Positions 1 to 4,207 of a DNA stretch of 4,207 nucleotides are shown one piece after another. The DNA comes from a virus. Taxonomy: Duplodnaviria > Heunggongvirae > Uroviricota > Caudoviricetes. Numbering within the stretch: the stretch's first letter is position 1; the number at the start of each line of letters is the position of its first letter. Under the pieces are notes generated by a model. That model saw only the letters and a program-made list of their open reading frames with translations. It had not been told where the DNA came from and did no database searches. The position numbers were made by a program, and so were the translations under genes. Location of the stretch: the IMG/VR virus record IMGVR_UViG_2711768074_000024; one strand, 5' to 3'.

Positions 1-212
1 TTTTTTTACGCACTGCGGTTAATGATTTCATGGATAGCGTCCACCATATTTGGTGTCCACTATTCTCTCAGGAATTTCAGGATCTGCCAGACGGTGCTGA
101 GACGACGCTTACCTTTGGAATGGGCCTTTGAGGATACCAGTTAGTGCTGGCGAGCCTCGGTGGGCTGGTTTCCTATGCGGCAAAGGTTCATTTCAAAGAA
201 GCAGGCAACGCC

Positions 213-761
213 ATGAATGAATTAATTGCGAATCATGACTTCGACTTTCGCCAGTTAGTTACCGCAGCAGAAGGTCAACCGGTAACTGACACCTTCCAGA
301 TTGCCAGGGCATTTGGTAAACGCCATCAGCATGTGATTAGGGCTATTAAATGTTTGAGATGTTCTGAGGAATTCTCGACAACCCATTTTTGGGCCGTCGA
401 GAAAATCAATGACTTAGGTATTTTTGACAAGAAACAGATTTACTACCGCATGGACTTTAGTGGCTTCGTTATGCTGGTTATGGGATTTAACGGGGCAAAA
501 GCCGATGCTGTTAAAGAAGCCTATATCAATGCGTTTAACTGGATGTCAGCAGAACTCCGTAAGTACAGCGAAAGTTATGAAGCAGAACGTAACGCCGTAA
601 TGCTGGAGTACATGAAAGAGAAGGATGTCGCCAGCATGTCAGGCCGTCTGCTCAATCGCTGGGGGAGAACGAAAAAACCTCAATTGCTTGCAAAGCTGGA
701 ACGTCTGGAGAGACAGGGACAGTTTTTATTACCGGGATTCGATAAAGGTATTCAAGCCTGA
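213..761 (+). CDS. rha: Rha-family phage regulatory protein (Phage_pRha-like N-terminal domain with a C-terminal charged, probably helical, extension)
   Basis: The ORF 144..761 translation contains the motif QPVTDTFQIARAFGKRHQHVIRAIKCL followed by FWAVEKINDLGIFDKKQIYYRMDFSGFVMLVMGFNGAKA, which is characteristic of Rha/antirepressor-like proteins (FGKRH..V.R.I core). Start is uncertain: ATG at 213 (MNELIANHDF...) puts the Rha domain at the usual N-terminal position; the ORF track start is GTG at 144, preceded by GAGGA at 130-134. Stop TGA at 759-761. Confidence 0.75.
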   Translation: MNELIANHDFDFRQLVTAAEGQPVTDTFQIARAFGKRHQHVIRAIKCLRCSEEFSTTHFWAVEKINDLGIFDKKQIYYRMDFSGFVMLVMGFNGAKADAVKEAYINAFNWMSAELRKYSESYEAERNAVMLEYMKEKDVASMSGRLLNRWGRTKKPQLLAKLERLERQGQFLLPGFDKGIQA

Positions 762-786
762 CACATTATGCGCTGTATCGTCGCCG

Positions 787-851
787 TATTCCCGCATTAA
801 CCATGACCGTAGCCCGACGGGGAATTCCTTCTGCGTGAGTGTGCGGGAATA
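787..851. other. Perfect 10-bp inverted repeat (TATTCCCGCA at 787-796, TGCGGGAATA at 842-851) around a 45-nt loop with a smaller internal CCCG..CGGG hairpin; potential structured DNA/RNA element
   Basis: Read directly from the sequence. It sits 26 nt after the rha stop and about 100 nt beyond the 3' end of the minus-strand RHH gene. No U-tract follows on either strand, so it is not a classic intrinsic terminator. Confidence 0.45.
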
Positions 852-948
852 ATCAAAAACGATGCACACCGGGTTTTACTGTGCTGACAGACGCAGGGTT
901 ACCCTCATAGTCGCTTTTCCGGTGCGATGGTGGAAGAAACCGGGATGT

Positions 949-1143
949 TCATCCATCATCACTTTGGATTGATGTATATGCTCTCTTTTCTGACGTTAGT
1001 CTCCGACGGCAGGCTTCAATGACCCAGGCTGAGAAATTCCCAGACCCTTTTTGCTCAAGATCGATGTTAATTTGTTCAATCATTTGGTTAGGAAAGCGGA
1101 TGTTGCGGGTTGTTTTTCTGCGGGTTCTGTTCTTCGTTGACAT
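949..1143 (-). CDS. Small ribbon-helix-helix-like DNA-binding protein, YlcI/YnfO (DUF3950)-like, as found next to cos in lambdoid prophages
   Basis: 64-aa ORF MSTKNRTRRKTTRNIRFPNQMIEQINIDLEQKGSGNFSAWVIEACRRRL... has a basic N-terminal tail, then a beta-strand/helix/G-x-S-x-N loop/helix pattern typical of RHH (Arc/MetJ/CopG) folds. The position immediately upstream of cos and antisense to the late genes matches ylcI (DLP12) and ynfO (Qin) in E. coli K-12, as I recall them. ATG is the complement of 1141-1143; stop is the complement of 949-951. Confidence 0.6.
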   Translation of the reverse strand: MSTKNRTRRKTTRNIRFPNQMIEQINIDLEQKGSGNFSAWVIEACRRRLTSEKRAYTSIQSDDG

Positions 1144-1291
1144 GAGGTTGCCCCGTATTCAGTGTCGCTGATTTGTATTGTCTGAAGTTGTTTTTACGTT
1201 AAGTTGATGCAGATCAATTAATACGATACCTGCGTCATAATTAATTATTTGACGTGGTTTGATGGCGTAGATGCACGTTGTGACATGTAGA

Positions 1292-1306
1292 TGATAATTA
1301 TTATCA
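1292..1306. repeat. Near-perfect 15-bp palindrome TGATAA-TTA-TTATCA just upstream of the cosQ/cosN region
   Basis: Read directly from the sequence: 6-bp arms TGATAA/TTATCA with a 3-bp spacer. Confidence 0.5.
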
Positions 1307-1307
1307 T

Positions 1308-1342
1308 TTTGCGGGTCCTTTCCGGCGATCCGACAGGTTACG
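1308..1342 (+). promoter_or_regulatory. cosQ-containing segment of the cohesive-end site (the right-end side of cosN)
   Basis: TTTGCGGGTCCTTTCCGGCGATCCGACAGGTTACG directly precedes the cosN 12-mer and matches the terminal sequence of the lambda right end as recalled, apart from one or two substitutions. The exact cosQ boundaries are not resolved here. Confidence 0.45.
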
Positions 1343-1354
1343 GGGCGGCGACCT
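1343..1354 (+). other. cosN: cosN: the 12-nt cohesive-end sequence GGGCGGCGACCT, with the top-strand nick predicted between 1342 and 1343 and the bottom-strand nick between 1354 and 1355
   Basis: Exact match to the canonical lambda 5' cohesive end. The downstream flank CGCGGGTTTTCGCTATTTATGAAAATTTTCCGG (1355-1387) matches the start of the lambda genome as recalled. cosN lies 195 nt upstream of the small terminase start, close to the lambda spacing. Confidence 0.85.
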
Positions 1355-1391
1355 CGCGGGTTTTCGCTATTTATGAAAATTTTCCGGGATC

Positions 1392-1401
1392 CATGTCCGG
1401 T
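1392..1401 (-). repeat. R-like repeat, inverted copy (CATGTCCGGT, reverse complement of ACCGGACATG)
   Basis: Direct sequence match. The extended 12-mer AAACCGGACATG is shared with the copy at 1478-1490. Confidence 0.55.
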
Positions 1402-1450
1402 TTCTCTGCAAGTTAACTATATGAAAAATATAAAAACAGGCTGTCCGTGA

Positions 1451-1460
1451 ACCGGACATG
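1451..1460 (+). repeat. R-like repeat, direct copy ACCGGACATG
   Basis: Direct sequence match. Confidence 0.55.
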
Positions 1461-1468
1461 TGCAAAAA

Positions 1469-1477
1469 ACGGACATG
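1469..1477 (+). repeat. R-like repeat, degenerate direct copy ACGGACATG (one C missing)
   Basis: Direct sequence match to the CGGACATG core. Confidence 0.45.
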
Positions 1478-1480
1478 TAA

Positions 1481-1490
1481 ACCGGACATG
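1481..1490 (+). repeat. R-like repeat, direct copy ACCGGACATG, followed by the palindrome ACCGGT
   Basis: Direct sequence match; starts 30 bp after the copy at 1451. Confidence 0.55.
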
Positions 1491-1537
1491 ACCGGTTTTG
1501 TTGTGATTGTGAGGTGAGAGTTTTTGCGAGGTGAGGA

Positions 1538-2047
1538 GTGGCTACGCAGACTGAAGTTGCCAGGCATTTAAGTCTGACCGATCGCCAGCTTCGCAGATTG
1601 CAGAAATTGCCGGGTGCCCCGATATCGAATAAGCGAGGGCAACTGGATCTGGATGCCTGGCGCGATTTTTACATATCGTATCTGAGGAGAAGTAAAAACG
1701 ATGTGCCTGATGGCGATAGCGAAGACGACTATGAGGAGAAATTGCTTATTGCCAGATGGGAACTGACAGCAGAACAGGCTGTTACACAGCAGTTAAAAAA
1801 TGAGGTGTCAAAAGGAAAACTTATTGACACCGGGTTCTGTATTTTTGCCCTCAGTAAGCTGGCAATGGCGTTATCCAGTACGCTTGATTCCATCCCTTTA
1901 TCCATGCAGCGACAGTTTCCTGATTTAACACCGCGCCATCTTGACCATCTGAAAACCCTTATTGCGAAGGGGGCAAATCAGTGTGCGCGGGCAGGGGATA
2001 AATTACCGGATTTACTCGATGAATATATCAGAGCAACAACTGAATAA
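1538..2047 (+). CDS. nu1: Terminase small subunit (lambda Nu1 homolog) with a diverged N-terminal DNA-binding domain
   Basis: The C-terminal two-thirds (…TGFCIFALSKLAMALSSTLDSIPLSMQRQFPDLTPRHLDHLK…LPDLLDEYI…) aligns with the lambda Nu1 C-terminal region as recalled (…TAFCTFVLSRIAGEIASILDGLPLSVQRRFPELENRHVDFLK…). The N-terminal roughly 50 aa is HTH-like but differs from lambda. First gene after cos, overlapping the large-subunit start. GTG start at 1538 with AGGTGA/GAGG just upstream; in-frame stop at 1532-1534 rules out a longer N-terminus. Stop TAA at 2045-2047. Confidence 0.85.
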   Translation: MATQTEVARHLSLTDRQLRRLQKLPGAPISNKRGQLDLDAWRDFYISYLRRSKNDVPDGDSEDDYEEKLLIARWELTAEQAVTQQLKNEVSKGKLIDTGFCIFALSKLAMALSSTLDSIPLSMQRQFPDLTPRHLDHLKTLIAKGANQCARAGDKLPDLLDEYIRATTE

Positions 2048-3947
2048 TATGATGGCTGCCGTTTCGGTTGCGCTGCAGCCTCTGGTCAGGGTTGTACCAA
2101 TGACGGCAGTTGAATGGGCTGATCAAAATTATTATCTGCCTAAAGAATCTTCATATGGTGAGGGAGAATGGAAAACGCTGCCATTCCAGATCGCCATTAT
2201 GAACTGTATGGGTAACGACCAGGTTCGCACGGTTAACCTGATTAAATCTGCCCGTGTTGGCTATACAAAGATGTTGCTGGGGGTGGTCGGGTATTTTATT
2301 GAGCATAAATCCCGAAACAGTCTGCTTTTTCAGCCCACGGATTCTGCCGCTGAAGATTTTATGAAGTCTCACGTGGAGGCGACGATTCGGAACGTGCCAT
2401 GCCTGAAAGACCTTTCCCCATGGCTGGGTCGTAAACATCGTGACAATACTCTCACGCTGAAACGCTTTTCATCGGGCGTCGGTTTCTGGTGCCTGGGCGG
2501 CGCTGCCGCCAAAAACTACCGTGAAAAATCCGTGGACGTGGTCTGCTATGACGAACTTTCCTCGTTCGAGCCGGATGTCGAAAAAGAGGGCTCGCCAACC
2601 CTGCTGGGGGATAAGCGTATTGAGGGGTCGGTGTGGCCAAAATCCATTCGCGGCTCGACGCCTAAAATCAAAGGCACCTGCCAGATCGAAAAAGCCGCTA
2701 ACGAGTCGGCGCATTTTATGCGTTTTTATGTGCCCTGCCCGCACTGTGGGGAGGAGCAGTATCTGAAATTTGGCGATGAGTCCACGCCTTTTGGGCTTAA
2801 ATGGGAGAAGGACAGCCCTGAAAGTGTTTTCTACCTCTGTGAACATCATGGCTGCGTGATCCATCAGTCTGAGCTTGACCAGAGCAACGGGCGGTGGATC
2901 TGTGAAAACACGGGCATGTGGACCCGTGACGGTCTGACGTTTTTCAGCGCCCGGGGTGATGAAATTCCGCCGCCGCGCTCCATCATGTTCCATATCTGGA
3001 CGGCGTACAGTCCGTTCACCACCTGGGTACAGATTGTCTATGACTGGCTGGATGCACTGAAAGATCCCAACGGCCTGAAAACCTTTGTGAACACCACGCT
3101 GGGCGAGACCTGGGAAGAGGCCGTGGGCGAAAAACTCGATCACCAGGTACTGATGGATAAGGTGGTGCGTTACACGGCGGCGGTGCCTGCCCGGGTGGTT
3201 TATCTGACGGCGGGCATTGACTCGCAGCGAAACCGTTTTGAGATGTATGTCTGGGGATGGGCTCCGGGAGAGGAAGCCTTTCTGGTGGATAAAATCATCA
3301 TTATGGGGCGTCCTGATGAGGAAGAGACGCTGTTACGTGTGGATGCGGCGATCAACAAAAAATACCGCCATGCGGATGGCACCGAAATGACTATTTCCCG
3401 TGTCTGCTGGGACACCGGGGGGATCGATGGTGAAATTGTTTATCAGAGATCAAAAAAACACGGTGTTTTCCGGGTGCTGCCGGTAAAAGGCGCATCTGTC
3501 TATGGCAAGCCGGTGATCACCATGCCAAAAACCCGCAATCAGCGGGGCGTGTATCTGTGTGAAGTGGGAACGGATACCGCAAAAGAAATTCTCTATGCCC
3601 GTATGAAAGCCGATCCCACGCCTGCGGATGAAGCCACGTCGTATGCCATCCGTTTTCCTGATGATCCGGAGATTTTTTCGCAGACAGAGGCGCAGCAACT
3701 GGTGGCGGAAGAGCTGGTGGAGAAGTGGGAAAAAGGAAAGATGCGTCTGCTGTGGGATAACAAAAAGCGGCGTAACGAAGCGCTGGACTGCCTGGTGTAT
3801 GCCTACGCGGCATTACGTGTGTCCGTGCAACGCTGGCAGCTTGATCTGGCTGTACTGGCAAAATCCCGGGAAGAAGAGACGACCCGGCCAACCCTGAAAG
3901 AACTGGCAGCGAAGCTGTCCGGAGGAGTGAATGGTTACAGTCGCTGA
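2019..3947 (+). CDS. A: Terminase large subunit (lambda gpA homolog; packaging ATPase and cos endonuclease), 642 aa
   Basis: Collinear with lambda gpA as recalled, from the N-terminus (MNIS…TAVEWADQNYYLPKESSYGEGEWKTLPFQ…) to the C-terminus (…KKRRNEALDC…RWQLDL…). Conserved KSARVGYTK (K76-K84, nt 2244-2270) and CYDELSSF (D178/E179, nt 2550-2555), plus HFMRFYVPCPHCGEEQYLKFGD, VNTTLGETWEE and KGASVYGKP. Start ATG at 2019 chosen by homology (MNIS N-terminus) rather than the ORF-track ATG at 1962; it lies inside the 3' end of nu1. Stop TGA at 3945-3947. Confidence 0.95.
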   Translation: MNISEQQLNNMMAAVSVALQPLVRVVPMTAVEWADQNYYLPKESSYGEGEWKTLPFQIAIMNCMGNDQVRTVNLIKSARVGYTKMLLGVVGYFIEHKSRNSLLFQPTDSAAEDFMKSHVEATIRNVPCLKDLSPWLGRKHRDNTLTLKRFSSGVGFWCLGGAAAKNYREKSVDVVCYDELSSFEPDVEKEGSPTLLGDKRIEGSVWPKSIRGSTPKIKGTCQIEKAANESAHFMRFYVPCPHCGEEQYLKFGDESTPFGLKWEKDSPESVFYLCEHHGCVIHQSELDQSNGRWICENTGMWTRDGLTFFSARGDEIPPPRSIMFHIWTAYSPFTTWVQIVYDWLDALKDPNGLKTFVNTTLGETWEEAVGEKLDHQVLMDKVVRYTAAVPARVVYLTAGIDSQRNRFEMYVWGWAPGEEAFLVDKIIIMGRPDEEETLLRVDAAINKKYRHADGTEMTISRVCWDTGGIDGEIVYQRSKKHGVFRVLPVKGASVYGKPVITMPKTRNQRGVYLCEVGTDTAKEILYARMKADPTPADEATSYAIRFPDDPEIFSQTEAQQLVAEELVEKWEKGKMRLLWDNKKRRNEALDCLVYAYAALRVSVQRWQLDLAVLAKSREEETTRPTLKELAAKLSGGVNGYSR

Positions 3948-4137
3948 ACTGCAGGCGCTGCGTCAGGCGCGCCTTGATTTATTAACCGGTAAACGGGTGG
4001 TGTCTGTCCAGAAAGATGGTCGCAGAATTGAATATACGGCGGCTTCTCTGGATGAGCTTAACCGGGCGATCAATGATGCGGAGTCGGTACTGGGGACAAC
4101 CCGACGTCGCCGTCGTCCGCTGGGAGTGAGGTTATGA
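3931..4137 (+). CDS. W: Head completion / head-tail joining protein gpW homolog (68 aa)
   Basis: MVTVAELQALRQARLDLLTGKRVVSVQKDGRRIEYTAASLDEL…RRRRPLGVRL matches lambda gpW in length and sequence as recalled (…[27 protein letters not shown]…). GGAGGAG at 3921-3927 precedes ATG 3931. Overlaps the end of A by 17 nt. Confidence 0.9.
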   Translation: MVTVAELQALRQARLDLLTGKRVVSVQKDGRRIEYTAASLDELNRAINDAESVLGTTRRRRRPLGVRL

Positions 4138-4207
4138 AACGAACGCCTGTCCTGATTGATGTGAACGGCGTTCCGCTTCGTGAGAGTCTCAGCTACAACG
4201 GGGGCGG
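4134..4207 (+). CDS. B: Portal protein gpB homolog, N-terminal fragment (continues past the window end)
   Basis: ATG at 4134 overlaps the W stop (ATGA). Translation MKRTPVLIDVNGVPLRESLSYNGG resembles the lambda gpB N-terminus (MKTPTIP…SLREYAGYHGGG) as recalled. GAGG at 4127-4130 lies upstream. Expected gene order Nu1-A-W-B. Confidence 0.75.
   Translation, partial: MKRTPVLIDVNGVPLRESLSYNGG

Follow-up and report, generated by a model that had tools for sequence, protein, structure and literature searches.

A conserved structured RNA leader upstream of a P22 rha orthologue in a lambda-like prophage

The rha gene of a lambda-like prophage, an ordinary orthologue of the already known prototype rha of phage P22, follows a conserved structured RNA leader that is predicted to pair the Shine-Dalgarno sequence of the gene. 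The window, by which we mean the whole 4,207-nt stretch of DNA analysed here, carries this gene in a variable slot between the lysis cassette and cos. An initial annotation had singled out rha for its base composition, an odd C-terminal domain and an ambiguous start codon; the first two hooks fail, and it was the third that led to the sole interesting result, an uncatalogued leader RNA. We consider quite probable an overall explanation in which rha begins at ATG213, encodes a Rha domain joined to an ORF11CD3 domain, and would be translated under the control of the conserved noncoding leader.

The leader RNA and the genes it precedes

The roughly 100 nt before ATG213 are modeled as the long hairpin of a conserved RNA leader in which the Shine-Dalgarno sequence is paired. 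The window retains the 3′ two-thirds of this leader, at 113-212 on the plus strand, and in the modeled fold this segment comprises P1 (113-130/181-198), P2 (131-134/171-174 and 136-142/163-169), an apical hairpin (146-150/157-161), an internal loop, AUGCGG (175-180), that is the pseudoknot partner of a hairpin, P0, missing from the window, and a Shine-Dalgarno-like GCAGG (201-205), with G162 and G177 as conserved unpaired bases. Across the family, the parts are P1a, P1b, a 6-7-nt internal loop on the 3′ side, P2, and a small apical hairpin with an invariant G. The window leader has a minimum free energy (MFE) of -41.9 kcal/mol (z -3.38), and some 20 sequences from different genera, each folded independently by MFE, converge on one shared long irregular hairpin at -33 to -52 kcal/mol.

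Compensatory changes are evident in the aligned upstream regions. RNAalifold predicted no structure on a first plain MAFFT alignment because the stems were misaligned there; the structure was instead obtained by projecting the folds of single sequences, by majority, onto a second alignment and then building a covariance model. With MAFFT alignment by sequence only, 77% of cells are paired, versus 41-60% when partners are slid, and double-sided changes occur in 25 of 35 pairs; none of 500 shuffles reaches the observed values, a test that overstates significance because the sequences are related. The best pair counts come from the alignment fitted to the covariance model and so lean towards that model: 84% of cells are paired (versus 39-54%), 30 of 35 pairs show double changes, and several pairs display all four Watson-Crick types. 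In P1a, where 5′ CCUUU faces 3′ AAAGG, the Shine-Dalgarno sequence, all six pairs carry double changes, and in MFE folds two or more of the three Shine-Dalgarno core bases are predicted to be paired in 38 of 44 leaders. An excess of G.U over A.C cells on the gene strand (186 versus 76) indicates an RNA on the plus strand.

A search of both strands of 446 kb with the covariance model returned 45 matches (42-102 bits), every one on the gene strand, and for 44 the end point is the start codon of rha or a related gene; the exception, the weakest match but one, ends 12 nt beyond the assigned ATG. Model R1 matches the window at 106-215 with 93.7 bits (E 1.6e-19) and the P22 leader with 100.4 bits. 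Rfam 15 gave no match at E<=1 in the window or in one further locus, L001, or at E<=0.1 in five additional loci; C4, c4-a1b1, and all other Rfam models likewise failed to match the leader. As far as we could find, the literature holds no earlier description of the conserved fold, the pseudoknot, the Shine-Dalgarno pairing, or the gene associations; publications on Stx-phage regulation and prophage transcriptomes yielded nothing on the rha gene.

The leader is present in 969 of 5,426 complete E. coli genomes by blastn, about one in six, including O157:H7 and Stx phages, and its association extends beyond rha. It also precedes KilA-N+ORF11CD3 genes (74-99 bits for the KilA-N and P22_AR_N leaders together, with KilA-N reaching 99 bits), P22_AR_N+ORF11CD3 in an Stx2a phage, in which a second leader stands before Rha+ORF11CD3, and, again in tandem, Rha+ANT in Rosenbergiella. 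Three different N-terminal DNA-binding domains (Rha, KilA-N, or P22_AR_N) are found among related phages between this one leader and this one C-terminal module. Two of the architectures, KilA-N+ORF11CD3 and P22_AR_N+ORF11CD3, occur in O157:H7 and Stx prophages and belong to the Bro network (PMC10111431); their proteins share with the window Rha the leader, ORF11CD3, and the same or a neighboring slot, but their N-terminal DNA-binding domain belongs to a different fold family. One leader copy is followed by a 22-codon remnant, the gene having been replaced by other cargo. The leader is absent from the bor-carrying phage that we examined, and none precedes a Pseudomonas phage homologue (43% identity), a gene that sits before a holin gene.

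Part of this element has already been seen as RNA. Naaz et al. (Noncoding RNA 2026; PMC13397905) reported ten small RNAs in P22-infected Salmonella, among them P22F, an 89-nt plus-strand species detected by RNA-seq, validated by RT-PCR, and listed with "no known function"; the authors describe it as "partially overlapping ORF201", with a 3′ end 6 nt upstream of the rha ATG, and it is identical in some other phages and was found in outer membrane vesicles. Window positions 119-207 (plus strand) match P22F, as given in Table 2 of that paper, at 87 of 89 nucleotides and with the same offset from the ATG. The RNA species itself is therefore known; the P22F report differs from the present analysis in being without a covariation-supported fold, the P0 pseudoknot, Shine-Dalgarno occlusion, and the association, across genera, with genes of several architectures. 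Because P0 and the 5′ foot of P1 are missing from P22F, the species present in vivo is not the whole element. A separate candidate, the microRNA-size RNA 24B_1 of Phi24B and its d_ant target, was set aside as unrelated to the leader, as both map to the lom region.

A trans-acting role for P22F is possible, and the element could even be mainly a small RNA gene that happens to lie upstream of rha rather than a cis regulator. The accumulation of P22F as a discrete 89-nt species, its presence in vesicles, and the conserved unpaired G162 and G177 all speak for such a gene. We nevertheless judge this unlikely: nearly every copy ends the same distance short of a start codon and pairs the Shine-Dalgarno sequence belonging to that very gene, Bro-network genes of four architectures are accompanied by the element, and the only copy without an intact gene is the one before the 22-codon stub, where replacement by other cargo accounts for the loss. 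Cis and trans roles of the element are not mutually exclusive.

Start codon and domain architecture

The open reading frame at 144-761 (plus strand) offers two possible starts, GTG144 and, in the same frame, ATG213, and the ambiguity between them, pointed out at the outset, is real both in the sequence and in public annotation: PGAP (WP_000881338.1, a 205-aa form) and P22 RefSeq (NP_059624.1) start upstream, and the Sf101 annotation starts at the ATG. Several lines of comparison place the true start at ATG213, giving a coding sequence at 213-761 and a protein of 182 aa. Homologues are mostly 177-183 aa long, matching this form; an equivalent ATG exists in essentially all loci, with a stop codon one to four codons before it in more than half; and the PHROG 518 alignment begins at residue 23 of the 205-aa form. 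The 60-100 nt before the ATG are conserved, yet the frame read through them differs by genome (KVHFKE, GKGSSQRK, or RQAHFLKGK), which marks a conserved nucleotide element rather than a peptide. We accordingly judge 144-212, annotated as an N-terminal extension and initially taken as possible coding sequence, to be noncoding and part of the structured leader, and the RefSeq start to be overextended in WP_000881338.1 and P22 NP_059624.1 alike.

That GTG144 is nonetheless the true start, as PGAP and P22 RefSeq have it, with the upstream similarity reflecting a conserved 23-residue N-terminal peptide, seems to us highly improbable. The frame is open, a GAGGA (130-134) stands 9 nt upstream of the GTG, and E. 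coli homologues with a Rha core of only about 50% identity share a nearly identical MLASLGGLVS.AAKVHFKE; against this, besides the stop codons and the three different frames, the apparent Shine-Dalgarno GAGGA is base-paired within a helix of the covarying hairpin, GTG144 itself falls in the apical part of that hairpin, and KilA-N and P22_AR_N genes with an ATG start have this same DNA upstream of them. Given the open frame in this lineage and the GAGGA, some initiation at GTG144 may still occur.

Membership of the product in the Rha family, as first proposed, is borne out by PF09669 (E 7e-21; 75.1 bits against a cut-off of 29.9), TIGR02681 (E 1.5e-20; 73.3 bits against 45.95), and PHROG 518 (E 3e-87). 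The protein is 84% identical by tblastn to the product of P22 rha (orf201; NP_059624), one of the two founding rha genes. P22 rha is annotated at 39575-40180, immediately after gene 15 (Rz), and among 57 diverged genomic loci about 19 have a recognizable lysozyme or Rz gene before the rha homologue. Orthology and synteny with P22 rha both hold, and in the window itself the upstream neighbor is an insertion sequence. The window gene thus resembles P22/phi80 rha in sequence, in its pairing of Rha with ORF11CD3, in its position after Rz in the late region, and in sharing the P22 leader, but its phage is lambda-like (cos, Nu1/A terminase) rather than P22-like, and its copy has been cut off from the lysis genes by the IS66-family insertion. 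The Rha product is reportedly detrimental to lytic growth in hosts deficient in IHF (Henthorn & Friedman 1995, per PMC4936722), and Rha expression is reportedly IHF dependent (summarized in PMC4936722). The "anti-repressor" labels carried by P22 and other records derive from similarity only; Pfam finds no ANT/KilAC domain (PF03374) in the window Rha protein, and PADLOC returned no match.

The C-terminal 60-80 residues do form a separate module, and the initial guess of a helical, perhaps coiled-coil, extension was reasonable; the description of this part as unusual and unrelated to Rha does not survive. It matches ORF11CD3 (PF10549) over profile positions 1-54 of 54 (E 4e-23; 81.7 bits against a cut-off of 25), and the same domain is present in the founding member P22 Rha and together with PF09669 in nearly all of the best 120 homologues, drawn from Escherichia, Salmonella, Klebsiella, Erwinia, Pantoea, Yersinia, Shewanella, and other genera. 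The region is in substance a recognized Rha C-domain, established as a Pfam family rather than by function. In the window, the Rha winged-helix-like domain corresponds to nucleotides from about 285 to 548 and the ORF11CD3 domain to nucleotides from about 573 to 734, both on the plus strand. Within the latter, a 29-aa core, E146-G174, with the segment ERNAVMLEYMKEKDVASMSGRLLNRWG, is invariant in an alignment of 21 sequences in which identity of the Rha core falls to 35-50%, and it is encoded by 13 distinct nucleotide versions with up to five synonymous codons per site. Invariant residues written in varied synonymous codons, with the synonymous sites saturated, point to purifying selection on the protein rather than recent exchange of DNA, and ORF11CD3 is the constant and most strongly constrained part of the protein. 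AlphaFold2, run on a 38-sequence alignment (mean pLDDT 78), predicts an alpha/beta winged-helix-like domain at residues 12-89 and two long helices at 95-140 and 144-168 of the 182-aa form, the ORF11CD3 module being modeled as an antiparallel pair of long helices. Neither a sequence search of the PDB nor Foldseek against the PDB (best E 0.48) returned a structural homologue. ORF11CD3 is one of ten Pfam families in the domain-shuffling "Bro network" (PMC10111431), and we infer that it serves as an oligomerization or partner-binding module.

Base composition and the variable slot

The prophage is lambda-like, and its native gene order can be read from an E. coli prophage that is 100% identical over 112-4207: Q, esterase, holin, lysozyme, Rz, rha, ylcI, Nu1, A, W, and portal. 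The placement of rha "next to cos" was loosely true: cos lies 580 nt downstream, and between the two is a minus-strand gene of the YlcI/YnfO family (DUF3950) at 949-1143 (PF13132, E 8e-19; PHROG 949; PGAP). The cosN-like 12-mer GGGCGGCGACCT, read from the letters of the window at 1343-1354 (plus strand), is the lambda cohesive-end sequence of a lambda-type cos site; it is followed by four copies of CGGACATG at 1392-1490, by Nu1, the gene of the small terminase subunit (1538-2047, plus strand; Pfam Phage_Nu1 and PGAP annotation of the identical prophage), by the gene of the large terminase subunit (2019-3947, plus strand; the same PGAP annotation), and by a W-like gene (3931-4137).

The GC content of rha is 44.4% over 213-761 and 46.0% over 144-761, compared with 53.3% for the large terminase gene, 55.6% for the W-like gene, 47.1% for Nu1, 43.6% for ylcI, and 43-53% for the flanking noncoding DNA. 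By Fisher test, rha differs from the large terminase gene (GC, p=3e-4; GC3, p=0.003) but not from Nu1 (GC, p=0.42; GC3, 47% in rha versus 46% in Nu1, p=0.92), and the sliding GC profile steps at about 2200-2300, inside the large terminase gene, with no step at the borders of rha. The claim of a distinctly AT-rich rha therefore stands only relative to the large terminase gene and falls against Nu1 and the flanking DNA; because its GC equals that of both, rha is no compositional island, and composition does not mark it as a moron. The left 2.2 kb of the window is moderately AT-rich throughout.

Exchange between phages, also proposed at the outset, is supported: phages that are 99.5% identical over 769-1387 carry bor in this slot, and elsewhere the slot holds KilA-N+ORF11CD3 (in O157:H7 prophages and PhiR49_1) or, in one E. 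coli strain, unrelated cargo. The lambda bor moron occupies the same genomic slot between Rz and cos but lies on the opposite strand with its own signals, whereas rha points the same way as the late operon, and neither a promoter nor a terminator belonging to it could be detected: crude scans found no sigma-70-like promoter upstream of rha and no terminator in the approximately 340 nt after its stop codon, and the strong terminator upstream of the gene belongs to the lysis cassette. The original reading of rha as a horizontally acquired, moron-like accessory regulator, AT-rich and bearing a coiled-coil C-terminal extension foreign to Rha, could draw on the alternation of bor and rha between near-identical phages, on the contrast with the large terminase gene, and on the helical C-terminal part, but it is largely refuted, and very unlikely, given a composition shared with Nu1 and the flanks, a C-domain that is found in P22 Rha and is its most conserved part, the outcome of the promoter and terminator scans, and a gene position kept across many genera.

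P0, the insertion sequence, and the proposed control of translation

In intact loci, the long hairpin is only part of the element. Upstream of it come a strong intrinsic terminator, a conserved stretch of about 15 nt, and the small hairpin P0, so that the order is terminator, P0, long irregular hairpin, Shine-Dalgarno sequence, and AUG. In all 38 aligned leaders, 4-7 nt of the P0 loop are Watson-Crick complementary to the internal loop of the long hairpin, in about 13 distinct co-varying versions, among them CCGCA/UGCGG, UCGCA/UGCGA, UCUCAC/GUGAGA, UGCCC/GGGCA, UUCGUAC/GUACGAA, and CGCUC/GAGCG. As gaps shift the register of a column-wise count, complementarity was scored per sequence with permutation by class: the longest Watson-Crick run averages 5.12 over the 24 distinct combinations, compared with 3.01 +/- 0.23 after permutation, and none of 5,000 permutations reaches 5.12. 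Since its loop co-varies with the internal loop, P0 belongs to the same RNA, and the transcript must then begin upstream of P0; most simply, it would be the Q-antiterminated late read-through.

The same covariation led us to drop an interpretation of P0 as a palindromic operator in a promoter spacer with a -10-like box. More generally, an upstream element that acts as DNA, whether as operator, promoter, IHF site, or patch of homology for recombination, would accommodate the perfect palindrome of P0, the A/T-rich -10-like box between P0 and P1, the reported IHF dependence of Rha expression, and conserved flanks that would favor recombination around the swapped N-domain, but it is very improbable: G.U exceeds A.C on the gene strand, compensatory changes keep long-range pairing, including that of a loop/internal-loop pseudoknot with no rationale in DNA, a discrete RNA of the leader region was detected during P22 infection, and no sigma-70 promoter matches.

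The window copy no longer has the complete leader. Positions 1-143 had been passed over as plain DNA, which fails because 1-112 (minus strand) is the left end of an ISEc22-like element of the IS66 family, identified by megablast and annotation; its terminal inverted repeat ends in ...CGCTTAC at 106-112, and its tnpA begins at 31 on the minus strand and runs off the window. By megablast, this segment matches IS66-like tnpA ends in 1,447 E. coli genomes at 100%, and one locus (L002) is annotated with tnpA, tnpB, and an ISEc22-family transposase. All megablast matches to the phage DNA begin at 112, which had suggested a mosaic joint, an idea rejected once that position proved to be the end of the insertion sequence. 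Across the junction, uninterrupted prophages read ...AACCTGAC directly followed by CCTTTGGAATGGG, placing the insertion point at the foot of P1. The insertion removes the terminator, P0, and the outermost pairs and parts rha from the lysis genes and the late promoter, and the window copy of rha is therefore probably silent or misregulated.

In intact loci, the foot of the long hairpin is predicted to pair the Shine-Dalgarno sequence, and the internal loop pairs the P0 loop; we infer that, as part of the late transcript, the leader limits how much of the downstream gene is translated or makes that translation conditional; the leader would also be processed to a stable fragment, the P22F RNA. 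RNA control at the ribosome-binding site has precedent for the translation of Bro-network genes in P22 sar/ant and P1/P7 c4/icd-ant (reviewed in PMC12197685). The predicted pairing of the window leader at the ribosome-binding site is akin to these systems, but sar and c4 are antisense RNAs made from separate promoters, whereas the leader has its pairing partner in cis. Tight control of rha would fit the old observation that rha products block phage growth without IHF.

As a useful by-product, this analysis of an ordinary rha gene yields a pseudoknotted leader RNA that is supported by covariation and lacks an Rfam family, and P22F, published in 2026 without a function, gains a structure and a cis-regulatory hypothesis. 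Somewhat more speculatively, the approximately 150-nt element could be a new and widespread family of cis-regulatory RNAs that gates the translation of Bro-network genes in lambdoid and P22-like phages on some signal, for which a protein, processing by an RNase, temperature, or a ligand would be candidates, and it could likewise be the missing link behind an IHF-dependent Rha phenotype known for 40 years; we advance this proposal tentatively, short of even confidence. The leader offers a handle on how Rha-type proteins, harmful to the phage if overexpressed, are restrained.

Flanks of the rha segment

Positions 1-112 of the window are one end of an ISEc22-like element of the IS66 family; its tnpA starts at position 31 on the minus strand. 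This end adjoins the RNA leader of rha, which is why all database matches to the prophage begin at 112. Downstream, a sharp mosaic joint lies at 761-769, exactly at the rha stop codon. The best phage matches 5′ of this joint are 90-96% identical and come from a few phages; 3′ of it (769-1387), matches of 99.5% identity extend to many lambda-like phages, some of which have bor in place of rha.

The leader and its genes in related loci

Public annotation places the start of Rha within the RNA hairpin in both the E. coli protein WP_000881338.1 (205 aa; L001 6033-6650) and its phage P22 counterpart NP_059624.1 (201 aa; L060 2076-2681, P22 39575-40180); these starts are 23 codons too early. Two Rfam matches met in related loci during the leader check have no connection to the rha leader: a C4 antisense RNA together with the a1b1 sequence it targets, in a Ventosimonas MAG (L031 1829-2025), and a Sib antitoxin RNA in Rouxiella (L008 1521-1671).

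Cassettes of a leader plus a Bro-network (domain-shuffled regulator) gene also occur in tandem, with one leader copy per gene: Rha+ANT followed by Rha+ORF11CD3 in Rosenbergiella (L011 3097-4603), and P22_AR_N+ORF11CD3 before and Rha+ORF11CD3 after Rz in an Stx2a phage (L065 29-2052). Only a 22-codon stub is left behind the leader in E. coli EC9952 (L062 2582-4515), where the leader's gene has given way to two others in opposite orientation, annotated “sce7726 family” and “beta family”; this pair may be defence cargo inserted into the slot between lysis genes and cos. In O157:H7 prophages and PhiR49_1, an 85-aa ORF without a Pfam match overlaps the KilA-N+ORF11CD3 stop codon (L061 3164-3421; L064 2096-2353).

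Repeats between cosN and Nu1

Four copies of CGGACATG, one of them inverted, lie at window 1392-1490 between cosN and the small terminase gene Nu1, against 0.14 expected by chance; none of 200 shuffles yielded at least four. These repeats are probably binding sites for the small terminase, as analogues of the R sites of cosB.

What the first reader, a model, noticed from the sequence alone, without database searches (positions are those of the whole stretch)
762..948. Conserved hairpin marks a mosaic boundary; possible compensatory base pair relative to lambda
A perfect 10-bp inverted repeat (787-796 and 842-851) encloses a 45-nt loop that holds a second small GC hairpin (CCCG..CGGG around 813-822). 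From memory, lambda has the same element downstream of bor (TATTCCCGGA … TCCGGGAATA) with a paired G->C / C->G difference that preserves the stem. That would be covariation supporting a selected structure. Upstream of the repeat (762-786) this window no longer resembles lambda (rha here, bor in lambda), so the hairpin sits at a module junction.
Basis: partly seen in the sequence, partly recalled or inferred. Interest (0 to 1): 0.45.

Follow-up and report, generated by a model that had tools for sequence, protein, structure and literature searches.

The report
Conserved structured RNA in lambdoid late operons
The inverted repeat is one helix of a roughly 180-base non-coding RNA structure, apparently undescribed, that lambda-like phages keep between their lysis genes and their DNA-packaging genes; base-pair-preserving mutations show the fold is under selection, but what it does has not been tested.

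Summary
The arms are 787-796 TATTCCCGCA and 842-851 TGCGGGAATA, separated by a 45-nt loop. Lambda has TATTCCCGGA/TCCGGGAATA at 46886-46895/46941-46950, so the recalled G/C swap is real.

A single 10-bp repeat is not rare: 17% of shuffled windows contain one. The comparative evidence is what makes it significant.

The repeat is helix P2 of a conserved non-coding unit at about 767-947. The unit has three hairpins:
- H1, made of P1-P4, at 774-866
- Hm at 871-904
- H2 at 918-944

Across 46 distinct variants, 97.9% of pair cells are paired. Nine pairs show changes on both sides. None of 500 shuffles reached these values.

Conserved U·G pairs and fold z-scores favour the + strand, which is the late-transcript sense. 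Indels and shifting frames exclude coding.

The unit sits downstream of Rz in 123 of 123 cases and upstream of terminase in 103 of 103, always on the same strand. It has at least 12 different left flanks and at least 14 different right flanks. About 84% of complete E. coli genomes carry it.

It has no Rfam match and no annotation in lambda or MG1655. The sRNA HnrS is a neighbour in some prophages, not the same feature.

My best guess is a cis-acting processing or stability element of the late mRNA. That mechanism is inferred, not shown.

The parts
767..947 (+). Whole conserved non-coding unit (~180 nt): H1, Hm and H2 with conserved linkers
   Evidence: Alignment A2 of 46 distinct variants has 85% mean column identity while the flanks are unrelated. 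In L008 the direct-repeat unit is 187 nt.
774..781 (+). P1 5' strand (TGTATCGT), outer helix of H1
   Evidence: Pairs with 859-866. 97.3% of cells are paired. U776·G864 is replaced by C-G in 4 sequences and by U-A in Sakai Sp10.
859..866 (+). P1 3' strand (ACGATGCA); contains the ATG at 862-864
   Evidence: The ATG is ATA in Sp10, so a start codon is not conserved.
787..796 (+). P2 5' arm = left arm of the reported inverted repeat
   Evidence: Four of the ten pairs show changes on both sides.
842..851 (+). P2 3' arm = right arm of the reported inverted repeat
808..835 (+). P3 (808-812 CGTAG with 831-835 CTGCG) enclosing the apical region
   Evidence: 98.3% of cells paired. U810·G833 alternates with C-G, and C808-G835 becomes U-A in one lineage. 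Present in the minimum-free-energy folds.
813..822 (+).
   Evidence: Removed by a 10-nt deletion in Stx2_4151/POCJ13.
871..904 (+). Hm, middle hairpin: outer GGGT/ACCC, inner 879-883 CTGTG with 892-896 CGCAG
   Evidence: RNAfold of the middle segment in each variant class. The inner stem reads CCGCG/CGCGG in the commonest class and CAGC/GCTG in Salmonella phages. It is replaced by unrelated sequence in lambda.
918..944 (+). H2 hairpin: stem TCCGGT/ACCGGG, 15-nt loop GCGATGGTGGAAGAA with invariant GAAGAA
   Evidence: Four of six pairs show changes on both sides: CCGGT/ACCGG, CCTGT/ACAGG and TCGAT/ATCGA.
213..761 (+). Left flank (context): Rha-family regulator gene
   Evidence: Pfam Phage_pRha 5e-21, ORF11CD3 4e-23.
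949..1143 (-). Right flank (context): YlcI/YnfO (DUF3950) gene, whose stop codon abuts H2
   Evidence: Pfam DUF3950 8e-19; RefSeq annotation.

Best explanation
The inverted repeat is helix P2 of a ~180-nt non-coding RNA structure. It consists of a long interrupted hairpin H1 (P1-P4), a middle hairpin Hm, and hairpin H2 with a GAAGAA loop. It is transcribed as part of the Q-antiterminated late transcript, between the lysis cassette and the cos/terminase block.

I propose that it acts in cis on that long polycistronic mRNA as a processing or stability signal. H1 has 8 + 10 + 5 bp separated by conserved internal loops, which resembles the bulged hairpins that RNase III cuts in T7 and lambda mRNAs. 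Cutting or exonuclease blocking there would give the lysis-gene segment a protected 3' end. It would also set the 5' end of the packaging/head-gene segment within an otherwise largely untranslated stretch.

Shown: the structure is conserved by compensatory change, it is non-coding, its orientation and position are fixed, and both flanks are mosaic.
Inferred: the functional strand, and that the element is carried on the late transcript.
Not shown: any cleavage, stabilisation or phenotype.

My confidence is about 0.8 that this is a selected + strand RNA structure and about 0.3 for the specific processing/stability mechanism. The figure below is the combined value.
For: - Structure under selection: 97.9% paired cells, 9 pairs with changes on both sides, 0 of 500 shuffles reaching the observed values, slid controls at 30-61% paired. 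RNAalifold is consistent.
- Strand: conserved U·G at 776/864 and 810/833 in 38 of 46 sequences, and 113 G·U cells against 19 A·C cells. H1 z-scores on the + strand are -2.2, -2.9, -1.3, -2.5. On the - strand they are -0.3, -3.5, -0.8, -0.1.
- Non-coding: variant lengths of 168-185 nt differ by non-multiples of 3, no frame is open in all sequences, and ATG becomes ATA in Sp10.
- Position: Rz lies upstream on the same strand in 123 of 123 instances and terminase downstream on the same strand in 103 of 103. This holds across lambda, 434, the HK97-like mEp460, 933W-like podoviruses and Salmonella ES18. The element starts 10 nt after the Rz stop in Stx1_14744 and Sp10.
- No intrinsic terminator or sigma-70 promoter pattern lies inside H1, Hm or H2; the one promoter-like match in the stretch (884-911) is discussed under the trans-acting RNA rival.
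- Because the terminase types differ among these phages, a host factor is a more likely partner than a phage protein (inference).
Against: - No experimental end-mapping or RNase data could be reached for this site.
- The whole 187-nt stretch does not fold better than shuffles.
- P1 + P2 give only 18 bp, interrupted by a 5/7-nt internal loop, which is marginal for RNase III.
- The compensatory changes probably trace to about ten independent events, so statistical power is modest and the sequences are related.
- Lambda's own copy folds equally well on the - strand.
- Lambda and one other class lack the Hm hairpin, so not every part is required.
- The held papers searched (lambda RIL-seq, EHEC Hfq CRAC) report no RNA feature here.
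Confidence: 0.4

Rival explanations
1. The element is the gene or precursor of a stable trans-acting non-coding RNA. It would be excised from the late transcript, or made from an unrecognised promoter. Its conserved single-stranded segments (AAUCAAAAACGAUGCACACCGGGUUUU and the H2 loop GGUGGAAGAA) would then bind a host RNA or protein.
For: Three hairpins with highly conserved unpaired stretches. Lambdoid late regions are known to carry sRNAs such as HnrS, which sits 13 nt to the right of H2 in Sakai Sp10. The element is multicopy in E. coli genomes, with a median of 2 and up to 11 places per genome.
Against: Only one promoter-like match falls in the stretch: 884-911 on the + strand, 9 of 12, with 3 such matches found in 600-1400 against 1.3 +/- 1.3 in shuffles, lying in the variable middle region. 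There is no terminator pattern and no U-tail after H2. No Hfq peak is listed at this site on the + strand in the EHEC CRAC table once coordinates are corrected. No lambda RIL-seq entry was found.
Confidence: 0.2
2. The functional strand is the minus strand. The element would serve as 3' UTR, terminator or insulator for leftward moron transcripts (ylcI, lambdap78, hnrS) that run towards bor or the lysis genes in the lysogen.
For: H2 abuts the stop codon of ylcI in the window and of lambdap78 in lambda. In 434 and lambda, bor lies further left on the same strand. Lambda's copy folds slightly better on the - strand, z -3.5.
Against: The conserved U·G pairs become C·A mismatches on the - strand. 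In Sp10, P2 is lost from the - strand fold, z -0.1. There is no U-tract after any - strand hairpin. In Sp10, hnrS has its own terminator before reaching H2. 933W-like phages and ES18 have no leftward gene to the right of the element.
Confidence: 0.12
3. It is a DNA-level 'linker'. A stretch of shared sequence is kept because it provides homology for swapping modules between phages, with no RNA function.
For: Both ends are mosaic joints, with at least 12 left and 14 right flank classes. Two 91%-identical copies flank a moron in L008. Lambda's p78/p79 block is flanked by H2 and a degenerate H2 copy. Recombinant arm combinations exist, for example a lambda left arm with a 933W right arm giving a G·G mismatch.
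Against: A homology patch does not predict compensatory substitutions, tolerance of G·U but little A·C, or a strictly fixed orientation and position.
Confidence: 0.1
4. H1 controls translation of a short leader ORF starting at the ATG at 862 (MHTGF...), whose start codon is sequestered in P1.
For: The ATG is nearly invariant, and codon-3 positions 867 and 870 vary synonymously (CAC/CAT, ACC/ACA/ACT).
Against: No Shine-Dalgarno sequence lies within 5-10 nt. The ATG is ATA in Sp10. The downstream peptide differs in length (18-45 aa by hand translation) and in frame across H2 among variant classes.
Confidence: 0.03

Closest known systems
RNase III processing hairpins of phage polycistronic mRNAs (T7 early sites such as R1.1; lambda sib and N-leader sites). 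Comparison from my own knowledge.
   Same: An interrupted hairpin of about two helical turns with a conserved internal loop. It sits between gene blocks of a long phage transcript and is recognised by a host factor rather than a phage-specific protein.
   Different: No sequence similarity. Cleavage has not been shown. P1 + P2 give only 18 bp. There are two further hairpins (Hm, H2) with no counterpart in those sites.
HK022 put RNA (cis-acting antitermination stem-loops of a lambdoid phage). Comparison from my own knowledge.
   Same: A lambdoid phage, a multi-hairpin RNA acting on its own transcript, and no protein-coding content.
   Different: put lies just downstream of PL and PR, is about 70 nt long and has two adjacent stem-loops. 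This element is about 180 nt long and lies deep in the late operon. No Rfam family matched here.
HnrS (EcOnc10/11/12), a 66-nt Hfq-dependent sRNA of EHEC prophages (PMC13502914; PMC4104026 Table S2)
   Same: It occupies the same late-region gap between Rz and terminase. In Sakai Sp10 and Stx1_14744 it sits 13 nt to the right of H2.
   Different: It is on the opposite strand, has unrelated sequence, and has its own intrinsic terminator. It is absent from the window. The published coordinates appear to fall inside the element only because they refer to NC_002695.1, about 142 nt lower than the current record.
Conserved boundary sequences at module joints of lambdoid phages (Susskind-Botstein linker idea; the mosaicism analyses of Juhala et al. 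2000). Comparison from my own knowledge.
   Same: A short conserved stretch flanked on both sides by interchangeable modules and morons.
   Different: This stretch carries compensatory base-pair changes and a fixed orientation, which a pure homology patch does not predict.

Membership tests
Any Rfam 15 family | Covariance-model match at E <= 1 in the window | tested here: not met
   cmscan of the whole window, both strands, with permissive filters. The only hit is a sub-threshold DicF-like match at 2495-2524 inside the terminase gene; nothing at 762-948.
Intrinsic (Rho-independent) terminator | G+C-rich hairpin with a short loop, followed directly by a U-tract | tested here: not met
   No terminator-like site on either strand in 762-948. 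P2 has a 45-nt loop. The GGGTTTT at 871-877 begins 5 nt after the end of P1 (866).
sRNA gene with its own promoter and terminator | Conserved sigma-70 promoter upstream and a terminator at the 3' end | tested here: not met
   One search finds no terminator pattern in 767-947. It finds one weak promoter-like match (884-911, + strand, 9 of 12) in the variable middle region, against a shuffle background of 1.3 +/- 1.3 per 800 nt. The left flank is unrelated among variant classes.
HnrS sRNA | Sequence containing the 15-nt complement of the mazF 3' end and the CUUCU seed | tested here: not met
   The pattern CTACCCAATCAGTACATT has 0 matches in the window even with 3 mismatches. It is present in L175 and L172, to the right of H2. 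The mazF 3' end was checked.
RNase III substrate | About 20 bp or more of (interrupted) double-stranded RNA | tested here: inconclusive
   P1 (8 bp), P2 (10-11 bp) and P3 (5 bp) are separated by internal loops. This is compatible but marginal.
RNase III substrate | Cleavage by RNase III in vivo or in vitro | not testable with these tools
   No end-mapping data could be reached. Paper searches found nothing for this site.
Protein-coding small ORF | A reading frame kept open, with indels in multiples of three | tested here: not met
   No frame is open in all 46 variants (best 22 of 46). Lengths are 168, 170, 171, 172, 176 and 181-185. There are 1-nt and 10-nt indels in the loop. Annotators call ORFs on different strands and frames.
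Selected RNA secondary structure | Compensatory changes exceeding shuffled and slid controls | tested here: met
   9 pairs and 36 cells with changes on both sides, against 2.9 and 11.3 in shuffles (0 of 500 as high). Slid controls give at most 5 pairs and 10 cells.

The most novel reading that the evidence does not exclude
Lambda and most lambdoid prophages of E. coli, Shigella and some Salmonella phages carry a previously unrecognised ~180-nt structured RNA, a new RNA family, embedded in the late transcript. Its fold, rather than its neighbours, is what selection preserves. It could be the recognition site for a host RNase or RNA-binding protein that sets the relative dosage or timing of lysis versus packaging genes, or the precursor of a stable regulatory RNA.
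Probability: 0.5. Interest if true: 0.65.

Novelty: new member of a known kind. Interest (0 to 1): 0.55.

Why it matters
Lambda is among the most thoroughly studied genomes, yet this stretch (lambda about 46874-47034) has no annotation in the lambda record or in the curated MG1655 record.

A structure kept by compensatory change, present in about 84% of complete E. coli genomes, would be a new handle on three questions:
- how the 26-kb late mRNA is processed or stabilised;
- why morons such as bor/iss, rha, hnrS and ylcI accumulate exactly on either side of it;
- how the expression of Stx-phage late genes is tuned.

There is also a practical use. The element is a precise landmark for the lysis/packaging junction when annotating prophages, and it explains the spurious 'hypothetical protein' calls made across it.

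Tried and rejected
- Rfam scan: no family matched.
- PreS/LPR1, LPR2 and 6S (lambda RIL-seq paper): these are encoded elsewhere, and no supplementary entry covers this site.
- AgvB/AsxR anti-sRNAs: they lie at the pR' moron site, not here.
- EcOnc10-12/HnrS: at first these seemed to fall inside the element on the minus strand. That was a coordinate-version artefact (NC_002695.1 versus .2, about +142 nt). HnrS lies just to the right of H2 and is absent from the window.
- Small ORFs on either strand (MHTGF..., the 46-aa minus-strand ORF, ECs_1218/ORF-84): rejected because of indels, frame shifts and the ATA variant.
- Promoter and terminator scans: no terminator pattern, and only one weak promoter-like match (884-911, + strand) in the variable middle region.
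- k-turn, IHF-site, RfaH ops and H2-loop-to-H1 pairing ideas: I checked these by eye and dropped them, because the motifs are absent or not conserved across variants.
- Genome-contig scan for distant homologues: only Escherichia species gave real hits. Most other hits were lambda spike-in contamination.
- Literature searches for RNase III or late-mRNA processing at this site, the lambda ribosome-profiling paper and the Term-seq supplements: these were not held or returned nothing.
- One of my fold inputs (L124) had wrong coordinates and is ignored.

Full report
**Context of the window.** The window is the right end and left end of a lambda-like prophage.
- Rha-family gene at 213-761 (+).
- YlcI/DUF3950 gene at 949-1143 (-).
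- The lambda cos sequence, with the nick site near 1342/1343. I read this directly against the lambda right and left ends.
- Nu1-type small terminase at 1538-2047, gpA at about 2049-3947 and gpW at 3931-4137.
- The finding lies in the 187-nt gap between rha and ylcI.

**The observation.** The inverted repeat is exactly as described: 787-796 TATTCCCGCA and 842-851 TGCGGGAATA, with 45 nt between them.
- Taken alone it is not remarkable. Dinucleotide shuffles of the window contain 0.24 such repeats on average, and 17% contain at least one.
- The whole 762-948 stretch folds no better than shuffles.
- Lambda (NC_001416) has TATTCCCGGA at 46886-46895 and TCCGGGAATA at 46941-46950 with the same 45-nt loop. 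This lies between bor (46459-46752, leftward) and lambdap78.

**Distribution.**
- BLAST finds the stretch in 435 phage records.
- It is in 4579 of 5426 complete E. coli genomes, with a median of 2 places per genome and up to 11. There are also 695 places on plasmids. In the one plasmid hit I inspected, the H1 part lies beside iss on a ~131-kb plasmid.
- A pattern anchored outside the repeat arms retrieved 120 IMG/VR loci.
- A species-representative genome scan returned only Escherichia as genuine hosts.
- Salmonella phages ES18, SPN3UB and relatives carry a copy about 75% identical.

**Anatomy.** The conserved block runs from about 767 to 947.
- H1 is a long interrupted hairpin. P1 is 774-781/859-866, P2 is the reported repeat, P3 is 808-812/831-835 and P4 is 813-815/820-822.
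- A middle hairpin, Hm, spans 871-904.
- H2 spans 918-944. Its 15-nt loop ends in an invariant GAAGAA.
- Highly conserved unpaired stretches include ATTAAC, TGAGTG and ATAATCAAAAACGATGCACACCGGGTTTT.

**Covariation.** On 46 distinct sequences, the structure I named has 97.9% of cells in standard pairs.
- Nine pairs have changes on both sides.
- No shuffle out of 500 reached any of the five measures.
- Sliding the 3' partners by 1-3 columns drops pairing to 30-61%, with at most 5 such pairs.
- RNAalifold, run without my structure, recovers P1, P2, P4 and a 7-bp H2.
- Examples in P2: pair 795/843 appears as C-G, G-C (lambda) or U·G; pair 791/847 as C-G, U-A or A-U; pair 790/848 as U-A, C-G or U·G.
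- Examples in H2: CCGGT/ACCGG, CCTGT/ACAGG (19 sequences) and TCGAT/ATCGA (Salmonella).
- The sequences are related, and the number of independent events is probably about ten. The evidence is good but not overwhelming.

**Strand.**
- Two U·G pairs (776/864 and 810/833) are kept in 38 of 46 sequences and alternate with C-G or U-A. On the minus strand they would be C·A mismatches.
- Overall there are 113 G·U cells against 19 A·C cells.
- H1 folds better than shuffles on the + strand in four divergent variants (z -2.2, -2.9, -1.3, -2.5). On the - strand only lambda's copy does.
- The + strand is the sense of the lysis and terminase genes.
- In every locus where they can be detected, an Rz homologue lies upstream on the same strand (123 of 123) and a terminase homologue downstream on the same strand (103 of 103).
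- In Stx1_14744 and Sakai Sp10 the element begins 10 nt after the Rz stop codon.
- From established lambda biology, this region is transcribed from pR' under Q antitermination, through cos, into Nu1. This is inference for the present phage.

**Not coding.**
- Variant lengths (168-185 nt) differ by non-multiples of three.
- The loop carries 1-nt indels and, in one class, a 10-nt deletion.
- No frame is open in all variants.
- The ATG at 862 is ATA in Sp10.
- The peptide that would follow that ATG changes frame across H2 between variant classes.
- Different annotators have called 'hypothetical proteins' here on both strands.

**Mosaic junctions.** The 80 nt to the left fall into at least 12 unrelated classes and the 80 nt to the right into at least 14.
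- Left neighbours include bor, rha, kilA-N, a DUF-type gene, or Rz itself.
- Right neighbours include ylcI, lambdap78/79, hnrS plus ylcI plus an HNH gene, the small terminase gene directly (933W-like phages), or cos within 33-70 nt.
- L008 has two 91%-identical copies 950 bp apart around a moron.
- In lambda, the p78/p79 block sits between H2 and a degenerate second H2.
- The element is therefore a fixed point between two insertion-tolerant sites.

**Known features excluded.**
- Nothing in Rfam 15 matches.
- The lambda record and the curated MG1655 record (borD-ybcV gap) annotate nothing here.
- PreS, LPR2, 6S, AgvB and AsxR map elsewhere.
- The Hfq-bound 'EcOnc10-12' peaks, now named HnrS (PMC13502914), looked at first as if they fell inside the element on the minus strand. 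Those coordinates refer to NC_002695.1. My recollection is that stx2A begins at 1266965 in that version, against 1267107 in NC_002695.2. That gives an offset of about +142 nt.
- The paper states that HnrS is complementary to the last 15 nt of mazF. That places hnrS at L175 about 2443-2508 (-), 13 nt to the right of H2.
- The window has no hnrS.

**Mechanism.**
- There is no terminator pattern in the element, and the only promoter-like match (884-911, + strand, 9 of 12) is weak and lies in the variable middle region.
- The terminase systems downstream are of unrelated types, so a shared phage protein partner is unlikely.
- An interrupted rod-like hairpin with conserved internal loops, in an intergenic and largely untranslated part of a very long mRNA, is what known phage RNA-processing signals look like (T7 RNase III sites, lambda sib; my own knowledge).
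- I therefore favour a cis-acting processing or stability element that separates the lysis segment from the packaging segment of the late mRNA. This step is inferred only.
- The rivals are a processed trans-acting RNA, a minus-strand role for leftward moron transcripts, a pure recombination linker, and a leader ORF. Each is listed with its evidence. The decisive experiments are end-mapping in RNase mutants and compensatory mutagenesis in lambda.

**Verdict.** The feature appears to be an undescribed structured RNA motif of lambdoid late operons. It is real and widespread, and its function is open.

Noticed in passing
L128-L167 (genome-contig scan): Many 'species-representative' genomes of unrelated bacteria carry lambda DNA on contigs of about 3.5 kb or about 48.5 kb. 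Examples are Cohnella, Pedobacter, Polaromonas, Flavobacterium, Pseudomonas, Shewanella and Kitasatospora. This looks like sequencing-control (spike-in) contamination, not real prophages.
   Followed up: partly
L175 2443-2508 (-) = NC_002695.2 about 1946942-1947007; also L172 about 2190-2255: The sRNA gene hnrS (EcOnc10-12) sits 13 nt to the right of H2 in Sakai Sp10 and in phage Stx1_14744, with its own terminator (CTGCTGTG...CACGGCAG followed by T7). The published 2014 peak coordinates are in NC_002695.1 numbering, about 142 nt lower than the current record.
   Followed up: yes
L001 1108-1140 and 2185-2215 (lambda about 47007-47039 and 48084-48114): Lambda's lambdap78/lambdap79 block (~1.07 kb) is bracketed by H2 and a degenerate second H2-like sequence (GGAAGAAACCGGA / GGGAAGAACGCGGGA). 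This suggests insertion by recombination within H2.
   Followed up: partly
L008 5058-5244 and 6008-6194: Two 187-nt copies of the element, 91% identical, flank a ~0.6-kb moron ORF just upstream of cos and Nu1.
   Followed up: partly
window 1392-1490: CGGACATG occurs four times, one of them inverted, against 0.14 expected. One inverted pair forms an 11-bp inverted repeat, 1392-1402/1450-1460. The motifs lie between cosN and the Nu1-like gene and differ from lambda's cosB. They are probably small-terminase binding (R) sites of this phage.
   Followed up: partly
window 945-1022 (+): A 25-codon hydrophobic ORF (MFIHHHFGLMYMLSFLTLVSDGRLQ) starts 7 nt after the GGAAGAA of the H2 loop and runs antisense to ylcI. 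In lambda the homologous frame stops after 7 codons, so it is probably not a gene.
   Followed up: partly
L173 2501-2596 (plasmid pZ0117ECO054-2): On this ~131-kb plasmid, the lambda-derived iss (bor homologue) region retains essentially only H1 (window 774-868) before an IS2 insertion. In total 695 places on plasmids match.
   Followed up: partly
right flanks of L008, L014, L015, L017 and others: A perfect palindrome, GTGCGACCGTGGTCGCAC, recurs a few bases to the right of H2 in several flank classes and also in one left-flank class. Its function is unknown.
   Followed up: no
window 2495-2524 (-): A sub-threshold DicF-like Rfam match (20.2 bits against a gathering score of 48, E 0.48) lies inside the terminase large-subunit gene. 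It is almost certainly a chance match.
   Followed up: no

Follow-up and report, generated by a model that had tools for sequence, protein, structure and literature searches.

The minus-strand open reading frame at positions 949–1143 of the window, that is, of the whole 4,207 nt stretch of Caudoviricetes DNA that was analyzed, is a real gene under strong purifying selection. Its product belongs, as judged by profile matches, to the YlcI/YnfO (DUF3950) family and is predicted to adopt the ribbon-helix-helix (RHH) fold. On balance, we slightly favor the reading that it is a dimeric RHH repressor with a basic arm, produced from a promoter of its own while late transcription is silent, and a small transcriptional repressor is more likely than a factor acting at the packaging site, given that the satellite relatives occupy a position fitting for a repressor. 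The gene has already been catalogued, and the initial annotation was a correct description of a known uncharacterized gene. New here are the fold assignment and, outside the window, a switch of phage satellites that is rich in candidate operators.

Gene organization of the window

The window corresponds to the right end of a lambda-like genome fused to the left end. The gene at 949–1143 is its sole recognizable minus-strand gene. All other identifiable genes are on the plus strand, namely, a Rha-like gene (Rha/ORF11CD3 regulator; 144–761), Nu1 (1538–2047), the gene for terminase A (2019–3947), and W (3931–4137). The minus-strand gene starts with an ATG at 1143 and ends with the stop codon at 949–951; its 64-aa product, MSTKNRTRRKTTRNIRFPNQMIEQINIDLEQKGSGNFSAWVIEACRRRLTSEKRAYTSIQSDDG, has the basic tail KNRTRRKTTRN at residues 4–14, as had been described. 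A weak Shine-Dalgarno motif (GGGG, 1151–1154, minus strand) can be read from the sequence 8–11 nt 5′ of the ATG, and this element is the annotated ribosome-binding site in the phage 434 record OL657226. Further upstream lie cosQ (GGGTCCT, 1313–1319), also read from the sequence, and the 12 nt cohesive end of cosN, GGGCGGCGACCT (1343–1354, plus strand), which is identical to that of lambda. A cosB-like region follows 3′ of cosN, with CGGACATG at 1453, 1470, and 1483 and an inverted copy at 1392. The ATG is 200 bp away from the cosN nick, which confirms the reported location about 200 bp from cosN on the strand opposite to the packaging and late genes (Nu1, A, and W).

Family membership, distribution, and selection

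The protein matched Pfam DUF3950 (PF13132) with 67.7 bits (cut-off 25, E = 8e-19) and NCBIfam NF041551 (YlcI_YnfO_N) with 34 bits (cut-off 30). These scores above the cut-offs confirm the proposed YlcI/YnfO-like assignment. PHROG 949, to which no function is assigned, was matched as well (E = 1.6e-33). The family core, I-R-F followed by N-F-S-A-W-V-x-E/D-A-C in a protein of 50–80 aa, is present in the window protein. In alignments of 18–19 diverse family members, I15, R16, I25, F37, W40, V41, and C45 are invariant, and F17 is nearly so.

Close relatives of the gene are found in well-known phages and prophages. The annotated genes of phages Turner and 434 are about 98% identical to the window gene, and the curated record of 434 describes its copy as a hypothetical DUF3950 protein. 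The lambda copy is located at complement(48109..48303), where neither NC_001416 nor J02459 contains a feature. YlcI (DLP12) and YnfO (Qin) are 85–95% identical to the window protein over the first ~50 residues; these K-12 genes share family, slot, and strand with the window gene, and nothing essential differs. In most copies, residues 10 and 28 are T and A, whereas the window protein carries K10 and D28; its C-terminal tail is of the lambda type.

The gene together with the spacer to cos occupies 7,234 sites across 3,977 of the 5,426 complete E. coli genomes, where RefSeq uses the names ylcI/ynfO. Overall, the family has a narrow range, essentially limited to Enterobacterales. Among 1.84 billion representative proteins, searched exhaustively, there were only 132 clusters, many of which are error-laden reads of lambda control DNA. 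The statement that the family has no established function still holds, as none is assigned in the searchable literature, YnfO is among the uncharacterized y-genes in a 2024 list, and the other mentions of ylcI/ynfO are incidental SNP lists or gene lists.

Between lambda-type phage copies and copies from phages with an HNH-type packaging region (see below), the first 50 codons show pS of 0.5–0.75 and pN of 0.05–0.09 (pN/pS 0.07–0.16). Because of this substitution pattern, a chance or non-functional open reading frame was excluded.

Prediction of a ribbon-helix-helix fold

An AF2 model of the monomer, built on an 18-sequence alignment, had moderate confidence (mean pLDDT 68.5). It starts with the basic arm (residues 2–13, STKNRTRRKTTR; 1105–1140, minus strand), which is modeled as coil with a pLDDT of 55–69 and is built from an internal 13 nt direct repeat (1104–1116 and 1119–1131). 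The arm is followed by the predicted DNA-reading beta-strand RNIRFP (residues 13–18; 1090–1107, minus strand), delineated by the family alignments, hhalign, and the model, in which this segment is extended and non-helical. Next are helix A (residues 19–32; 1048–1089, minus strand), the turn G33-S-G-N-F-S38, and helix B (residues 37–59; 967–1035, minus strand; AF2 and DSSP), which holds the family signature NFSAWVIEAC. The strand itself cannot form in a monomer model, and an extended N-terminus followed by two helices is the expected appearance of an RHH subunit without its partner. The strand-helix-helix topology and the helix geometry both match the RHH fold, and the segment T12-R13-N14-I15-R16-F17 shows the alternation of RHH strands, with conserved hydrophobic residues at I15 and F17 and polar residues at N14 and R16.

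Profile comparison tentatively pointed in the same direction. When a 53-sequence family profile was compared by hhalign with 11 RHH sequences, the alignment was in register with a probability of 45% and P = 2e-4, compared to P = 0.62 for a helix-turn-helix (HTH) control in the same test. In this register, NIRFP falls on NLRWP of Arc and NFRMP of Mnt, and the G33 turn falls on G30 of Arc. In single-sequence hhalign comparisons, RHH proteins scored above eight controls (Mann-Whitney p = 0.013). A Foldseek search of the PDB produced a list dominated by RHH proteins, which is of qualitative use only because all E-values exceeded 0.6. Direct sequence comparison was negative: BLASTP gave no alignment with Arc, the PDB sequences yielded nothing beyond chance matches to uL16 and an Argonaute in phmmer and profile searches, and none of the Pfam RHH families was matched by 18 members in a permissive scan, even at E ≤ 10. 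Taken together, the RHH architecture that had been predicted, and for which a structure prediction had been recommended as a check, is well supported, though short of proof, by the model helices after an extended N-terminus and by the in-register profile alignment. Given this fold, the window protein would be expected to dimerize and to bind DNA.

The protein can be compared with the Arc and Mnt repressors of phage P22 (Arc/MetJ/CopG). They are similar in size to the window protein and share with it an N-phi-R-phi-P motif (NIRFP versus NLRWP and NFRMP), a 14-residue helix A, a glycine-containing turn followed by a serine cap, and a basic N-terminal arm. Arc and Mnt are phage-encoded small repressors, and the window protein, also encoded by a phage, may have the same role. 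However, no BLAST, HMM-to-sequence, or Pfam similarity between them was found, helix B of the window protein is longer and carries the family-specific NFSAWVxEAC, and no phage operator was found. The genomic settings differ as well, since Arc and Mnt are placed on either side of the ant promoter in immI, whereas the window gene is located at the junction of late and packaging genes.

Position in lambdoid phages and the relation to cos

All 11 of the lambdoid examples examined carry the gene in reverse orientation where the lysis/accessory genes meet the packaging genes, antisense to the late and packaging genes, which substantiates the claim of a conserved position in many lambdoid prophages. 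The reverse-oriented slot in front of the small terminase gene is occupied in the window, in lambda, 434, Turner, Chlobot, BP-4795, and a prophage of E. coli 90-3040, and in five GTDB prophages. In K-12, YlcI and YnfO occupy the slot between the lysis/accessory genes and nohD/nohA (Nu1-like), likewise on the opposite strand. In several lambdoid phages, the gene heads a two-gene unit with a DUF1398 gene, as in ynfO-ydfO and with the lambdap78 homolog. The slot is kept even under another packaging system (HNH endonuclease plus a Terminase_2-type TerS), which was observed in BP-4795 and in the E. coli 90-3040 prophage. In these HNH-type phages, a distance of about 41 bp separates the start codon from the divergent HNH gene, which in turn is located between the YlcI/YnfO gene and the terS-proximal intergenic region.

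The spacer between the gene and the cosN nick (199 bp, 1144–1342) was nearly invariant in an alignment of 11 phage and prophage copies and for that reason offers no footprint. It contains three palindromes of different sequence (1204–1217, 1237–1248, and 1291–1307). An alternative reading is that the protein binds the spacer close to cosQ/cosN, for example, at the 1291–1307 palindrome, and modulates terminase or silences it in the prophage, which would protect the chromosomal cos from cutting. Such a packaging factor would be in keeping with the 200 bp distance to cosN and with the near-invariance of the spacer in lambda-cos phages even where cosB/Nu1 differ. In addition, a promoter-like site on the plus strand, GTGACA-16-TATCAT (10/12 matches), overlaps the palindrome and points into cos/Nu1, but the lambda version of the site, with TATCAC in place of TATCAT, is weaker. 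Several observations make this reading unlikely. In the HNH-type phages the HNH gene intervenes and the upstream DNA is unrelated, and a comparison of the upstream regions of lambda-type and HNH-type copies revealed no convincing common k-mers or dyads, though the predicted DNA-reading strands are identical. Satellite, ICE, and orphan copies have no lambda-type cosN nearby. The lambdoid prophage of CFT073 has, in the region examined, lambda-like terminase genes and no annotated YlcI/YnfO gene in the slot. Furthermore, small cos fragments are enough for the packaging of cosmids.

A constant physical linkage to the packaging site is not found across the family, given the intervening HNH gene and the satellite, ICE, and orphan copies without a lambda-type cosN nearby. 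A traveling module of cos and gene was also considered and rejected, as lambda-type cosN sequences beside satellite copies were only chance matches inside coding regions. Because of the slot in the HNH-type phages, their unrelated upstream DNA, and the lack of a footprint in the spacer, the linkage to cos is a property of one phage lineage and not of the family. The proposal in the initial annotation of a regulator acting at or near cos was therefore not supported: the HNH gene intervenes in HNH-type phages, most of the sequence-diverse relatives have no lambda-type cosN nearby, no operator motif is common to the two phage types, and a consensus scan detected no minus-strand promoter in 1144–1290.

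Flanking regions and expression

The promoter of the gene is presumed to lie in the 1144–1342 spacer, where consensus scanning returned only plus-strand candidates, none on the minus strand. An operator-like repeat array, with repeated operators over a promoter, was not found upstream of the window gene. These negative results, and the lack of a motif common to the upstream regions of lambda-type and HNH-type copies, speak against the repressor reading as well. Matches to the CII-site consensus that are annotated in phage 434 (1178–1191 of the window, plus strand) have the wrong orientation for the gene and were taken as chance. The 3′ flank between the convergent Rha-like gene and the 949–1143 gene (760–948) is conserved even in HNH-type phages and contains a 10 bp inverted repeat (787–796/842–851). 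No canonical terminator for the gene was detected there in a consensus scan, and neither the 787–851 inverted repeat nor the 3′ flank folds significantly better than shuffled sequence (z-scores −0.46 and −1.46). A search against Rfam, which covered the C4/IsrK-type immunity RNAs along with every other family, found no match near the window gene or in the EcCICFT073 switch described below.

Transcription data exist for the K-12 copies. In K-12 RNA-seq data, convergent transcripts of ybcW and ylcI were found to overlap in at least 50% of the samples (PMC12288877), and ynfO-ydfO is listed as an operon (PMC12218254). Transcription of ylcI in a cryptic prophage fits the reading of a repressor with its own promoter. 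The earlier suggestion of a moron that is expressed from the prophage independently of late transcription is thus plausible as far as the K-12 ylcI transcripts are concerned (PMC12288877), whereas consensus scans gave no minus-strand promoter or terminator to go with it. The lambda morons bor and lom, to which the window gene can be likened, are also non-essential late-region genes that can be expressed outside late transcription, and in lambda the gene shares its strand with bor and lambdap78. In contrast to the envelope proteins Bor and Lom, the window product is a predicted DNA-binding protein, and no promoter/terminator pair is recognizable for its gene.

The repressor that we favor would act as follows. 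In an Arc/CopG-like dimer, the two-stranded beta-sheet (residues ~12–17, T-R-N-I-R-F) would enter the major groove of the DNA, the basic N-terminal arm would contribute contacts to the backbone, and the result would be sequence-specific repression of transcription, including that from the gene's own promoter. Because the gene is always reverse-oriented at the junction of lysis/accessory and packaging genes, it would be expected to be expressed when late transcription is off, that is, from its own promoter in a lysogen or cryptic prophage. During lytic growth, head-on Q-dependent late transcription would shut it down. Both the repressor activity and the lysogen-specific expression are what we infer from fold and context.

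Satellite homologs and a putative divergent switch

Most of the sequence-diverse members of the family are found in phage satellites, in ICE-like regions, or as chromosomal orphans, and not in phages. Of the genuine loci in genomes that represent species, about 22 are small islands with an integrase and the layout of Gram-negative PICIs, in the order integrase, AlpA, often AntA, a reverse-oriented YlcI/YnfO gene, an Icd-like gene, small ORFs, and primase, sometimes with a capsid gene and terS. In these satellites, which number more than 20 and come from about 10 genera, no gene other than the YlcI/YnfO gene diverges from the Icd-like/primase operon. The Icd-like/YlcI pair was present in 1,350 of the 5,426 E. 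coli genomes.

In many satellites, the intergenic region of about 200 bp contains 12 bp dyads of the form GTG-N6-CAC at fixed positions, −30, −76, and −99. Their density is 0–6 per 220 bp, typically 3–4, versus 0–0.19 per 220 bp locus-wide. The −30 dyad overlaps the end of the TATAGT −10 element of the homolog's own promoter, an element that often takes the extended form TGTATAGT. The −76 dyad is directly next to GTCAAG, which reads as a TTGACG −35 element on the other strand, and fills the spacer of the divergent leftward promoter, while the −99 dyad overlaps the −10 element of that promoter. For many satellite homologs, repeated candidate operators are thus placed over promoters. The dyad arms are conserved and the inner six bases vary between elements, which, judging from these sequences, is the pattern of element-specific operators. 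In the subgroup with a KNIRFED strand, the dyad is instead GGTAC..GTACC or closely similar to it (GGTACCTACC, GATGGTA..TACCATC), and dyads of the GGTAC type also occur at KNIRFED copies whose flanking genes match no satellite reference protein. The prototype PICI EcCICFT073 encodes a homolog, C_RS30120 (67 bits on NF041551), with the same switch, in which GGTGTGGCCCAC occurs twice and is followed by GTCAAG, TGTATACT, and GTCCCCCAC.

The reverse-oriented YlcI/YnfO gene of the satellites was missing from the original annotation. [quoted passage not shown] A 2023 survey reports that all non-hypothetical genes of its PICI are unidirectional (PMC10111431), and in a 2026 survey, YlcI/YnfO appears solely as an accessory protein associated with prophages (PMC13612085). 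The anatomy is most simply explained if the satellite proteins bind the dyads as operators and repress both promoters, although the co-occurrence of gene and dyads could also reflect shared ancestry of the whole switch, and the dyads could be bound by another protein. The genes occupy a place analogous to that of Stl/Rpr of Gram-positive PICIs (SaPIs), divergent from the replication operon and with predicted operators over both promoters; however, the Stl proteins are large HTH proteins and not homologous to YlcI/YnfO.

The presence of one NCBIfam family in lambdoid helpers and in PICIs, including EcCICFT073, would also be in keeping with cross-talk, in which the phage paralog would occupy satellite operators or form mixed dimers and thereby couple satellite induction to the state of the helper. 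EcCICFT073 can be mobilized by lambda (PMC6092414), and phage and satellite copies are both oriented head-on within a long activator-dependent transcription unit. Moreover, the counts of 1,350 and 3,977 among 5,426 E. coli genomes imply that the satellite pair and the phage module are often present in one cell. Nevertheless, we assign cross-talk a low probability, as the predicted DNA-reading residues differ (T-R-N-I-R-F in phages versus K-G-I-R-F or K-A-R-V-P in satellites), and in the CFT073 lambdoid prophage, which may naturally serve EcCICFT073 as helper, the slot holds no annotated copy in the region examined.

Domain fusions and orphan copies

In two diverged satellite proteins, P0245 (E. 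coli) and P0179 (metagenome), DUF3950 is joined to the N-terminal ~53 residues of a small terminase of the Terminase_2 type. This TerS part, the DNA-binding HTH, shares 66% identity with the N-terminus of BP-4795 TerS and 53% with the TerS of the satellite itself. At the locus L014, the fusion occupies the repressor slot with its dyad array, and RefSeq calls two pseudogene fragments there. The two fusion proteins are 44% identical to each other, and such conservation across diverged sequences argues that the DUF3950::TerS-HTH fusion is real. It favors the packaging-factor reading discussed above and is the sole evidence that ties the family to recognition of the packaging site.

Other copies are orphans. 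They were found between an ABC transporter and a binding-protein gene in Pantoea, between TonB-receptor and citrate-transporter genes in Tatumella, between cytochrome bd-II and NlpA in Rouxiella, and between sopB and pipD in Salmonella arizonae and diarizonae; the Brenneria copy is in an ICE-like region, and the Klebsiella copy in a Mu-like region. That intact orphans persist among housekeeping and virulence genes of Pantoea, Tatumella, Rouxiella, and Salmonella (sopB-pipD), and that the gene is kept in the cryptic prophages DLP12 and Qin, would agree with a protein that regulates lysogenic conversion, or with an antitoxin-like orphan, whose targets are host genes or a partner from another locus. 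We regard such a host-directed role as improbable. The ORF list of the window contains no co-oriented toxin-like partner, the next gene after 949–1143 being the convergent Rha-like gene, and in other lambdoid phages the only recurrent downstream gene is DUF1398, so that the adjacency typical of type II antitoxins is missing; by its context, the window protein is not an antitoxin. In addition, no host phenotype has been reported.

Significance

The repressor reading of the window gene can be extended tentatively to a broader one, which we consider possible but not probable. According to this extension, YlcI/YnfO proteins would be unrecognized repressors of Enterobacterales satellites (PICIs, cf-PICIs, and helper-embedded PICIs, including EcCICFT073), the lambdoid copy would be a helper-side paralog that guards the packaging operon of the prophage or talks to satellites, and the fusions would link the switch to the recognition of helper packaging sites.

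The point of interest is a fold and a job for a very common family; nearly identical copies of the window gene are annotated as YlcI/YnfO in about three quarters of the complete E. coli genomes. If the protein is indeed an RHH repressor, lambda has one regulator beyond its textbook map, and the same family would supply the missing repressor of the Gram-negative PICI switch, which was left open in the 2018 description.

The gene in phage lambda and other lambdoid phages

The YlcI/YnfO ORF is also present in phage lambda itself, at complement(48109..48303), and encodes a protein 94% identical to that of the window (L003, NC_001416 45400-48502). The lambda reference records NC_001416 and J02459 contain no feature at this position, and newer lambda-like records annotate the ORF as "hypothetical". 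Of the 80 matches among species-representative genomes, about 35 represent lambda DNA assigned to unrelated taxa (Streptomyces, Cohnella, Flavobacterium, Pedobacter and MAGs), and the contigs that carry it are either ~3.5 kb or ~48 kb long (loci L022-L053, L061 and L066). The protein is also encoded by many error-laden ~3.5-kb ENA contigs (family proteins P0001-P0120). Both sets look like lambda DNA from sequencing controls that has contaminated the assemblies.

The flank between the YlcI/YnfO gene and the convergent Rha-like gene (760-948) is kept even in HNH-type phages, that is, lambdoid phages such as BP-4795 with an HNH endonuclease and a Terminase_2-type TerS, in which the YlcI/YnfO protein has a different C-terminus. 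The flank contains an inverted repeat (787-796/842-851) with a 10-bp stem and a 45-nt loop; its predicted folding was not better than that of shuffled sequence.

Copies in satellites and at orphan sites

In phage satellites, among them the prototype PICI EcCICFT073 of E. coli CFT073 (L104 12243-13053), a reverse-oriented YlcI/YnfO gene lies divergent from the Icd-like/primase operon (also L004, L008, L014 and L062-L100). In many of these satellites, three GTG-N6-CAC-type dyads extend over both promoters, at the fixed positions −30, −76 and −99. Satellite islands have been described in print as unidirectional and as having no known repressor (PMC6092414). The leader of the Icd-like operon includes a conserved GC-rich hairpin (GACGCCTCGG...CCGGGGCGTC) directly 5' of the ribosome-binding site (L008, about 4800-4900; equivalent positions in L014, L015 and L089), for which the Rfam C4/IsrK models gave no match at the thresholds used. 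In the Morganella satellite (L004), an int-alpA RNA (Rfam RF02996, 7641-7707, minus strand, 53.8 bits) is placed between the integrase gene and the adjoining 316-aa ORF.

Two satellites encode a protein in which the DUF3950 domain is joined to the HTH from the N-terminus of a small terminase of the Terminase_2 type (P0245, L015 6001-6363; P0179, L014 4714-5103), annotated in RefSeq as two pseudogene fragments. The two proteins are only 44% identical, yet the fusion architecture is kept in both, and the terminase part is 66% identical to the N-terminus of the BP-4795 TerS. In E. coli 90-3040, an HNH-type lambdoid prophage carries a satellite of ~8 kb within its terminase region, and the annotation shows fragments of terminase on either side of the insertion (L102/L015; NZ_CP027459, 3.712-3.727 Mb). 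Such a helper-embedded PICI arrangement is already known (PMC10111431).

An intact family member is found within SPI-5, between sopB (IpgD family) and pipD (Peptidase_C69), in Salmonella enterica subsp. diarizonae and arizonae (L071 and L074, 7001-7171). In Pantoea, Tatumella and Rouxiella, further orphans are flanked by housekeeping genes.

The cos region

A promoter-like site on the plus strand (GTGACA-16-TATCAT, 1280-1307; 10 of 12 matches) is directed into cos and Nu1 and overlaps a perfect palindrome, ATGATAAT-T-ATTATCAT (1291-1307), that adjoins cosQ. The lambda version is weaker, with TATCAC as its −10 element. The cosQ and cosN of the window are identical to those of lambda; the cosB region (1383-1498) is unlike that of lambda and harbors four copies of CGGACATG, direct at 1453, 1470 and 1483 and inverted at 1392. 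The Pfam Nu1 match covers only residues 49-150 and leaves out the N-terminus. The comparison suggests that the phage of the window combines the shared cosQ-cosN with a Nu1/cosB specificity that differs from that of lambda.

Follow-up and report, generated by a model that had tools for sequence, protein, structure and literature searches.

Across lambda-like phages cosQ, cosN and the I2 segment are conserved while cosB differs (PMC4669245, PMC4856287). I2 is an essential part of these cos sites (PMC4856287), which include further specificity classes and have simple or complex architectures (PMC4669245). The literature that we searched describes three classes of lambda-like specificity (lambda, 21 and N15/Monarch). 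Phage 21, with identical cosQ and cosN but another specificity in its cosB, is the precedent for the locus reported here. The annotation of phage 21 (OL657228) places R3 at bp 50-65, I1 at bp 74-86, R2 at bp 107-122, R1, in the R3 orientation, at bp 150-166 and the start of terS at bp 189. In lambda there is a single R1. The R3 of N15 and Monarch reads GAGGTTGTTGTT, within a cosB that is simple in N15 and complex in Monarch; gene 1 of N15 also contains a remote accessory site.

We have analysed a stretch of viral DNA of 4207 nt (referred to as the window) from a lambda-like prophage of E. coli, in which the region 1313-1498 is likely to be a functional lambda-type cos with a complex cosB of an uncharacterised specificity class. 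Its recognition sequence is not described in the literature searched. The features are listed in Table 1.

Table 1. Features of the cos region and of the terminase genes in the window (bp, chromosome numbering)
Feature	Position	Strand	Remarks
cosQ heptamer GGGTCCT, packaging termination subsite	1313-1319	+	Offset to the cohesive end as for annotated cosQ of phage 21 (OL657228)
cosN, cohesive-end sequence GGGCGGCGACCT	1343-1354	+	bp 1-12 of lambda and phage 21
I2 segment between cosN and cosB	1360-1391 (bp 18-49)	+	Identical to lambda up to 1387
R3-like candidate small-terminase site CATGTCCGGTTT	1392-1403 (bp 50-61)	+	Core TCCGGTT at 1396-1402
I1-like IHF element TAACTATATGAAA (putative)	1414-1426 (bp 72-84)	+	In the AT-rich spacer; two mismatches to YAANNNNTTGATW
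R2-like inverted site (AACCGGACATGT on the + strand)	1450-1461	-	Exact complement of the R3-like site
Middle copy AAACGGACATGT	1467-1478	-	Core one C short; degenerate in most relatives
Third inverted copy AACCGGACATGA	1480-1491	-	Holds an exact CGGACATG
Forward copy CATGACCGGTTT	1487-1498 (bp 145-156)	+	One mismatch; overlaps the third inverted copy
terS, small terminase, GTG start, 169 aa	1538-2047	+	Nu1-type C-terminal part
terS N-terminal DNA-binding domain (predicted), about aa 1-54	1538-1699	+	No Pfam match
terL, large terminase, gpA family	2019-3947	+	Pfam GpA_ATPase and GpA_nuclease

The cos core and the cosB repeats

The cohesive end is identical to that of lambda, as the first-pass annotation had proposed, and to that of 21, each at 12/12 positions, and from its sequence nicking would be expected here. 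It is nearly invariant among 69 distinct close variants of the locus (mean difference 0.007). The match to lambda of about 45 nt on each side also held up: the left flank (1298-1342) shares 41/45 positions with the final 45 nt of lambda, and the right flank (1355-1387) is identical to bp 13-45 of the lambda chromosome. The cosQ heptamer lies about 30 bp upstream of cosN, and GGGTCCT is also present upstream of terS in several distant relatives. I2 (bp 18-50) is present with the fixed spacing from cosN to R3. Past lambda bp 45 the identity of the window to lambda and to 21 falls to about 0.5, in agreement with the view that the sequence is unlike lambda cosB from about 1388 onwards.

There are four exact copies of CGGACATG in the 4207 bases and all are inside 1392-1490 (99 nt). 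Shuffled sequences contained a mean of 0.14 copies and none of the 200 reached four. The coordinates given for the repeats in the first-pass annotation were correct: ACCGGACATG lies at 1392-1401 as its reverse complement and exactly at 1451-1460 and 1481-1490, and 1469-1477 reads ACGGACATG, with one C missing. The fifth copy, at 1487-1498, was absent from that annotation. Together with the inverted copy that precedes it, it forms a 20 bp near-palindrome (1479-1498). The same stretch also scores as a terminator-like hairpin.

The copies differ in how well they are kept. Among the 69 variants the R3-like copy is without change and the core of the R2-like site is nearly invariant, as is that of the third inverted copy. 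This third copy as a whole has a mean difference of 0.038, and in an Enterobacter locus another copy is found equally far from terS. The spacer and the middle copy vary while the R3-like copy stays fixed. The middle copy varies more than any other element here (mean difference 0.227), with positions 1470-1471 changed in about 78 % of the variants. It is also degenerate in phage PhiR12_1, and is probably an accessory or decaying site. The conserved core of the putative recognition sequence is TCCGGTT and not CGGACATG.

Two small ORFs in the region, 1291-1416 (+) and 1367-1567 (-), were set aside as genes because there are indels among relatives and the cos elements explain the region. One of them is labelled 'hypothetical protein' in the PhiR12 records.

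The gap between the R3-like and R2-like sites had been described as a 40 nt AT-rich spacer. It is AT-rich (65 % A+T, and 86 % in a 28 nt core, compared with 50 % across the whole window), but the length was approximate and measures 46 nt (1404-1449). Matches to the IHF consensus in the window alone are at chance (40 against 38 expected). The I1-like element is nevertheless supported because its position is kept in relatives: at +18 from the core, on the same strand, there is a perfect consensus in five relatives and a one-mismatch consensus in two more. It lies close to the I1 of lambda and 21 (bp 74-86).

The geometry is also kept. The forward core is 54 bp from the inverted core in 11 of 13 complex enterobacterial loci, although the spacer sequences differ, and the distance from the I2 anchor to the core is 22 bp (23 bp in L020) in the 10 complex loci in which the anchor was found. 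In the window the start of the R3-like site is bp 50 and that of terS is bp 196, and the inverted site lies between them at about bp 107. The region thus has the elements of a complex cosB (R3, an IHF-type site and an opposite R2), the IHF element being assigned by sequence from a weak match. The first-pass annotation had likened the layout to the R3-I1-R2-R1 order of lambda. Positional equivalence with lambda and 21 holds for R3-I1-R2, but the last copies are not in the orientation of R1, with the exception of that at 1487-1498, which is a possible R1 equivalent. The role of the extra copies is uncertain because of this orientation and because the middle copy is poorly conserved.

The small terminase and the bounds of the exchanged module

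Directly after cos there is a Nu1-family terS, then a gpA-family terL and gpW. The Nu1 assignment applies to the C-terminal part of TerS: Pfam Phage_Nu1 covers residues 49-150 only, and a Pfam search with the N-terminal 55 aa gave no match, whereas the N-termini of lambda and 21 match Phage_Nu1 positions 1-70. BLASTP aligns only residues 73-164 with lambda Nu1 (46 % identity) and only residues 64-166 with 21 gp1 (40 % identity in the C-terminal part). Searches with the N-terminal domain of NCBIfam, and by sequence of solved structures, found nothing relevant. An AF2 model (mean pLDDT 73.6) has, in the N-terminal domain, a strand, a helix at 4-10, a helix at 15-22, a wing and a helix at 38-54. 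Foldseek against the PDB gave weak matches (E ≥ 0.5) to an excisionase, MerR, RacA and a TerS DNA-binding domain, which hints that the domain may be winged-helix-like.

From window position 2093 onwards, terL shares 93 % of its nucleotides with the phage 21 gene. At the protein level, identity to 21 gp2 is 24 % over aa 1-25, 64 % over aa 26-50 and 86-99 % beyond. The N-terminal end of TerL is the TerS-binding segment. The exchanged module appears to run from cosB through terS into the first 25-30 codons of terL (2019 to about 2100), and the mosaic boundaries fall on functional boundaries. The first-pass annotation had called the cos chimeric. This is right in that a lambda-type cosQ and cosN are joined to a non-lambda cosB, but such a junction is the normal state of lambda-like phages and not peculiar to this one.

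With lambda the window shares the cosQ heptamer, the 12 nt cohesive end and I2 through bp 45, and both have R3 at about bp 50, then an AT-rich IHF-type element, an opposite site 54-57 bp on and a terS start at about bp 190-196. However, the lambda R sequence is CGTTTCCGTTCT and that of the window is CATGTCCGGTTT, and there is no detectable sequence similarity between the N-terminal domains of gpNu1 and the window TerS. Lambda R sites with a Nu1-type N-terminal winged-helix domain are thus not found here. Where lambda has its single R1, the window has a further two inverted copies in a palindromic arrangement with a forward copy. N15 and Monarch differ from the window in both recognition sequence and N-terminal domain: GGTTGTTGT, contained in their R sites, is absent from the window cosB, and there is no TCCGGTT core inside the window terS to compare with the remote site of N15.

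Redirection of the cos sites of PICIs by Rpp was reportedly described by Fillol-Salom in 2019 and by Murialdo and Feiss in 2022. The redirected sites resemble the window in that a lambda-type cosN is followed by a non-lambda R3 at about bp 48-65 (PMC9026076). There, R3 is read by a separate winged-helix protein, Rpp, and the site is followed by rpp; here the predicted recognition domain is part of TerS and a complete terS-terL-W-portal operon comes after the site.

Relatives and co-variation of TerS with the sites

A blastn search of 50 697 phage records with 1380-1540 matched only five PhiR12 phages, and not lambda, 21, phi80, N15 or Gifsy-1. The PhiR12 phages (TerS 99.4 % identical, cosB 92-94 % identical) are on record as complete phage genomes, and their stated host is K-12 MG1655 or E. 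coli C. This suggests that the cos type works in viable phages. We did not find a paper in a literature search for the PhiR12 phages, and the full-text hits to CATGTCCGG or CCGGACATG were all p53 response-element papers or unrelated primers, with none on phage packaging.

The module is present in about 21 % of complete E. coli genomes, and carriers include Shiga-toxin-producing E. coli of O103, O45, O121 and O111. The class also extends to Klebsiella, Salmonella, Citrobacter, Enterobacter and Pseudomonas-like viral contigs, with complex cosB forms in the enterobacteria and simple forms in the Pseudomonas-like contigs. This would be a common packaging specificity of a familiar kind.

The first scans of viral contigs and metagenomes were ranked by similarity to the first sequence and returned only near-identical loci, which were used for micro-variation. 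The loci for co-variation came from two further scans with divergent first sequences; a scan of genome contigs gave 15 loci. TCCGGTT is found upstream of terS in 63 of 79 distinct loci that encode the N-terminal domain, distant hosts included. The base before the core follows TerS residue 20, which lies inside the predicted helix 15-22. This residue is Arg in all 12 distinct loci with G-TCCGGTT sites and D, E, K, N, S or T in all 51 with T-TCCGGTT sites. There are thus no exceptions in 63 distinct loci, although these counts are phylogenetically non-independent and we could identify no more than two origins of the Arg/G state. That there were at least two follows from L232, which nests among Asn-20 relatives.

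Where the domain differs, the sites differ. The terS genes P0056 and P0069 have the same C-terminal part and another N-terminal domain, and their sites are GGTGGTTGTTGT, arranged in the R3, inverted and direct layout; these resemble the N15 R3 sequence (PMC4669245). At L032 and L033, where TerS has the alternative N-terminal domain, there are GGTTGTTGT sites. The proposal that the repeats are small-terminase sites gains from these comparisons and from the invariance of the R3-like copy. We consider it the most likely reading because the core is linked to the domain, a swapped domain comes with other sites and residue 20 tracks the site.

Alternative readings and proposed mechanism

The inverted repeats might instead act as RNA in the late transcript through cos, attenuating transcription or regulating terS translation. 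The structures would be a long stem between the R3-like and R2-like sites and the 1479-1498 hairpin, which is followed by a U-rich run. The minimum-free-energy fold does pair 1392-1403 with 1450-1461 (z = -3.05 against shuffles), 1479-1498 has its terminator-like score, and paired changes across relatives (CATGT/ACATG versus CATTT/AAATG) would also keep the stem. However, any inverted DNA repeat gives such a fold, and TCCGGTT is kept as sequence and not merely as pairing. In many relatives the stem could not form, as they carry just one copy or a direct doublet, TTCCGGTTCCGGTT; others (e.g. L202) have further copies in either orientation, and the IHF consensus at a fixed offset with the exact 54 bp spacing points to DNA geometry. 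An Rfam search gave zero matching families, and a role as RNA leaves the link to TerS residue 20 unexplained. We consider this reading very unlikely. It is extremely unlikely that the repeats serve another DNA-binding protein, such as a phage regulator or a host factor, as operators and are not sites for TerS. A Rha/ORF11CD3 (Rha-type) protein is encoded 600 bp upstream (213-761), and binding by TerS is itself deduced from sequence. Yet loci with the sites have various genes upstream (lysis genes, KilA-N, an autotransporter or a peptidase), and a terS with the window-type N-terminal domain always adjoins the sites. Replacement of the domain is accompanied by replacement of the sites, TerS residue 20 co-varies with the site, and the position relative to cosN is fixed as it is for R3 of lambda and 21.

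It is also most improbable that this is a diverged 21-type cosB, with CATGTCCGGTTT a variant of the 21 R consensus CATGTCGGnCCT and a specificity shared with 21. The large subunits are closely related (93 % nucleotide identity) and both R sequences hold CATGTC and GG, so that the motifs are superficially alike in the 5' half (CATGTC..GG). The motifs, however, are set apart by an inserted C and by their 3' halves (GGTTT versus GnCCT), the register differs, the window site starts 3 bp closer to cosN, and blastn finds no similarity between the two cosB regions. The proteins differ as well: the window TerS lacks the match to Phage_Nu1 positions 1-70 that 21 gp1 has, its N-terminal domain cannot be aligned with that of 21, BLASTP being confined to residues 64-166, and the first 25 residues of TerL are only 24 % identical. 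The CATGTCGGnCCT sites and gp1-type N-terminal domain of 21 specificity are thus not found here.

The reading that we prefer is a lambda-type cos whose repeats are recognized by TerS. The anatomy of the site, its conservation, the mosaic boundaries and the co-variation of protein with DNA are observed in the sequences compared. From the analogy with lambda and 21 we infer binding, bending, nicking and packaging specificity, as follows. The N-terminal winged-helix-like domain of TerS would bind the CATGTCCGGTT elements (core TCCGGTT), and IHF or intrinsic bending at the AT-rich element would fold the DNA so that the R3-like and R2-like sites face each other. From there the bound small subunit would place the phage-21-like large subunit on cosN, at a distance of 50 bp, where it would introduce the staggered nicks. 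The other copies (1467-1498) may serve as accessory sites, like lambda R1. The cosB, terS and TerS-binding N-terminus of terL would move between lambdoid phages as a single cassette, against a constant background of cosQ, cosN and I2.

More speculatively, the contact Arg20-G versus Asp/Asn20-T may split enterobacterial phages into two mutually exclusive specificities with one architecture, with the extra inverted copies and the palindrome at 1479-1498 forming a second, IHF-independent docking platform for a dimeric domain. We offer this combined proposal tentatively. If it is true, the residue-20 contact would be a natural minimal switch of the lambda-versus-21 type that has arisen repeatedly, and the docking platform would be an arrangement undescribed for lambda, 21 or N15.

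Taken together, the comparisons indicate that the cosB recognition repeats and the DNA-binding head of TerS are a matched pair that differs from those of lambda, 21 and N15. This extends a well-understood principle and does not alter it. The putative recognition code (the TCCGGTT core, the residue-20 contact and the 54 bp geometry) provides a search pattern for annotating cos in prophages, and the comparison marks exactly where the exchangeable cassette for specificity (cosB, terS and the beginning of terL) starts and stops. It is the specificity of packaging that determines what DNA is moved between cells by a lambdoid phage or by a satellite hijacking it.

Organization of the cos region

The window comes from a lambdoid prophage and represents its packaging end; the coordinates of its features are listed in the table, where bp numbers are lambda-style chromosome positions with bp 1 at window 1343. 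The small terminase (TerS) belongs to a family catalogued as small terminase, phrog_57. A gene with Rha and ORF11CD3 and a DUF3950 gene sit between the lysis region and cos, and the genes at this position vary widely among relatives sharing the same cos.

Features of the window and annotated cosB subsites of phage 21
Feature	Position	Strand or orientation	Remark
Rha/ORF11CD3 regulator-like protein	213-761 (144/213-761)	+	antirepressor-like
DUF3950 protein	949-1143	-
Non-coding stretch	between DUF3950 gene and small terminase
R3-like copy	1392-1403	forward
R2-like copy	1450-1461	inverted
Middle copy	1467-1478
Third inverted copy	1480-1491	inverted
Small terminase	1538-2047		GTG start
Large terminase, gpA-family	2019-3947
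gpW	3931-4137
Portal gene	after gpW		start only
Phage 21 cosB R3	bp 50-65		AATCGTGTCGGTACTT, annotated
Phage 21 cosB I1	bp 74-86		annotated
Phage 21 cosB R2	bp 107-122	inverted	annotated
Phage 21 cosB R1	bp 150-166		annotated

The first-pass annotation had recognized a lambda-type cosN/cosQ, and comparison bears this out. The cohesive end GGGCGGCGACCT (1343-1354) is identical to bp 1-12 of both lambda and phage 21, 41 of the 45 bases to its left match lambda, and to its right identity with lambda is unbroken to chromosome bp 45 (window 1387). Those 45 bases include GGGTCCT at 1313-1319, a heptamer that the phage 21 record labels cosQ. The lambda-identical stretch on the right is the I2 segment, which has been described as conserved across lambda-like phages and, in lambda, as essential (PMC4856287). 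From 1388, where the sequence had been said to become unlike lambda, identity to lambda and to 21 does fall, to about 0.5, and stays there to about 2100.

There are several further observations on this region. Two AT-rich palindromes, ATAATTAATTAT and GATGATAATTATTATCAT (1237-1248 and 1290-1307), lie directly upstream of cosQ, and a promoter-like match (GTGACA, 16 nt, TATCAT) at 1280-1307 overlaps the second. GGGTCCT, mostly followed by T(C/T)CC, is also found upstream of terS in very distant viral contigs (L234, L236, L237 and L274-L276) whose cosB and cosN differ, in keeping with reports that cosQ is strongly conserved. In relatives that share the cosB architecture of the window, the cohesive ends differ from lambda at three or more positions, for example GGGCGACGCGCT and GGGCGGCAGCGT (L022 of E. 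coli, with the TerS homologue P0013, in which no close match to the lambda cohesive end was found; L024 and L026 of Salmonella), and cosN therefore varies within this cosB class.

The window is a mosaic. Several lambda-like phages match positions 769-1387 at about 99.5% identity; from 1388 to about 2092 only PhiR12 phages match (blastn, phage records), and 2093-4207 shares 93% identity with phage 21. For the large terminase (TerL), protein identity to 21 gp2 rises from 24% (residues 1-25) through 64% (residues 26-50) to 86-99% in the remainder. These break points delimit the exchanged cassette as cosB, terS and the TerL N-terminus. In lambda and 21, the part of TerL that binds TerS has been placed at the N-terminal end of the protein.

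The cosB repeats and the TerS N-terminal domain

The repeat CGGACATG occurs exactly four times in the window, all inside 1392-1490 and with the coordinates first reported; shuffled sequences contain 0.14 copies on average and none of 200 reaches four. An extra forward copy, CATGACCGGTTT with one mismatch, overlaps the last copy at 1487-1498. As a side observation, 1479-1498 forms a 20-bp near-palindrome, AAACCGGACATGACCGGTTT, in which two sites meet head to head, share CATG and have their CCGG centres 10 bp apart. The near-palindrome is also rated a terminator-like hairpin with TTTTGTTGTG after it, and is kept in PhiR12_1 and only partly in the Enterobacter locus L030. A direct repeat, TTGTGAGGTGAG / TTGCGAGGTGAG at 1507-1518 and 1524-1535, directly precedes the terS GTG start, and its second copy is the likely Shine-Dalgarno sequence of terS. 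Small ORFs of 41 and 66 aa (1291-1416, + strand; 1367-1567, - strand) overlap the cos elements, a short minus-strand ORF being labelled 'hypothetical protein' in PhiR12 records; this ORF is probably an annotation artefact on a non-coding packaging site.

A sensitive blastn of 1380-1540 against 50,697 phage records retrieved five PhiR12 phages only (93.8% identity) and no lambda, 21, phi80, N15 or Gifsy-1. The phage 21 R consensus, CATGTCGGnCCT, has only its 5' half in common with the window site, CATGTCCGGTTT, which contains one extra C and starts 3 bp nearer cosN. The literature on cos subsites covers the lambda, 21 and N15/Monarch specificities and the PICI/Rpp case, and no description of the window recognition sequence was found in it. 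By the sequence comparisons above, the window cosB is not an already known one.

TerS, too, differs, in its N-terminal DNA-binding domain. Pfam Phage_Nu1 covers only residues 49-150, and residues 1-55 give no Pfam match; in lambda Nu1 and 21 gp1, by contrast, residues 1-70 align to Phage_Nu1 positions 1-70. By BLASTP, only residues 73-164 align with lambda Nu1 (46% identity) and only residues 64-166 with 21 gp1 (40% identity). In a structure predicted by AlphaFold2 (mean pLDDT 73.6; N-terminal domain about 80), a strand is followed by helix 4-10, helix 15-22, a wing and helix 38-54, which is the element order of a winged helix-turn-helix. The best PDB matches by Foldseek, all with E of at least 0.5, are excisionase, a terminase small-subunit DNA-binding domain, RacA and MerR-family regulators; this likeness to winged-helix/MerR-type proteins is only a hint.

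TerS homologues carry two N-terminal types on one common C-terminal part: the window type, MATQxEVAxHLxLTxRQLRxLQK, and an alternative type, LLNKSDMASSIGISVQAFDKW. Five homologues (P0056, P0060, P0069, P0071 and P0083) have a C-terminal part near that of the window protein, whose N-terminal domain is encoded by 1538-1700, but carry the LLNKSDMASSIGISVQAFDKW domain. The N-terminal DNA-binding domain is shuffled independently of the remaining protein.

Conservation and co-variation in relatives

DNA around homologues of both N-terminal types was collected from genome, viral-contig and metagenome sequences. In 69 distinct close variants of the window cos the R3-like copy never varies, the first and last inverted copies have nearly constant cores, the spacer is variable and the middle copy varies most. 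Only a minority has the perfect middle CGGACATG of the window: at positions 1470-1471 about 78% of the variants differ, mostly as TAGACATG or CAGACATG. The middle copy is either decaying in relatives or newly perfected in the window.

The core TCCGGTT is present upstream of terS in 63 of 79 distinct loci with the window-type domain, in prophages of E. coli, Klebsiella, Salmonella, Citrobacter and Enterobacter, in Pseudomonas genomes and in uncultured viral contigs whose TerS resembles the Pseudomonas ones. The enterobacterial loci have a complex layout. The I2 anchor was located in 10 complex loci, and there the forward site follows it at a fixed 22 bp (23 bp in L020); forward and inverted cores are exactly 54 bp apart in 11 of 13 complex loci. 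Between them, at +18 and on the same strand, there is an IHF-type element, YAANNNNTTGATW; five loci match it perfectly, two more with one mismatch and the window with two. Pseudomonas-type loci are simple in layout: one site, or a direct doublet, TTCCGGTTCCGGTT, stands 20-30 bp before terS; such loci (L012-L016, L199-L232 and other viral contigs) have neither an inverted partner nor an AT-rich spacer. One specificity is known in simple (N15) and complex (Monarch) cosB forms, which the two layouts here parallel (PMC4669245). The alternative-domain loci L032 and L033 have GGTGGTTGTTGT sites instead, in R3 / inverted / direct order, resembling N15 R3, GAGGTTGTTGTT (PMC4669245).

The base before the core co-varies with TerS position 20, which falls in predicted helix 15-22. 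With Arg the base is G in all 12 distinct loci (CATG-TCCGGTT), and with Asp, Glu, Lys, Asn, Ser or Thr it is T in 51 of 51, so that there are no exceptions in counts made without phylogenetic correction. The Arg/G state is found in the enterobacterial group and, separately, in locus L232, whose closest relatives (62-66% identity) have Asn, Tyr or Ser and, where a core was detected, T-type sites. The Arg/G state thus arose at least twice.

Proposed role of the repeats

The invariant R3-like copy, the shared core and the residue-20 co-variation support the original reading of the repeats as small-terminase recognition sites. The conserved core of the repeat is TCCGGTT. The proposed R3-I1-R2-R1 layout holds for R3-I1-R2. 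The middle copy is dispensable in most relatives; of all the copies, only the overlapping forward one (bp 145-156) has the orientation and approximate position of lambda/21 R1.

The inverted copies could alternatively form an RNA-level stem or attenuator, since they pair in the predicted RNA fold (z = -3.05) and 1479-1498 looks terminator-like. Against this, it is the sequence of the core that is invariant, copies are single or direct in many relatives, and Rfam gives no match; an RNA-level role also does not account for the IHF element, the 54-bp spacing or the link to the TerS residue. A role as operators for another protein is disfavoured by the constancy of terS among loci whose upstream genes differ, and a diverged phage 21 specificity is at odds with the motif, the register, the N-terminal domain and the TerL N-terminus, all of which differ.

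Most probably, the repeats are R sites in a complex cosB, and the TerS encoded next to it reads them with its N-terminal domain. IHF-type bending of the DNA between the R3-like and the R2-like site would bring both together, and the large subunit would be placed on the lambda-type cosN, at a distance of 50 bp, with the remaining copies as accessory sites. For binding, bending, nicking and specificity we reason by analogy with lambda and 21.

The stretch 1292-1537 is present at 100% identity in many Shiga-toxin-producing E. coli (serogroups O103, O45, O121 and O111), and over at least 80% of its length, a cut-off that cannot be reached without the cosB part, in 1148 of 5426 complete E. coli genomes. 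The same cos occurs in PhiR12 phages, whose database records are of complete phage genomes (host K-12 MG1655 or E. coli C). The cos had been called chimeric and its cosB is indeed different, but common cosQ, cosN and I2 with a different cosB is the ordinary state of lambda-like phages (PMC4669245, PMC4856287). This cos class is thus common and cleanly defined, but conceptually expected.

Follow-up and report, generated by a model that had tools for sequence, protein, structure and literature searches.

A lambda-like cos carrying a cosB and TerS DNA-binding domain unlike those of lambda, very probably from an Escherichia coli prophage

Lambda virion ends lie joined within a 4,207-nt stretch of viral DNA (IMGVR_UViG_2711768074_000024; "the window" hereafter means this whole stretch), which raises the questions of what kind of molecule the DNA came from and whether its packaging genes could still serve a phage. 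A preliminary description of the sequence had proposed that right-end sequence, cosN and left-end sequence are contiguous, and this is borne out by direct comparison. Positions 949-1342 align with the right end of lambda (96% over 394 bp) and positions 1343-1387 are identical to lambda 1-45 (45/45, ungapped comparison); the two matches meet, and lambda's virion ends are therefore joined at 1342|1343 (lambda 48502|1). Similarity to lambda breaks off at 1387 (lambda bp 45), just short of R3. The core of cos comprises the following features.

949-1342, + strand: homologue of the lambda right virion end (lambda 48109-48502; 377/394 identical, ungapped)
1313-1319, + strand: cosQ (GGGTCCT), packaging-termination signal, lambda-identical in sequence and in distance from cosN, present in 10/10 enterobacterial relatives
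1341-1356, + strand: cosN, nicking site, CGGGGCGGCGACCTCG, 16/16 bp identical to lambda
1364-1384, + strand: cosN-cosB spacer (bp 22-42 from the left cohesive end), TTTCGCTATTTATGAAAATTT, lambda-identical and strongly conserved in relatives

As in a lambda-like cosN, a 12-bp cohesive end close to that of lambda is flanked by conserved CG dinucleotides. This 12-mer, GGGCGGCGACCT (1343-1354), occurs once in the window, against a chance expectation of 0.04 for matches with at most one mismatch. The lambda and phage 21 records start at the 12-mer, from which a top-strand nick at 1342|1343 and a bottom-strand nick at 1354|1355 are predicted. The function of cosQ is taken from lambda (PMC4669245). 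N15 and Monarch have lambda-like cohesive ends as well, but cosN of N15 deviates at bp 9 and 12 and its R3 sequence is different (PMC4669245). The range given in the preliminary description (1300-1400) takes in cosQ, cosN and the first cosB repeat but stops short of the full cos, which spans ~1313 to ~1497. Two ORFs across cos, 1291-1416 (+) and 1367-1567 (-), were treated as spurious.

Late-region genes on one side of the junction and head genes on the other had also been described, and both are present (Rha and YlcI/YnfO; TerS, TerL, gpW and portal). On the late side, the window holds the following.

1-112, no strand assigned: end of an IS66-family insertion sequence (ISEc8-like), terminal 112 nt, 100% identical to AP012536 44174-44285
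144-761, + strand: Rha-family regulator gene with a C-terminal ORF11CD3 domain (PF09669, E 6.9e-21; PF10549, E 4.3e-23; RefSeq annotation in the FDAARGOS_1059 copy, L001)
949-1143, - strand: YlcI/YnfO (DUF3950) gene, 64 aa (PF13132, E 8e-19; RefSeq annotation; aligned to lambda 48109-48303)

The Rha-family gene is a late-region accessory gene 3' of the lysis cassette, and in a 100%-identical chromosomal copy both it and the YlcI/YnfO gene come after the holin, lysozyme and lysis-protein genes. The 949-1143 (-) stretch is ~96% identical to lambda 48109-48303, where the lambda reference record annotates no gene.

That chromosomal copy belongs to E. coli FDAARGOS_1059, whose chromosome matches the window at 100% over 112-4207; many O103:H2, O121 and other strains match at 99.3-99.9% identity, and at least 80% of the window is held by 274 complete E. 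coli genomes. The FDAARGOS_1059 copy sits in a lambdoid prophage with ybhC-int-xis at one boundary and nleA/ybhB/bioA at the other, the classical lambda attachment locus. The integrase and the host genes on both sides were seen in this identical copy and lie beyond the view of the 4.2-kb window. The prophage runs in the order exo-bet-gam, N, cI-like repressor, O/P, Q, holin-lysozyme-lysis protein, Rha, YlcI, TerS, TerL, W, portal, head and tail genes and type III effector genes. Because integration through attP permutes the phage map, cos comes to lie mid-prophage, with the late lysis/accessory genes on one side and the head genes on the other. Past the tail fiber genes, this prophage carries nleB2, nleC (truncated), nleH, cif and nleA (L001 42766-44067; L008).

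At the edge of the window, the insertion sequence end (...GACGACGCTTAC, the reverse complement of GTAAGCGTCGTC) is identical to a segment of AP012536 that adjoins IS66-family transposase ORFs, and E. coli prophage homology begins at 112; the window therefore represents a prophage copy with an insertion sequence placed upstream of Rha. The insertion sequence stops 31 nt before Rha, within the would-be late transcription unit, and 1.2 kb upstream of cosN. A search of 5,426 complete E. coli genomes found this exact junction in none of them. An insertion sequence end at this position fits chromosomal prophage DNA.

The segment downstream of cosN, comprising cosB and the TerS gene (the cosB/TerS module), was found in 1,149 of the 5,426 complete E. 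coli genomes (at least 80% coverage), at a median of 2 and a maximum of 6 places per genome. Among 50,697 phage records, it occurred only in five (PhiR12_1, 2, 2*, 4 and 5). These occurrences bear on where the DNA came from. The preliminary description had left room for circular or concatemeric replicative DNA, to which a circularized virion assembly may be added, as the source in place of an integrated prophage. An intact cos alone fits either state, and the linear PhiR12 records also have cos in mid-record, but chromosomal prophages match the window at 100%, 2,440 of the 2,445 places of the module are chromosomal, and an insertion sequence end lies at the window edge (proviral records carrying insertion sequences exist, but these are prophage sequences); we consider a replicative or virion source improbable. 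An assembly artifact joining the two genome ends, named at the outset as what could overturn the prophage reading, has a negligible chance of being correct, as the same contiguous cos is present in the 1,149 finished genomes and the five phage records. The region is very probably the complete cos, with the terminase genes behind it, of a lambda-like prophage residing in an E. coli chromosome, and the prophage origin proposed earlier is supported by the identical copy at the lambda attachment locus and by the chromosomal placement of the module.

On the head side of cos, four genes follow.

1538-2047, + strand: TerS, small terminase subunit, 169 aa, GTG start
2019-3947, + strand: TerL, large terminase subunit, 642 aa (Pfam GpA_ATPase, E 2.3e-56; GpA_nuclease, E 1.8e-71; no internal stops)
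3931-4137, + strand: gpW, head-completion (head-tail joining) protein, 68 aa (Pfam gpW, E 1.2e-22; 67/68 identical to phage 21 gp3)
4134-4207, + strand: start of the portal gene, which runs off the window (RefSeq portal CDS at the equivalent L001 position; portal protein B in PhiR12_1)

Compared with phage 21 and lambda, lengths were 169 versus 181-182 aa for TerS, 642 versus 641-642 aa for TerL and 68 versus 68 aa for gpW, without internal stops. TerL carries its motifs at the residue numbers of lambda gpA, namely Y46, Walker A (76-KSARVGYTK-84), K166 and Walker B (YDEL, 177-180) and, further on, the nuclease motif GIDSQ (399-403), CWDTGG (463-468) and RRNEALD. The earlier claim of full-length packaging ORFs that keep their ATPase motifs consequently stands for the length of TerS, TerL and gpW and for the motifs of TerL, but is inapplicable to the Nu1-like protein, which is without the glycine-rich GGGKGNEV of lambda Nu1. 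A satellite (PICI) origin of this cos was ruled out, since the locus has its own TerS, TerL, gpW and portal.

Overall identity of TerL to its lambda counterpart is 65.5%. Phage 21 gp2 is matched at 95.5% identity over residues 41-642, whereas residues 1-40 are 37.5% identical to phage 21 and 55% identical to lambda and N15. A mosaic joint thus lies inside TerL (2019-2140 versus 2141-3947), with the first ~25-40 codons lambda/N15-like and the remainder phage-21-like; at the DNA level, similarity to phage 21 starts at 2093. The N-terminus of TerL binds TerS, and the position of the joint is consistent with cosB, TerS and this TerL segment being exchanged together.

Beyond 1387, the locus is no longer that of lambda, and the preliminary description had missed that neither cosB nor the TerS DNA-binding domain is lambda's. 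Over the following 150 bp, in-register identity was 42/150 (28%) to lambda and 38/150 (25%) to phage 21, about chance level, and a lambda-type or 21-type cosB was ruled out by direct comparison. Instead, the window cosB contains five copies of AACCGGACATG with at most one mismatch, where 0.07 were expected by chance and 0/200 shuffles reached five. They occupy bp 50-60 (inverted), 108-118, 125-135, 138-148 and 145-155 (inverted), numbered from the left cohesive end. Together with a candidate IHF site, they are arranged as follows.

1392-1402, - strand: R3-like candidate TerS site (bp 50-60), top strand CATGTCCGGTT, an exact AACCGGACATG at the R3 place of lambda and phage 21 (bp 50-65)
1414-1426, + strand: I1-like candidate IHF site (bp 72-84), TAACTATATGAAA, at the place of phage 21 I1 (bp 74-86, TAACTTTTTGTTT)
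1450-1460, + strand: R2-like candidate TerS site (bp 108-118), AACCGGACATG, inverted relative to R3 and at the same place in all 10 relatives
1467-1490, + strand: extra direct copies, AAACGGACATG (1467-1477) and AACCGGACATG (1480-1490)
1487-1497, - strand: R1-like copy (bp 145-155), top strand CATGACCGGTT, 1 mismatch, in R3 orientation (phage 21 R1, bp 150-166)

These places nearly equal those annotated in the phage 21 record (R3 at bp 50-65, I1 at 74-86, R2 at 107-122 and opposite to R3, R1 at 150-166, TerS start at 189); the window TerS starts at bp 196. An R3 at about bp 50-65, an inverted R2 and an R1 oriented as R3 make up the "complex" cosB architecture known for lambda, 21, phi80 and Gifsy-1 (PMC9026076, PMC4669245), and all three are present here, with two extra (+) copies. 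The overall order of R3 near bp 50, putative IHF site, inverted R2, R1 and then a TerS gene overlapping that of TerL is shared with lambda. The R3-like copy is kept in relatives, and the two direct copies at 1467-1490 are probably accessory because the copy at 1467-1477 is degenerate in PhiR12_1 and four relatives have no further direct copy. The I1-like sequence has 2 mismatches to the IHF consensus YAANNNNTTGATW; perfect consensus matches (TAACnnnnTTGATT) were found in the I1 segment of four relatives (L016, L017, L019 and L022), shifted by a few bp in L016. Between the last cosB repeat and the GTG start of TerS there is a further direct repeat, TTGTGAGGTGAG (1507-1518) and TTGCGAGGTGAG (1524-1535), the second copy of which holds the likely ribosome-binding site of TerS.

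The repeat itself differs from those of the known phages. Lambda has R sequences of the CGTTTCC type in an unrelated cosB. The phage 21 repeat (TTTCATGTCGGACCTT) and the window repeat (CATGTCCGG) share a CATGTC..GG core despite 27% identity of the TerS domains, and the window repeat has an extra C and is displaced by 2-3 bp in register. In N15, GGACATG occupies bp 42-48. No relevant text naming the AACCGGACATG repeat alongside cosB was found in a literature search.

TerS is divided in a similar manner. Residues 1-55 form a winged-HTH DNA-binding domain, with a helix at 15-22 within DRQLRRLQK, and the rest is Nu1-like; the Pfam Nu1 profile (PF07471) matched residues 49-150 only (67.9 bits against a cut-off of 30), missing residues 1-55. 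Identity over these 55 residues was 28% to lambda Nu1, 27% to phage 21 and 14% to N15 (whose TerS, at ~168 aa, is of similar length), and TerS as a whole is 32% identical to that of phage 21. An AlphaFold model of the domain alone (pLDDT 85.8) presented the order strand, helix, helix, wing, helix, and in this model the domain shares the TerS/Rpp/MerR winged-HTH fold with the domains of lambda-type TerS proteins. A PDB search with the TerS sequence or domain profile returned chance-level HTH hits only. The wing is shorter than in lambda Nu1. The helix reads RQLRRLQK versus RTIQNWQE in lambda, so that R sequences and recognition helix are not of lambda type; neither are they of phage 21 type, only the CATGTC..GG core being common with the 21 repeats. 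The PICI Rpp protein (RppC, PDB 6hn7), which redirects lambda-like terminases, is 16% identical to the window TerS, with no sequence-level signal. The window protein is taken as a true TerS and not a hijacker because it has a Nu1-type C-terminal part and because its gene overlaps that of its own TerL directly downstream (29 nt, 2019-2047, compared with 26 nt in lambda).

Are the repeats the sites that this TerS domain reads? Proteins of this TerS family were found in E. coli, Klebsiella, Salmonella, Citrobacter, Enterobacter and E. albertii (60-100% identity, full length). Enterobacterial loci were gathered protein by protein, as a scan of species-representative genomes gave distant relatives only, none of them enterobacterial. 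In all nine further enterobacterial loci, cosQ, a cosN-like sequence and the bp 22-42 spacer recur, as do an R3 at ~50-60 and an inverted R2 at ~108-118. Whereas the stretch separating R3 from R2 is free to diverge, the two copies themselves vary in concert within a locus. Four non-redundant loci pair Arg20 of TerS (in the helix RQLRRLQK) with CCGGACATG, and five pair Asp20 or Asn20 with CCGGAA(A/G)T, a perfect association (Fisher p 0.008, nine non-redundant enterobacterial loci). In a Klebsiella locus (L016), TerS is 94% identical to that of the window in its C-terminal part and 62% identical in its N-terminal domain, and the repeats differ; with the C-terminal parts near-identical and the repeats different, repeat type tracks the DNA-binding domain and not the rest of TerS. 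The invariant repeat core, TCCGGTT, corresponds to bp 54-60, within the stretch that TerS touches in lambda, 21 and N15. As cosB and the TerS N-terminus are less than 200 bp apart, this covariation is ambiguous and could mean joint inheritance instead of contact, and nine loci are few.

The same observations bear on whether the AACCGGACATG repeats are instead operators for another regulator, for example of the Rha family, or promoter elements of the head operon. They do lie just 5' of the TerS start codon, a location suited to a promoter or operator. Lambda head genes, however, are read from pR' and have no promoter of their own; the positions and orientations of the repeats match phage 21 R3, R2 and R1 within a few bp, the repeats covary with the TerS recognition helix, and distant relatives with no Rha gene nearby keep the TTCCGGTT core at the R3 position beside cosQ. 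We regard a regulatory role in place of TerS binding as improbable.

Distant TerS relatives in Azospirillum, Rhodospirillaceae, Sediminihaliea and other Proteobacteria (L010-L015, L024, L025) keep the MATQxEVAxH N-terminus. These loci mostly keep a cosQ-like GGGTCCT about 105-127 nt upstream of TerS, and most have a tandem TTCCGG/TTCCGC repeat (e.g., TTCCGGTTCCGGTT) just upstream. The arrangement resembles the "simple", compact cosB of N15 and suggests, on sequence grounds, an old and widespread compact cos with the same core.

With TerS as the reader of the repeats, packaging at this cos would proceed much as in lambda and phage 21, homology with which provides the TerS binding, the role of IHF and the nick positions assumed here. 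A bend induced by IHF at 1414-1426 would bring together the R3-like (1392-1402) and the inverted R2-like (1450-1460) copies, and the resulting assembly would anchor TerL, which would nick cosN at its two predicted positions to leave 12-nt 5' cohesive ends. DNA would then be pumped rightwards into proheads by TerL, and packaging would be ended at the next cos by cosQ (1313-1319) together with cosN. Within this scheme, the cosB repeats, the TerS DNA-binding domain, the TerS C-terminus and the first ~25-40 residues of TerL appear from their sequence relationships to constitute one exchangeable module, in which the TerS C-terminus is expected to be the partner of those TerL residues. This recognition module appears to have been joined here to a TerL body, gpW and portal of phage 21 type.

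Whether the window's copy can still package DNA, as had been suggested, was considered in light of the phages that share the module. In the PhiR12 records the host is given as K-12 MG1655 or E. coli C. Their DNA identity to the window is 95.7% for the cos-TerS-TerL module and 97.6% for the cosB/TerS module, with 99.4% for the TerS and 96.6% for the TerL protein. Being the only deposited phages with this cosB, they were inspected for their ends, and none of the records starts at the cohesive end, the records being permuted. They suggest that the module works in viable phages, viability here being read from record metadata only, as the describing paper was not found. Since phages with laboratory hosts carry the same cos-TerS-TerL module, packaging ability of the window's copy is plausible. 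O157 lambdoid prophages with intact terminase were packaged experimentally (PMC2669165).

A prophage that forms no particles of its own, and whose cos at most serves in trans another prophage in the cell with matching specificity, is nevertheless a substantial possibility, although one that we lean against. An IS66-family end lies between the lysis genes and Rha in the late transcription unit, but no ORF of the window is interrupted by an insertion sequence. The identical chromosomal copy has an IS100 between its cro-like gene and cII, as well as a truncated antiterminator gene, while its head and tail genes are all annotated intact. The IS100 (L001 5907-7707) has a frameshifted istB, and the truncated antiterminator gene (L001 12638-12709) adjoins an lpxR-family gene; the FDAARGOS_1059 copy is probably impaired in regulation. 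In favor of this reading, genomes hold a median of two and up to six module copies, and in O157 Sakai most lambdoid prophages are defective, with Sp4 thought to be packaged by the Sp14 terminase (PMC2669165). Against this, the PhiR12 phages have the same module, and the view of the window's own copy is limited to 4.2 kb. The reading retained here is a prophage that may still package DNA.

The lambdoid prophages of EHEC O157 Sakai (Sp4/Sp14 and others) and the effector-carrying prophages of O103, O121 and O145 are among the nearest known counterparts. Most of the Sakai prophages encode intact terminase and several were packaged; nu1 of Sp4 is cut by ISEc8, and its packaging by the Sp14 terminase was proposed because the two cos sequences match. 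The putative cos and Nu1 of Sp4 and Sp14 had already been aligned with those of lambda (PMC2669165). At the genome level, the window's module is shared with O157:H7 (up to 3 listed copies) and with O103, O121 and O145 strains.

Overall, the locus is ordinary, in that a prophage with an internal cos and intact terminase genes is textbook and common. Its cosB/TerS variant is absent from the published Feiss-lab lists of lambda-like packaging specificities, as far as the accessible papers extend, and experimental work on this cosB/TerS type was searched for in the literature and none was found. We tentatively propose, as close to an even call, that a cosB with a CCGG core and a TerS domain beginning MATQxEVAxHL constitute a further lambda-like specificity apart from those of lambda, 21 and N15, that it is carried by many effector-carrying prophages in about one fifth of complete E. 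coli genomes and often in several copies per cell, that Arg20 reads a C:G of the repeat, and that co-resident defective prophages may be packaged in trans. The locus would then represent a common EHEC/EPEC prophage packaging module with its own recognition code, for which the pairing of Arg20 with C:G is the prediction. The sharing of specificity between prophages has already been proposed for Sp4 and Sp14 of O157, and a packaging specificity common to several prophages in one cell would bear on how defective, effector-carrying prophages may be mobilized.

Follow-up and report, generated by a model that had tools for sequence, protein, structure and literature searches.

To our knowledge, lambda, phage 21 and N15 are the only lambda-like phages in which packaging specificity has been dissected. 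The domain roles assigned to the body of the small terminase (TerS), oligomerization and binding of the large terminase (TerL), come from lambda (PMC9026076), in which cosB carries R3 at bp 50-65 and displays R3 and R2 in inverted orientation across an IHF site, an arrangement like the one described below (PMC9026076). Here we analyzed a 4,207-nucleotide stretch of DNA from a Caudoviricetes virus (IMG/VR record IMGVR_UViG_2711768074_000024; hereafter the window, meaning the whole stretch) and found, in what is a lambda-like prophage, a lambda-type packaging locus with an unusual N-terminal TerS domain. We consider it quite probable that this locus encodes a functional lambda-type TerS, composed of a Nu1-like body and a winged helix-turn-helix (wHTH) head of a separate lineage, and that head and cosB were exchanged as a unit.

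The ORF at 1538-2047 is a lambda-type small terminase gene (Table 1), and its translation is exactly the one quoted in an earlier, sequence-only reading of the window. BLASTP aligned TerS residues 73-164 with lambda Nu1 residues 86-177 (46% identity, E 9e-27), residues 59-164 with N15 gp1 (43%), residues 64-166 with phage 21 gp1 (40%) and residues 64-151 with Gifsy-1 TerS (34%), and returned no alignment between the TerS N-terminus and any of these four proteins. The Pfam profile Phage_Nu1 (PF07471) likewise covered only TerS residues 49-150, corresponding to profile positions 62-163/164 (E 1e-18; 67.9 bits, cutoff 30), and left positions 1-61, its N-terminal wHTH segment, unmatched by TerS; lambda Nu1 matched the same profile at positions 1-164 and N15 gp1 positions 4-164. 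The Nu1-like body was also matched by phrog_1790 (E 1e-67), its LLxEYI tail is conserved, and NCBIfam contained no model matching the protein. Because BLASTP and Pfam align the C-terminal part only, the similar portion computed here amounts to ~55-60% of TerS; the sequence-only reading was right that the C-terminal part aligns well with Nu1, but its estimate of two-thirds of the protein was too generous. The odd N-terminus does not stem from a misassigned start or a shift of frame: MATQ begins 77 distinct relatives, and this conservation fixes the terS start codon.

Table 1. Packaging features of the window (position 1 is the first letter of the 4,207-nucleotide stretch).
Feature	Position	Strand	Description and basis
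cosQ, packaging-termination signal	1313..1319	+	GGGTCCT; same heptamer as lambda cosQ
cosN cohesive end	1343..1354	+	GGGCGGCGACCT; lambda and phage 21 begin with the same 12 bases; bp 1 of mature chromosome = 1343
R3-equivalent, putative TerS site	1392..1403	-	+ strand CATGTCCGGTTT, - strand AAACCGGACATG; bp 50-61 from cohesive end
I1-equivalent, putative IHF site	1414..1426	+	TAACTATATGAAA; followed by A/T tract to ~1440
R2-equivalent	1450..1460	+	AACCGGACATG; repeat detection; inverted relative to R3
Extra R-like copy	1467..1477	+	AAACGGACATG; one base different; repeat detection
Near-palindrome, candidate R1 equivalent	1480..1498	.	AACCGGACATGACCGGTTT; also flagged as terminator-like hairpin
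terS, small terminase, 169 aa	1538..2047	+	GTG start, stop 2045-2047; ORF, Pfam, BLASTP, PHROG
TerS N-terminal DNA-binding domain, residues 1-53	1538..1696	+	predicted winged HTH
Codon AGA, Arg20 of recognition helix	1595..1597	+	covariation; proposed reader of G in ATGTCCGG
TerS Nu1-like body, residues 73-169	1754..2044	+	helical oligomerization region, C-terminal TerL-binding tail LPDLLDEYI
terL, gpA-type large terminase, 642 aa	2019..3947	+	Pfam GpA_ATPase and GpA_nuclease; 29-nt overlap with terS end

The head itself is predicted to be a wHTH sharing the MerR-like fold of Nu1, with helix 1 at residues 4-10, a recognition helix at 15-22, a wing at ~27-36 (K32-R33-G34) and helix 3 at 38-55. 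None of Nu1, phage 21 gp1, phi80, Gifsy-1 and N15 gp1 is significantly similar to its ~52 residues: in a single MAFFT alignment, residues 1-52 were 23.5% identical to lambda, 23.5% to 21, 17.6% to phi80, 21.6% to Gifsy-1 and 17.8% to N15, in line with the earlier remark that the N-terminal ~50 residues are HTH-like and share little with Nu1. The N-domain was modeled with a pLDDT of 82.5 and had RppC and TerS heads as its nearest structural neighbors, hhalign placed its HTH in register with that of Nu1, and PHROG 57, which includes lambda Nu1, matched full-length TerS and, at E 4e-10, the N-domain alone. By sequence alone no solved structure can be linked to the head, since phmmer with TerS and an HMM built from the head alignment returned only chance-level matches among PDB sequences (sigma factor region 4, eS10, BUD31).

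Relatives of the head were found by an exhaustive HMMER scan and degenerate-pattern locus scans, which proved necessary: queried with the 59-aa head, a word-indexed search for homologues recovered only pieces of the same E. coli protein, and a first scan of viral contigs, in which 80/80 loci were near-identical E. coli sequences, was rerun with divergent sequences first. Among 1.84 billion representative proteins, the head occurred in 42 clusters, nearly always as residues 1-51 of proteins of 150-210 aa. Taken over all scans, it is almost exclusively the N-terminus of a TerS-sized protein adjoining a gpA-type TerL; from the fetched loci we collected 77 distinct MATQ heads. TerS of the window carries their signature, MATQxEVAxHL...R16...P28...R33-G34...D39..R42..Y45..L49, at residues 1-52, with 22 residues invariant across homologues down to 33% identity, and it is matched by the MATQ-type family phrog_7289 (E 3e-60). 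The head belongs to a separate, deeply conserved sequence lineage (phrog_7289; unnamed, within PHROG 57), common and experimentally uncharacterized, which is present in many gamma- and alpha-proteobacterial cos phages.

The wing of the head is five residues shorter than that of lambda, with a basic-Gly tip retained. GGGKG, at residues 32-36 in lambda, is missing, the aligned stretch reading PISNK--RGQ---LD. The sequence-only reading had singled out the lack of the Nu1 glycine-rich loop, and the absence is real (SNK--RGQ), but GGGKG does not define the family and is not universal in it: N15 gp1 has EK---RGRE in its place and phage 21 carries SKGSKG, which makes the absence as such unremarkable. 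No characterized small terminase with a near-identical head was found, and no glycine-rich loop appeared on alignment.

Upstream of terS, the window has a complex-type, lambda-like layout consisting of an R3 place, a weak IHF match, an inverted R2 and an R1 candidate. Over 1250-1387, identity to the cos regions of phages related to lambda is 93-100%, GGGTCC occupies the same relative position in distant relatives as cosQ does in the window, a heptamer described for lambda (PMC4669245), and the N15 and phi80 records annotate the identical 12 bases as sticky end. To the right of cosN, CGGACATG occurs exactly four times within 1392-1490, with no further exact match in the 4.2-kb window, which bears out the earlier claim of altered cosB repeats. 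The R-type repeats lie at bp 50-61 (- strand) and at 108-118, 125-135 and 138-148 (+ strand); the copy at 1467-1477 may be dispensable, because it is degenerate in PhiR12_1 (AATAGACAC), and within the near-palindrome a + oriented copy (1480-1490) overlaps an imperfect R3-oriented copy, CATGACCGGTTT (1487-1498). In relatives, an NTCCGG site homologous to the R3-equivalent keeps this offset from cosQ or cosN; the core in the window lies 3 bp nearer cosN than the lambda core, and lambda tolerates only 1-2 bp shifts of such spacing (PMC4669245). As for the putative IHF site, its TAAC columns are invariant across the window, lambda and 21, and three relatives (L009, L027, L011) have perfect YAANNNNTTGATW matches at the place aligned with 1414-1426; because a scan of the window with the IHF consensus gave a count not above chance, the match at 1414-1426 having two mismatches, the assignment is drawn from position and relatives. 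Downstream, terS is followed by terL, W and B, with terS, terL and W intact; TerL is 66% identical to lambda gpA, 97% to PhiR12_1 gpA and 44% to that of 705R4.

Head and site occur together. Every MATQ-head relative has TTCCGG- or GTCCGG-type sites at the lambda R3 position, with NTCCGG lying downstream of cosN by ~50-62 bp or of cosQ by 74-92 bp, and in the window GTCCGG stands at offset 82 after cosQ. Relatives bearing such sites come from Klebsiella, Salmonella, Enterobacter, Citrobacter, E. coli 705R4, Aeromonas phiARM81ld, Azospirillum and other MAG relatives. Apparently, this head recognizes packaging-site repeats of its own, ACCGGACATG. Residue 20 of the recognition helix covaries with the site: Arg20 accompanies GTCCG in 6/6 distinct heads having that site, and a non-Arg residue accompanies TTCCG in 54/55, so that 60/61 distinct heads in the 2x2 table show the expected base, as raw counts that ignore kinship. 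Arg20 appears in at least two independent lineages, all enteric Arg20 heads forming one clade. Genetics of lambda and 21 has implicated helix residues 20 and 24 (PMC4669245), which align with TerS residues 19 and 23, not with residue 20. We infer that the packaging specificity is distinct from the lambda, 21 and N15 specificities.

Identities along the locus are discordant. Relative to lambda, the window is 66% identical in TerL, 45% in the TerS C-part and 23.5% in the N-domain; relative to 705R4 the corresponding values are 44%, 17% and 63.5%. The N-domain is 59.6% identical to that of Aeromonas phiARM81ld, the C-parts of 705R4 and phiARM81ld being 17-21% identical to the window, and Klebsiella P0010 matches the window at 93.5% in the C-part and 65% in the N-domain. 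At the DNA level, the cosQ-cosN segment 1250-1387 is found, 100% identical, joined to lambda-type Nu1 genes in PhiR26_1, PhiR63_1 and PhiR29_2. Because identities are discordant and one flank is joined to two cosB-terS cassettes, recombination must have occurred at some points at least, and these comparisons indicate that head and cosB have probably been exchanged as a module among terminase lineages. Together with the head-site co-occurrence, they also favor the earlier notion of a co-evolved DNA-recognition module. DNA similarity to PhiR12 breaks off at 2054, which was considered as a right-hand mosaic junction and ruled out, as the TerL protein is 97% identical to that of PhiR12_1 and local divergence is limited to its first ~30 codons.

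An alternative without any swap, in which head and cosB diverged in place from a Nu1 ancestor by fast co-evolution and TerS was inherited vertically, is in our estimate unlikely. Much of the deep relationship agrees with it: the predicted fold is shared, the HTHs are in register, PHROG 57 holds both types, and the R cores of lambda (TTTCCGTT), 21 (TGTCGGT) and the window (TGTCCGGTT) are related. The combination of MATQ head and Nu1-like body must moreover be old, since it is present in distant MAG phages (for example L017 and P0086, 44-45% full-length identity). Vertical descent does not, however, accommodate a 705R4 protein that resembles the window far more in its N-domain than in its C-part or TerL, the reverse disparity in Klebsiella P0010, or a single cosQ-cosN flank attached to two distinct cosB-terS cassettes. 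Deep homology does not conflict with later shuffling, and the no-swap account is partly absorbed into the explanation we prefer: because TGTCCGG resembles TTTCCG (lambda) and TGTCGG (21), the module looks like a shuffled diverged homologue, not an unrelated replacement. The phrase "swapped or diverged", used of the N-terminal domain in the sequence-only reading, fits in both its parts, as a diverged homologue that was later shuffled.

It is highly improbable that the head is a non-homologous HTH captured from a regulator or excisionase, with the ACCGGACATG repeats binding another protein or acting as a late-gene terminator or attenuator. Against such a capture stand the near-complete confinement of the head to TerS-sized proteins beside gpA-type TerL, structural neighbors headed by RppC and TerS heads, a distance of the site from cosQ/cosN that is fixed across phyla even for plain tandem sites without a hairpin, and a placement that equals lambda R3 (PMC9026076). 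Least probable of all, with hardly any weight, is that the cassette is a decaying remnant of defective prophages and the odd N-terminus a product of drift. Many database matches are truncated or partial proteins, and several copies per genome are frequent, as is usual for STEC strains rich in defective lambdoid prophages; yet terS, terL and W are intact, 22 residues are invariant at such low identity, and site and helix covary. The phage records PhiR12_1 to PhiR12_5, whose listed hosts are the laboratory strains E. coli K-12 MG1655 or E. coli C, carry a 97% identical cassette, and from this and the intact ORFs we take the cassette to be functional.

In the preferred explanation, a functional TerS with an exchanged head/cosB unit, the body (residues ~59-169) would, by analogy with lambda, oligomerize and hold the adjacent gpA-type TerL. 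We infer that the head may bind the cosB repeats just right of cosN, with a TerS dimer spanning an A/T spacer bent by IHF and so linking two inverted sites, 1392-1403 and 1450-1460; the copies at 1467-1498 would stabilize this complex, and TerL would thus be placed to nick cosN at 1343-1354. The core recognized would be (A)ACCGGA(C/A)ATG, in which Arg20 may read the G/C pair that sets ATGTCCGG of the window apart from the TTCCGG of its relatives. Recombination would have moved the head-plus-cosB unit, with one junction at the cosN/cosB border, at ~1388.

The cassette is no peculiarity of the window, as it is very common in E. coli: it is present in 1149/5426 complete genomes (~21%), each of which carries it at 1 to 6 places (median 2), and the phage 21 type is found in fewer (650). 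Annotation of its TerS in these genomes reads "terminase small subunit" only. Literature searches with the R sequence returned only p53 response elements and primers, none of the papers retrieved contained the term PhiR12, and nothing came up on phiARM81ld packaging. A separate head/cosB class would predict which co-resident prophages cross-package, which cos plasmids or satellites they mobilize, and which of them evade Nu1-tuned Rpp hijacking. The pairing of head with a short tandem site, combined with Arg20/G covariation, also yields a cheaply testable hypothesis in which one residue and one base pair would change TerS specificity. The known mechanism is unaltered, and the locus adds a further case of modular TerS evolution.

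More speculatively, and with the balance tilted against it, the MATQ head and TTCCG site could represent an ancient gpA-type cos module, ranging from Azospirillum to E. coli, of which lambda and 21 would be diverged relatives and in which one helix position would serve as specificity switch. If so, co-resident STEC prophages with the cassette would make up one cross-packaging group, insulated from lambda- and 21-type prophages and their PICIs. The switch would pair Arg with TGTC, and Asn, Asp, Ser or Thr with TTTC/TTCC. As a separate observation, the same rule also fits 21 (R21, TGTCGG) versus lambda (N21, TTTCCG).

Among described proteins, the PICI Rpp (RppC, PDB 6HN7_A) is 16% identical in sequence to the window protein. 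Rpp has ~130 aa, lacks the TerL-binding tail, resides on satellites without terL and heterodimerizes with helper TerS, whereas the window protein has a full Nu1-like body and is encoded directly upstream of terL. Closest in the head are the TerS proteins of Aeromonas phiARM81ld and E. coli vB_EcoM-705R4, with the same MATQ head (60-64%) and a TTCCGG-type site at the R3 place. Their C-terminal halves (17-21% identical to the window) fall below Pfam Nu1 detection, and their cosB consists of one tandem TTCCGGTTCCGG immediately preceding the start codon. A Nu1-like body (77% to lambda) combined with a strongly diverged head (31%) has a precedent in N15 gp1 (and the Monarch group), a third specificity, without GGGKG and with its own R3, partly quoted as GAGGTTGTTGTT and different from the window sites (PMC4669245); unlike the window head, the N15 head is still found by the Nu1 profile of Pfam, starting at profile position 4. 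The N15 group has simple or complex cosB, and the MATQ family is split in the same way, simple in 705R4, phiARM81ld and alpha-proteobacterial phages and complex in the window and other enteric prophages.

Phage 21 shares with the window a complex cosB (cosB-21) and R sequences, CGTGTCGGTAC / GTCCGACATG, that are close to the CATGTCCGGTT / ACCGGACATG of the window, with one extra base; R21 of its gp1 aligns with R20 of the window, Arg in both. Its head, in contrast, is of Nu1 type (59% to lambda, 23.5% to the window), with a body 40% identical to the window. With lambda gpNu1 (PDB 1J9I, 7LW0, 6HN7_B) the window has in common the gene order cosQ-cosN-cosB-terS-terL, the terS/terL overlap, an identical cosQ and 12-nt cohesive end, a body and tail at 46% identity and the same predicted wHTH fold of the head. 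As in lambda cosB (R3-I1-R2-R1), there is an R3 place, an A/T-rich IHF-like spacer and an inverted R2. The window differs from lambda in an R core with an extra G and a T-to-G change (TGTCCGG versus TTTCCG), in a shorter linker after helix 3 (169 versus 181 aa in total), and in its downstream copies, which are more numerous and include three in R2 orientation, whereas lambda R1 has the R3 orientation.

The sequence-only reading had described TerS, the terS product, as a protein with a Nu1-like C-terminal part and an N-terminal domain (the head) unlike that of Nu1, and Pfam, BLASTP and a common alignment bear this out; the quoted ORF and its translation are likewise correct. The Pfam Nu1 profile covers only TerS residues 49-150 (profile positions 62-163 of 164), whereas it matches lambda Nu1 and N15 gp1 from its start. 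BLASTP against four known TerS aligned the C-terminal part alone: residues 73-164 with lambda Nu1 (46% identity), 59-164 with N15 gp1 (43%), 64-166 with phage 21 gp1 (40%) and 64-151 with Gifsy-1 (34%). In one common alignment, the identity of residues 1-52 to each of the five characterised heads is 18-24%. The GGGKG loop is missing, as had been noticed, the aligned window segment being SNK--RGQ and the wing 5 residues shorter than lambda's. Because the N15 (EK---RGRE) and 21 (SKGSKG) wings likewise depart from GGGKG, and interchange of the lambda and 21 wings is reported by Murialdo and Feiss to have no effect (PMC9026076), this absence is not remarkable in itself.

Given an alignment of 15 family heads, AlphaFold2 produced a confident model (pLDDT 82.5, pTM 0.60) with helices at 4-10, 15-22 and 38-55 and a loop or hairpin at ~27-36, whose structural neighbours include many MerR-family proteins (chain identities checked). 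PHROG 57, a remote-homology family that includes lambda Nu1, matches TerS over its full length and the head alone with E 4e-10. Profile-profile alignment of the head family with the lambda, 21, phi80, Gifsy-1 and N15 heads is weak (5-32 on 6-32, E 8e-4, probability 24%) and sets the helix-turn-helix of both groups in register. From the model we conclude that the head is probably a winged helix-turn-helix of the Nu1 kind, sharing its fold but forming a separate sequence lineage.

The 4.2-kb window contains the cos and packaging region of a lambdoid prophage.

Features of the cos and packaging region, in window coordinates
Feature	Position	Remark
Rha/ORF11CD3 regulator-like gene	213-761	
Small DUF3950 gene	949-1143	64 aa, minus strand
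cosQ	1313-1319	GGGTCCT
Lambda cohesive-end sequence	1343-1354	GGGCGGCGACCT
Repeat-bearing non-coding stretch	between cohesive end and terS	190 bp
R3 equivalent	1392-1403	CATGTCCGGTTT; bp 50-61 from cohesive end
A/T-rich spacer, putative IHF site	1404-1449	contains TAACTATATGAAA
R2 equivalent	1450-1460	AACCGGACATG; inverted relative to R3
Extra R copy	1467-1477	AAACGGACATG; one base different
Extra R copy	1480-1490	AACCGGACATG; R2 orientation
Overlapping imperfect R copy	1487-1498	CATGACCGGTTT; R3 orientation
terS	1538-2047	
terL	2019-3947	gpA-type
gpW	3931-4137	portal gene start next

Identities across this cassette are discordant. Relative to lambda, they fall from 66% in TerL (the terL product) to 45% in the TerS body (73-165) and 23.5% in the head (1-52), whereas relative to E. 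coli phage vB_EcoM-705R4 (705R4) they are 44%, 17% and 63.5%; a Klebsiella relative (P0010) is 93.5% identical in the body and 65% in the head. Five phage records, PhiR12_1 to PhiR12_5, match the cosB-terS stretch (1292-2054) at 97% identity. The 138 bp with cosQ and cosN (1250-1387), 93.5% identical to lambda DNA, are identical in PhiR26_1, PhiR63_1 and PhiR29_2, where a lambda-type Nu1 comes next, and similarity to those lambda-like phages stops sharply at 1387, exactly where cosB starts. Since this identical segment is joined to a lambda-type Nu1 elsewhere, the cosN/cosB border is a recombination junction. These comparisons give clear evidence for modular exchange of head and cosB, and are consistent with head and cosB being one unit, homologous but diverged, that would be reshuffled among terminase bodies; lambda-21 and lambda-N15 hybrids have shown that such exchange is functionally possible (PMC9026076, PMC4669245).

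The 1250-1387 segment, extending through cosQ and cosN ~45 bp into the chromosome, is also 100% conserved in 2H10 and Turner, again with a lambda-type Nu1. A break in DNA similarity to PhiR12 at 2054 was rejected as a junction, TerL being 97% identical at the protein level; its N-terminal ~30 residues (2019-2110), by analogy with lambda the likely TerS-binding end of gpA, are the part most diverged from PhiR12_1. On the left, the Rha/ORF11CD3-like and DUF3950 genes sit between the preceding genes and cos; because PhiR12_1 holds lysis genes and then non-coding DNA in the corresponding space, this DNA is another mosaic segment. A direct repeat (TTGTGAGGTGAG / TTGCGAGGTGAG, 1507-1535, copies 17 bp apart) abuts the terS GTG start upstream, both copies containing a Shine-Dalgarno-like GAGG.

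The head recurs well beyond this prophage. An exhaustive HMMER scan of residues 1-58 against 1.84 billion representative proteins found 42 clusters, nearly all carrying it at residues 1-51 of 150-210-aa proteins, and searches for such loci in genomes and viral contigs gave 217, whose 77 distinct heads all start MATQxE(V/I)A and come from Escherichia, Klebsiella, Salmonella, Citrobacter, Enterobacter, Aeromonas, Azospirillum and diverse metagenomic phages. Three long matches, P0112 (2465 aa, 19 stretches matching the 58-aa head), P0129 (349 aa, six stretches) and P0141 (2911 aa, without a reported matched stretch), could be repeat proteins of HTH-like units or compositional artefacts. At four loci, L018 and L019 (Trabulsiella) and L013 and L014 (Shigella/E. 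coli), the match begins only at residue 57 or 68, through either another N-terminal head on the same body or truncation. Among 5426 complete E. coli genomes, at least 80% of the window-type cassette (1388-2047) occurs in 1149, of the lambda type in 3914 and of the 21 type in 650; per matching genome, the window type matches at 2 places in the median and at 6 at most, partial matches counted. Exact matches listed are mostly human, cattle and veal isolates, including O103:H2 and O45:H2 strains.

Where cosQ (GGGTCC) is findable in MATQ loci, an NTCCG(N)-TTCCG site lies 74-92 bp downstream, the position of lambda R3 (bp 50-65; PMC9026076). Most lineages, including 705R4 and the Aeromonas phage phiARM81ld, have a 'simple' cosB in which one plain tandem TTCCGGTTCCGG closely precedes the start codon (L004, L005, L017, L021-L024, many of L109-L236). 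Enteric prophages (window, L009, L011, L025-L028) have a 'complex' cosB in which an IHF-like spacer and inverted R copies follow R3. Within the window the assignment of this spacer to IHF is weak, its match departing from the consensus at 2 bases and not exceeding chance; at the aligned position, relatives from Klebsiella, Salmonella and E. coli show a perfect consensus, and the TAAC columns are invariant among window, lambda and 21. Three short GC-rich hairpins, each followed by a T run, also arise from the R-like repeats (1384-1400; 1442-1458, minus strand; 1479-1498). These terminator-like structures (3 observed, 0.5 expected) may simply reflect the inverted arrangement of the R sites.

Within the MATQ family, residue 20 of the predicted recognition helix and the base before TCCG vary together. 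Arg20 accompanies GTCCG in the window/PhiR12 type, L033 (the same head with one residue changed), L025 (Enterobacter), L026 (Salmonella), L028 (Citrobacter) and the unrelated metagenomic head L143; Asp, Asn, Ser, Thr, Glu, Lys or Gln accompanies TTCCG in 54 of 55 heads. The sole exception, L233, proved an anchoring artefact, its gene-proximal site being TTCCGG. The enteric Arg20 heads resemble one another more closely than they do any other head and therefore count as one event, of which L143 is independent; two more Arg20 heads go with GTGTCGTGTC (L230) and with CGTGTCGGTC on the opposite strand (L151). In phage 21 the aligned position is Arg (R21) and R3 is CGTGTCGGTAC; lambda has N21 and CGTTTCCGTTC. 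This pattern suggests that Arg20 may read the site's G, a contact that we only infer because the Fisher test (p ~1e-7) ignores phylogeny and the published lambda/21 determinants, residues 20 and 24 with bp 56 and 59 (PMC4669245), align with residues 19 and 23 of the window TerS. Variant sites upstream of terS in L143 (tandem GTCCGTGTCCGG), L230 (GTGTCGTGTC with a 5-bp period), L151 (GACCTAGACCGACACG) and L020 (GGCCGGGGCCGG; helix ERHIRKL) may represent further sub-specificities.

RefSeq labels the window-type gene 'terminase small subunit', NCBIfam searched with TerS returned no model, and Pfam detects the body alone. The openly accessible packaging literature treats the specificities of lambda (434, phi80), 21, N15/Monarch and Gifsy-1, and PICI Rpp (PMC4669245, PMC9026076, PMC6739421); searches of openly accessible papers for the repeat sequence, PhiR12 and phiARM81ld turned up no account of the present class. 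Judged by its sequence, the window TerS appears to be an ordinary, functional small terminase, its head and cosB forming what we take to be a separate class that is widespread and has yet to be characterised. The earlier proposal of a distinct head paired with its own cosB repeats was largely right, given the discordant identities, mosaic junction and co-occurring sites. The main value of the finding is that packaging specificity, and cross-packaging among co-resident prophages, become open to cheap, concrete tests.

By analogy, the mechanism would be the known one, in which a winged helix-turn-helix reads R sites beside cosN. The R cores of lambda (GTTTCCGTTC), 21 (GTGTCGGTAC) and the window (ATGTCCGGTTT) are related, the last lying 3 bp closer to cosN than in lambda. 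N15 and lambda show a like split between body (77%) and head (31%), and N15 and Monarch the same dichotomy of simple and complex cosB as within the MATQ family, the simple type being N15-like.
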